DNA from: a virus | UHGV virus genome: UHGV-0179250 | Length of the DNA stretch: 26,811 nucleotides | Direction: 5' to 3' (one strand) | Shown: positions 1 to 26,811 of the stretch, one piece after another | Numbering within the stretch: position 1 is the first letter of the stretch | Layout: every line of letters begins with the position of its first letter | Notes under the pieces: model-generated | What the model was told of the DNA's origin: nothing | Database searches by the model: none | What the model saw: only the letters and a program-made list of their open reading frames with translations | Made by a program: the position numbers and the translations under genes

Positions 1-500
1 CCACCGGAAAGAAAAACATGGCTTCGCACTGGTTTGGTACCAGTCAGTGGCAGTTACCGAATGAGGCCGATTACAGTAAACTGCAGGCGCTGTTTGTACG
101 TGTGGCGGCAGAAAAACACCAGCGTGGTGAACTGGAGCAGCCACACCACCAGCTGGTCAGCACATACAGCGAACTGAACCGGCAATATGCCAGCCTGCTG
201 GAGGAATACAAATCACTGCGGCGTTATTTTTCCGTATCGGCTGTCGTTCCTTATACGGATGTCTGGACGCACAAGCCCGTGCAGTATTATCCGGGCAAAC
301 ATCCCTGTGAAAAACCGGCGGATATGTTGCGTCAGATAATTACTGCCAGCAGCCATCCGGGAGATTTGGTTGCTGATTTTTTTATGGGGTCGGGATCAAC
401 AATAAAAGCAGCATTATCGCTGGGACGGCATGCAATAGGTGTGGAGCTGGAAGAAGAGAGATTTAACCAGACTGTAAGCGAAATAAAAGAAAATAGTTAA
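1..500 (+). CDS. DNA methyltransferase, N6_N4_Mtase (beta-class) family, 5'-truncated by the window edge
   Basis: Translation contains HPCEKP (HPTQKP-like) followed by DLVADFFMGSGST (FxGxG AdoMet motif), in the order typical of this family; the frame is open to position 3 and no DPPY motif is present, so the N-terminus lies upstream. Confidence 0.75.
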   Translation, partial: TGKKNMASHWFGTSQWQLPNEADYSKLQALFVRVAAEKHQRGELEQPHHQLVSTYSELNRQYASLLEEYKSLRRYFSVSAVVPYTDVWTHKPVQYYPGKHPCEKPADMLRQIITASSHPGDLVADFFMGSGSTIKAALSLGRHAIGVELEEERFNQTVSEIKENS

Positions 501-579
501 ATATGTGTGTGATTATTTGTAATCAATCACGAGTGATAGAAATTTATACATATATTTACTAATATTGACACTATGTTTA

Positions 580-607
580 TTGAAATAGTGTTTGCCCTCA
601 TTAATAT
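580..607 (+). promoter_or_regulatory. Candidate sigma70 promoter, TTGAAA-16 nt-TAATAT, upstream of the tRNA module
   Basis: Hexamers at 580-585 and 602-607 with 16-nt spacer in an AT-rich intergenic region; sequence inspection only. Confidence 0.25.
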
Positions 608-681
608 CGATAGTCGGTTCCGAGGAGATGACAGGGAAATAATGCATATATCGGTCGTTTTATTTTTTCCGAGGAACCGTT

Positions 682-754
682 GCCGATTTAACTTAGCAGA
701 CAAAGCAACTGACTTGTAATCACCGGGTCGCCAGTTCGATTCCGGTAATCGGCA
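682..754 (+). tRNA. Degenerate tRNA-Thr(UGU)-like element, probably a pseudo-tRNA
   Basis: Perfect 7-bp acceptor stem (GCCGATT/AATCGGC), TTCGATT T-loop and CTTGTAA anticodon loop as in enterobacterial thrU (from memory), but the anticodon stem has 2 mismatches, the D-loop lacks GG, and the 3' end is CTA not CCA. Confidence 0.4.
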
Positions 755-760
755 CTATAT

Positions 761-835
<75 letters not shown>

Positions 836-1197
836 GCATTTGAAATAAGCCTTATTGTATTGCAGCACTGGCGTATTTTTATTACGTGGGAGCAGGTTGT
901 TTTGAAAAAGCATTCTGTTCTCTGGCTATGATTTGAGGCCAGGTTAGCCTCAGTGCTGATTTTTTTACGGCAGCAGAATGGTGCATTGCTGGTGGAGATT
1001 TTGTATTTCCTGGCAGGGTCGGTGATGCATCATTCTGGTGTTGTAAATAACACTATCGGGGCGCTCCTCAGGGCGAGGGTGGTTAAAAGAGTCGGTTTAG
1101 CGGGAAACCACAGTATTCATACAGGACGGAATACTTCGGGAGGCACCCGACGCCTCGATTTTATTACAATTAAAAAATTCATTCCTTGCATTGACCA

Positions 1198-1222
1198 ACC
1201 GCCGTATCTGGCGGTTTTTTTT
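1198..1222 (+). terminator. Intrinsic terminator (ACCGCC/GGCGGT stem followed by 8 T)
   Basis: 6-bp GC-rich stem, 6-nt loop, T8 run; lies in the leader upstream of the lysis genes. Confidence 0.5.
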
Positions 1223-1355
1223 ATTCAGAATTTCGTTTCTTTATGGTTCGCTGCGGCGGGCCTTTTTCATATCTGCGCTTTACTCAACGTGTATTGAATC
1301 TGAATACATCACATAAAAGACATCGGCGGGTGCCTTTGACGGGGTGTTTTATTAC

Positions 1356-1380
1356 GGGCCGCTGGTGGCCCTTTTTTATT
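1356..1380 (+). terminator. Intrinsic terminator (GGGCC/GGCCC stem followed by T6) immediately upstream of the first lysis gene
   Basis: 5-bp GC stem, 6-nt loop, TTTTTTATTT tail, then RBS CAGGAGAAAAAAGT and ATG at 1397. Confidence 0.55.
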
Positions 1381-1396
1381 TACAGGAGAAAAAAGT

Positions 1397-1786
1397 ATGT
1401 CTGAACCCTTATCCGGTTCCGGCACGGCTGCGGCGCTCGGTGGGGCGACGGTATTCGGGCTGTTTACCGGAACGGATTTCGGGATTGTATTTGGTGCGTT
1501 CGCTGGTGCGTTATTTGTGGCAACAATGCCGCAGACACTTTCAGCCTGGCGTGTGGCTGCACATTTTCTGGTGTCCTTTATTGTTGGTGTGCTTGGGGCG
1601 GATGTGATGGCGTCTTACCTGGTTGAAAAACTGAATCTCCACAGCACATCCCTCGACGCGCTTTGCGCGGTACTGGTATCGGTGGTGTCGGTGAAGATTC
1701 TCTCATTCATCCACCAGCAGGATATCGCATCGCTGTTATCCGGGCTGTTCTCCCGTCTGCGGGGTGGAGGCGGTAATGTTAAGTAA
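1397..1786 (+). CDS. Putative holin (multi-pass small membrane protein)
   Basis: 129 aa with 3-4 hydrophobic helices and a charged C-terminal tail; first gene of the cassette directly upstream of the endolysin; good RBS. Confidence 0.5.
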   Translation: MSEPLSGSGTAAALGGATVFGLFTGTDFGIVFGAFAGALFVATMPQTLSAWRVAAHFLVSFIVGVLGADVMASYLVEKLNLHSTSLDALCAVLVSVVSVKILSFIHQQDIASLLSGLFSRLRGGGGNVK

Positions 1787-2054
1787 CCTTCCCGGATTAC
1801 TGAATGTGGTGTTAAGCACGGTTATCGTGCTGACGCTCTTTTTTTATCGTCGTGGTGAGTCGAGACATAAACCGCTGATGTCGTGGCTGGCCTGGCTGCT
1901 GATGCTGCTTTATGCCTTTGCGCCGCTTTGTTATCTGTGTGGTCGCTTTCCACCCGGTAACTGGCTGGTCGTCCTGATTAACCTGGTGTTCTGCGTGCTG
2001 GTGATACGAGCACGCGGGAACGTATCAAAAATCCTTGTATTACGAAGGCGCTGA
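1776..2054 (+). CDS. Small membrane protein of the lysis cassette (second holin or antiholin-like)
   Basis: About 92 aa with three hydrophobic segments; ATG at 1776 preceded by GGAGG (the ORF-track start at 1764 is GTG); its stop lies one base before the endolysin ATG. Confidence 0.45.
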   Translation: MLSNLPGLLNVVLSTVIVLTLFFYRRGESRHKPLMSWLAWLLMLLYAFAPLCYLCGRFPPGNWLVVLINLVFCVLVIRARGNVSKILVLRRR

Positions 2055-2055
2055 T

Positions 2056-2601
2056 ATGAAGTCGAAAGATGAAATTTTTGACGAAATTCTGGGAAAAGAG
2101 GGCGGTTACGTCAATCACCCGGATGATAAAGGTGGTCCGACTAAATGGGGCATCACTGAAAAAGTTGCCCGTGCACACGGTTATCAGGGCGATATGCGTG
2201 ACCTGACGCGTGGGCAGGCGCTGGAAATACTCGAGGCGGACTACTGGTACGGACCACGATTCGACCAGGTTGAGGACCTGTCTCCTGATATTGCCGCAGA
2301 GTTGTGCGATACGGGCGTGAACATGGGGCCAACTGTGGCGTCCAGAATGCTTCAGCGCTGGCTGAACGTTTTCAACCTGCGCGGGAAACTCTATCCGGAT
2401 ATGGATGCTGATGGACGCATCGGGCCGCGTACTCTTAATGCATTACGGGCATATCTGAAAAATCGCAGCAGGGATGGTGAACTGGTACTGGTGAAAGCCC
2501 TGAACTGTACGCAGGGCGAGCGTTATCTGGAGCTGGCAGAGAAACGCGAGGCCAATGAGTCGTTTGTCTATGGCTGGCTGAAAGAGCGCGTGGTGGTTTA
2601 A
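2056..2601 (+). CDS. Endolysin, GH108 lysozyme-like domain with C-terminal peptidoglycan-binding domain
   Basis: N-terminal EGGYVNHPDDKGGPTKWGIT motif typical of Glyco_hydro_108, PG_binding_3-like C-terminal half; start at 2056 (MKSKDEIF) follows an AGG-containing RBS and the upstream stop. Confidence 0.8.
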   Translation: MKSKDEIFDEILGKEGGYVNHPDDKGGPTKWGITEKVARAHGYQGDMRDLTRGQALEILEADYWYGPRFDQVEDLSPDIAAELCDTGVNMGPTVASRMLQRWLNVFNLRGKLYPDMDADGRIGPRTLNALRAYLKNRSRDGELVLVKALNCTQGERYLELAEKREANESFVYGWLKERVVV

Positions 2602-2699
2602 AAACTGACACTGAAGTGCTGAACACCCTCAACTCATGCAGGCTCTTTTCTGGGGCTACGATGAGCGAAAGTAAGGGGCATAGCATCAGATAGCAAAAA

Positions 2700-2734
2700 C
2701 CCCGGCTGCGGTAACAGTCCGGGGTTTTCTGTTT
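2700..2734 (+). terminator. Intrinsic terminator downstream of the endolysin
   Basis: CCCCGG...CCGGGG stem with inner CTG/CAG pairing, followed by TTTTCTGTTT. Confidence 0.5.
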
Positions 2735-2797
2735 CTGGCCCTGGGTAAGGCAAAGGAGAACATGAGGAAGTATAAACTAATTCTGTTGAGGTTGACT

Positions 2798-2944
2798 ATG
2801 AAAAACGGCCTTGAATTGAAAGCGCCTGTAACTGATGACATCAGCAGAGCGGTGGCTTTTGCCATTAAGTGGGTGGCGGTCGGTATCACTGTGTCTCCGA
2901 TTCTGTATGGGATGGCAAAATTGATCATTGCTGTGAAATCGTAA
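2798..2944 (+). CDS. Small hypothetical protein with C-terminal transmembrane segment (alternative start at 2762)
   Basis: ORF with GAGG RBS 6 nt before the ATG at 2798; C-terminal hydrophobic helix; no motif recognised. Confidence 0.3.
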   Translation: MKNGLELKAPVTDDISRAVAFAIKWVAVGITVSPILYGMAKLIIAVKS

Positions 2945-2961
2945 GTGGGGCAGGGGTAAAT

Positions 2962-3096
2962 ATGTCAGATAGCATTATAAAACTGGCGCGAATTCTCTGT
3001 GTGGTTGTTGGCCTTTCATTTTCAGCAATGTTGGTTGCCATTTTCATTTCCACCGCCTGGCGAGTATTGAGCCTATCCGGATTGATTGGTGGATAG
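2962..3096 (+). CDS. Tiny hypothetical membrane protein (44 aa)
   Basis: In-frame ATG inside ORF 2869..3096 with a weak purine-rich RBS; single hydrophobic helix; could be non-coding. Confidence 0.25.
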   Translation: MSDSIIKLARILCVVVGLSFSAMLVAIFISTAWRVLSLSGLIGG

Positions 3097-3100
3097 TGAG

Positions 3101-3283
3101 ATGAAGCGAAAACACTGGACACACAGAATGCCGCGAACGGCGGCGAAATGGGCACTGGTAGCGATACTGGTGCCTTTTTTCCTGGTGGGATGCGTCAGCC
3201 TGGATAAGGCGCGCCAGCTTTTCGATACAGCTTCTCAGATCTGTGAAATTGTCGACGGTGTTCGGCAGTGTATGCAGAACTGA
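3101..3283 (+). CDS. Small putative lipoprotein (lipobox LVGC), possible lysis-accessory or o-spanin-like protein
   Basis: MKRKHW...AILVPFFLVGC signal peptide with lipobox cysteine; about 30-aa mature part with 3 Cys; follows the lysis genes. Confidence 0.4.
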   Translation: MKRKHWTHRMPRTAAKWALVAILVPFFLVGCVSLDKARQLFDTASQICEIVDGVRQCMQN

Positions 3284-3457
3284 TCGCCTGTAAGAGCAGA
3301 ATATTTTGCTGAAAAATGAAGGATGCGCCGGCGTCCGGAAAGCATGAAATTCTGTGTTTGTGGCTACTCAATAAAATAAATTCTTTCTGTCTGCGCGAAT
3401 ACTCAAATGTTGATCAGCGCCCGGGGCGGTGACGGGCTTCGATATCAGGAGAAGATA

Positions 3458-3850
3458 ATGGAAAAGAAAGAAGACAAACCAATGGTAATTGGTGCTGTGG
3501 CTGTTCCGTTTAAGTTTGAACTGTCACAACTGGTGGAGATGCGCATCAGTGATGAATGGGGTGAGGTTAAAGCTCGCGCGCAGTATGCGGATGGCGAAAA
3601 CCAGTACTTGATCCACTACAAGGCTGCTGATGGTCGCGCCACAACGGCGTGGTTTGGTGAGTCAATGCTGGAAGCAACAGAAGATGATCGCCATCCGGGC
3701 TGTCCGGTATTTGCCGGTATGAAATTACCGGAAGGTGCAGTTGAACTGCAGCCGGGTGAGGTGTTCGTAATGTCAGAAGTCATTGATGGCAAACCGCAGT
3801 ATTCACGTATTGAAACTAACGGCAAGGACGTTTGTCTGGTTAGCAAGTAA
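3458..3850 (+). CDS. Hypothetical acidic protein, 130 aa (accessory/moron candidate)
   Basis: Strong RBS AGGAGAAGATA before the ATG at 3458; soluble, acidic; no recognisable motif; lies between the lysis and packaging modules. Confidence 0.5.
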   Translation: MEKKEDKPMVIGAVAVPFKFELSQLVEMRISDEWGEVKARAQYADGENQYLIHYKAADGRATTAWFGESMLEATEDDRHPGCPVFAGMKLPEGAVELQPGEVFVMSEVIDGKPQYSRIETNGKDVCLVSK

Positions 3851-3861
3851 CTTGCATTACA

Positions 3862-3884
3862 GCAGCCCTTCAGTGAGGGGCTGC
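3862..3884. terminator. Hairpin between convergent genes (possible bidirectional terminator)
   Basis: GCAGCCC/GGGCTGC 7-bp stem with 8-nt loop between the 3' ends of CDS 3458..3850 (+) and 3894..4106 (-); no strong T-run on either side. Confidence 0.3.
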
Positions 3885-3893
3885 GATAATGTT

Positions 3894-4106
3894 TTAGTTA
3901 TCTTTTATGAATCCGTTAACGGCCCATCCGACAAGTCTGAGTATGCCGTATGTCAGTAAGGCACATACCAGGGAAACTAATACAGCAAATAACGAGATTC
4001 CTGTACCAGCACCTGTTAATAAAAAGAAACCAAAGCTCAACATCAACACCAAAATAGCCAACAGAACGCCTGTCCGGTGAAATCCTTTTGAAATAGTATT
4101 TTTCAT
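3894..4106 (-). CDS. Small two-helix membrane protein (70 aa) encoded antisense to the late operon; moron candidate
   Basis: Only minus-strand ORF in a gap between + strand genes; two hydrophobic helices; GGAGA RBS; own promoter-like element upstream. Confidence 0.5.
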   Translation of the reverse strand: MKNTISKGFHRTGVLLAILVLMLSFGFFLLTGAGTGISLFAVLVSLVCALLTYGILRLVGWAVNGFIKDN

Positions 4107-4138
4107 TTGTTCTCCGTATAGGTTTTTAAGGAATGGTT

Positions 4139-4167
4139 ATTTTACCATCAGGAAAGTGAAATTCTAT
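4139..4167 (-). promoter_or_regulatory. Candidate extended -10 promoter (TGgTAAAAT) for the minus-strand membrane-protein gene
   Basis: Minus-strand TGGTAAAAT at 4139-4147, about 30 nt upstream of the start codon; weak -35. Confidence 0.3.
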
Positions 4168-4516
4168 GCCATCACGGATCCCCCGCGCATGCCGTAAGCG
4201 AGGCTGTGCAGGCACAACGACAGACAGTTCTGGCTACTGCGATAAACATCGTGGTGAAGGCTGGGCACAGCACCAGCGCGGACTGAGCCGCCACCAGCGT
4301 GGCTATGGCTCAAAATGGACGCTGATTCGTGCCCGTATTCTGAAGCGTGATAAAGGTTTGTGCCAGTTGTGCCTTCTGGATGGCGTGGTCAGCGAGGCGA
4401 GAACCGTTGACCACATCATCCCGAAAGCTCGCGGTGGTACGGACGCAGACAGTAACCTGCAGAGCCTGTGCTGGCCCTGCCATAAAGCGAAAACAGCGCG
4501 CGAACGAATAAAGTGA
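4166..4516 (+). CDS. HNH endonuclease (terminase-associated, HK97 gp74-like)
   Basis: Cys-rich N-terminus plus DHIIPKARGG...N...LCWPCH HNH motif; position immediately upstream of the small terminase gene. Confidence 0.8.
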   Translation: MPSRIPRACRKRGCAGTTTDSSGYCDKHRGEGWAQHQRGLSRHQRGYGSKWTLIRARILKRDKGLCQLCLLDGVVSEARTVDHIIPKARGGTDADSNLQSLCWPCHKAKTARERIK

Positions 4517-4659
4517 TAATCATTCTCACTTGTGGGGGCGGGTCAAATCCCTGCAGCCCTGGCTGTCCGGGACCGCCCGCCAACCCTTCTTCGCATCGCC
4601 GCAGGTTCGAAAACTTTTTTTTGGGAATGCGATCAAACGATTGATAGGTAAAACCGATT

Positions 4660-5142
4660 ATGTCAGGACCCCCGAAAACCCCGCCACGCCTGCATTTGAT
4701 ACGAGGCAACCCCTCAAAGCGCCCCGTTAAAGACTCCAAAAAAACCGCTAAAAAGGACGAAAAAGGTCTCCCTAAAATTCCGCAGCATTTAGGGGCGCAG
4801 GGGAAGTACTGGTTCAGGCGAATGGCAGAGGAGCTGAATGCGGAAGGGATCATTTCTCAGCTTGATGCGCGTGCACTCGAGTTGCTGGTGGAAGCCTACA
4901 CCGAATACCGGCATCACTGCGAAATACTCGATGTTGAGGGTTATACCTACCGCACGGAAACGCAGAATGGCGATGTGATGATCAAGGCACATCCGGCTGC
5001 GGCGATGAAAGCGGATGCCTGGAAGCGGATCCGGGCGATGCTTGCAGAGTTTGGTATGTCACCGGCAAGCCGGGCGAAAGTAAATACCGCCGGACCGGAT
5101 GATGTTGATCCGCTGGCGGAACTTTTAAAAGCGAGAGACTGA
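4660..5142 (+). CDS. Terminase small subunit (P27 family)
   Basis: N-terminal ...LIRGNPSKRP... motif characteristic of the P27 family; stop overlaps the large terminase start. Confidence 0.8.
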   Translation: MSGPPKTPPRLHLIRGNPSKRPVKDSKKTAKKDEKGLPKIPQHLGAQGKYWFRRMAEELNAEGIISQLDARALELLVEAYTEYRHHCEILDVEGYTYRTETQNGDVMIKAHPAAAMKADAWKRIRAMLAEFGMSPASRAKVNTAGPDDVDPLAELLKARD

Positions 5143-6899
5143 TGGCAAAAGTGGCTGACGGGATCCGCTACGCCGAACGTGTTGTTGCAGGAGAAATTGT
5201 CGCTGGCGAATTTGTCCGTCTGGCCTGCCAGCGTTTTCTTGATGATCTGAAGTACGGCGAAGAGCGGGGGATTTATTTCAGTGAACCCCGTGCGCAGCAC
5301 ATCCTGAATTTCTACAAATTTGTGCCCCATGTAAAAGGGGCGCTGGCAGGTCAGCCCATTGAACTGATGGACTGGCATGTATTTATCCTCATTAATATTT
5401 TTGGTTTTGTCATTCCGCTGGTCAATGAAGAGACCGGGGAAGTTGTCATGCGCAGCGATGGCAGCAGACGTCCGGTGATGGTGCGCCGGTTCCGGACGGC
5501 GTACAACGAAGTCGCCCGTAAAAACGCAAAATCAACCCTGTCATCGGGTATCGGCCTGTATATGACGGGGGCAGATGGTGAAGGCGGTGCTGAGGTGTAT
5601 TCAGCCGCAACCACGCGTGACCAGGCCAGAATTGTGTTTGAAGACGCCAAAAATATGGTCAGAAAAGCCCGGTCGACACTCGGGCGATTGTTTGATTTCA
5701 ACAAGCTGGCGATTTACCAGGAGCAGAGCGCATCAAAATTTGAACCGCTTTCCTCGGATGCAAACAACCTGGACGGTCTGAACATCCACTGCGCCATTAT
5801 TGATGAGCTGCATGCACATAAAACCCGCGATGTGTGGGACGTTCTGGAAACGGCAACCGGTGCCCGTCTGCAGTCCCTGTTATTTGGTATCACCACGGCG
5901 GGCTTTAACAAGGAAGGGATTTGTTACGAGCAACGCGATTACGCCATCAAGGTATTGCGAGGCTATAACAGCGACGTGGAGGGCGCGGTAAAAGATGATT
6001 CCTACTTTGCGATTATTTACACGCTCGATGAGGGAGATGATCCGTTTGATGAAACGGTCTGGCAGAAAGCGAATCCCGGACTGGGCATCTGTAAACGCTG
6101 GGATGATCTGCGTCGTCTGGCGAAAAAAGCGAAAGAACAGGTCTCTGCGCGGGTGAATTTTTTTACCAAACACATGAATGTGTGGGTAACAGCAGAGTCT
6201 GCCTGGATGGACATGATTAAGTGGGAGAAGTGTGAATACATTGCCCCACGACATGAGCTGAAAACGTATCCCATGTGGGTCGGCGTTGACCTTGCTCATA
6301 AGATTGATATCTGTGCGGCGGCAAAACTCTGGCGAACGGATAACGGGCATGTTCATGCCGATTTTAAATTCTGGCTTCCGGAAGGACGGCTGGAACGATG
6401 CTCGCGGCAGCAGGCAGAACTTTACCGGAAGTGGGCGGAGATGGATAAGCTCATCCTGACGGATGGTGATGTTATCGATCATGCTCAGATAAAAAGTGAC
6501 TTACTGGAATGGATTGGCGGTGAAAACCTCAGGGAACTGGGATTTGACCCGTGGAGTGCAATGCAGTTCAGTCTGGCTCTGGCTGAAGAAGGGATATCGC
6601 TGGTGGAAGTTCCGCAGACGGTCCGCAATCTGTCAGAGGCCATGAAGGAAACGGAATCACTGGTCTATGCCGGGCGTTTCCATCACAGCAATCACCCGGT
6701 CATGAACTGGATGATGTCTAACGTTACGGTAAAACCGGACAAAAACGACAATATCTTCCCGAACAAATCCACGCCTGAAGCCAAAATCGACGGCCCTGTT
6801 GCGATGTTTACAGCAATGAGCCGGATGCTGGTCAATGGCGGTGAACCGGAGCCGGATCTGTCTGAACACCTGATTAGTGTTGGTATCCGCTCGCTTTAA
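5142..6899 (+). CDS. Terminase large subunit
   Basis: 585 aa; position between small terminase and portal; ATPase-like N-terminal half and nuclease-like C-terminal half by composition. Confidence 0.9.
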
Positions 6900-6910
6900 C
6901 CGAGGGCATT

Positions 6911-7093
6911 ATGTTTCTGATAATTCTCACGCCACTGGTGGGCGTGCTGGGGGCGCTTTTGCTGTCGTATGGCACATGGATGATTTATCCCCCGGCAGGT
7001 TTTGTTGTTGCCGGGGCGCTGTGTCTGTGCTGGTCGTGGCTGGTTGCGCGTTATCTCGATCGCGGTCACCGGGTCGCCTCCGGAGGTGAGTAA
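6911..7093 (+). CDS. Small hypothetical membrane protein (60 aa)
   Basis: GAGGG RBS; two hydrophobic segments; fills the gap between terminase and portal. Confidence 0.35.
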
Positions 7094-8334
7094 TGTTTTT
7101 CCAGGGGCTTTTTCAACGCAAAAATAACACCCCCGTCACAACGCCCGGGATGCTTGCGGAAGAACTTGGATTGTCATACGACACTTATACCGGAAAGCGG
7201 ATCAGCAGCCAGCGGGCCATGCGGCTGACGGCGGTCTATTCCTGCGTCAGGGTGCTGGCGGAGTCTGTTGGTATGCTGCCCTGCAGCCTCTACAAAATCA
7301 CCGGTACCCTTAAAACACGGGCGGTGGATGAACGACTGCATAAGCTGGTTTCGGCAAAACCTAATGGCTACATGACGCCGCAGGAATTCTGGGAGCTGGT
7401 CATTGTCTGCCTGTGTCTGCGGGGTAATTTTTACGCCTACAAGGTAAAGGCACTGGGGGAAGTGGTGGAGCTTCTTCCGATAGATCCGGGCTGTGTGGAA
7501 CCGAAGCTGAACAGCCAGTGGCAGCCGGTTTATCAGGTGACGTTTCCGGATGGTTCCGTGGATGTGCTGACCCAGAATGAAATCTGGCATGTGCGCACTC
7601 TGACGCTGGATGGACTTGTCGGGCTGAATCCCATTGCGTATGCGCGTGAGGCCATTTCACTGGCAGCGGCAACTGAGGAGCACGGCGCCAGGTTGTTTGG
7701 TAACGGCGCTGTGACATCCGGTGTGTTGCGTACGGATCAACAACTTTCTGATCAGGCTTATGCGCGTATCAAAAAGGACTTTGAGGAACGGCATGTCGGG
7801 CTGGGAAATTCTCATCGTCCGATGATTCTGGAAATGGGGCTGGACTGGAAAACGGTGGCACTGAATGCCGAGGACAGCCAGTTCCTGGAAACCCGCAAGT
7901 TTCAGCTGGAAGAAATCTGTCGCCTGTTCCGCGTACCGCTGCATATGGTGCAGAACACCGATCGCGCCACCTTCAACAATATTGAAGAGCTGGGGCTTGG
8001 TTTCATTAACTATTCCCTTGTGCCGTATCTGACCCGTATTGAACAGCGGATCAATACAGGGCTGGTCAGGGAGAGCAAACAGGGGAGGTTTTACGCCAAA
8101 TTTAATGCCGGAGCATTGTTGCGTGGCGACATGAAATCCCGCTTTGAAGCGTATGCCACGGGGATCAACTGGGGGATTTATTCCCCTAATGACTGCCGTG
8201 ATCTGGAGGATATGAATCCCCGACCGGGCGGTGATGTGTATCTGACACCGATGAACATGACCACCAGTCCCTCTGCTGGCGATGACAACGGTAAGAAAAA
8301 GGAGAGTGGAGATGCAGACAAAACAGCGTCTTGA
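7093..8334 (+). CDS. Portal protein (HK97 family)
   Basis: 413 aa; GGAGG RBS; position and size typical of HK97-type portals. Confidence 0.85.
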   Translation: MFFQGLFQRKNNTPVTTPGMLAEELGLSYDTYTGKRISSQRAMRLTAVYSCVRVLAESVGMLPCSLYKITGTLKTRAVDERLHKLVSAKPNGYMTPQEFWELVIVCLCLRGNFYAYKVKALGEVVELLPIDPGCVEPKLNSQWQPVYQVTFPDGSVDVLTQNEIWHVRTLTLDGLVGLNPIAYAREAISLAAATEEHGARLFGNGAVTSGVLRTDQQLSDQAYARIKKDFEERHVGLGNSHRPMILEMGLDWKTVALNAEDSQFLETRKFQLEEICRLFRVPLHMVQNTDRATFNNIEELGLGFINYSLVPYLTRIEQRINTGLVRESKQGRFYAKFNAGALLRGDMKSRFEAYATGINWGIYSPNDCRDLEDMNPRPGGDVYLTPMNMTTSPSAGDDNGKKKESGDADKTAS

Positions 8335-8962
8335 TATACCGCTGAACCTGAAATCCGTCAGTGATTCCGGGGAATTTGAAGGTTACGGTTCTGTTTTTGG
8401 TGTTAAGGACAGCCACGATGATGTGGTGGTCCCCGGTGCCTTTACCACAACACTCCAGAAATGGAGCGAAAAAAAGGCGCTGCCTGCGTTGCTCTGGCAG
8501 CACCGCATGGATGAGCCCATCGGTGTGTACACCGAAATGAAAGAAGATGATGTCGGGCTTTATGTCAGGGGGCGATTACTCGTTGATGATGATCCCCTGG
8601 CAAAACGTGCACATGCCCATATGAAGGCCGGTTCTTTAACCGGTCTTTCTATTGGCTACATCCTGAAAGACTGGGAGTACGACCGTGAAAAAGGGGTATT
8701 CCTGCTGAAAGAGATCGACCTGTGGGAGGTCAGTCTGGTGACGTTTCCTTCCAATGATGAGGCACGCATCAGCGATGTGAAAAATGCGCTGGCGCGTGGG
8801 GAGATCCCTGATCAGAAAATCATTGAGCGGGTCCTGCGCGATGTTGGACTCTCGCGAACCCAGGCCAAAGCATTCATGGCCGGGGGATATGGCGCTTTAT
8901 CCCTGCGTGATGCTGAGGATGTGGATGCCGCACTGAATGCACTGAAAAATCTTAAATTTTAA
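8312..8962 (+). CDS. Prohead maturation protease (HK97 family)
   Basis: Start at MQTKQRL with AGGAGA RBS, overlapping the portal 3' end; located between portal and major capsid. Confidence 0.8.
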   Translation: MQTKQRLDIPLNLKSVSDSGEFEGYGSVFGVKDSHDDVVVPGAFTTTLQKWSEKKALPALLWQHRMDEPIGVYTEMKEDDVGLYVRGRLLVDDDPLAKRAHAHMKAGSLTGLSIGYILKDWEYDREKGVFLLKEIDLWEVSLVTFPSNDEARISDVKNALARGEIPDQKIIERVLRDVGLSRTQAKAFMAGGYGALSLRDAEDVDAALNALKNLKF

Positions 8963-8976
8963 CCAGGAGAAAAATA

Positions 8977-10200
8977 ATGGCTGACATTAAAGATGTGGAG
9001 CAGGTCGCGCAGGAGCTGCAGCAGAAGTTTGACGATTTTAAGGCAAAAAACGACAAGCGCATTGACGCGATCGAACAGGAAAAAAGCAAGCTGGCCGAAC
9101 AGGTGGAAAGCCTGAACGGGCAAATCAGCGAGCTGGAGAACCTGAAAAGCGACCTGGAAAAAGAGCTGGCAGACATCAAGCGTCCGGCAGGCGGCACGCA
9201 AAATAAAGTTGCCGGTGAACACAAAGAAGCGTTTATCGGATTTATGCGCAAGGGGCGTGAAGACGGTCTGCGTGAACTTGAACGTAAGGCGCTTCAGGTA
9301 GGTAATGATGAAGATGGTGGTTATGCCATTCCGGAAGAACTGGATCGTACCATCCTGACGCTGCTGAAAGATGAGGTGGTGATGCGCCAGGAAGCCACTG
9401 TGATCACCCTCGGTGGCTCGGATTATAAAAAACTGGTGAATCTGGGCGGCACTAAGTCCGGATGGGTGGGGGAAACGGATACGCGTCCGGAAACCGCCAC
9501 CTCAAAACTGGGGCTGATTGAACCCTTTATGGGGGAAATCTACGGCAACCCGCAGGCCACCCAGAAAATGCTCGATGATGTTTTCTTCAATGTGGAAGAC
9601 TGGATCAACAGTGAGCTGGCGCTGGAATTTGCCGAACAGGAAGAAATTGCCTTTACCAGTGGCGACGGCAGCAAAAAACCAAAAGGTTTTCTGGCTTATG
9701 AGTCCACCGATGAAGATGACAAGACCCGTGCGTTTGGCAAACTTCAGCACATTGCTTCCGGTGCGGCTTCCGGCGTGACCGCCGATGCGATCATTAAACT
9801 GATTTACACCCTGCGCAAGGCGCACCGTAGCGGCGCGAAGTTCATGATGAACAATAACAGTCTGTTTGCCATTCGTCTGCTGAAGGATAACGAAGGAAAT
9901 TATCTGTGGCGTCCGGGTATTGAGCTGGGGCAGCCCTCTTCTCTGGCAGGGTATGGCATCGTTGAGAATGAGCAGATGCCGGATATTGCCGCTGATGCAA
10001 AAGCCATTGCGTTTGGTAACTTCAAACGCGGCTATACCATCGTTGATCGCATCGGTACCCGTATCCTGCGCGATCCGTACACCAACAAGCCGTTCGTTGG
10101 TTTTTATACCACCAAGCGAACCGGCGGTATGCTGGTGGATTCTCAGGCGATTAAGCTGATGAAAATTGGGGCTGCAACCCGCCAGAAAGCCGCTGCGTAA
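8977..10200 (+). CDS. Major capsid protein (HK97 fold) with N-terminal coiled-coil delta/scaffold domain
   Basis: 407 aa; charged coiled-coil N-terminal ~100 aa followed by capsid domain; strong RBS AGGAGAAAAATA. Confidence 0.85.
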   Translation: MADIKDVEQVAQELQQKFDDFKAKNDKRIDAIEQEKSKLAEQVESLNGQISELENLKSDLEKELADIKRPAGGTQNKVAGEHKEAFIGFMRKGREDGLRELERKALQVGNDEDGGYAIPEELDRTILTLLKDEVVMRQEATVITLGGSDYKKLVNLGGTKSGWVGETDTRPETATSKLGLIEPFMGEIYGNPQATQKMLDDVFFNVEDWINSELALEFAEQEEIAFTSGDGSKKPKGFLAYESTDEDDKTRAFGKLQHIASGAASGVTADAIIKLIYTLRKAHRSGAKFMMNNNSLFAIRLLKDNEGNYLWRPGIELGQPSSLAGYGIVENEQMPDIAADAKAIAFGNFKRGYTIVDRIGTRILRDPYTNKPFVGFYTTKRTGGMLVDSQAIKLMKIGAATRQKAAA

Positions 10201-10235
10201 TGCGGTTTTTTTTGTGCCCGCGTAATGGCGGGCAC
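10190..10235 (+). terminator. Tandem hairpins after the capsid gene (weak T-run terminator plus a perfect 8-bp hairpin)
   Basis: CCGC/GCGG stem followed by T8 (10190-10213), then GTGCCCGC/GCGGGCAC stem (10214-10235); both loops share GCGTAATG. Confidence 0.35.
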
Positions 10236-10246
10236 AGGAGGAAAAT

Positions 10247-10570
10247 ATGCTCCTGAAAGAAGAGGAGATTAAATCTCACCTCCGGCTCGATGATGGTTTG
10301 TACAGTGACGGCGATTTTCTGCAATTGCTGGCACAGGCGGTACAGAAAAGAACAGAGACATACCTGAACAGGAAGTTGTATGCACCGGAAGAGACGATTC
10401 CGGAAGATGATCCTGACGGGATGCATCTGACTGATGACGTTCGTCTGGCCATGCTGATGCTGGTCAGTCATTTTTATGAAAATCGTTCAGCGAGTACCGA
10501 TGTTGAGAAACTTGAAACGCCAGTGAGTTTCAGATGGCTCGCTGGTCCTTACAGGATTGTGCCTCTATGA
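10247..10570 (+). CDS. Head-tail connector protein (gp6-like)
   Basis: 107 aa, acidic; AGGAGG RBS; first gene after the capsid gene. Confidence 0.7.
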   Translation: MLLKEEEIKSHLRLDDGLYSDGDFLQLLAQAVQKRTETYLNRKLYAPEETIPEDDPDGMHLTDDVRLAMLMLVSHFYENRSASTDVEKLETPVSFRWLAGPYRIVPL

Positions 10571-10983
10571 AAATCAGGCAAAGTCAGACCAGTGCCACTT
10601 ACCTTTTACCGGATCCCGGAGAACTGAATCGCCGGATAAAGATCCGCCTCCGTGTGGATGAACCCACCGCTGATTTTGGTACGAAGCCGACGTATCCGGA
10701 GTCGTTTGATGTCTGGGCAAAGGTGGCTCAGCCAGGCGCTGCCGCTTATCAGGGCTCAGTGCAGACAGAAAATATCGTTACACATTATTTTACGATCCGT
10801 TTCCGTCACGACATCACGGCAGATCATGAGGTGGTTTATTACGGTCAGGAGTACCGGATCCGGCGAATACGCGACCTGAACGGTCAGCGGCGTTTTTTAT
10901 TACTGGAATGTGAAGAACTGCGTACAGCGCGACGACGGGGTGAATGCCATGAATCAGACAGCATTTTTACACGTCGACTTTAA
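10567..10983 (+). CDS. Head closure / head-tail adaptor protein
   Basis: ATGA start/stop overlap with the preceding gene; size and position typical. Confidence 0.6.
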   Translation: MKIRQSQTSATYLLPDPGELNRRIKIRLRVDEPTADFGTKPTYPESFDVWAKVAQPGAAAYQGSVQTENIVTHYFTIRFRHDITADHEVVYYGQEYRIRRIRDLNGQRRFLLLECEELRTARRRGECHESDSIFTRRL

Positions 10984-11473
10984 ACAACCAAAGGAGCTGG
11001 AGTTTAATCGCGCCCGTCTGCGTCGGGCGTTTGTGCAAATCGGGCGCGTTTACATGCGTGACGCCAGACGTCTGGTGATTAAACGCGGGCGTTCCTGCCC
11101 GGGAGAGAACCCGGGGTATCAGACCGGGCGTCTGGCCCGCTCCATTGGTTATTACGTTCCCAAAAAAACGACGCGTCGTCCCGGGCTGATGGTGAAAATT
11201 TCCCCTGACCAGAAAAACGGGCAGGGGAATCGCCGTTTTCCTGAAGGCGCTCCTTATTATCCGGCGTTTCTGTATTACGGCGTTCGCCATTCAGCTTATG
11301 GAATGGATAAAAAGGATAAGCGGCAGAAGAAGCACCATTCTTCGACTTTCCGGCTGGCCCCGCGTAATAACTTTATGGCTGACGTTATTGAGCGGCGGCG
11401 ACACTGGACGCAGGAACTGTTGTCCCGTGAGCTGCAGCGTTCGTTACGTCCGGTAAAAAGGAAGCGTAAATGA
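10949..11473 (+). CDS. HK97 gp10-like neck/tail-component protein
   Basis: Basic 175-aa protein; start MNQTAFLHV overlaps the upstream gene; position typical. Confidence 0.55.
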   Translation: MNQTAFLHVDFKQPKELEFNRARLRRAFVQIGRVYMRDARRLVIKRGRSCPGENPGYQTGRLARSIGYYVPKKTTRRPGLMVKISPDQKNGQGNRRFPEGAPYYPAFLYYGVRHSAYGMDKKDKRQKKHHSSTFRLAPRNNFMADVIERRRHWTQELLSRELQRSLRPVKRKRK

Positions 11474-12033
11474 AACTGACAACAATAATTGCGGCGTTGC
11501 GTGAGCGATGCCCGCGTTTTGATAATCGGGTTGGTGGCGCGGCGCAGTTTAAGGCGATCCCTGATGCCGGAAAACTGCGACTGCCTGCTGCCTATGTTGT
11601 CCCCTCTGACGATGCGCCGGGGGAACAAAAATCACAGACCGATTACTGGCAGGATTTGACAGAAGGCTTCTCCGTTATTGTTGTGCTCAGCAATGAGCGT
11701 GATGAAAAAGGGCAGTGGGCAGCCTATGACGCCGTTCATGATGTCCGGAGAGAACTCTGGAAAGCCCTGCTTGGATGGATGCCGGATCCGCAGGGGGGCG
11801 AGATTGTTTATGCCGGTGGCACCCTGCTGGATCTGAACCGTTACGAACTGTATTACCAGTTTGATTTTACGGCGAAGTATGAAATCACGGAAGAAGACAC
11901 GCGACAGGCAGAGGACGTGAATGCCCTGCCGGATTTATCCCTGCTGAGTATTGATGTGGATTACATCGATCCTGGTACTGGCCCGGATGGTGACATTGAG
12001 CACCATCTGGAAATGCGTTTCCCTCAGAAATAA
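11470..12033 (+). CDS. Virion neck/tail completion protein (Mu gpK-like position)
   Basis: 187 aa, acidic; translationally coupled; immediately upstream of the sheath cluster. Confidence 0.5.
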   Translation: MKLTTIIAALRERCPRFDNRVGGAAQFKAIPDAGKLRLPAAYVVPSDDAPGEQKSQTDYWQDLTEGFSVIVVLSNERDEKGQWAAYDAVHDVRRELWKALLGWMPDPQGGEIVYAGGTLLDLNRYELYYQFDFTAKYEITEEDTRQAEDVNALPDLSLLSIDVDYIDPGTGPDGDIEHHLEMRFPQK

Positions 12034-12042
12034 GAGTCCCTC

Positions 12043-12204
12043 ATGTTTGTGAAACCCCTGAAAGGGCGGTCAGTTCCTGACCCTGCCCGTGGAGACCTTT
12101 TGCCTTCTGACGGGCGAAATGTGGAAGAAAGCAGCTACTGGCTCCGCCGTATAGCGGCGGGTGATGTGGTACGTGTTAAACAGGATGAGGTTAAAAAATC
12201 ATGA
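12043..12204 (+). CDS. Small DUF2635-like protein (53 aa) preceding the tail sheath gene
   Basis: ORF MFVKPLKGRSVPDPARGDLLPSDGRN... not in the supplied track (<60 aa); its stop overlaps the sheath start (ATGA); similar small proteins precede sheath genes in Mu-like tail modules (from memory). Confidence 0.45.
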   Translation: MFVKPLKGRSVPDPARGDLLPSDGRNVEESSYWLRRIAAGDVVRVKQDEVKKS

Positions 12205-13697
12205 CAATAAGTTTTAATACTGTTCCGTCAGACACGCTGGTGCCGTTGTTCTATGCTGAGATGGACAATTCTGCGGCAAATACAGCAGTGACCAGCGCGC
12301 CTGCATTATTGATCGGGCATGCCAGCAACGATGCCGCCATTGAGGTTAACAGCCTGGTGCTGATGCCGTCGGCAGATTATGCCCGTCAGATTTGTGGGGC
12401 CGGTAGCCAGCTGGCGCGTATGGTTGACGTCTACCGTCAGACAGATCCTTTCGGTGAACTGTATGTTATTGCAGTACCGGAAGCCAGAGGGGCGGCGGCG
12501 ACGGTCAGGGTGACAGTTACCGGAGAAGCAGAGGAAAGCGGCACCCTGAGTCTGTATGTCGGGCGCTCCCGTGTACAGGTGCCTGTGGTGAATGGCGATG
12601 ATGCTACTGCGGTTGCCACCGCGATTAAGGAAGCGGTAAACGGGGTTATCACCCTGCCGTTTGCGGCGTCATCTGATGCAGGTGTGGTGACGCTGACTGC
12701 CCGCCATAAGGGGCTGTATGGTAACGAGTTGCCTGTCTGCCTGAATTATTATGGTTCTGGTGGTGGTGAGATTCTGCCTGCGGGGCTTCAGGTCGTGACG
12801 GAAGCCGGAACTGCGGGTAGCGACGCGCCTGATCTTACCGCCGCTGTTGCTGCTATGGGCGATGAAGCATTCGACTTTATCGGTCTGCCGTTCAACGATG
12901 CCGCCTCCATCAATATGATGATGACCGAAATGAATGACAGCAGCGGTCGCTGGAGTTATGCGCGCCAGTTATACGGGCATGTCTATACCGCAAAACTGGG
13001 GACGTTGTCAGAGCTGGTTGATACCGGAGATATGCATAATCAGCAACATATCACGCTTGCCGGTTACGAAAAAGAAACCCAGACACCTGTCGATGAACTG
13101 GTTGCCAGTCGTCTTGCCCGTGAAGCGGTATTTATCCGCAATGACCCGGCCCGTCCGACACAGACGGGGGAACTGGTGGGGATGCTTCCGGCACCGAAAG
13201 GTAAGCGATTCATTATGACCGAGCAGCAGACCCTTTTATCTCATGGTGTGGCGACGACTTATGTGGAAGGCGGCACGTTGCGGATCCAGCGTTCCGTAAC
13301 CACCTACAAAAAGAATGCATATGGCGTGGCAGACAACAGTTATCTGGACAGTGAAACACTGCATACCAGCGCATACGTTCTTCGCAAACTGAAATCGGTC
13401 ATCACAGGCAAGTACGGACGTCACAAGCTGGCAAATGATGGTACCCGTTTTGGTCCGGGGCAGGCGATTGTTACTCCTGCCGTTATCAAAGGGGAGCTTC
13501 TGGCGACATATCGTCAGATGGAGCGTGCCGGTATTGTGGAAAATTACGATCTGTTTAAACAGTATCTGACAGTTGAGCGTGATGCGGATAACCCGAACCG
13601 ACTGAACACGCTGTTCCCGCCGGATTATGTTAACCAGTTACGTGTCTTTGCGGTGGTTAACCAGTTCCGTCTCCAGTATTCAGAGGAGTCAGCATAA
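12201..13697 (+). CDS. Contractile tail sheath protein
   Basis: 498 aa, Mu gpL-like size; followed by tube, chaperone and tape-measure genes. Confidence 0.85.
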   Translation: MTISFNTVPSDTLVPLFYAEMDNSAANTAVTSAPALLIGHASNDAAIEVNSLVLMPSADYARQICGAGSQLARMVDVYRQTDPFGELYVIAVPEARGAAATVRVTVTGEAEESGTLSLYVGRSRVQVPVVNGDDATAVATAIKEAVNGVITLPFAASSDAGVVTLTARHKGLYGNELPVCLNYYGSGGGEILPAGLQVVTEAGTAGSDAPDLTAAVAAMGDEAFDFIGLPFNDAASINMMMTEMNDSSGRWSYARQLYGHVYTAKLGTLSELVDTGDMHNQQHITLAGYEKETQTPVDELVASRLAREAVFIRNDPARPTQTGELVGMLPAPKGKRFIMTEQQTLLSHGVATTYVEGGTLRIQRSVTTYKKNAYGVADNSYLDSETLHTSAYVLRKLKSVITGKYGRHKLANDGTRFGPGQAIVTPAVIKGELLATYRQMERAGIVENYDLFKQYLTVERDADNPNRLNTLFPPDYVNQLRVFAVVNQFRLQYSEESA

Positions 13698-14053
13698 TGG
13701 CAAAGATCGCCGGAACCTGTTTTTTTAAAGTGGATGGTCAGCAGTTATCGCTGACAGGTGGAATTGAAGTGCCGATGAACACCAATGTCCGGGATGATGT
13801 CGTCGGCATGGCTGGTGATGTGGATTACAAGGAGACCTGGCGGTCACCTTACGTTAAGGGCACGTTTAAAGTGCCCAAAAATTTTCCGGTCGACAAAATT
13901 ACCACCTCAGATCAGATGACGATTACTGCCGAGCTGGCAAACGGCATGGTGTATGTGCTTTCGGCTGCATGGCTGCACGGAGAGGCTAACCATAATGCCG
14001 AAGAAGGCACGGTAGATCTTGAATTCCACGGCGAAGAGGGAGGGTATCAGTAA
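13697..14053 (+). CDS. Tail tube protein
   Basis: 118 aa; directly downstream of the sheath with overlapping stop/start. Confidence 0.75.
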   Translation: MAKIAGTCFFKVDGQQLSLTGGIEVPMNTNVRDDVVGMAGDVDYKETWRSPYVKGTFKVPKNFPVDKITTSDQMTITAELANGMVYVLSAAWLHGEANHNAEEGTVDLEFHGEEGGYQ

Positions 14054-14388
14054 TGGCAATGAGCGTTACAGAAATTGTTTTAAAAAAACCGGTGACAGCG
14101 CATAACGAAATGCTGCATGTGCTGGAGTTGCGCGAGCCCACGTATGACGAAATCGAGGCGCTGGGTTTTCCTTTCATTATTTCCGGTGAAGGCAGTATTA
14201 AACTGGACAGCCAGGTGGCACTGAAATATATCCCGTTGCTGGCGGGGATCCCGCGTTCATCGGCGGCGCAGATGGCAAAACTGGATATTTTTAAGACCAG
14301 CATGCAGATCCTGCGTTTTTTTACCCAGTCGGAGACGGGAAGCACCTCCGGAAACGACTCTACAATGTTGCCTGGTTCTGGAAACTGA
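14053..14388 (+). CDS. Tail assembly chaperone (zero-frame product)
   Basis: 111 aa between tube and tape measure; contains a slippery heptamer near its 3' end. Confidence 0.65.
   Translation: MAMSVTEIVLKKPVTAHNEMLHVLELREPTYDEIEALGFPFIISGEGSIKLDSQVALKYIPLLAGIPRSSAAQMAKLDIFKTSMQILRFFTQSETGSTSGNDSTMLPGSGN
14316..14322 (+). promoter_or_regulatory. Predicted -1 programmed ribosomal frameshift site (T TTT TTT) in the tail chaperone gene
   Basis: Heptamer in X_XXY_YYZ register in the zero frame; the -1 frame is open from 14322 to a TGA at 14478-14480; stem-loop (AGTCG...CGACT) begins 5 nt downstream. Confidence 0.5.
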
Positions 14389-14472
14389 ATCCACTGGAGC
14401 TGCGACGGGTGGCTATTTCGCAGTTTACAGAACTGGAAGCCGAGGCCGTCCGCATTAACGAGGAGATGAAGC

Positions 14473-16422
14473 ATGGCTGACAGTTTTCAGCTGAAGGCGA
14501 TCATCACTGCCGTGGATAAGGTATCGGCACCGCTGAAAGGAATGCAGCGCCAGCTGAAAGGTTTTAAAAAGGAGTTTGCCAGCCTGTCACTGGGCGCAGC
14601 GGGTGCCGGAACCGCAGTACTGGGAGCGCTGGCGCTCCCGGTCAAATCTGCCATTGCCCTTGAATCAAAAATGGCGGATGTCCGGAAAGTGGTGGATGGT
14701 CTGGATACGCCGGAAGCGTTTAAGGCAATGACGGAACAGGTGCGCGACCTGTCAACAGAACTGCCCATGTCGGCGGAAGGTATCGCCGAAATCGTGGCGG
14801 CGGGTGGTCAGGCTGGCATCGCCCGTGACGAGCTGATGCAGTTTACTGACGACGCCGTGAAGATGGGGGTGGCCTTTGACACCACGGCGGAAGAATCCGG
14901 TCAGATGATGGCACAGTGGCGCACTGCCTTTAAACTGACACAGGGAGAGGTGGCAGGACTTGCGGATAAGATTAACTATCTTGGTAATACCGGTCCTGCA
15001 AGTGCGAAAAAGATTTCTGATGTTGTGACCCGTATTGGCCCTTTAGGCGGTGTTGCGGGTGTGGCCTCCGGAGAAATTGCCGCAATGGGGGCAACCATTG
15101 CCGGAATGGGGGTGGAATCAGAAATTGCGGCGACGGGGATAAAGAATTTTATGCTGTCGCTGACAGCGGGGAATTCTGCCACCAAATCGCAGAAAAAAGC
15201 GTTTCGCCTGTTGCGCATTGACCCGAAAAAGCTGGCGGCGGATATGCAGAAAGATGCCCGGGGTGCCATGCTGCATGTACTGGATTCTCTGGCGAAAGTG
15301 CCGAAAGAAAAACAGGCTGCAGTGCTGAATGCGCTGTTCGGGAAGGAATCTCTGGGAGCCATCGCGCCGCTGCTCACGAATCTGGATTTGTTGCGAACCA
15401 ATTTTAATCGTGTGGCGGATGCGCAGCAGTATGGCGGCTCAATGCAGAAAGAATATGTCGCCCGTGCCGCGACGACGGAAAACCAGTTGTTGCTGCTGCA
15501 GAACCAGATCAATGCGATTTCTTCCACGCTGGGAGAAACCTTCCTGCCTTCGCTCAATGAAGGCATAAAAGAGATGAAGCCTTTTCTGGAAGAAGTGCGC
15601 ACGTTTGTCAGAGAAAACCCTGAAGTCGTAAAAACCATCGCGAAAACGGGGCTGGCACTGCTGACATTTGGTGTTGCCATTGGCTCGCTGTCGCGGATGG
15701 GAAAAATCCTTAGTGGCGTGATGAATATGACGCCGGCAAAGGGGCTCATTACGTTACTGGTGGCGGGGGCGTATCTCATTATTGATAACTGGGAAACGGT
15801 CGGGCCGGTTGTGAAAAAAGTCTGGCAGGAGGTTGATCAGGTTGTCAGAGCAATGGGGGGATGGGAACAGGCAGTAAAAACAATAGCAACGGTTTCTGCC
15901 CTGTATATTGGTGTGAAGGCGGTGGCAAGCATTCGTGCAGCAATAGCCGCTCAGAATCAATGGACAGCGGCGGCAGGTAAAACATCCCTGAAATTAAAGG
16001 GCCTCGGAAAGATCAGCCTCATTGGGGGATTGCTTGAGCTCGGCATGATGGCGCAGGAGTTTGAAAAAGAACATCCCTGGCTTGTTAAAAATTTTGTGGC
16101 TGATGCGCTGAACAGTGGATTTGGTCTGAATGATAAGTTCGACGAGTGGGGCAAACAGTTCCATGATTTTGTCTATGACATGACCGGATGGCAGATGCCA
16201 CGTGGTGATGGGTATTTATCTCCAGAAAAACGCTACACCCCGAATGTATCACTGGAAAGGAATCAGCTGTTAAACCTTTCATCTTCACCGGCAACCCGCA
16301 GCGAACTTAAGGTGACGTTTGACAACGCGCCGCCTGGAATGCGTGTCATCGATTTGCCGAAAACAGGCGATCCCTTTATGAAAATCACCCATGACGTTGG
16401 GTATTCACCTTTCAGGCGTTAA
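14473..16422 (+). CDS. Tail tape measure protein
   Basis: 649 aa, Ala/Gly-rich with internal hydrophobic segments; follows the chaperone pair. Confidence 0.8.
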   Translation: MADSFQLKAIITAVDKVSAPLKGMQRQLKGFKKEFASLSLGAAGAGTAVLGALALPVKSAIALESKMADVRKVVDGLDTPEAFKAMTEQVRDLSTELPMSAEGIAEIVAAGGQAGIARDELMQFTDDAVKMGVAFDTTAEESGQMMAQWRTAFKLTQGEVAGLADKINYLGNTGPASAKKISDVVTRIGPLGGVAGVASGEIAAMGATIAGMGVESEIAATGIKNFMLSLTAGNSATKSQKKAFRLLRIDPKKLAADMQKDARGAMLHVLDSLAKVPKEKQAAVLNALFGKESLGAIAPLLTNLDLLRTNFNRVADAQQYGGSMQKEYVARAATTENQLLLLQNQINAISSTLGETFLPSLNEGIKEMKPFLEEVRTFVRENPEVVKTIAKTGLALLTFGVAIGSLSRMGKILSGVMNMTPAKGLITLLVAGAYLIIDNWETVGPVVKKVWQEVDQVVRAMGGWEQAVKTIATVSALYIGVKAVASIRAAIAAQNQWTAAAGKTSLKLKGLGKISLIGGLLELGMMAQEFEKEHPWLVKNFVADALNSGFGLNDKFDEWGKQFHDFVYDMTGWQMPRGDGYLSPEKRYTPNVSLERNQLLNLSSSPATRSELKVTFDNAPPGMRVIDLPKTGDPFMKITHDVGYSPFRR

Positions 16423-16437
16423 CAATGGGATATCAGA

Positions 16438-17829
16438 ATGGATTTTCCTTCCTTACCTTCTTTGTCCTCTTTGTTTTCTTCATCTTCCGGAACGACATGG
16501 CGCGATAATCTTTATGACGCTTCTTTTCGCGGTGTTCCGTTTTCAGTGGAAAGCGACGAGGGTACGTTCGGACGTCGCGTTCAGGTCCATGAATATCCAG
16601 ACCGTGACAAACCGTACACGGAAGATCTCGGGCGTGCCACGCGACGGCTGACGATTAATGCGTATCTCGTTGGTGATGATTACGCAGAGCAGCGCGACAG
16701 GCTGATTACCGCGATTGAAACCGCCGGGCCGGGGACACTGATCCATCCGCAGTTCGGTGAAATGCAGGGCTGTATTGACGGACAGGTGACCGTTTCTCAT
16801 TCCGGTACTGAAGGCCGTATGTGCCGGGTGTCATTTCAGTTTGTTGAGAGCGGGGAGCTGTCATTTCCGGTCGCCGGAGCCGCAACCGCCAGAAAACTGG
16901 AGGAGTCGTCAGGATTCCTGGATGAGCTGATTGAAGACATGTTCGGCGATTTTGATCTCGCGGGAATACCGGACTTTATTCAGAACGACGTTATTGTCCG
17001 GGCAACCGATATGCTGGGAACCGTTCAGACGGCTTTCAGAATGGTTAATTCTGCTGTTTCTGCCGGAATGAGGCTGCTGCAGGGTGATTTGTCCGTCATT
17101 CTGATGCCGCCATCGTTTGCCAGTGATTTTGTGCATACGTTGCAGGATACCTGGCGGGCCGGAACCAGACTGGTGGATAACACACAGGATCTGGTGCAGT
17201 CCATAACCACAATGTCCGGTATTACGCTGGATCCAGGACTGGCACCGCGCGCGGTGTGGCCCACAGATTCCGCATCGGTTGTCAGGCAAAAACAGCAGAC
17301 AAATCTGGTGGCTGCAGTCATCCGGACGACGGCGGTCAGCGAGGCTGCAAGGGCGGTCACTTCACTGCCGCAACCCGGAAGTCTGGTGAAAAATCAGCAG
17401 GCGGTTGTGGCTGTTGGCGGCTCTGCTGAGCGTCAGTCTGATATTATTCACGTTTCACATCCGGCACTTGACAGTGTGACTGCCAGCACAGAGCAGAATG
17501 AGACAGCACAACCACCCACGCGGGAAAATCTCACCATCATACGCGAATCGCTGAACGCGGCGATTGAACAGGAACTCAGACGGACGACGGATGACAGGCT
17601 GTTTTTTCAGCTGACGTCATTACGTACAGAACTGAACCGGGATATTCAGGCGCGCCTGGTTCAGACGGAGGAAACCGCAGAGCGAACGCCAGCGGAGGTT
17701 CTGCCTGCGCTTGTTCTGGCTGCGTCATGGTACGACGATGCGTCCCGTGAAACTGATATCCTGGATCGAAATGCCATCTCCCATCCGGGCTTTGTTCCGG
17801 TCAGGGCATTAAGGGTACCCGTCAGATGA
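16438..17829 (+). CDS. DNA circulation protein (Mu gpN-like)
   Basis: N-terminal WRDNLYDASFRGVPF...HEYPDRDKPYTEDLGR motifs typical of the DNA_circ_N family; Mu-like gene order. Confidence 0.8.
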   Translation: MDFPSLPSLSSLFSSSSGTTWRDNLYDASFRGVPFSVESDEGTFGRRVQVHEYPDRDKPYTEDLGRATRRLTINAYLVGDDYAEQRDRLITAIETAGPGTLIHPQFGEMQGCIDGQVTVSHSGTEGRMCRVSFQFVESGELSFPVAGAATARKLEESSGFLDELIEDMFGDFDLAGIPDFIQNDVIVRATDMLGTVQTAFRMVNSAVSAGMRLLQGDLSVILMPPSFASDFVHTLQDTWRAGTRLVDNTQDLVQSITTMSGITLDPGLAPRAVWPTDSASVVRQKQQTNLVAAVIRTTAVSEAARAVTSLPQPGSLVKNQQAVVAVGGSAERQSDIIHVSHPALDSVTASTEQNETAQPPTRENLTIIRESLNAAIEQELRRTTDDRLFFQLTSLRTELNRDIQARLVQTEETAERTPAEVLPALVLAASWYDDASRETDILDRNAISHPGFVPVRALRVPVR

Positions 17830-18881
17830 ATAATACCGTTTTACTTCGGGTTTCCGGTCGCGAATGGGGCGGCTGGACATCCGTCCGTATCAGTGCGGGC
17901 ATTAACCGTATTGCCCGGGATTTTAATGTTGCCATTACCACCCGCTGGCCCGGAAGCCGGGATTATCAGCCCCGGATAAAAAATGGTGAGCTGGTTGAAG
18001 TGCTTATCGGGGATGATCCCGTGCTCACCGGATATGTGGAGGCACTGCCGCTTCGTTATGACGCCAGCAGCGTCAGCATGGGTATTGTCGGGCGAAGCAA
18101 AACAGCCGATCTGGTTGACTGCTCTGCTTTGCCACTTCAGCAGAGCGGAAAAAACCTGCTCAGAATAGTCAGTGAACTGGCTGCGCCATTTGGCATCACC
18201 GTTGTTGATGCTGGCGTGCCGCAGACAGCGGTGATTGATGCCCAGCCGGAACACGGCGAAACTGTTGCCGATTGTCTTAACCGGTTGCTGGGGCAGGTTC
18301 AGACGCTGGCTTATGACGATGAATGCGGACGACTGGTTCTGGGGAAACCAGGAACAGGCAAGGCGGCGACAGCACTGGTGCTGGGAGAGAATATTCTTTC
18401 CTGTGACACGGAAAGAAGCATCAGAGAGCGGTTTTCTGAATATCAGGTCAGTGGGCAGCGCCCGGGCAACGACGATGATTTTGGTGAGGCCACCATTGCC
18501 GCAATACGTCAGACCATTCAGGACAGTGGCGTGACCCGTTATCGCCCTTTGTTGATTCAGCAGTCAGGTACAGCAACGACAGCAACCTGTAAGGCCCGTT
18601 GTGAATTTGAAGCGCGCCAACGGGCTGCGCTTACCCGTGAGACAACATATACGGTTCAGGGCTGGCGGCAGGGCAGTGGCGCGTTATGGCGTCCGGGGTT
18701 ATCTGTCATCGTTTTCGACCCGCTGAATAATTTTGATAATGATGAACTGGTGATCGCAGAAGTTACCTATAACCATGACGACCGGGGCACGACGACCGAA
18801 TTACGGGTTGGCCCGGCAGATGCTTATCTCCCTGAGCCTGTCACCGCCAGGAAGAAAAAAAATGTTGAGGAGGATTTCTGA
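17826..18881 (+). CDS. Baseplate hub protein (Mu gpP-like)
   Basis: 351 aa; position after the N-like gene, overlapping start. Confidence 0.7.
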   Translation: MNNTVLLRVSGREWGGWTSVRISAGINRIARDFNVAITTRWPGSRDYQPRIKNGELVEVLIGDDPVLTGYVEALPLRYDASSVSMGIVGRSKTADLVDCSALPLQQSGKNLLRIVSELAAPFGITVVDAGVPQTAVIDAQPEHGETVADCLNRLLGQVQTLAYDDECGRLVLGKPGTGKAATALVLGENILSCDTERSIRERFSEYQVSGQRPGNDDDFGEATIAAIRQTIQDSGVTRYRPLLIQQSGTATTATCKARCEFEARQRAALTRETTYTVQGWRQGSGALWRPGLSVIVFDPLNNFDNDELVIAEVTYNHDDRGTTTELRVGPADAYLPEPVTARKKKNVEEDF

Positions 18882-19414
18882 TGAACGGGTTTTCTCTTCG
18901 CAATCTGATTTCCCGGGCTGTCATCACGGCGGTGGATTCCGCCAGAAAGTGTCAGTCTGTAGGGTTGAAAATGATAGCCGGAGATCAGAAACAACACGTT
19001 GAGCACCTTGAGCCTTATGGTTTTACATCTGCCGCACAGAACGGTGCTGAGGGCGTTGCTTTATTCCCGGCAGGCGACCGTTCTCATGGTGTGGTTGTGG
19101 TCGTGTCTGACAGACGTTACAGGTTGAAAGGACTGAAACGTGGGGAAGTGGCGCTTTATGACGATCAGGGGCAGTCCGTTGTCCTGACCCGTTCCGGTAT
19201 TGTGGTGAACGGGGCCGGGAAGCCCATTATTTTTAAAAACGCGCCTAAAGCGCGCTTTGAAATGCCTGTCGAATCCACCGCTGATATTACTGACAATTGC
19301 GACAGTGGCGGACTTAGCATGCAGCAAATGCGGCAGACCTACAATGCCCACAAACACCCCGAAAATGGTGATGGTGGCGGAGTTACTGACACACCGGATC
19401 AACCGATGGGCTGA
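18881..19414 (+). CDS. Baseplate spike / assembly protein V (Mu gp45-like)
   Basis: 177 aa with C-terminal HKHPENGDGGG motif typical of gpV-type spikes. Confidence 0.75.
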   Translation: MNGFSLRNLISRAVITAVDSARKCQSVGLKMIAGDQKQHVEHLEPYGFTSAAQNGAEGVALFPAGDRSHGVVVVVSDRRYRLKGLKRGEVALYDDQGQSVVLTRSGIVVNGAGKPIIFKNAPKARFEMPVESTADITDNCDSGGLSMQQMRQTYNAHKHPENGDGGGVTDTPDQPMG

Positions 19415-19419
19415 AAATC

Positions 19420-19833
19420 ATGATGATTAATGTTAACGGGCGACCCGTGTCGACCGGGGCTTCGAACGACCTTCTGACGCGTGCTGTGATTATTTCGCTT
19501 TTTACCTGGCGGCGTGCCGGGCGGGATGATGATGCACCGCAGATATTTGGATGGTGGGGGGATACCTGGCCTGCGGTTCAGAATGATCGCACGGGGTCGC
19601 GTCTGTATCTGTTGCGACGCAGCAAGCTGACAAATAAAACCCCGCAGCTTGCCAGAGATTATGCCCGTGAGGCGCTGGCGTGGATGGTGGAGGATGGTGT
19701 TGCTTCCCGTCTTGATATTAACGCTGTCCGGACCGGGACAGACTCGCTGACACTTGCTATTACCATTTACCAGCGTGACGGCAATATTCACAACATTATT
19801 TTTGATGATATCTGGAGTGAACTGAATGGCTGA
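19420..19833 (+). CDS. Baseplate protein, GP46 family
   Basis: 137 aa; position between spike and J-like protein in Mu-like order. Confidence 0.7.
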   Translation: MMINVNGRPVSTGASNDLLTRAVIISLFTWRRAGRDDDAPQIFGWWGDTWPAVQNDRTGSRLYLLRRSKLTNKTPQLARDYAREALAWMVEDGVASRLDINAVRTGTDSLTLAITIYQRDGNIHNIIFDDIWSELNG

Positions 19834-20908
19834 CAGTCAGTTTTATCGCCCCGGCCTCCCGCAACTTATTTCTATGATCCGGAGCGATTTATTAACCCGC
19901 TTTGAGCAGGATACGCTGCTTCGTCGTATGGATGCGGAAGTGTATGCCCGTGTACAGGCTGCAGCCGTACACACGTTATACGGGTATATCGATTATCTTG
20001 CCAGAAATCTGTTGCCGGACATGTGTGATGAAGACTGGTTGTACCGGCACGCCAGAATCAAACGCTGCCCGCGAAAAGATGCGGTGGCAGCCCGGGGATT
20101 TGTGCGCTGGGATGGCGTAGAGGGGACGCCGGTATTGCCAGCGGGAACGCAGATCCAGCGTGATGATCAGGTGACCTTCACCACGACGGCGACGGTGACC
20201 GCAGCCGATGGTCTTCTCCGGGTGCCTGTTGTGGCAGACGAACCGGGATCGGCGGGGAATACGGATGATGGTATTGCCATGCAGCTGGGAACACCCGTCA
20301 GTGGTCTGCCGTCCACAGGGTACGCAGACACCATTACAGACGGTGAAGATATTGAAAATCTGGAAATATGGCGTGCCCGCGTTATGGAACGTTATTACTA
20401 CATTCCACAGGGGGGCGCAGACCCTGATTATGTTATCTGGGCGAAAGAAGTTCAGGGTATTAACCGTGCATGGACTTTCAGACACTGGAAAGGGATTGGA
20501 ACGGTTGGCGTGATGGTGGCGACAAACGATCCGGAACACCCGGCCCCGGATGAAAGCGTGATTAACGCAGTCAGGGACCACATCCTTCCTCTGGCACCTG
20601 TTGCCGGAAGCGGATTGTATGTATTCGGTGCCACAGAAAAAGTCATCCCGATGACGATTGCGTTATCGAAAGACACACCGCAGATCAGGACTGCAATAAA
20701 AGCAGAACTGAATGCGCTGATGTTCCGGGATGGTGTGCCGGAAGGGCGCATGTATCTGTCCAGAATCAGCGAGGCTATCAGTTTATCTGCAGGCGAGGTG
20801 GCCCATAGACTCATCGACCCTTCATCGGATATTGACCTGGGGGAAACTGAGCTTCCGGTACTCGGGGAGATCACATGGCAGGCTTATGATCCGGCAAGGA
20901 GTAAATAA
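19826..20908 (+). CDS. Baseplate J-like protein (Mu gp47-like)
   Basis: 360 aa; position and size typical. Confidence 0.8.
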   Translation: MADSQFYRPGLPQLISMIRSDLLTRFEQDTLLRRMDAEVYARVQAAAVHTLYGYIDYLARNLLPDMCDEDWLYRHARIKRCPRKDAVAARGFVRWDGVEGTPVLPAGTQIQRDDQVTFTTTATVTAADGLLRVPVVADEPGSAGNTDDGIAMQLGTPVSGLPSTGYADTITDGEDIENLEIWRARVMERYYYIPQGGADPDYVIWAKEVQGINRAWTFRHWKGIGTVGVMVATNDPEHPAPDESVINAVRDHILPLAPVAGSGLYVFGATEKVIPMTIALSKDTPQIRTAIKAELNALMFRDGVPEGRMYLSRISEAISLSAGEVAHRLIDPSSDIDLGETELPVLGEITWQAYDPARSK

Positions 20909-21498
20909 TGGATACGTTACAGGATGATTATACAAAATTGTTATATGGCCTGATGCCTCCGGGGCCTGCATGGTCAGATACTGACGGCGTACTTGACGGT
21001 CTGGCACCATCGCTTGTGCGTGTTCACCAGCGGGCTGATGAACTGGTGATTGAAATCGATCCCGGTCAGTCAACAGAGCTGATTGAACGTTATGAAGAAT
21101 TGTATGGTTTGCCTGACACCTGTTCCCCTGTCGGGAGTCAGACATTACGCCAGCGTCAGCAACGGCTGGAAGCAAAAGCTAATGTAGCTGGCGGCATAAA
21201 TGAGCAGTTTTTTCTGGATCAGCTTGAGGCACTGGGATATACCGGCGTGACGATCGAACAGTTCCAGAATCTGGACGCAAGCCCAGATCCGGAATGGGGA
21301 GATCGCTGGCGTTATTTCTGGCGTGTGACGTTACCAGTGGATGCTGGCGCTCAGTGGCAGACATGTACGGATGCCTGCAACACACCGATTCGGACGTGGG
21401 GTGATACGATTGCGGAGTGCGTGATTAATAAATTATGTCCGTCGCATACCGTTGTTTTATTTTCCTATCCAGATGAGGCTGAAGATGCACAGGATTGA
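20908..21498 (+). CDS. Baseplate/tail protein, Mu gp48-like (DUF2313 / YmfQ-like)
   Basis: 196 aa; immediately precedes the tail-fibre gene. Confidence 0.65.
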   Translation: MDTLQDDYTKLLYGLMPPGPAWSDTDGVLDGLAPSLVRVHQRADELVIEIDPGQSTELIERYEELYGLPDTCSPVGSQTLRQRQQRLEAKANVAGGINEQFFLDQLEALGYTGVTIEQFQNLDASPDPEWGDRWRYFWRVTLPVDAGAQWQTCTDACNTPIRTWGDTIAECVINKLCPSHTVVLFSYPDEAEDAQD

Positions 21499-22504
21499 TA
21501 CGCTGACTGCGGTAAAAGATAAGTTTGGTCCGGGTAAGAACGGATTTACTGACGGAAATATTCGGACGGGGCGTCTTGCCACCTGGCTGAACAGTGCCAT
21601 GTGGGATGCCATTCAGGAGGAAATGTGCGCCGTTATTGAGAGGGCCGGGATAGAACTGAATAAAGAAGAACACGATCAGCTATATAAAGCCATATTGTTG
21701 CTGGCAGGTGGTGTGATTAACGAAGTGGCATTGCTGGCAAAAAATAATCTTTCGGATGTGGAAGACAAGGATGAGGCTGTTGAAAACCTCGGATTAAAAC
21801 CCACGGTGGACAAGGCAAAAAATGCCGTTCAGCGTGATGGTGACACCATGACCGGAGAACTAAAAATCCGTGGTGTTAATGCGCTGAGGATTTTCAACGA
21901 CGCTTTTGGCCTGATTTTTCGTCGTTCGGAAGAGTTCCTGCACCTTATCCCTACCAGTGAAGGTCAGGGCGAAAACGGTGATATCGGCCCATTAAGGCCA
22001 TTTGCTATAAATCTGAGAACAGGTGCTATATCTGTCAGCCACGGGGCCAAAATTGATGGTGGGCTGGCGCTTGGTACAGATAACGCGCTGGGTGGAAACT
22101 CAATTGCTTTCGGGGATAACGATACCGGCCTGAAACAGAATGGTGATGGCCTGCTGGATGTTTATGCCAATAGCGTGCATGTGTTGCGTTTTCAGGCTGG
22201 CAGTATCCAGAGTAATAAACCTGTAAACGTTACCGGGCGGGTAACACCGTCAGACTACGGAAACTTTGATGCCCGTTACCAGACCAAATCAGGGGGCGTG
22301 CAGAATTTTCAGTACACCAGTGAGGTGTTTTACAACCCTGGTGGGAATGAGCGCAGCTGGACGTTTCGGGCACCTTCTGGTTGTGTTTTGTCAGGCATTA
22401 ATGTTCAGGACACTGGCAGTAACTCTGCAGATAATATCGGTGGCGTGTATTACAAACAGGCTCAGATTTATATCAATGGTGCATGGCGATCCGTATCAGG
22501 TTAA
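21485..22504 (+). CDS. Tail fibre protein (short fibre, Mu gpS position)
   Basis: About 339 aa, Gly/Asn-rich C-terminus; start MHRIDTL with GAGG RBS; followed by a Tfa chaperone. Confidence 0.65.
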   Translation: MHRIDTLTAVKDKFGPGKNGFTDGNIRTGRLATWLNSAMWDAIQEEMCAVIERAGIELNKEEHDQLYKAILLLAGGVINEVALLAKNNLSDVEDKDEAVENLGLKPTVDKAKNAVQRDGDTMTGELKIRGVNALRIFNDAFGLIFRRSEEFLHLIPTSEGQGENGDIGPLRPFAINLRTGAISVSHGAKIDGGLALGTDNALGGNSIAFGDNDTGLKQNGDGLLDVYANSVHVLRFQAGSIQSNKPVNVTGRVTPSDYGNFDARYQTKSGGVQNFQYTSEVFYNPGGNERSWTFRAPSGCVLSGINVQDTGSNSADNIGGVYYKQAQIYINGAWRSVSG

Positions 22505-22517
22505 TTAAGGAGAAATA

Positions 22518-23048
22518 ATGGAACTCGTAAACGTTACGCGTTACTACCCTGAAGATATGCCTTATGGTGAAGGCATTCAGTATTTCCGTAGTGAAGACGG
22601 GCAGGATTTTTATGAATCACTGGATAAGTTCACGAAGAAATACAAGCTGTGCACGCATCCTGAAACCGGCATTATTTATTCCATGGCGGAAGATGTATCC
22701 CGCCTTTATCCCGTTGGTTTTACCATTGTGGAAGTGGATGAACTACCGGAAGGATTTTGCATTGAAGCCCGCTGGTATTATAAAGACGGTGAAGTGCTGC
22801 CGGTCCCTGTTGACTACCGGCAGCAGGCAGAGTCGGAGCGTGCACGTCTTACTGCGATTGCCGAACGGGAAATATCCGATAAGAAGACGGATTTACTTCT
22901 GGGAATCATCAGTGATGAAGAAAAAGAAAAGCTGACAGCCTGGCGCATTTACGCGAAATCGCTGCAGGCGATGGATTTCAGCACCATCACTGATAAAGTC
23001 TCATATAACGCCATTGAATGGCCCGTCTCTCCGGAAGCCTCTTCCTGA
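22518..23048 (+). CDS. Tail fibre assembly protein (Tfa family)
   Basis: 176 aa ending ...AIEWPVSPEASS, the C-terminal signature of Tfa/gpG-type chaperones; strong RBS. Confidence 0.75.
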   Translation: MELVNVTRYYPEDMPYGEGIQYFRSEDGQDFYESLDKFTKKYKLCTHPETGIIYSMAEDVSRLYPVGFTIVEVDELPEGFCIEARWYYKDGEVLPVPVDYRQQAESERARLTAIAEREISDKKTDLLLGIISDEEKEKLTAWRIYAKSLQAMDFSTITDKVSYNAIEWPVSPEASS

Positions 23049-23071
23049 TTTAATTTATCGCGAGAAAAACT

Positions 23072-25993
23072 ATGTCTGTAGTGATATCAGGTGCGCTGAT
23101 TGATGGCGCAGGCATCCCCATGTCCGGATGCCACATAATTCTGAAATCCCGGGTAAACACGTCAGAAGTGGTGATGCGCACAGTTGCTGATGTGGTGACA
23201 GGAAACTGTGGCGAGTACTGTTTTAAGGCGCAGACCGGAAAATACTGCGTATATCTGAAACAGGACTGGCGCGACGAGTACTGTGTTGGCGACATTGCCG
23301 TATACGACGATTCAAAGCCCGGCACGCTGAACGACTTTCTGACTGCCCTTGATGAAGGCGACCTCAAACCCGACGTGGTGAAACGCTTCGAAGAAATGTT
23401 GGCGCAGGCGCAGCAGAGCGCGGAAGCGGCAGCGGAAAGCGAACGACAGTCCGGGCAACACGCAGCTGATGCGCAGAAGATTAAGGATGATTGCCAGATG
23501 CTGGCGGATAACGTACAGCAGAATGCAGAAGCCGTTGCCGAAGATAAACAGCGCGTTGCACAGCTGGCCTCAGAAGTTGAGCAGAACGCCGGGCAGGTAC
23601 AGCAGGGTGTGCAGAGTGTTACAGATGCAGTAAAGCAGGCTCAACAGGCAGCAGATGACTCAGCATCCAGCGCAGAGGAATCAAAAAACAATGCGGATAA
23701 CGCCGCCCTGAGCGAGCAGAATGCGAAAAGTTGCGCTGATAATGCTGCCGGAAGTGCACAGCAGACCGCACAGGATGTGAAGGCAACCGCAGCGGCGCGT
23801 GATGATGCAGAGCGTTTTGCTGATGAAGCCAGAAAGAATGCGGTTGCAACGGCTGCGGACAGGGAATCCACTGCGGAGGATGCGAAACAAACCGGTCAGA
23901 ATGCCGCCGCGGCCGCCATAAGTGCTCAGGAGGCGAAAGACGCGGCCGGGCATGTGCAGGGATTCATTCATGACCACCTTTCAGTATCAACCCGTTATTC
24001 GGTAACAGAGGCGAACCTTCAGCTACAGGCGTTGAGAATAAACAGCGGGCGCTACGAGGGGCTGTGGCGCTACCTGAATGCGAACGGTGGTATCAACTGG
24101 TATTTGCTGTTTCTTGCCGTGTATGAAAGTGAAGGAAAATGCTTTTCCCTCAGTGACCGTATGACAATTTGCGAAAAGGCGTTAAGACTGGGGCTTGTGG
24201 TTCCGTTTATGACCAGTTGCCGTTATGAAGCCGGGCAGCGCCTGACAATAAACGGCACGCTTTTTTTTGTTAATATCGCGGGCACCACCGGGGAAACGTT
24301 GCCTGATATCAGCTCTGTAGCCCCCGGAGATTTTGTCCGGACCGGCTCCGCTGTGCTGGAGTGCCTGAAAAGCCCCTCAAACCGAATCCCGGCTGCATGG
24401 CAGTATTTTTTTCTGGATGTGGCTCCGGATTTGTATACCCCCGTTGCGCCGGACTCCACGGACAGCTACCCGGCGCTCTGGTTCGCCTGCATTGCTGAAT
24501 TTGCGGACAGTGCCTGGTTACAGGAGCCAGCCGGAATCGGCGGGTCCAGCCGCTGGGAAATCATAAAACAGGTGGCAAAGTTCAATATCGTTGCTGAAAT
24601 AAATCCGGTGGCCAGTCTGGTAAACGTATTCCAGCACAATCTTGCACCCGGTGACCGGGCTTATGCACAGTGTTTTTGTCAGGATAACGCAGAGGTTTAT
24701 GCTGGTTTACGTGCACTGAAAACACTGGCTGACCTTGCCGGAGATACCACTGCTGCAACTGAATATACCGCTGCCATGAAAACCATCAGGGCTGGCCTGC
24801 TTGCGTTGTTTGTACCTGAACAAAAACGGTTCCTGACGTATTACAACGAGACGGATTACCCGGCAGAGCCTGGTGAAGGGCGTTTTGTTGATAAGGACCG
24901 TTTTTCTGTGGCCCCGTGGCGCTTTGGGGTGCTGGAAACACAGGAAGAAGTGGAACGGTACGGCAGGCAGGTTCTGGACGCCATACAGAGTGCTTACCCG
25001 GACCTGTTCACGGCAAATTACGACGGCATTGATACGTTTGCCATGAGTGATTTTTTTGCTTTTGTGGCAAAGGTTACCACTTCTCAGACGGCAGCCACGG
25101 CTGCCATCAGACGCCTGCAAATCCGGGCGACATCTGCCGTCACGGTGGCCGACGTTGCCGCCGCCATATCCGTTACAGCCTGGGGAAAAATCCCACAGTT
25201 TCGTGCCTGTGATTTTATGCGCATCAACGGGCATTCCGTGCTCGGAGGGGGCGATATCACGCTGGGCGCGGCGGCCACAATGGAGCCACAGAGTGATATT
25301 CGCGACAGGACGGAAGGCAGGCTGGCACTTCCCGATGCCTTCGGTTTTGGGCGTATATTCAACACAAACGAAACTGTCCGCTTTGACTCAGAAAATGATT
25401 TTCTGGTGTGGGTAAAACAGGTCACGCCAGGAGAATATTTTGTTGAGGGTGGCAATAAAATTATACCCAATGTGCTGTTCAGCGGGATTGTCAGTATTCG
25501 GTGGATTGAGTCCAGATATGCCACACCGAGTCCGATAAATACAGCAAAGGCGATTATTTTCTATGGTGTTAATGGCCACATTTATTACAACCGCTACTGG
25601 ACCACAGGAAATGGTTATCTCATTGACTGGGAATCACTGAAGGTAACCTCGCAGGACATTATTGCTCTTCTGTCCGGCCTTGCTCCCGGAGCTACAGATA
25701 CCTGGTACGGCACTGGCAGCCTGATACTGGCGGCATATAACGGCCAGGGAAACGCAGACCCGGACCGCAGAATAAAGCGAGGTTACAGCTATCCTGGGTC
25801 ACGTCTGAGTGCGGTTGAATTGATGTGTTACGGTACGACCGGGACCGGGGTTAAATACAACGGCAGTGTTTCTGTGTATGTTCAGGGTTCCGGTGGCGGA
25901 ATGCCAGGCACATACCGGGCATTGTCGGGGAATGGACTGGGGTCTGCCGGTTCCGCCAGCGCCATGATTGGTCTGTTTATACGAGTTGCGTAG
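23072..25993 (+). CDS. Side tail fibre (lambda Stf-like N-terminal domain, Ala/Gln-rich coiled coil, large divergent C-terminal domain)
   Basis: N-terminus MSVVISGALIDGAGIPMSGCHIILKSRVNTSEV...DDSKPGTLNDFL parallels the lambda Stf N-terminal domain (from memory); about 180-aa Ala/Gln-rich repeat segment; C-terminal ~650 aa unrecognised. Confidence 0.75.
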   Translation: MSVVISGALIDGAGIPMSGCHIILKSRVNTSEVVMRTVADVVTGNCGEYCFKAQTGKYCVYLKQDWRDEYCVGDIAVYDDSKPGTLNDFLTALDEGDLKPDVVKRFEEMLAQAQQSAEAAAESERQSGQHAADAQKIKDDCQMLADNVQQNAEAVAEDKQRVAQLASEVEQNAGQVQQGVQSVTDAVKQAQQAADDSASSAEESKNNADNAALSEQNAKSCADNAAGSAQQTAQDVKATAAARDDAERFADEARKNAVATAADRESTAEDAKQTGQNAAAAAISAQEAKDAAGHVQGFIHDHLSVSTRYSVTEANLQLQALRINSGRYEGLWRYLNANGGINWYLLFLAVYESEGKCFSLSDRMTICEKALRLGLVVPFMTSCRYEAGQRLTINGTLFFVNIAGTTGETLPDISSVAPGDFVRTGSAVLECLKSPSNRIPAAWQYFFLDVAPDLYTPVAPDSTDSYPALWFACIAEFADSAWLQEPAGIGGSSRWEIIKQVAKFNIVAEINPVASLVNVFQHNLAPGDRAYAQCFCQDNAEVYAGLRALKTLADLAGDTTAATEYTAAMKTIRAGLLALFVPEQKRFLTYYNETDYPAEPGEGRFVDKDRFSVAPWRFGVLETQEEVERYGRQVLDAIQSAYPDLFTANYDGIDTFAMSDFFAFVAKVTTSQTAATAAIRRLQIRATSAVTVADVAAAISVTAWGKIPQFRACDFMRINGHSVLGGGDITLGAAATMEPQSDIRDRTEGRLALPDAFGFGRIFNTNETVRFDSENDFLVWVKQVTPGEYFVEGGNKIIPNVLFSGIVSIRWIESRYATPSPINTAKAIIFYGVNGHIYYNRYWTTGNGYLIDWESLKVTSQDIIALLSGLAPGATDTWYGTGSLILAAYNGQGNADPDRRIKRGYSYPGSRLSAVELMCYGTTGTGVKYNGSVSVYVQGSGGGMPGTYRALSGNGLGSAGSASAMIGLFIRVA

Positions 25994-26000
25994 GTGATTT

Positions 26001-26564
26001 ATGGAAGTAAAAAAAATCGAAAATGCGCGCTGGCTGGAAAGCGGCGCGATTGACTGCGACGTATTGTTTGAGGGGATGGACGAGGCCCTGCCGTATACAG
26101 CGACAGCAGACGATACCGCACCGACGGGCCAGCAAATCTGGCAGGAACTGCAAAGTGGCAAATGGGGTGAAATCGCCCCGTTTACAGTCACGCCTGAACT
26201 TATCGCAGCGGCAAAAGATGCCAAAAAGATGGAAATCGAGGCGTGGCGCACAGAACAGGAGGCACTGCCGTTCACGTTCGAATGGAATGGTCGCACCTGG
26301 AACGCTGGCCCCGACTCAATGGCTCGTCTTTATCCGGTGGTAATGGCTGCAAAATCTGATACGGCACGAACCGCCCTTGCGTGGGGCGACGCTGATAATC
26401 AACAGGTGAAACTGTCGATGCCGGAACTGGAAGAACTGGCAGCCGCGATGGCGCAGGCGCAGGTCGATCGCAACGCCGAGATTTATCGCCGTCAGCGAGA
26501 GATGAAGGATGAACTGAATAATCTGGAGGATTTGGCTTCAGTTCGAGTGTTTGACGTTACGTAA
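26001..26564 (+). CDS. Putative tail fibre chaperone-like protein (DUF4376-like)
   Basis: 187 aa directly after the large fibre gene; lacks the Tfa C-terminal EWP signature; motifs EAWRTEQEALPFTFEWNGRTWNAGPDS and RRQREMKDEL resemble DUF4376 proteins as I recall them. Confidence 0.45.
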   Translation: MEVKKIENARWLESGAIDCDVLFEGMDEALPYTATADDTAPTGQQIWQELQSGKWGEIAPFTVTPELIAAAKDAKKMEIEAWRTEQEALPFTFEWNGRTWNAGPDSMARLYPVVMAAKSDTARTALAWGDADNQQVKLSMPELEELAAAMAQAQVDRNAEIYRRQREMKDELNNLEDLASVRVFDVT

Positions 26565-26615
26565 TTGGTAAGTATGCATCATGCTGAATTGTTACCCTTA
26601 GTTACAAACAGAAAA

Positions 26616-26646
26616 GCCTCTGACTTCATAATCAGAGGCTTTTTTG
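26616..26646. terminator. Intrinsic terminator at the end of the fibre operon (bidirectional-looking)
   Basis: GCCTCTGA/TCAGAGGC 8-bp stem, 8-nt loop, then TTTTTTG on + strand; T-rich on the complement as well. Confidence 0.6.
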
Positions 26647-26763
26647 AAATGCACGTGCATTCTGCGTGTATATTTTTGTCTTTTTCTGGTCAGAACGCTG
26701 TCTGGTCAGTGTCCGTAAGTGACTGTTTTTATAGTCTCTGTCCGGTTGTGGTCCTATCAAAAG

Positions 26764-26811
26764 TGGTGGAGCTGGCGGGAGTTGAACCCGCGTCCGAAAT
26801 TCCTACATCCT
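26764..26811 (-). ncRNA. ssrA: tmRNA (ssrA) 3' end, partial; gene continues beyond the right window edge
   Basis: Reverse complement reads AGGATGTAGGAATTTCGGACGCGGGTTCAACTCCCGCCAGCTCCACCA, matching the 3' T-arm/acceptor/CCA end of enterobacterial tmRNA as I recall it. Confidence 0.8.

Follow-up and report, generated by a model that had tools for sequence, protein, structure and literature searches.

No spanin is recognizable in about 13 % of phages of Gram-negative hosts, and disruptin is the only spanin alternative characterized so far. The colicin lysis proteins, such as ColE1 Kil and the BRP of pCloDF13, are very small lipoproteins (mature chains of approximately 28-33 aa) that act without an inner-membrane partner; they permeabilize the outer membrane (OM), for example, by activation of OmpLA, and bring about quasi-lysis, and the signal peptide is important for their function. 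To our knowledge, disruption of the OM by a phage lipoprotein acting without a partner has no precedent. A candidate from the spanin slot of a phage lysis cassette, denoted ORF3 hereinafter, is already on record in phage phiP27, where the homologous protein (51 aa) was catalogued as a 'separated' o-spanin paired with an 'i-spanin' of 64 aa (Kongari et al. 2018, PMC6139136); we found no published experiments on the family in our literature searches. Here we analyze ORF3 and its two small neighbors, ORF1 and ORF2, in a 26,811-nucleotide viral genome, UHGV-0179250 (the window). From the sequence comparisons described below, we lean, with moderate confidence, towards the view that ORF3 is a lysis gene acting at the OM step and that ORF1 and ORF2 encode small accessory membrane proteins separable from ORF3.

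Organization of the lysis cassette

The features of the window relevant to this analysis are the following.

1397..1786, + strand, holin of the Phage_holin_8 family, 129 aa, the first gene of the lysis cassette (Pfam PF16931, E = 5.5e-22; phrog_198 'holin')
1776..2054, + strand, second holin-family gene, Phage_holin_3_7, 92 aa (Pfam PF05449, E = 8e-21; phrog_217 'holin')
2056..2601, + strand, endolysin with GH108 and PG_binding_3 domains, 181 aa (Pfam PF05838, PF09374; phrog_315 'endolysin')
2695..2734, + strand, predicted intrinsic-terminator hairpin 3' of the endolysin, stem CCCCGGCUG / CAG(U)CCGGGG, then UUUUCUGUUU
2762..2944, + strand, ORF1, 60 aa, hydrophobic helix towards the C-terminus, optional gene separating endolysin and spanin slot (phrog_1115)
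2962..3096, + strand, ORF2, 44 aa, predicted single-pass membrane peptide, an optional insert (phrog_4906, E = 1.6e-19)
3101..3283, + strand, ORF3, 60-aa prolipoprotein, constant final gene of the cassette, occupying the spanin slot (phrog_7528, E = 1.2e-37)
3101-3190, + strand, signal peptide of ORF3, codons 1-30, with a very basic n-region
3150..3181, + strand, terminator-like hairpin in the signal-peptide codons of ORF3, GGGCACUGGUA-GCGA-UACUGGUGCCU, then U6
3182-3193, + strand, lipobox LVGC of ORF3, with Cys31
3191-3280, + strand, mature peptide of ORF3, 30 aa, CVSLDKARQLFDTASQICEIVDGVRQCMQN

The hairpin located 3' of the endolysin gene is a predicted intrinsic terminator, with a G+C-rich stem-loop followed by a U-tract (-24.1 kcal/mol, z = -2.25 in RNA folding), and is potentially bidirectional because an A-tract lies on its upstream side. 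Its core, CUGUUACCGCAG, resembles the terminator of the P22 sar RNA in a sub-threshold alignment; the Rfam search produced sub-threshold matches only (rimP leader and sar), which were driven by this hairpin. As the original prediction had it, three consecutive small ORFs follow the terminator, all on the plus strand between positions 2762 and 3283. In-frame dN/dS, PHROG matches and wide occurrence confirm that they are real genes and not chance reading frames: the in-frame dN/dS is 0.44 for ORF1, 0.16 for ORF2 and 0.19 for ORF3, compared with about 0.6-2.0 in shifted frames. ORF2 and ORF3 are thus under purifying selection, for which the signal in ORF1 is weaker. Each of the three belongs to one PHROG family with no annotated function; searches of Pfam (to E = 10), NCBIfam and PADLOC gave no usable match, and a PDB profile search returned only noise.

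ORF1 had been assigned a length of 48 aa, which corresponds to initiation at a second ATG (2798). The 60-aa form appears more likely because position 2762 is preceded, at a distance of 6 nt, by a Shine-Dalgarno sequence (AAGGAG), the alignment with phrog_1115 (E = 5.6e-40) spans residues 1-60, the N-terminal KYK..LRL motif is retained in a 45 %-identical relative, and the PGAP call is likewise 60 aa. The C-terminal helix suggested for this protein is present, at residues 30-48. ORF1 was found in 26 of the 79 ORF3 loci for which upstream sequence was available, and the 45 %-identical version in 19 further loci; it also occurs in canonical Rz/Rz1 loci, and the PhiR12 phages carry it between R and Rz.

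The N-terminal helix of ORF2 was recovered as well (residues 11-29, strongly hydrophobic with a KD of 2.8), followed by a C-terminal tail of 15 aa. The gene, whose stop codon lies 4 nt before the ATG of ORF3, was detected in 276 phage records, mostly those of Stx phages. Among the Stx-type loci of IMG/VR, in all of which ORF2 and Rz belong to one cassette, ORF2 precedes canonical Rz/Rz1 in 76 of 76 cases, within approximately 10 nt of Rz in 72 of them; in the other four, Rz is not adjacent, and the one that we inspected contains a methylase insert in between. Thus, this 44-aa membrane gene, which usually goes unannotated and immediately precedes Rz in hundreds of Stx phages, goes with the spanin slot, directly upstream of it, whether the slot is filled by Rz/Rz1 or by ORF3.

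ORF3 encodes a very small predicted lipoprotein

The lipoprotein signal with an LVGC lipobox originally noticed in the third ORF holds across the family, in which L-V-G-C is invariant; the family alignment displays the invariant motif VAILVP..L.GC, and C48 and C57 are conserved. The description of the mature peptide as Cys-rich was overstated, given that it contains three cysteines, namely, the lipidated one and the two conserved ones at positions +18 and +27. Translation of ORF3 starts at the first ATG, given that conservation of residues 2-9 extends to members with T, I or V in place of Met10, and the signal peptide is the best-conserved portion of the protein. At residue +2, the family members have V, A, T, G, S or E but never D, so that, judged by rule, ORF3 has the lipobox-containing N-terminal signal of an o-spanin and is predicted to be sorted to the OM. 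No other ORF in the six frames of the window contains a lipobox.

A search of 1.84 billion representative sequences with an HMM of the ORF3 family yielded only 23 clusters, in nearly all of which the mature peptide is approximately 28-32 aa long, and no longer or partnered relatives; a scan of genome contigs yielded only four loci, one of which (Bradyrhizobium) is a spurious signal-peptide match. The mature peptide of the window protein has a net charge of -1 and is amphipathic (muH 0.54 over 18 aa, a value reached by 68 of 2000 shuffles). AlphaFold2 run on the family alignment produced a single long helix with a pLDDT of 68, which is informative only for helical propensity.

The terminator scan flagged a second hairpin (stem-loop at 3150-3175), embedded in the signal-peptide codons of ORF3, with a stem of 10-11 bp, a GNRA loop and a U6 tract at 3175-3180, which qualifies as a predicted intrinsic terminator (MFE of -21.7 kcal/mol for the fold of 3140-3195). 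In the Lelliottia homolog of ORF3 (55 % aa identity), the hairpin is nucleotide-identical except for one loop base, and 9 of the 10 conserved codons just downstream of it carry synonymous changes. Over 12 diverse sequences, 88 % of the cells pair; covariation is modest (double changes at three pairs, a number that 19 of 500 shuffles also attain), and the hairpin is not present in a Mu-like relative. The conservation of the signal peptide may therefore be due in part to the embedded RNA hairpin rather than to protein function, and the hairpin may gate the expression of ORF3. That this stretch is a non-coding terminator region only is ruled out by the in-frame dN/dS given above, against about 0.9-2.0 out of frame, and by the value of 0.16 for the mature part.

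Genomic context of ORF3 and exclusivity with Rz/Rz1

ORF3 is present in 314 of the 5426 complete Escherichia coli genomes (approximately 6 %), and its carriers include E. coli W (NC_017664.1, 1516984-1517166, with the gene order holin-holin-M15-ORF3), phiP27 (Stx2e), phiSTEC1575-Stx2k and an LT-II prophage. Where upstream sequence was available (79 loci), an M15 or GH108 endolysin gene precedes ORF3, that is, ORF3 occupies the position 3' of the endolysin that is expected of an o-spanin gene. Nothing recognizable separates the M15 gene from ORF3 in 31 loci, where the gap is often approximately 20 nt, and a GH108 gene directly abuts ORF3 in two; in the remaining loci, ORF1, ORF2 or Ant is inserted. 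In the Yersinia locus, the Phage_holin_8, Phage_holin_3_7, GH108 and ORF3 genes all overlap (ATGA junction), and overlaps of ORF3 were also found in Salmonella and in a Mu-like phage. Distant members of the family follow Phage_holin_3_1 together with either M15_4 or GH108, with gaps of 3-10 nt. Over the 103 related loci, ORF3 is located 3' of the endolysin and usually abuts or overlaps it. The accompanying holins are of three types and the endolysins of at least two; an endolysin is thus the only constant neighbor of ORF3.

Co-occurrence with Rz/Rz1 was assessed over 103 ORF3-family loci, and none of them contains an Rz/Rz1 match: the two are strictly exclusive. The DNA similarity between the window and PhiR12_3, which has the order R-ORF1-ORF2-Rz, stops at the start codon of ORF3 and Rz, respectively; this break marks a replacement of the gene in the slot.

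Two observations point away from a lysis role. Morons are classically found between the lysis genes and the terminase genes, and LT-II toxin genes, Ant, a methylase, ORF1 and ORF2 are all inserted at this site. Furthermore, in two LT-II prophages, which appear to be defective, the same holin-holin-endolysin trio is accompanied by no ORF3 and no Rz.

Alternative roles of ORF3

These two observations are part of the case for an alternative that we consider unlikely but worth spelling out, namely, that ORF3, and perhaps ORF1 and ORF2 too, are morons, cargo that serves the lysogen or the phage and simply happens to sit at the 3' end of the lysis operon. An example would be an OM lipoprotein of the Cor/Llp/Bor kind that mediates superinfection exclusion, receptor masking or serum resistance. 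Exclusion factors are typically small OM lipoproteins with conserved cysteines (T5 Llp, phi80/N15 Cor, lambda Bor), the cargo near this site additionally includes a pertussis-like toxin and stx2e, and the window has a terminator between the endolysin gene and the three small ORFs. However, no sigma-70-like promoter was found on the plus strand upstream of ORF1 or ORF3, and in several lineages ORF3 is translationally coupled to the stop codon of the endolysin or Ant gene. Its constant place 3' of the endolysin, whatever the holin and endolysin types, and its strict exclusivity with Rz/Rz1 are likewise at odds with independent cargo. A receptor-specific function is unlikely because the lambdoid, P27-like and Mu-like carriers have different tails. 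At the sequence level, only one of the 26 family members matched the Cor PHROG, at E = 0.13, and ORF3 would be expressed with the late lysis operon and not apart from it. The superinfection-exclusion and toxic-peptide functions that had been floated for these ORFs thus find no support, Pfam and NCBIfam being blank, nor does a role in defense, with no match in PADLOC.

A second alternative, rather improbable in our view, casts ORF1-3 as factors that control when lysis occurs (antiholins, holin accessory proteins or endolysin-release factors) and act at the inner membrane instead of the OM. Small single-pass membrane proteins that act at the holin step do exist (Lcc6 of Shewanella LambdaSo, 65 aa, and the Mu releasin), ORF1 and ORF2 are optional, as modulators are, and the long, basic, conserved signal peptide of ORF3 could act in the inner membrane if it were stable. 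Yet the ORF3 lipobox, with no Asp at +2, predicts sorting to the OM; ORF3 is indifferent to the type of holin (three families) and of endolysin; ORF2 adjoins the spanin slot and not the holin; and the phages carrying ORF3 would be left without any OM step.

It remains to consider the spanins themselves. The original prediction that none of the three ORFs looks like a typical i-spanin stands: no i-spanin was found in the six frames of the window, and the 103 ORF3 loci contain no type-II membrane ORF of at least 70 aa except for internal starts within holin, terminase and toxin genes. The accompanying idea of a non-canonical spanin set survives in part, as a plausible role for ORF3, which sits in the spanin slot, but not as one functional set, given that ORF3 often occurs without both ORF1 and ORF2 and that both occur with Rz/Rz1, so that neither is an obligate partner. 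Homology of ORF3 to known spanin families was not detected: hhalign against Stx/lambda-type Rz1 gave a probability of 3.8 %, over the signal peptide only, and phrog_1275 ('Rz-like spanin') was matched by 8 of 26 members, only at E values of at least 0.004. Moreover, the 30-residue mature peptide would measure approximately 4.5 nm as a helix, compared with approximately 20 nm or more for the periplasm, which argues against spanning; a lipoprotein of this length would be too short to bridge the periplasm and so would lack the defining mechanism of spanins.

The phiP27 pair does not alter this picture. The gene for the 64-aa 'i-spanin' has a TTG start, no PHROG match and an occurrence limited to four loci, and it lies on the strand opposite a 90-aa ORF with a match to phrog_36812 (E = 5e-20); it appears to be a spurious, antisense artefact. 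In the complete phiP27 genome, the ORF3 homolog is the sole lipobox ORF of the lysis region, and no i-spanin was found in that region. We also considered L22 of phiP27 (409 aa, with an N-terminal TMD, encoded downstream of Q) as a distant i-spanin and rejected it, given its size and the lack of a counterpart between Q and the holin gene in the Yersinia locus.

It is, therefore, very unlikely that ORF3 is the o-spanin of a minimal two-component spanin whose partner is an adjacent small membrane protein (ORF2 here, the 64-aa ORF in phiP27, an ORF1-like protein elsewhere): the published phiP27 pair, the small size of ORF2, with its helix near the N-terminus and its stop codon next to the ORF3 start, and the two conserved periplasmic cysteines of ORF3, which recall disulfide-linked spanins, are outweighed by the absence of ORF2 from 53 of the 79 loci and of both ORF1 and ORF2 from 34, by the direct abutment of ORF3 and the endolysin in Yersinia, Lelliottia, E. 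coli W and a divergent subfamily, and by the nature of the 64-aa ORF. ORF2, in particular, is ruled out as an i-spanin by its presence beside a complete Rz/Rz1 in all 76 Stx-type loci and by its 15-aa tail, which forms no coiled coil.

Proposed role of ORF3 in lysis

Under the reading we favor, with ORF3 as the gene for the OM step, its localization, lysis role and mechanism can be inferred as follows. ORF3 would be a late product, synthesized at the same time as the holins and the endolysin; Sec would export it, Cys31 would receive the lipid, and signal peptidase II would cleave it. Given that no family member has Asp at +2, Lol would sort the lipoprotein to the inner leaflet of the OM. Once the peptidoglycan has been removed by the action of the holin and the endolysin, the lipid-anchored, amphipathic, Cys-containing peptide of 30 residues would destabilize the OM with no phage-encoded partner in the inner membrane. 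The colicin-release lipoproteins (BRP/Kil) serve as our working model, as analogs and not as homologs. Like other small membrane proteins of lysis cassettes, ORF1 and ORF2, inserted between the endolysin and the spanin slot, probably modulate lysis; this is the weakest part of the account and has a positional basis.

A more far-reaching proposal, which we put forward tentatively, is that the ORF3 family (phrog_7528) represents a further class of OM lysis effectors: partner-less lipoproteins of approximately 30 residues that act from the inner leaflet of the OM and whose expression is possibly gated by the embedded terminator. The OM might be breached through a host factor, such as OmpLA, or by disulfide-linked oligomers of the amphipathic helix. 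Such a class would be common to P27-like, lambdoid and Mu-like enterobacterial prophages, including those that convert their hosts to Stx2e, Stx2k and LT-II toxin production.

ORF3 is a small, easily testable gene of E. coli that sits in the spanin slot without an inner-membrane partner. Should it prove to be an OM effector, it would represent a new way through the OM, bear on the release of the Stx2e and LT-II toxins at lysis and call for correction of the catalogue entry for the phiP27 'i-spanin'.

Comparison with known systems

Among the described systems, Lcc6 of Shewanella LambdaSo and the Mu releasin are of interest with respect to ORF1 and ORF2, which are similarly tiny single-pass membrane proteins of no known family associated with lysis genes. 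The Lcc6 gene, however, lies far from the lysis cassette, and its product acts at the holin step and has no sequence relation to either protein.

In the case of the unimolecular spanin T1 gp11, the spanin slot is likewise filled by one gene, whose product, too, begins with a lipoprotein signal. In u-spanins, however, a long periplasmic domain is combined with a transmembrane anchor at the C-terminus; a C-terminal hydrophobic segment was found in no member of the ORF3 family. Disruptin (phiKT gp28), from a phage lacking spanins, is another short amphipathic peptide, for which an effect on the OM that does not require spanning of the periplasm has been proposed, but it is cationic, whereas ORF3 carries a lipoprotein signal; the negative net charge of the mature peptide rules out ORF3 as a cationic peptide of the disruptin type.

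The o-spanins, such as lambda Rz1 and T4 PseT.2 (PMC6139136), share with ORF3 the small size, the OM-type lipoprotein signal, the location at the end of the cassette and the conserved periplasmic cysteine. They differ in that ORF3 lacks an i-spanin in the 103 loci, in that its mature chain is only about 30 aa long, is predicted to be helical and has no proline, in contrast to the 10 prolines in 40 aa of Rz1, and in the length of the precursor (83 aa for PseT.2 versus 60 aa).

The similarity to the colicin lysis proteins and BRP consists in the size of the mature peptide (28-32 aa) and in the solitary arrangement only, that is, the lack of a conserved partner gene, together with the high conservation of the signal peptide, part of which may be explained by the RNA hairpin. 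The settings differ, ORF3 belonging to a phage holin-endolysin cassette and not to a colicin operon, and neither ORF3 nor its Lelliottia homolog matched Lysis_col (PF02402) or any other Pfam family to E = 10. If the proposed class is real, it would stand mechanistically apart from the two-component spanins, the u-spanins and disruptin, with the colicin-release lipoproteins as its nearest analogs.

Three small genes downstream of the endolysin

The window spans the late region of an enterobacterial prophage of phiP27-like/lambdoid type, in which the lysis cassette is followed by genes for an HNH endonuclease, TerS and TerL. Features in and directly after the cassette are as follows.

1397-1786, Phage_holin_8
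1776-2054, Phage_holin_3_7
2056-2601, endolysin (GH108 + PG_binding_3)
2695-2734, strong hairpin with U-tract 3' of the endolysin (-24.1 kcal/mol)
2762-2944, + strand, ORF1
2962-3096, + strand, ORF2
3101-3283, + strand, ORF3 (prolipoprotein)
3150-3181 (hairpin 3150-3175), + strand, terminator-like hairpin GGGCACUGGUA-GCGA-UACUGGUGCCU then U6, within the ORF3 signal-peptide codons

ORF1 and ORF2 are separated by 17 nt, and ORF2 and ORF3 by 4 nt. All three are labelled hypothetical proteins by PGAP in near-identical E. coli prophages and match PHROG families of unknown function (phrog_1115, E = 6e-40; phrog_4906, E = 2e-19; and phrog_7528, E = 1e-37, respectively). In-frame dN/dS values (Nei-Gojobori, unique copies drawn from about 90 related loci) are 0.44, 0.16 and 0.19, against approximately 0.6-2.0 in shifted frames; the neighboring holin and endolysin yield 0.23 and 0.07. 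The family matches and the codon-level constraint confirm the three small ORFs noticed in the original prediction and indicate that these are real genes. The length of 48 aa assigned there to ORF1 was not borne out: the start is most likely ATG 2762 (60 aa), which has an AAGGAG Shine-Dalgarno sequence; the PHROG alignment spans residues 1-60, and the N-terminal KYK..LRL motif is retained in a 45%-identical relative. For ORF3 the start codon lies at 3101: residues 2-9 (RKHWTHR) stay conserved even in sequences that have T, I or V in place of Met10.

Several features surround these genes. The post-endolysin terminator is potentially bidirectional, and the P22 sar RNA terminator shares the identical core, CUGUUACCGCAG, in a sub-threshold Rfam alignment (23 bits, gathering score 43). 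In the same stretch (2692-2798, both strands), a promoter-like site on the minus strand (2798->2769) could give an antisense RNA of about 65 nt over the ORF1 ribosome-binding site. Upstream of the holin, tRNA-Gly(UCC) and four or five clustered terminator-like hairpins (761-835 and 1140-1371, +) would fit a late-operon tR' region under Q antitermination. A gene for a soluble 130-aa protein (3458-3850, +; phrog_1935, labelled unknown function), kept in many loci, separates ORF3 from the HNH/terminase genes; in one database protein, P0236, the ORF3 N-terminus is joined to it by a deletion. An opposite-strand 70-aa ORF (3894-4106, -) with two hydrophobic segments resides in a low-GC patch (41%); it is moron-like, lacks a family match, and has 54-67% identical copies in the same place in a few related loci (L008, L042, L079, L081, L089). 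The HNH gene directly precedes terS and terL (4166-5142, +), the layout of HNH-assisted cos-cutting phages; the phiP27 cos site lies between the genes homologous to these HNH/terminase genes.

ORF3 occupies the spanin slot

The 60-aa ORF3 precursor has a long basic n-region (six K/R and two H in 17 residues), an h-region ALVAILVPFF, the lipobox LVGC and a 30-residue mature peptide of net charge -1. 'Cys-rich', as the latter had been described, is an overstatement: besides the lipidated Cys there are only two conserved ones (+18 and +27). The mature peptide is amphipathic (muH 0.54 over 18 residues, equalled in 68 of 2000 shuffles), and AF2 yields a single helix (pLDDT 68). The family is small and confined to Enterobacterales. 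It forms about 140 clusters at 90% identity, and 1.84 billion representatives contain 23 of its clusters at 50% identity; almost all clusters have a mature part of about 28-32 aa, and neither Asp at +2 nor a C-terminal anchor was present in any cluster examined. No relationship was detectable to lambda-type Rz1 (hhalign 3.8%), to PDB entries or defense models, or to Lysis_col or any other Pfam family. Eight of 26 family members produced weak hits to PHROG 'Rz-like spanin' families (best E = 0.004), for which the signal peptide seems mainly responsible.

We collected 103 ORF3-family loci (80 from IMG/VR, the rest from genomes, phages and metagenomes), 79 of which extend 1.2 kb or more upstream.

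Gene arrangements upstream of ORF3 in the 79 loci
M15 endolysin, then ORF3, nothing recognizable between (gap often about 20 nt): 31 loci
GH108 - ORF1 - ORF2 - ORF3, as in the window: 26 loci
M15 or GH108 - ORF1-like - ORF3: 19 loci
GH108 directly abutting ORF3: 2 loci
GH108 - Ant - ORF3: 1 locus

Across all arrangements the endolysin is M15 or GH108, and therefore an endolysin, of either enzymatic type, is the only constant neighbor of ORF3; the holin belongs to any of three families. In Yersinia enterocolitica, overlaps link the four genes holin8, holin3_7, GH108 and ORF3 (ATGA junction); E. coli W has the same four-gene module, as does a Mu-like phage that encodes Mor, GemA and a Mu portal. 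A divergent subfamily with the mature peptide CVSLEKARNWFGVAADVCDTVKKIKDRC is located 3-10 nt after Phage_holin_3_1 combined with either Peptidase_M15_4 or GH108. None of the 103 loci yielded an Rz/Rz1 match or, internal holin, terminase or toxin starts aside, any type-II membrane ORF on the + strand that reaches 70 aa. A six-frame scan of the 26.8-kb window found no lipobox ORF besides ORF3; in the complete phiP27 genome, ORF3 is likewise the sole lipobox ORF of the lysis region, the others adjoining the integrase. Phage PhiR12_3 has the order S-R-ORF1-ORF2-Rz/Rz1, and its DNA similarity to the window ends at the Rz/ORF3 start codon: one module has been cleanly exchanged for another at the spanin slot, the place after the endolysin where phages normally keep Rz/Rz1. 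By these comparisons, ORF3 is the constant element and is located in that slot.

Two side observations concern the sampled loci. The same holin-holin-endolysin trio, but with neither ORF3 nor Rz, occurs in L095 and L096/L098 (Rac-SA53, SerU-LTIIb), LT-II genes filling the slot; both prophages are probably defective because they show deletions or fusions. In PP818812.1 (Actinobacillus phage vB_Apl-pPE4, 18263-20332), the holin and ORF3 region is of the E. coli phiP27 type, with 81-94% identity; the attribution of this record to an Actinobacillus pleuropneumoniae phage looks odd.

ORF1 and ORF2 are separable accessories

ORF2 is missing from 53 of the 79 ORF3 loci, and both ORF1 and ORF2 from 34. 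Phage records with an ORF2 homolog number 276, chiefly from Stx1 and Stx2 phages (e.g., Stx2a and Stx1a phages, BP-4795, YYZ-2008, phage 86), and 414 IMG/VR stretches also carry one; the gene is unannotated in most Stx phage records. Stx-converting phages have it directly 5' of Rz as a conserved membrane ORF of 44 aa (e.g., L005 3009-3140), and in some records its frame continues into Rz, forming a 79-aa ORF. All 76 Stx-type loci with downstream sequence have the order R-(Ant or ORF1)-ORF2-Rz/Rz1, with the Rz start no more than about 10 nt from ORF2 in 72; Rz is not adjacent in the other four, and in the one of these that was inspected a methylase gene is inserted before it. ORF2 thus accompanies the spanin slot whatever its content, so that we rejected it as a dedicated i-spanin (inner-membrane subunit) of ORF3; just 15 residues follow its helix. 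ORF1, with a C-terminal hydrophobic helix and weaker constraint, is restricted to Escherichia and Salmonella, and ORF2 to Escherichia, Citrobacter and Cronobacter. Both are conserved, separable accessory membrane peptides of the lysis region, and we can only propose, by likeness to Lcc6 and releasin, that they modulate lysis. The original interpretation is supported in part: a non-canonical spanin role is plausible, but the three genes do not form one set, ORF1 and ORF2 being separable.

A hairpin within the signal-peptide codons

The ORF3-internal hairpin has a 10-11 bp stem and a GNRA loop. In a Lelliottia homolog (55% aa identity) it is nucleotide-identical except for one loop base, whereas just 3' of it synonymous changes have accumulated in 9 of 10 conserved codons; synonymous diversity is 0.11 in the hairpin segment vs 0.19 in the rest of ORF3. 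Among 12 diverse sequences, 88% of cells pair, with modest covariation: three pairs differ at both positions, which 19 of 500 shuffles also achieve. Some members, such as the Mu-like relative L103, have a degenerate hairpin or none. It may be a translation-dependent or Q-overridden terminator, an attenuator, or the mark of a recombination joint.

A probable lysis lipoprotein without a partner

The supplementary tables of the spanin catalog (Kongari et al. 2018; PMC6139136) assign phiP27 a two-component spanin of the 'separated' kind. Its o-spanin (20706-20861; 51 aa, mature 30 aa, 83% predicted helix) is the ORF3 homolog started at the second Met. The listed i-spanin (20348-20542, 64 aa, no coiled coil; L003 2670-2864) has a TTG start and no PHROG match, is antisense to a 90-aa ORF matching phrog_36812 (E = 5e-20), and is found in only four of the ORF3 loci; it is therefore probably a mis-call and looks like an artefact of adjacency-based calling. 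The same paper reports 31 genomes with a lipoprotein but without an i-spanin and leaves other topologies open (Kongari et al. 2018). We found no experimental work on the ORF3 family in the literature.

The main rival reading takes ORF3 for an exclusion- or conversion-type moron, given that the site is a cargo hotspot (LT-II, Ant, methylase). However, there is no promoter-like site upstream on the + strand, the ORF3 start overlaps the upstream gene's stop in several lineages, occurrence is independent of tail type, and the exclusivity with Rz/Rz1 is strict. As for the cargo, toxin genes cluster around the cassette (L094 1489-2217; L104 555-1295, 3932-5075; L095 4798-5938; L003 1-1059): pertussis-like S1 genes lie 5' of the holin, LT-IIa/b genes 3' of ORF3 or the endolysin, and stx2e upstream in phiP27; this clustering would thus tie toxin release to an atypical lysis module.

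Given its position, its coupling and its exclusivity with Rz/Rz1, ORF3 is the best candidate for carrying out the outer-membrane step of lysis. Strictly speaking it cannot work as a spanin: a 30-residue peptide is too short to bridge the envelope, and an inner-membrane subunit is lacking; rather, it is probably an o-spanin-like lysis lipoprotein without a partner, already cataloged bioinformatically with a pairing that is probably wrong. Colicin-release lipoproteins (BRP/Kil) are likewise solitary, with a mature part of about 30 residues, and together with their stable signal peptides permeabilize the outer membrane via OmpLA. The unusually conserved ORF3 signal peptide fits this likeness, although the embedded RNA hairpin may explain part of that conservation. 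BRP/Kil are the closest functional analogy for ORF3, which may carry out the outer-membrane step in a similar manner, without an inner-membrane partner.

Follow-up and report, generated by a model that had tools for sequence, protein, structure and literature searches.

The 26,811-nt stretch analysed here (the window) is a phiP27-like E. coli prophage. It carries two small genes of opposite orientation, ORF130 on the plus strand and ORF70 on the minus strand, on either side of a GC-rich hairpin and between the lysis genes and the HNH endonuclease gene (Table 1). The sequence-only reading had placed a gene for an acidic protein, a hairpin and an antisense gene here, and all three were found at the positions it gave them. 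It had also called this the sole interruption of the plus-strand operon, which is consistent with the ORF lists, where every long minus-strand ORF overlaps a longer plus-strand ORF. In comparison with phiP27, the islet region was 92% identical and matched in pieces only.

Table 1 Features of the window around the lysis-to-packaging junction
Feature	Position	Strand	Description
DNA methyltransferase	18–500	+	
tRNA-Gly	761–835		upstream of holins
Two holins	1397–2054	+	
GH108 endolysin	2035–2601	+	
Three small membrane/lipoprotein ORFs	2762–3283	+	last lysis-region stop at 3283
ORF130 cassette	3291–3854	+	564-bp insertion/deletion: 5′ leader (to 3457) and ORF130
ORF130	3458–3850	+	130 aa, pI 4.78, AGGAG upstream
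ORF130, SH3/Tudor-like barrel	3506–3682		residues ~17–75, AF2 model
ORF130, conserved linker			DDRHPGCPVF, between barrel and C-terminal domain
ORF130, small C-terminal beta domain	3761–3841		residues 102–128, AF2 model
GC-rich extended hairpin, cassette junction	3854–3892		conserved
ORF70 cassette	3892–4165	−	274 bp: promoter, ribosome-binding site, ORF70
ORF70	3894–4106	−	70 aa, two hydrophobic stretches, GRAVY 1.24, pI 10
ORF70 Shine-Dalgarno GGAG	4115–4112	−	5 nt before ATG
Predicted ORF70 σ70 promoter	4139–4166	−	−35-like TAGAAT at 4166–4161, 16-nt spacer, extended −10
HNH endonuclease	4166–4516	+	
cos-equivalent	~4574–4583		aligns with annotated phiP27 cos, NC_003356 21806–21815
P27-type TerS	4660–5142	+	
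TerL, portal, head and tail genes	after TerS	+	

Alignment of the cos-equivalent with the phiP27 cos site would make the HNH gene, ORF70 and ORF130 the last genes of the virion DNA, at its right end. The three small ORFs that follow the endolysin gene correspond to phrog_1115 (2762–2944), phrog_4906 (2961–3096) and phrog_7528 (~3101–3283), the last with the lipobox LVGC and two more Cys residues, and together they look like unconventional spanin equivalents. An Rfam scan of positions 2600–4800 gave no match inside the islet and sub-threshold matches only elsewhere. Among these was the P22 sar antisense RNA at 2692–2777 on the minus strand (23 bits, E 0.12), in the gap after the endolysin gene and adjoining a minus-strand promoter-like site at 2798–2769, which is probably a chance match. 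Other low-GC islands of the window (≤42% in 271-bp windows) were located at 281–821, covering the 3′ end of the methyltransferase gene and tRNA-Gly, and at 22371–22701 and 26471–26771, both in the tail-fibre region.

Both ORF130 and ORF70 are real genes. The dN/dS ratios of 0.06–0.31 for ORF130 and 0.13–0.36 for ORF70 indicated purifying selection, a ratio that by itself cannot pick the strand of ORF70 because the antisense frame shares its third codon positions. The ORF70 sense frame was intact in all alleles, including the remote ones, and the antisense frame was open in most and broken in the allele from Erwinia. The ACGGAG sequence upstream of ORF70 was kept in most alleles, the two variants being ACGGAA and ATGGAG.

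The extended −10 element that the sequence-only reading had seen along with a ribosome-binding site, TGGTAAAAT, lies at 4147–4139 on the minus strand, 33 nt upstream of the ORF70 ATG. The predicted promoter overlaps the HNH start codon at 4166. Its −35-like hexamer agrees with the consensus at three of six positions. The pattern TGNTAWAAT had a single match in the window, where ~1.7 matches are expected by chance, so the evidence for this −10 element comes from its position and invariance and not from its occurrence. The full element, TAGAAy-N16-TGnTAAAAT, was invariant in 14 distinct ORF70 alleles with a coding dS of about 1. It was also kept in LT-II toxin prophages with a Nu1/gpA terminase of the lambda type, although the DNA beyond the −35 has nothing in common there.

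The hairpin between the two genes folded with −24.4 kcal/mol on the plus strand and −20.1 kcal/mol on the minus strand (z about −5, and −5.4 for the minus strand), and none of 200 shuffled sequences folded as well. On the plus strand it is directly followed by the U-rich tract UUUUAGUUAUCUUUU and thus resembles an intrinsic terminator. The plus-strand hairpin therefore looks like the terminator that ends the lysis cassette; by analogy with lambdoid phages, late transcription modified by Q should pass through it. On the minus strand the hairpin closes the ORF70 unit, beginning 2 nt past the ORF70 stop codon, and a terminator scan found no U-tract on this strand. The hairpin was kept in all loci, with variation in the loop. 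A further ~250 E. coli genomes, as well as Salmonella phage Fels-1, carried it with neither cassette, which suggested that it serves as a common recombination joint or as a lysis-cassette terminator.

Alignment with relatives showed that both cassettes have clean junctions at this common hairpin. The ORF130 cassette sits between the last lysis-region stop and the hairpin. In an ORF130-less relative (L012) the same stop (CTGATCACCAG) runs directly into the hairpin (CATTACAGCAGCCC), and the window is 564 bp longer, with CTGATCrCCwG at one junction of the cassette and CATTACAGCAGCCC at the other. In phiP27 the hairpin (ending in GCGATAATG) runs directly into the ribosome-binding site and ATG of the HNH gene, and here the window is longer by 274 bp. 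Both genes were present in 13 fetched loci, ORF70 alone in 18, including alleles 99–100% identical to that of the window, and ORF130 alone in phiP27, L004 and L005. Among 5,426 complete E. coli genomes, ORF130 DNA was found at ≥80% coverage in 139 and ORF70 DNA in 17, and ORF130 was seen without ORF70 in phiP27 and more than 100 E. coli genomes. The locus comparison showed each gene to be dispensable in otherwise collinear prophages, and neither to be a core late gene, which bears out the earlier proposal that the region is accessory. The existence of ORF130-only, ORF70-only and two-gene loci excluded an obligate two-gene module. We consider it probable that the islet consists of two independent accessory cassettes with one recombination-prone hairpin in common, at the lysis-to-packaging junction, and that ORF70 is a moron encoding a membrane hairpin. 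The locus is a case of typical phage mosaicism and not a new two-gene system.

We applied to ORF70 the moron criteria as stated by Cumby et al. (2012; PMC3594210). The gene occupies extra DNA between genes that adjoin each other in a relative, with the 274 bp that phiP27 lacks, and its base composition deviates, with a GC content of 38.0% compared to 51.9% for the window (0.8% of 271-bp windows are as low) and a GC3 of 0.39 compared to 0.56–0.59 in the flanking genes. At the sequence level it has a promoter of its own, and at the place of a terminator there is the strong closing hairpin, which has no U-tract on the minus strand. Juhala et al. 2000 are reportedly a further source of such criteria. 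Judged by these sequence features, ORF70 is a classical moron, and the earlier description of the antisense gene as a moron with an autonomous promoter was upheld at that level by the extra DNA, the low GC content and the invariant promoter element.

A well-known gene with similar placement is lambda bor. Both bor and ORF70 are small envelope-protein genes with promoters of their own, predicted in the case of ORF70. Both are antisense to and convergent with the late operon, follow directly on the spanin genes, precede cos and terminase, and are variably present among relatives. The Bor protein, however, is a ~97-aa outer-membrane lipoprotein (serum resistance), whereas the ORF70 product has neither a signal peptide nor a lipobox and is predicted to be a hairpin of two helices in the inner membrane. 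Pfam and PHROG searches with ORF70 revealed no similarity to Bor. HK97 gp15, the first named moron product, is an inner-membrane superinfection-exclusion protein of the YebO family; like the predicted ORF70 product it is a small inner-membrane protein encoded by a cassette within a late operon, the gp15 cassette having a promoter and a terminator and that of ORF70 a predicted promoter and a closing hairpin. It differs from ORF70 in its tail-operon site, its chromosomal YebO homologues and its single-pass topology, ORF70 being predicted to be two-pass and having no chromosomal homologues. The prophage expresses gp15, which prevents the entry of DNA (PMC3594210).

A search of 5.8 billion proteins yielded 13 clusters of the ORF70 family, with members in E. 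coli, E. albertii, Citrobacter and Salmonella. The gene was detected in 3 of 185,579 species-representative genomes, all in prophage contexts, and in none of the 50,697 phage genomes on deposit. All known copies thus belong to prophages whose viability is unproven. Searches of Pfam, NCBIfam, PHROGs, PADLOC and the PDB yielded no family match for ORF70. A Pfam DUF6050 hit (E 0.009), produced by one of the 13 members, was dismissed as a compositional chance match, and NCBIfam hits to SecE and PRK08378 were weak and far below the cut-offs. The family alignment revealed two invariant juxtamembrane motifs, an N-terminal ISKGFHRxG and a C-terminal YxxxRxxGWxxxGF, which flank two hydrophobic helices joined by a short loop, and variation was concentrated in this loop. 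From the positive-inside rule, the protein is predicted to be an N-in/C-in hairpin with both termini in the cytoplasm. The ORF70 proteins were 54–67% identical at loci where the HNH, TerS and lipoprotein gene products were 93–98% identical, indicating that ORF70 either evolves fast or recombines as ancient alleles. Loop-concentrated variation together with divergence beyond that of the flanks is as expected for an arms-race gene.

Remote homologues with 38–44% protein identity had unrelated flanks. In an Erwinia rhapontici prophage (L123, 4989–5219) a 40%-identical homologue, again convergent, immediately follows Rz/Rz1 and precedes a Terminase_2/Terminase_6 pair that is unrelated; it has its own −10/−35-like elements and a closing hairpin. 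In a Salmonella enterica prophage (L030/L031, 6001–7183), the replication module is interrupted by two paralogues in tandem on the opposite strand; in the second of them the two-helix module is the N-terminus of a 299-aa protein that continues with two further helices and a PF12869 (tRNA_anti-like) OB-fold domain. The convergent position right behind the lysis genes recurred with three types of packaging genes, namely HNH/TerS-P27, Nu1/gpA and, in Erwinia, Terminase_2/6.

Several further loci deserve mention. In E. coli LT-II enterotoxin prophages (L006 and L032–L036), a 98-aa ORF130 and ORF70 are found upstream of the lambda-type Nu1/gpA terminase, and in the lysis cassette upstream of these two genes the holins are separated from the endolysin by the LT-IIA/B toxin genes. 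The ORF70 homologue of NZ_AP019856 was left unannotated. In E. coli STEC307 (L007, 2938–3186), a prophage remnant beside hyaA has no lysis side and starts inside an ORF70 homologue with a replaced C-terminus.

ORF130 belongs to phrog_1935, residues 1–115 matching positions 1–116 of the 116-position profile with an E-value of 1.2e-66. The close family consisted of 78 clusters, all from Enterobacterales, and a core domain of ~58 residues (F-x-F-x-L-x-Q-x-V … S-x-E-x-G … Y … Y … DGR … W) was detected in 686 representative clusters at E ≤ 1e-3. The earlier statement that neither protein falls in a characterised family therefore held for both, with the qualification that ORF130, through phrog_1935 and this large core-domain family, is no isolated orphan. 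Many of the core-domain relatives are stand-alone ~60-aa proteins of proteobacterial phages, and some are duplicated or fused. The phiP27 protein L33 (NP_543085) is a direct homologue, 93% identical over residues 1–95 and encoded at the same site upstream of the HNH gene. In contrast to ORF130, it has no C-terminal domain owing to a deletion of 96 bp, and the ORF70 cassette of the window is absent from phiP27. Such 98-aa forms are common, and in L004 a 40-bp tandem duplication shifts the ORF130 frame. Homologues were also found in P2-like ESSI2 phages ("L33"), between the genes for the small terminase subunit and head completion, and in phage-plasmids, upstream of ParB/Srx genes. A survey of the nearest same-strand ORFs at 61 remote viral loci with the ORF130 core returned heterogeneous neighbours, mostly DNA-metabolism genes, which gave no functional clue.

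The AF2 model of ORF130 was confident (pLDDT 87.7) with an alignment of 80 diverse homologues; a shallow alignment of 28 sequences gave an unusable model with a pLDDT of 50. HspQ was the top match to the model by two methods (HspQ/YccV-like SH3, PDB 5ycq), and hhalign of ORF130 with an approximate HspQ sequence returned a probability of only 60%. The Pfam YccV-like profile (PF08755) did not match ORF130, and a BFVD search retrieved uncharacterised small phage proteins only. The likeness of the modelled N-terminal barrel of ORF130 to HspQ/YccV is thus one of fold, and a fold alone gives no function. No plus-strand promoter was detected upstream of ORF130, so the gene is most simply a late-operon passenger. 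We picture ORF130 as a dispensable passenger of the late plus-strand operon whose product, a soluble acidic two-domain beta protein, would bind a host protein or DNA late in infection as a small adaptor. Literature on HspQ with prophages and on phiP27 with morons contained nothing on ORF130 or ORF70.

For ORF70, we propose that host RNA polymerase would transcribe the gene in the repressed lysogen and that its product would be an inner-membrane helical hairpin whose juxtamembrane motifs are cytoplasmic and conserved and whose periplasmic loop varies. Such a protein would keep the genomes of superinfecting phages from crossing the inner membrane, or would change the envelope in some other way that benefits the lysogen. 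Superinfection exclusion at the inner membrane, suggested by analogy with HK97 gp15, T4 Imm and P22 SieA, is the leading candidate role but a tentative assignment that we regard as possible rather than probable; no sequence or profile similarity of ORF70 was found to the known exclusion and defence proteins searched (PADLOC-DB, gp15/YebO, Imm, SieA and Cor). Given the position of the cos-equivalent, ~430 bp separate the ORF70 promoter from the right end of virion DNA. If this end enters the cell first, as would be expected by analogy with lambda, ORF70 may also be transcribed immediately after DNA entry. A bolder reading would have ORF70 found a new family of prophage inner-membrane hairpins (ISKGFHR and GWxxNGF) that provide exclusion or defence in a manner unlike that of any known system. 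Its recurrent antisense site at the extreme right end would allow expression both from the first entering DNA and in the lysogen; separately, ORF130 could mimic HspQ, redirecting Lon or binding to hemimethylated DNA. We consider this reading rather unlikely.

The sequence-only reading had suggested that ORF130 and ORF70 might work as a pair, and a joint toxin-antitoxin, abortive-infection or exclusion module would suit a small acidic soluble protein and a small membrane protein encoded next to each other, convergently, in the window and in 13 fetched loci. Each gene nevertheless stood alone, with its own junctions, in many otherwise collinear prophages, near-identical ORF70 alleles being found without ORF130, and the two genes lie on opposite strands under different regulation. 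Moreover, ORF130 is often C-terminally deleted or frameshifted where ORF70 is intact, its core domain is widespread without an ORF70-like neighbour, and PADLOC contained no match for either protein. A joint module is therefore very improbable, and the pairing was not supported. A lysis-related role for ORF70 (antiholin, holin-like protein, or protector against premature or external lysis) draws on its place directly downstream of the spanin/lysis genes in four phage backgrounds and on its size and N-in/C-in two-helix layout, which resemble class II holins. However, ORF70 is always encoded on the opposite strand with a predicted σ70 promoter, and would thus not share the expression of the late lysis genes. 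The holins and endolysins in its company are unrelated (M15, GH108 and lysozyme), and the Salmonella homologues reside in a replication module. To our knowledge, lambda bor, at the same kind of site, has no lysis role. Holin searches gave no significant match, the best being Phage_holin_3_6 (E 0.44) and phrog_126 (E 0.25), each for one of the 13 members. The C-terminal tail of only ~9 aa has a net charge of 0 and is not highly charged as in class II holins or pinholins, and that specific candidate was rejected in spite of the two helices. We judge a lysis role for ORF70 unlikely.

ORF70 could also act on its own as a membrane toxin or abortive-infection effector, after the manner of type I toxins, its mRNA being countered by antisense late transcription or an unrecognised small RNA: the protein is small, very hydrophobic and basic, the gene is fully antisense to the late transcript, and its mRNA could gain stability from the 3′ hairpin. 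Type I toxins, however, have 19–60 aa and a single helix, and a 70-aa protein with two helices and conserved cytoplasmic motifs is unlike them. Rfam provided no small-RNA match, no plus-strand promoter was found inside or downstream of ORF70, a constitutive-looking promoter is unexpected on a toxin gene, and one paralogue uses the ORF70 module as the N-terminal anchor of its 299-aa protein; the toxin explanation is accordingly quite unlikely. Finally, RNA might be the main product and the peptide secondary, with read-through of the U-less hairpin from the ORF70 promoter silencing leaky lysis and late expression in the lysogen. The lack of a U-tract on the minus strand and a promoter more strongly conserved than the coding sequence are consistent with this idea. 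The invariant motifs of ORF70, the purifying selection and the remote homologues at unrelated flanks speak against it, since conservation at the protein level is not expected if only transcription mattered, and we rate an RNA product as highly improbable.

Should ORF70 turn out to act in exclusion or defence, the prophage-encoded inner-membrane blocks on phage DNA entry would gain a family that is very small and easy to test; otherwise, the locus represents ordinary phage mosaicism with two hypothetical proteins. The occurrence of neither, either or both cassettes around one hairpin provides a clean natural example of the shuffling of a moron and a late-operon passenger, and this cassette polymorphism sits at the lysis-packaging junction of toxin-carrying (Stx2e, LT-II) prophages.

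Follow-up and report, generated by a model that had tools for sequence, protein, structure and literature searches.

To our knowledge, the characterised phage depolymerases almost all have a beta-helix or a beta-propeller fold, and depolymerase surveys and prediction tools have been trained on these folds. Predicted depolymerases with an alpha/alpha toroid are rare on phage receptor-binding proteins, that is, 11/984 and 29/~3,900 candidates (DepoScope; Klebsiella prophage survey), and DepoScope left the alpha/alpha toroids out because there were too few examples. The alpha/alpha-toroid reference folds listed in the Klebsiella prophage survey include lyases such as PL8.

The closest described relatives of the fibre analysed in this study are L56 of phage phiP27 (NP_543108, 490 aa) and tail3 of Rac-SA53 (1061 aa), both of PHROG 2636. 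The genes of these fibres occupy the same slot after a primary fibre and its Tfa, and each is followed by a DUF4376 gene. Phage lambda, whose side tail fibre Stf is a further relative, uses Tfa. The tip of lambda Stf resembles T4 gp37 and binds OmpC (Ur-lambda, PMC12617516), and the N-terminal domain of Stf forms a collar of 12 copies at the tail tip of this siphophage (PMC12617516). In the Vibrio myophage XM1, six gp40 trimers bind the neck via an N-terminal domain of ~100 residues (PMC10457771).

We analysed a stretch of DNA of 26,811 nucleotides (UHGV virus genome UHGV-0179250), which is called the window below. The window represents a phiP27-like, stx-negative prophage of E. coli, and its tail is contractile and Mu-like, as indicated by Baseplate_J, Mu Gp48 and sheath matches. 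In the fibre region, an uninterrupted reading frame from ATG to stop at 23072..25993 (+) codes for a fibre protein of 973 aa. A Caudo_TAP tail-fibre-assembly gene (22518..23048) ends 23 nt before this gene and goes with the other, upstream primary fibre, not with the 973-aa fibre. A DUF4376 gene (26001..26564) starts 7 nt after it. The 973-aa protein is built of four parts: an anchor, a stalk, a barrel and a tip. An identical protein is already public under the names 'tail fiber protein' and 'prophage tail fiber N-terminal domain-containing protein'.

Residues 1-134 (23072..23473, +) form a Stf-type N-terminal virion anchor. The PF08400 (phage_tail_N) profile matched this region from position 1 to 134 of 134 with 206 bits (gathering threshold 26.6; E 2e-61), which places the protein among the PF08400 Stf-type prophage tail fibres. 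The N-domain of lambda Stf (9e7m) also matched the anchor (E 1.3e-16), and the collar spike gp40 of XM1 (7kjk) matched aa 1-201 (E 1.9e-7). A lambda Stf in the strict sense has a gp37-like tip and a Tfa/Caudo_TAP gene (PF02413) directly downstream, and the present fibre has neither of the two. The name 'side' tail fibre is used by analogy with lambda.

The match to gp40 bears on the position of the fibre on the virion. We regard it as possible, if somewhat doubtful, that this is a fibre of the neck (collar) and not a baseplate or side tail fibre. The neck-attached gp40 is the sole solved homologue of the anchor from a contractile-tailed phage, the tail of the window is of the same contractile, Mu-like kind, and the gene directly upstream, together with a Caudo_TAP chaperone gene of its own, already provides a separate primary fibre. 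In contrast, the match to the lambda Stf N-domain is the stronger of the two, and the gene is grouped with baseplate and fibre genes. The position of the fibre is independent of the question of whether it carries an enzyme.

The anchor is followed by a presumably helical stalk at aa 135-295 (23474..23956, +), which is rich in Ala and Gln, free of proline, and possibly a trimeric coiled coil. The composition of aa 101-295 was 27% Ala, 13% Gln and 0% Pro. The sole database matches of the stalk were coiled-coil noise (Rad50, XRCC4-myosin), and the NCBIfam search likewise gave Rad50 coiled-coil noise only. An earlier note made from the letters of the window had described a 973-aa reading frame with a Stf-type N-terminus of ~100 aa and an Ala/Gln-rich coiled coil, and our results agree with it as to the reading frame, the N-terminal identity and the composition.

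Residues 728-973 (25253..25990, +) form the distal tip, presumably a receptor-binding knob of the L56/phrog_2636 type. This region of 246 aa matched positions 320-567/568 of phrog_2636 with E 1.6e-52, and it was 31% identical to the tip of phiP27 L56 (aa 228-490). The same module is present in three tandem copies in tail3 of Rac-SA53, and it also occurs in Goslar, Avunavirus and other fibres. Judged from these matches, the C-terminal 246 aa represent a tip module that recurs among fibres. A sequence search of the PDB found no tip relative with a solved structure. The DUF4376 gene downstream (26001..26564, +) codes for 187 aa and matched PF14301 with 60.1 bits (cutoff 25) as well as phrog_1141; it stands in the same position as L57 of phiP27. 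DUF4376 is given as a tail-fibre chaperone domain in the Alteromonas phages V22 and A5 (PMC10579305). By analogy, the product of this gene is presumed to be the chaperone of the tip.

The whole 973-aa protein matched phrog_2636 with E 1.7e-164 in 3 stretches. In the anchor and stalk, it shares 72% identity with L56 and 67% with tail3, and the identity of the tip is 31-46%. In L56, which lacks the barrel, the stalk is joined straight to the tip; in tail3, which also lacks it, the three tandem tip modules stand in its place. That is, by its anchor, stalk, tip, slot and DUF4376 neighbour the protein is a member of the phiP27 L56 type (PHROG 2636) with an insertion of ~430 aa. Since L56 manages with this anchor and tip alone, the barrel adds a function and does not serve as a scaffold.

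Residues 296-727 (23957..25252, +) are predicted to form this barrel, an (alpha/alpha)6-barrel of glycoside-hydrolase-like type. A first AF2 run on aa 295-973 with 7 sequences gave a pLDDT of 47 and left the tip unmodelled; as a weak pointer to the fold, the structural matches of this independent low-confidence model were likewise mostly (alpha/alpha)6 glycoside hydrolases and phosphorylases. With a deeper alignment from an exhaustive HMMER search, the model of aa 295-755 reached a pLDDT of 87 and a pTM of 0.85. The confident core of the barrel covers aa ~309-709, and the module ends at a conserved linker, FMRINGxSV. The structural matches of the model included MmpH (7qsj, second-best) and the GH15-type enzymes dextran dextrinase (9ju0), glucoamylase (1lf6) and glucodextranase (1ulv), to which the identity of the barrel is only ~10% with no significant sequence match. 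At the level of fold, the predicted model belongs to the six-hairpin glycoside hydrolases.

By sequence, the barrel corresponds to phrog_33169, which is labelled as of unknown function (E 1e-214). The family comprises 143 clusters among 1.84 billion representatives and occurs in several receptor-binding-protein architectures, in metagenomic phages as well as in E. coli, E. marmotae and Salmonella. A TAT signal, a ricin-B lectin domain or an F5/8-C domain is present in some of the remote members; others in the family have T7-tail-fibre N-domains, fibre repeats or K1-lyase_C. The profile PF22422 (MGH1-like/GH63-type) scored 25.2 bits with the full protein, below its cutoff of 27, and 27.4-27.6 bits with the excised barrel; the latter match covered only profile positions 176-267 of 356, a helical hairpin. 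Just 3/57 and 4/45 members of the barrel family matched PF22422. A profile of the stand-alone members weakly matched the GH78 enzyme RhaB (E 0.0036). The sequence search of the PDB with the whole protein, the tip and two barrel profiles (A2 and A3) returned noise or sub-threshold matches only beyond the N-terminal anchor. BFVD gave no convincing match to the barrel, the single significant one (E 2e-4, low TM) being an Alteromonas phage fibre. A characterised member of the family was not found in our literature searches.

We then consider the residues that are conserved in the barrel family. The DxxD motif D461-S-T-D464 (24452..24463, +; codons checked) is a candidate catalytic acid or sugar-binding pair. 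Among 58 family members, D461 is kept in 97% and D464 in 100%, and neither varies in the 45 distant members that stand alone, which share only ~20% identity with the fibre-borne members. The DNxE motif D538-N-A-E541 (24683..24694, +; codons checked) lies at the N-terminal end of one of the barrel helices. Its D538, N and E541 are conserved in 98%, 95% and 91% of the members, respectively, and the equivalents of D and E are invariant or at least 90% conserved in the 45 stand-alone members. Three further residues, D654, R681 and D694, are kept in about 86-93% of those members whose sequence extends to them.

In the DSSP string of the model, the conserved polar residues coincide with, or directly precede, the N-terminal end of every other helix. 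They would then all lie on the same face of the barrel, where the active site of six-hairpin enzymes is located. The endo-alpha-(1->4)-mannosidase MmpH has its acid pair, D47/D50, in a DxxD motif as well, and substitution of either Asp by Ala drastically reduces its activity (PMC9883506). The spacing of D47, D50, N101/F102 and E262 in MmpH is similar to that of D461, D464, F520/Q521 and D694 in the barrel; this likeness is only a suggestion drawn by analogy.

A loop of the barrel contains a beta-strand subdomain at aa 375-440 (24194..24391, +; strands 81-137 of the model), which is weakly similar to CBM5/12. The stand-alone members lack this insertion, and the rest of the barrel aligns with them at an hhalign probability of 99.9%. 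The family profile matched the chitin-binding domain of ChiA1 (1ed7) with E 0.018. CBM_5_12 (PF02839) scored 13-19 bits in 4/9 members, under the cutoff of 26.2, and gave no match with the present protein, whose insertion reads LECL in place of the W-E-Y of most members and lacks the aromatic residues typical of CBM5/12. In BFVD, the insertion gave many short, low-rmsd matches to phage fibre proteins. The sub-threshold assignment to CBM5/12 is therefore a lead only.

We think it probable that the fibre combines an anchor, a stalk, an enzyme and a tip, with the barrel acting as an endo-glycosidase on the surface polysaccharide of the host and setting the host range together with the tip. The virion anchor, the predicted CAZy-type fold and the slot of a receptor-binding protein are the features by which a phage depolymerase is recognised, and they occur together here. 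In the mechanism that we propose, the Stf-type N-domain would fix the fibre, presumably a trimer and the second fibre of this phiP27-like myophage, to the virion, and the Ala/Gln-rich coiled coil would serve as its stalk. Each chain would carry its own (alpha/alpha)6 barrel from a glycoside-hydrolase-like family outside the curated ones, with a small CBM-like beta insertion; we assume that a globular barrel fits in line in a trimeric fibre. The barrel would cleave the host surface polysaccharide endo-wise, the prime candidate being the O-antigen, and the cleavage would let the virion pass the glycan layer. The distal knob of the L56 type, whose folding the DUF4376 protein probably assists, would bind the cell surface, so that both activities together would determine the host range. 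We infer the trimeric state, the catalysis, its endo mode, the substrate and the way in which barrel and tip share the work.

The earlier note had treated the C-terminal region as one unrecognised domain of ~650 aa, rich in aromatic and acidic residues and ending in a Gly/Tyr-rich part. This view has to be divided: the region consists of two modules, of which the ~430-aa barrel (phrog_33169) is indeed without a recognised function, whereas the 246-aa tip is of a known type. The compositions were described correctly, as aa 296-727 contain 12% aromatic and 10% acidic residues and the last 100 aa contain 20% Gly and 8% Tyr. Its idea that an enzymatic domain is combined with a binding module is supported with respect to the fold, the conserved carboxylates, the tailspike-slot context and a separate tip homologous to fibre tips.

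The barrel might also be a catalytically dead, lectin-like carbohydrate-binding module that offers a second receptor-binding site for avidity or specificity, which we consider unlikely. Enzyme-derived folds in phage fibres often serve binding only, the barrel contains the CBM-like insertion, and the matches to curated GH families were sub-threshold or borderline. In contrast, the two carboxylate motifs are near-invariant from the fibre-borne members to the remote stand-alone members. Such constancy is more in line with catalysis than with binding, since a binding site tends to change as specificity changes. Moreover, in Salmonella, relatives of the barrel with 46-52% identity to it take up the tailspike slot in epsilon15-like prophages and there replace the known depolymerase-type body of the tailspike. 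It is more improbable still that the barrel has another chemistry or target, that is, that it is a lyase, a transglycosylase, a phosphorylase, an enzyme of the epimerase/cyclase type or a hydrolase of peptidoglycan or periplasmic glycan.

The segment 23894..26509 (+), which contains the end of the stalk, the barrel, the tip and most of the chaperone gene, is a horizontally exchanged cassette. Over its 2616 bp it is 98.5% identical to DNA of the Mu-like (com/mom) prophages carried by the E. coli strains RM11911 (O45:H16) and XJ34 (bovine); the flanking DNA is just 73-77% identical or unmatched to these prophages. The identity switches at nt ~23894 (aa ~275), and we place the recombination breakpoint there. 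The anchor region (22896-23589) shows 92.8% DNA identity to phiP27 L56. The word 'chimeric' in the earlier note thus proved apt, with a phiP27 L56-like anchor and a Mu-like part from aa 275 to 973 and in the next gene. Among the complete genomes bearing the cassette, 3/5 are O45:H16 and may be clonal. The occurrence of the cassette in phiP27-like and Mu-like prophages is a clean and recent case of the joint exchange of enzyme, tip and chaperone.

In RM11911 and XJ34, PGAP labelled only ~120 aa of the counterpart as 'prophage tail fiber N-terminal domain-containing protein, pseudo, missing C-terminus' and annotated nothing under the barrel and tip, but we rejected the notion of a decaying remnant as extremely improbable, since the reading frames are intact in the window and in RM11911 (874 aa), the near-identity of the cassette has been kept across two unrelated phage types, and the 90% cluster of the protein has 48 members with many full-length 973-aa copies. 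The RefSeq label is an annotation artefact due to the lack of a full-length reference.

The barrel family has no covering Pfam model and no solved relative that is detectable by sequence, and its PHROG is labelled 'unknown function', and the RefSeq pipeline leaves it without annotation or marks it as a pseudogene. If active, the barrel would represent a new class of enzymes for serotype-specific glycan degradation, of use in the prediction and engineering of host range, and a candidate new CAZy family. As a compact module of ~430 aa that is probably movable between fibres, it would suit fibre engineering. We tentatively propose, with somewhat less than even confidence, that the barrel founds a new DxxD/DNxE glycoside-hydrolase family with a fold nearest to MmpH/GH15, and a class of phage depolymerases that has gone unrecognised. 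This class would be mobile between Stf-type fibres, epsilon15-type tailspikes and the fibres of large phages, and would stand here in line between stalk and knob on a fibre that is possibly attached to the neck. If this is true, one fibre is both enzyme and adhesin.

Compared with the known systems, the fibre shares with Ur-lambda Stf (9e7m) the homologous N-terminal anchor, a long stalk next to it, the role of an accessory fibre and a chaperone of its own encoded downstream. It differs in that the tip is of the L56 type and not gp37-like, an enzyme-like barrel is inserted, the chaperone is a DUF4376 protein and not Caudo_TAP, and the virion is that of a myophage. With gp40 of XM1, a simple Mu-like contractile phage, it shares the homologous N-domain and a helical stalk; gp40 is attached to the neck, only its residues 1-126 are built in 7kjk, and similarity was not detected past aa ~200.

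The Salmonella homologues of the barrel (P0003-P0005) have N-terminal anchors that are 76-80% identical to those of the SPN1S tailspike (76%) and the phiV10 tail fibre, and their genes lie in the epsilon15-like tailspike slot, between the genes for the injection proteins and those for lysis. The epsilon15-like tailspikes have another catalytic body, by annotation a right-handed beta-helix in one related record, whereas P0003-P0005 have the barrel after the anchor. In the structural comparison, barrels of the size of MmpH align almost fully to the core of the fibre barrel. MmpH and the GH15-type enzymes are cellular and not virion-borne, unlike the barrel of the fibre. With the alpha/alpha-toroid depolymerases, the barrel shares an all-helical toroid on a phage receptor-binding protein; unlike the PL8-type toroid lyases, it resembles the hydrolases of the GH15, MmpH and GH63 types.

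The 973-aa fibre gene is an uninterrupted ORF at 23072..25993 (+), located at the end of a late operon. In 5' to 3' order, this operon contains Baseplate_J (19826-20908), a protein similar to Mu Gp48 (20908-21498), a first fibre at about 21485-22504 that matches phrog_6859 and is gp37-trimer-like, the assembly protein Caudo_TAP (22518-23048), and the 973-aa gene, directly after which lies a DUF4376 gene (26001-26564). The mechanical ORF of the first fibre (21452-22504) starts with TTG at 21452. Since its PHROG and phiP27 homology begins only at residue 12, translation probably starts from an ATG at about 21485, within the end of the Gp48-like gene. The identical 973-aa protein is present in public collections, where it is named only "tail fiber protein" or "prophage tail fiber N-terminal domain-containing protein".

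PF08400 completely covers aa 1-134 of the fibre (E 2e-61). Homologues of this anchor are the N-domain of lambda Stf (9e7m, E 1.3e-16) and, more weakly related, the collar spike gp40 of the Vibrio myophage XM1 (7kjk, E 1.9e-7, aa 1-201). The region after the anchor was split cleanly by PHROG: aa 295-727 matched phrog_33169, "unknown function" (E 1e-214), and aa 728-973 matched the last 250 positions of phrog_2636, "tail fiber protein" (E 1.6e-52). What the earlier note had said on composition was correct. As measured here, the stalk (aa 101-295) has 27% Ala, 13% Gln and no Pro, aromatic and acidic residues are abundant in the middle part, and the last 100 residues have 20% Gly and 8% Tyr.

The fibre L56 of phiP27 (490 aa) occupies the same slot. 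L56 was 72% identical to aa 1-238 and 31% identical to aa 728-973, but no alignment was found between aa 238 and 728. As L56 aligns to both ends only, the fibre of the window is an L56-type fibre with a module of about 430 aa placed between stalk and tip. The fibre tail3 of Rac-SA53 (L008 917-4099) shares the anchor and carries the tip module in three tandem copies (aa 402-507, 529-671 and 799-1061), indicating that the tip is a stackable unit. Each copy opens with the motif Q-x-D-I/L-Y-D-x-T-E/A-G-R/C-L/V-A-L/I-P-G-x-F-G-F/Y-G. Goslar, Avunavirus and other fibres have the tip module as well. Thus the last 246 aa, which the earlier note counted as part of an unrecognised C-terminal domain of about 650 aa, represent a fibre-tip unit that recurs.

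An AlphaFold model of the barrel, built on a 57-sequence alignment, was confident (pLDDT 87, pTM 0.85; residues 15-415 above 90) and showed an all-helical barrel, in which model residues 81-137 form a beta subdomain. The matches to this model were dextran dextrinase 9ju0 (21.4), the endo-mannosidase MmpH 7qsj (21.2), bacterial glucoamylase 1lf6 (19.9) and glucodextranase 1ulv (19.4), followed by GH78, GH63 (YgjK), GH37, GH76, GH8, GH116 and others (14-17), with an identity to the barrel of about 10%. No polysaccharide lyase was present among the 60 matches listed. In sequence, PF22422 scored 27.4-27.6 bits with the excised domain (cutoff 27; helical hairpin only) and 25.2 bits with the whole protein, and a profile of stand-alone members gave a weak link to GH78 RhaB (E 0.0036). 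From these fold matches and weak sequence links, the barrel is filed at the fold level as six-hairpin glycoside-hydrolase-like, and not under any curated family. The beta insertion (aa 375-440) resembled CBM5/12 below threshold and matched small domains of many phage fibre proteins (BFVD).

We counted residues kept in at least 80% of 58 barrel members. These include Y344, Y385, D449, D461, S462, D464 (100%), Y466, W482, F520, Q521, D538, N539, E541 and G545; D654, R681 and D694 were kept in about 86-93% of the sequences reaching the C-terminal half. The DxxD (D461/D464) and DNxE (D538/E541) motifs were invariant or more than 90% conserved even in remote stand-alone proteins (330-400 aa, about 20% identity, hhalign probability 99.9%), which have no beta insertion. 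According to the DSSP string of the model, the conserved polar residues lie at the N-terminus of every other helix or just ahead of it (helices starting at model residues 49, 171, 242, 365 and 398). We infer that this puts them on one face of the barrel, the one where six-hairpin enzymes have their active-site funnel. In MmpH, substitution of either D47 or D50 of its DxxD pair with Ala drastically decreased the activity (PMC9883506), and the parallel with the DxxD of the barrel is suggestive.

A word-indexed search found only nine relatives, in which the barrel follows three different N-termini (Stf-type anchors, a 'MTVSTEVDHNEYTGNGVTT' anchor, or a short leader) and precedes differing C-termini. 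When 1.84 billion representatives were searched exhaustively with an HMMER profile, 143 clusters were obtained at E <= 1e-3, 32 of which scored E <= 1e-30 and spanned the entire module. Pfam recognized almost none of the family (PF22422 weakly, in 3/57 and 4/45 members). A few members also had a T7 tail-fibre N-domain, fibre repeats, K1-lyase_C, DUF1833, F5/8-C, ricin-B or a TAT signal. One homologue (P0006) is encoded on a phage-like scaffold of 129 kb, where gp34/gp38-like fibre genes, DUF7941 and DUF4376 surround it. On a phage-like metagenome contig, the gene of a 407-aa stand-alone barrel retaining the beta insertion (L011 4905-6128) stands by itself on the opposite strand, with DNA polymerase A and Prim-Pol genes on either side; the module thus exists also as a free non-fibre protein. 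Another homologue, P0003 of a Salmonella contig, was 46% identical to the window protein overall and 52% across the barrel. Its gene lies between injection-protein genes and a holin/GH19 endolysin cassette, which is the place that the tailspike has in an epsilon15-like prophage, and its first 270 or so aa shared 76% identity with the SPN1S tailspike and 79% with the phiV10 fibre. That is, the barrel stands where those phages have the catalytic tailspike body.

We consider that the barrel is probably an active endo-glycosidase acting on a surface polysaccharide and the knob an adhesin. The anchor would hold a presumed trimer on the virion, the coiled coil would form the stalk, and each chain would contribute one barrel and return to the axis via the conserved 'FMRINGxSV' linker, ending in an L56-type knob whose folding is probably aided by the DUF4376 protein. 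The K1F endosialidase offers a precedent, in which every chain has a globular catalytic domain that precedes a trimeric distal part. It is rather unlikely that the barrel is a catalytically inert binding domain, and another chemistry or target is less likely still. The helper role of DUF4376 is suggested by literature on Alteromonas phages (PMC10579305) and by its co-inheritance with the tip in phiP27. The attachment site of the fibre is a question separate from the enzymatic one: the lambda Stf homologue of the anchor builds a tail-tip collar (PMC12617516), and XM1 gp40, the sole solved anchor homologue in a contractile phage, is a neck fibre (PMC10457771).

The prophage of the window combines a head of the HK97 type with a contractile tail like that of Mu. 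Of positions 1-23000, 77% aligned to phiP27, with an identity of 94.5%. By blastn, 20900-22306 (88.6%) and 22896-23589 (92.8%) were phiP27-like, and 23894-26509, which contains the codons of aa 275-973 and the larger part of the DUF4376 gene, was 98.5% identical to prophages of E. coli RM11911 and XJ34. Barrel, tip and chaperone thus move together in a single 2.6-kb cassette whose breakpoint lies in the stalk. The RM11911 and XJ34 prophages resemble Mu and have com and mom downstream. The cassette was found in only five of 5,426 complete E. coli genomes, three of them O45:H16 environmental STEC. Its prophages sit in and truncate gspE (RM11911, L001 12404-12721) and mdtO (XJ34, L002 9398-10471), which fits random transposition and independent lysogenisation events. 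RefSeq/PGAP labels the fibre homologue there (L001 7458-10055, L002 4458-7055) only as a "pseudo, missing C-terminus" of about 120 aa and has no annotation where the barrel and tip are encoded; the intact 874-aa ORF contradicts this label. The upstream first fibre is likewise cut to a short pseudo fragment, and there seems to be a systematic gap in how mosaic fibre genes are annotated.

Other parts of the window also differ from phiP27. The segment 22307-23023 holds the C-terminus of the first fibre and its Caudo_TAP gene. It is not phiP27-like and was 77% identical to the RM11911/XJ34 Mu-like prophage, a second and older exchange within the fibre region. The terminase genes (small, 4660-5142; large, 5142-6899) had no DNA match to phiP27 across 4582-6857, and their flanks (the HNH gene and the portal-to-baseplate block) were 89-96% identical, which suggests that the packaging module was replaced. 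Between the DNA methylase and the holin, phiP27 has tRNA-Ile, tRNA-Arg and the stx2e A/B genes; the window instead has, at 483-1302, tRNA-Gly(tcc) (761-835) and an unassigned 114-aa ORF (953-1297) without a Pfam match. It is a stx-negative phiP27-like prophage with other cargo in the toxin slot.

Depolymerase domains on phage receptor-binding proteins are already known. The earlier note had proposed an enzymatic domain joined to a binding module; the modelled fold, the conserved residues and the gene context agree with this, the barrel being a putative enzyme. Alpha/alpha toroids are acknowledged among phage depolymerases, as rare (about 1%), and were left out of predictor training. The alpha/alpha-toroid reference folds listed in a published survey are lyases, whereas the present barrel is GH15/MmpH-like. 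It further differs from known depolymerases in belonging to an uncurated family, in its internal CBM-like insertion, and in its mounting in the middle of the fibre, ahead of a separate tip.

Follow-up and report, generated by a model that had tools for sequence, protein, structure and literature searches.

A probable fibre-side prophage junction at the 3' end of the tmRNA gene ssrA

Introduction

The right end of the virus genome UHGV-0179250 brings tail-fibre genes next to the 3' end of the tmRNA gene ssrA. The stretch analysed here is 26,811 nucleotides long and is called the window. The last phage gene in it is separated from ssrA by a non-coding spacer of about 200 nt, which contains a palindrome and a short direct repeat. 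How do fibre genes, and not an integrase gene, come to lie beside ssrA, and to which genome does the spacer belong? The original prediction, which was made from the letters of the window, regarded this layout as unusual. It considered that the repeats could be binding sites for an integrase or for host factors, or that the prophage could be rearranged or without an integrase.

ssrA is a listed insertion site of Stx phages, for which the paper on the prophage CP-1639 is cited (PMC8065619). In a survey of Klebsiella, ssrA was among the top-used integration sites, and the repeats of ssrA islands were mostly the last 36 nt of the gene (bioRxiv 10.1101/2020.11.02.365908).

Results

The window ends in the 3' end of ssrA

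The features of the window are collected in Table 1. Its final 48 nt are the minus-strand 3' end of ssrA, with the CCA end (26764) toward the prophage, as had been predicted. The match to RF00023 scored 53.4 bits against a gathering threshold of 47 and covered model positions 326-374, the last 49 of the model; the end of the window truncates the RNA on its 5' side. The genes before the junction are the fibre end of the phage, which also agrees with the prediction, and consist of a tail-fibre gene and a gene for a DUF4376 protein.

Table 1. Coordinates of the features in the window (a point in the strand column, no strand assigned)
Feature	Position	Strand	Basis
tRNA-Thr(UGU)	682-754		Rfam only, missed by ARAGORN
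tRNA-Gly(UCC)	761-835
973-aa tail fibre	23072-25993	+	Pfam phage_tail_N, E = 2e-61
187-aa DUF4376 protein, putative tail-fibre assembly, last prophage gene	26001-26564	+	Pfam PF14301, E = 3e-16
Fibre-side attP arm, about 175 nt, equivalent to the P arm of lambda	26589-26763	.	Comparison with free phages
Bidirectional intrinsic terminator hairpin, 12-bp stem	26609-26646	.	Terminator scan, folding, covariation
Perfect 14-bp palindrome AATGCACGTGCATT	26648-26661	.
Second stem-loop, followed by ATTTTTGTCTTTTT; overlaps the palindrome and the hexamers	26649-26671	+	Terminator scan, MFE structure
29-nt block CACGTGCATTCTGCGTGTATATTTTTGTC with two direct hexamers, candidate arm-type integrase sites	26652-26680	.
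Direct repeat TCTGGTCAG	26685-26693 and 26701-26709	.
att core identity block, 27 nt, recurs as displaced ssrA 3' fragment at the int end of relatives	26764-26790	.
ssrA (tmRNA) 3' terminal 48 nt: T arm, acceptor 3' strand, CCA	26764-26811	-	Rfam RF00023

A protein identical to the 187-aa protein is encoded in 24 contigs, and four of the six contigs listed (L002-L005) extend to the right of the junction. L002, which starts at about window position 3719 (in the coordinates of the record), has the junction of the window and carries a tmRNA of 363 nt with the tag ANDENYALAA (ARAGORN). In L003-L005, the junction is likewise identical to that of the window, the ssrA 3' end is the same, and smpB follows shortly past it. 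The genes smpB, ratA, bamE and recN lie beyond ssrA in all four contigs. ssrA is full length in the contigs with the identical junction, not a short 3' fragment, and the window itself ends 48 nt into the gene. A fragment displaced by the same insertion would turn its 5' end to the prophage; that the CCA end faces the prophage here is consistent with an intact ssrA. The right boundary of the prophage is the CCA end of ssrA at 26764. These contigs, together with attP and the att duplication in relatives described below, bear out the prophage-chromosome junction at the ssrA 3' end that had been proposed.

Within ssrA, position 26808 is A in the window and G in L002. Since the 27-nt core does not reach this position and either variant is found in related loci, the difference is an ordinary host polymorphism. 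Gene finders called a 59-aa ORF that runs from the spacer into ssrA in antisense (window 26649 to beyond 26811; L002 10649-10828). It was judged spurious because its C-terminal part would change between the attP and the integrated forms. A 196-aa ORF annotated through the corresponding region of phage LMessi is probably spurious too.

The spacer is shared by different phages

The spacer is almost certainly phage DNA that moves with the integration module, not host DNA. We placed the start of the conserved arm at 26589 because conservation among phages with differing last genes begins there. Of the 5426 complete E. coli genomes, only 45 have the arm. In E. coli C5, it is 99.4% identical to that of the window, yet it stands behind a lambda-like siphovirus. 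In HNSQ2209, the phage before the arm has a P2-type tail, and in 2013C-3264 and ETEC1738 the arm stands behind other lambdoid phages. It is also conserved in 38 IMG/VR contigs and in eight other enterobacterial species, and it adjoins ssrA across genera whose ssrA sequences differ. The arm alignment contains 41 distinct versions, from E. coli, the 38 IMG/VR contigs, Pseudocitrobacter, Enterobacter, Citrobacter, Trabulsiella and Erwinia. The sample was collected with a conserved 24-mer and therefore overstates the overall conservation of the arm, while the pattern inside the sample is still informative.

Free phages carry the same sequence. In LMessi, the order is the tail-fibre gene, the homologue of the arm, an ssrA-like core of 35 nt, a second non-coding arm and the 3' end of int. 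The IMG/VR contig L034 has the same attP as LMessi, and the shorter contig L038 holds the start of such an attP. In 26565-26811, the IHF consensus WATCAANNNNTTR had no match, which is still compatible with a degenerate site or with another bending protein.

In relatives, the core is duplicated and the integrase lies at the other end

The core TGGTGGAGCTGGCGGGAGTTGAACCCG was found next to int in C5 (L008, 18262-18288) and in ETEC1738 (L073, 6194-6220), in the attP of the free phage LMessi (L009, 4176-4202), and in L034 and L038. It is thus duplicated at both ends in C5 and ETEC1738, with 27 nt in each. The identity block starts at the CCA end and reaches as far as the 5' strand of the T stem; it is 27 nt long in these two prophages, and in LMessi, L034 and L038 attP shares 35-36 nt with the ssrA 3' end (to about 26798), with one mismatch. 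The crossover is probably in the T-loop at 26780-26786, between inverted halves of the T stem that would be the candidate core-type sites with the overlap.

The far end of the C5 prophage encodes a tyrosine recombinase of 390 aa on the minus strand. TGGTGGAGCTGGCGGGAGTTGAACCCG is located about 130 nt from it and is followed in tandem by an island with a P4-type integrase. In ETEC1738, the whole prophage of 43 kb lies between the copies of the 27-nt repeat, and its order is that of the window: methyltransferase, tRNA, lysis genes, P27-family terminase and HK97 head. The att duplication, with an integrase at the other end, is thus found in relatives that share the junction. The integrases of C5 and LMessi have the Pfam domains Arm-DNA-bind_2 (PF12167) and Phage_integrase (PF00589), and the 3' end of int is about 120-130 nt from the core in both. 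The integrase is 87-89% identical to those of phi467, LMessi, Cronobacter phage phiES15 and PhiR12 (PhiR12_1-5), and 66-69% identical to those of phiNP, Kp4866-6 and LLS.

Because attP is flanked by the last gene of the late operon on one side and by int on the other, integration sends the fibre genes to one junction and int to the opposite one. We infer from these relatives that the prophage of the window would have an integrase gene at its far end. The int gene of ETEC1738 is frameshifted and that of phi467 is annotated in two pieces; since int decays in these relatives, the copy in the window may be defective.

A probable bidirectional terminator lies in the arm

The first hairpin of the arm folds with z-scores of -6.5 on the plus strand and -5.5 on the minus strand, and is flanked by T-runs. 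In the 12 variants compared, pairing is kept in 92% of cells, and 5 of the 12 pairs have changes on both sides. None of 500 shuffles reached its covariation score, and slid controls collapsed. We read this hairpin as the end of the fibre operon on the plus strand. On the minus strand, it probably ends read-through from ssrA after integration.

Phased motifs recur on the other arm

The palindrome, which is perfect, and the direct repeat TCTGGTCAG are both located where the original prediction had placed them. Over the whole window, neither is remarkable: there are two perfect 14-nt palindromes against 1.9 expected, and seven overlapping 9-mer hits (five distinct) within 30 nt against 2.7 expected, both expectations being from dinucleotide shuffles. 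In the 199-nt junction alone, such a palindrome occurred in 0.85% of shuffles and such a repeat in 1.6%, in what was a post-hoc test. Therefore, what the palindrome and the repeat mean must come from relatives.

Of the 41 distinct arm sequences, which come from several genera, 38 have the central 10 bp of the palindrome, TGCACGTGCA, without any change, and the palindrome matches the inverted repeat I1 in LMessi. The 29-nt block contains the hexamers GTGCAT (26655-26660) and GTGTAT (26666-26671), which are 11 nt apart; the second is GTGCAT in most relatives, the pattern of the block being GTGCAT-N5-GTGCAT. This block is repeated directly on the int-side arm. Its two copies in LMessi (4064-4092 and 4260-4288) are 79% identical and 196 nt apart, and int-side copies are present also in C5, ETEC1738, phi467 and L034. 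In most arms of the LLS lineage, GCTCCTTT and GTATCCTTT replace GTGCAT at the same positions on both arms. L053 is an exception, with an arm of the CP-1639 type and a 69%-identical integrase. Since the block is repeated on both arms and the integrase has an arm-binding domain, arm-type integrase sites are the best reading. It is plausible that the GTGCAT hexamers bind the integrase and that the palindrome is part of the same cluster.

The direct repeat fared differently. Among the 41 arms, only those of the lineage of the window and C5 have the exact TCTGGTCAG repeat. In the others, CTCGGTCTG or TTCAGTCCG usually stands in place of the first copy, with the GTC core alone kept, and the second copy is conserved save in the CP-1639 type. 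Of the motifs proposed as binding sites, then, the palindrome region is conserved and repeated on the other arm, whereas the exact TCTGGTCAG repeat is not conserved beyond its own lineage. GTC triplets at 26678, 26689, 26700 and 26711 extend the 11-12 nt phase of the hexamers, and the int-side arm has a similar phased series of GTCC. As a guess, this GTC series might be bound by an excisionase. If all the phased sites were bound, the intasome of this ssrA-specific integrase clade might differ from that of lambda, and the arm might couple integrase binding with late termination or with the pre-tmRNA 3' trailer; we think this quite improbable.

Phage genes in the window

The window from 3 to 23581 matches the Stx2e phage phiP27 with 94.5% identity, 74% of the query being covered. 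The matching genes are those of the terminase, portal, HK97-type head, Mu-like sheath, tube and baseplate, and the late genes of the window, 26.8 kb in all, are an uninterrupted run of long ORFs. Two cassettes of a fibre and an assembly gene stand in series at 21452-26564: a 350-aa fibre with Caudo_TAP, and then the 973-aa fibre with the DUF4376 protein. The similarity to phiP27 breaks off at about 23581, inside the 973-aa fibre, which argues that the second cassette is a mosaic addition. With the junction, this cassette makes up a mosaic module of its own, and it is inserted between the att arm and the phiP27-like tail genes. At ssrA, a fibre and DUF4376 pair of the same type also closes prophages that are lambda-like or P2-tailed. 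The 973-aa fibre also has a weak match, under the Pfam cut-off, to an MGH1-like glycoside hydrolase.

At the left end, a DNA methyltransferase ORF (18-500) is cut by the start of the window, and the two phage-borne tRNA genes follow it. In phi467, the same tRNA pair adjoins stxAB; the window begins too far to the right to show the region upstream. Among complete E. coli genomes, there was no close match to the left 3.4 kb of the window or to the combination of fibre and junction. A single scan of GTDB representatives gave nine loci in eight other enterobacterial species, with none in Escherichia and no exact match. The truncated first ORF of the window had no match on record. A leftward walk by the shared holin gene gave unrelated lambdoid prophages only, because the lysis cassette is mosaic.

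Discussion

We found that the right end of the window is very probably the fibre-side junction of a temperate phage that is integrated in the 3' end of ssrA and combines phiP27-like structural genes with a lambda-like gene order. In the free phage, attP would lie between the last late gene, for fibre assembly, and the 3' end of int. It would consist of the fibre-side arm of about 175 nt (26589-26763), a copy of 27-36 nt of the ssrA 3' end and a second arm of about 130 nt. An integrase of the lambda-type tyrosine family, with an N-terminal arm-binding domain, would recombine this core with ssrA, the exchange probably occurring in the T-loop, and the core copy of the phage would restore the ssrA terminus. 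An intact ssrA would then adjoin the fibre end of the prophage. The integrase gene would go to the other extremity, about 40 kb away, beside the displaced 27-nt fragment of the host ssrA. The bidirectional terminator of the arm would close the fibre operon and most likely serve ssrA as well. The phased GTGCAT and GTC motifs, which are repeated on the other arm, are the likely arm-type sites, and the palindrome would belong to this cluster.

In lambda, attP is located between the tail fibre/b region and int, whose 3' end faces attP, so that int is at one junction of the prophage and the tail genes are at the other. The lambda integrase is heterobivalent, and its arm-type sites lie on both arms with a spacing of about one helical turn. 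The junction of the window differs from that of lambda in its target, which is the end of an RNA gene, where lambda uses the intergenic site at gal-bio. The ssrA phages have 27-36 nt of core identity against 15 in lambda, and the arm motifs differ. The att arm of lambda is IHF-dependent, whereas that of the window has no match to the IHF consensus.

Among the closest described cases is CP-1639, a cryptic Stx1 prophage of E. coli O111 (AJ304858; Creuzburg et al. 2005, cited in PMC8065619), which is likewise integrated at the 3' end of ssrA. Its record has the order tail fibre genes, dinI, ssrA and smpB; its late end faces ssrA, as in the window, and its ssrA is intact. Its arm is homologous to that of the window, with 80.8% identity over 202 nt, including TGCACGTGCA and the position of the terminator. 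CP-1639 differs in that it is a lambda-like siphovirus with stx1 and that its last gene is dinI, not that of a DUF4376 protein. The stem sequence of its hairpin also differs from that of the window, with compensatory changes.

In free phages of the same integrase clade, attP includes the 3' end of ssrA and has the late genes on one side and int on the other. The integrases of LMessi, phiES15, PhiR12_1-5, phi467, LLS, phiNP and Kp4866-6 all have the arm-binding and the catalytic domain. For LLS, integration in the ssrA 3' end was deduced, with the gene left functional, and 29 bp of identity to that end mark its deduced attP; an integrase nearly identical to that of LLS belongs to a prophage integrated in ssrA (PMC12315714). 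These free phages differ from the phage of the window in their structural modules, and the LLS-type arms have other repeated motifs and an extra gene between int and attP. The layout of the window is thus ordinary and was already known for other ssrA phages, namely CP-1639 (2005) and LLS (2025). The order of fibre, attP and int in LMessi and the record of CP-1639 speak against its being unusual. The layout with int directly beside ssrA, which the original prediction had expected, is that of CP4-57-type islands. CP4-57 and the P4-type islands of E. coli K-12 use the same target, and they also supply sequence and a terminator downstream of ssrA. The CP4-57-type integrase is unrelated, having 17% identity to that of LLS (PMC12315714). 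In C5 and phi467, a CP4-57-like island is located distal to the prophage, in tandem with it.

Three other origins of the junction should be weighed. If the element were rearranged or without an integrase, its int end would have been lost or inverted, and the fibre genes would adjoin ssrA as a result. The far end of the window's copy lies outside the window, the integrases of relatives decay as described above, and ssrA loci bear scars such as an orphan LLS-type arm in ETEC1738 and a short remnant in L041; all of this would fit such an event. However, the junction is base for base the canonical product of attP and ssrA, which recurs in 45 genomes of E. coli and in many further hosts, and the late genes of the window are an unbroken series of long ORFs. 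The position of attP alone brings the fibre genes to ssrA without any rearrangement, and we therefore consider a rearranged or integrase-less element unlikely. Alternatively, the window could hold only a displaced ssrA fragment in a tandem array, with another element before the intact gene. Such arrays exist with the same arm (L021, L022 and L032; L051), but the 48 nt of the window track ssrA past the point where the arrays diverge (CTACATCCT vs CTACATACC), and L002-L005, with the identical fibre-assembly protein, run on into a full ssrA and smpB. This makes a tandem array very improbable here. Finally, the 200-nt spacer could be native host DNA past ssrA, with the prophage boundary at the fibre gene. 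Nothing but its non-coding nature favours this. The spacer is missing from 99% of complete E. coli genomes, is found in free phage genomes between the fibre genes and int, and adjoins ssrA in different genera with different ssrA sequences. Among the loci examined, the 175-nt arm was not seen downstream of ssrA without a prophage or an island. We give host DNA next to no credence, and insertion by way of an attP that lies beside the fibre genes is the reading that we follow.

A further alternative concerns the palindrome region, which may be mainly a second intrinsic terminator, acting as an RNA hairpin on the plus strand, and not an integrase site. The terminator scan gives the second stem-loop nine pairs including G-T, a T-run follows it, and arms of the LMessi type have a perfect stem of 8 bp (TGCACGTG/CACGTGCA). 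Seven of the eight one-sided changes in the 41-arm alignment keep a G.U pair on the plus strand (our own count), and Erwinia has one compensatory double change from C-G to T-A. The extra inverted half-site that makes both the palindrome and the second hairpin is found only on the fibre-side arm, which faces the late operon. On the other hand, the int-side arm also carries the hexamers with their flank and is unable to form the hairpin, and a strong terminator is already located directly upstream. The count of wobble pairs is also weak because the sequences are closely related (p would be about 0.04 were the changes independent). Since most one-sided changes keep G.U on the plus strand, a back-up terminator is a live alternative, perhaps as an additional role, and the two roles can coexist. 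That termination is the main role seems to us possible but somewhat doubtful, and arm-type integrase binding is preferred.

The fibre-side junction would imply that at least the last 27 bases of the host tmRNA gene, and the terminator downstream of it, are supplied by the phage. The segment 26589-26790 would be one half of a portable attachment module that is common to very different Enterobacterales phages. The conserved arm sequence is a convenient marker for prophages of this integrase clade at ssrA, including Stx phages. Past annotation, the finding matters little, as this kind of junction was described previously.

Several loci with the arm carry scars or later insertions, which separate the prophage from ssrA. 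In L051, the arm is followed by 15 nt of ssrA, an island of 9.8 kb and a P4-like integrase; the 15 nt that remain suggest that the crossover of the P4-type island is nearer to the 3' end. In L021, L022 and L032, the arm is followed by an ssrA fragment of 45 nt and then by another element. L027 and L052 are, like L051 and these three, loci in which the arm is not followed by the full ssrA end, and in L018, L062, L042 and L056 unrelated sequence follows the conserved arm. The orphan LLS-type att arm of ETEC1738, which has no prophage, is located at about 6080-6220 of L073, to the left of the 27-nt fragment. It appears to be the scar of an earlier, different ssrA prophage beside ypjA. Such traffic is typical of ssrA, which is well known as a hotspot of integration.
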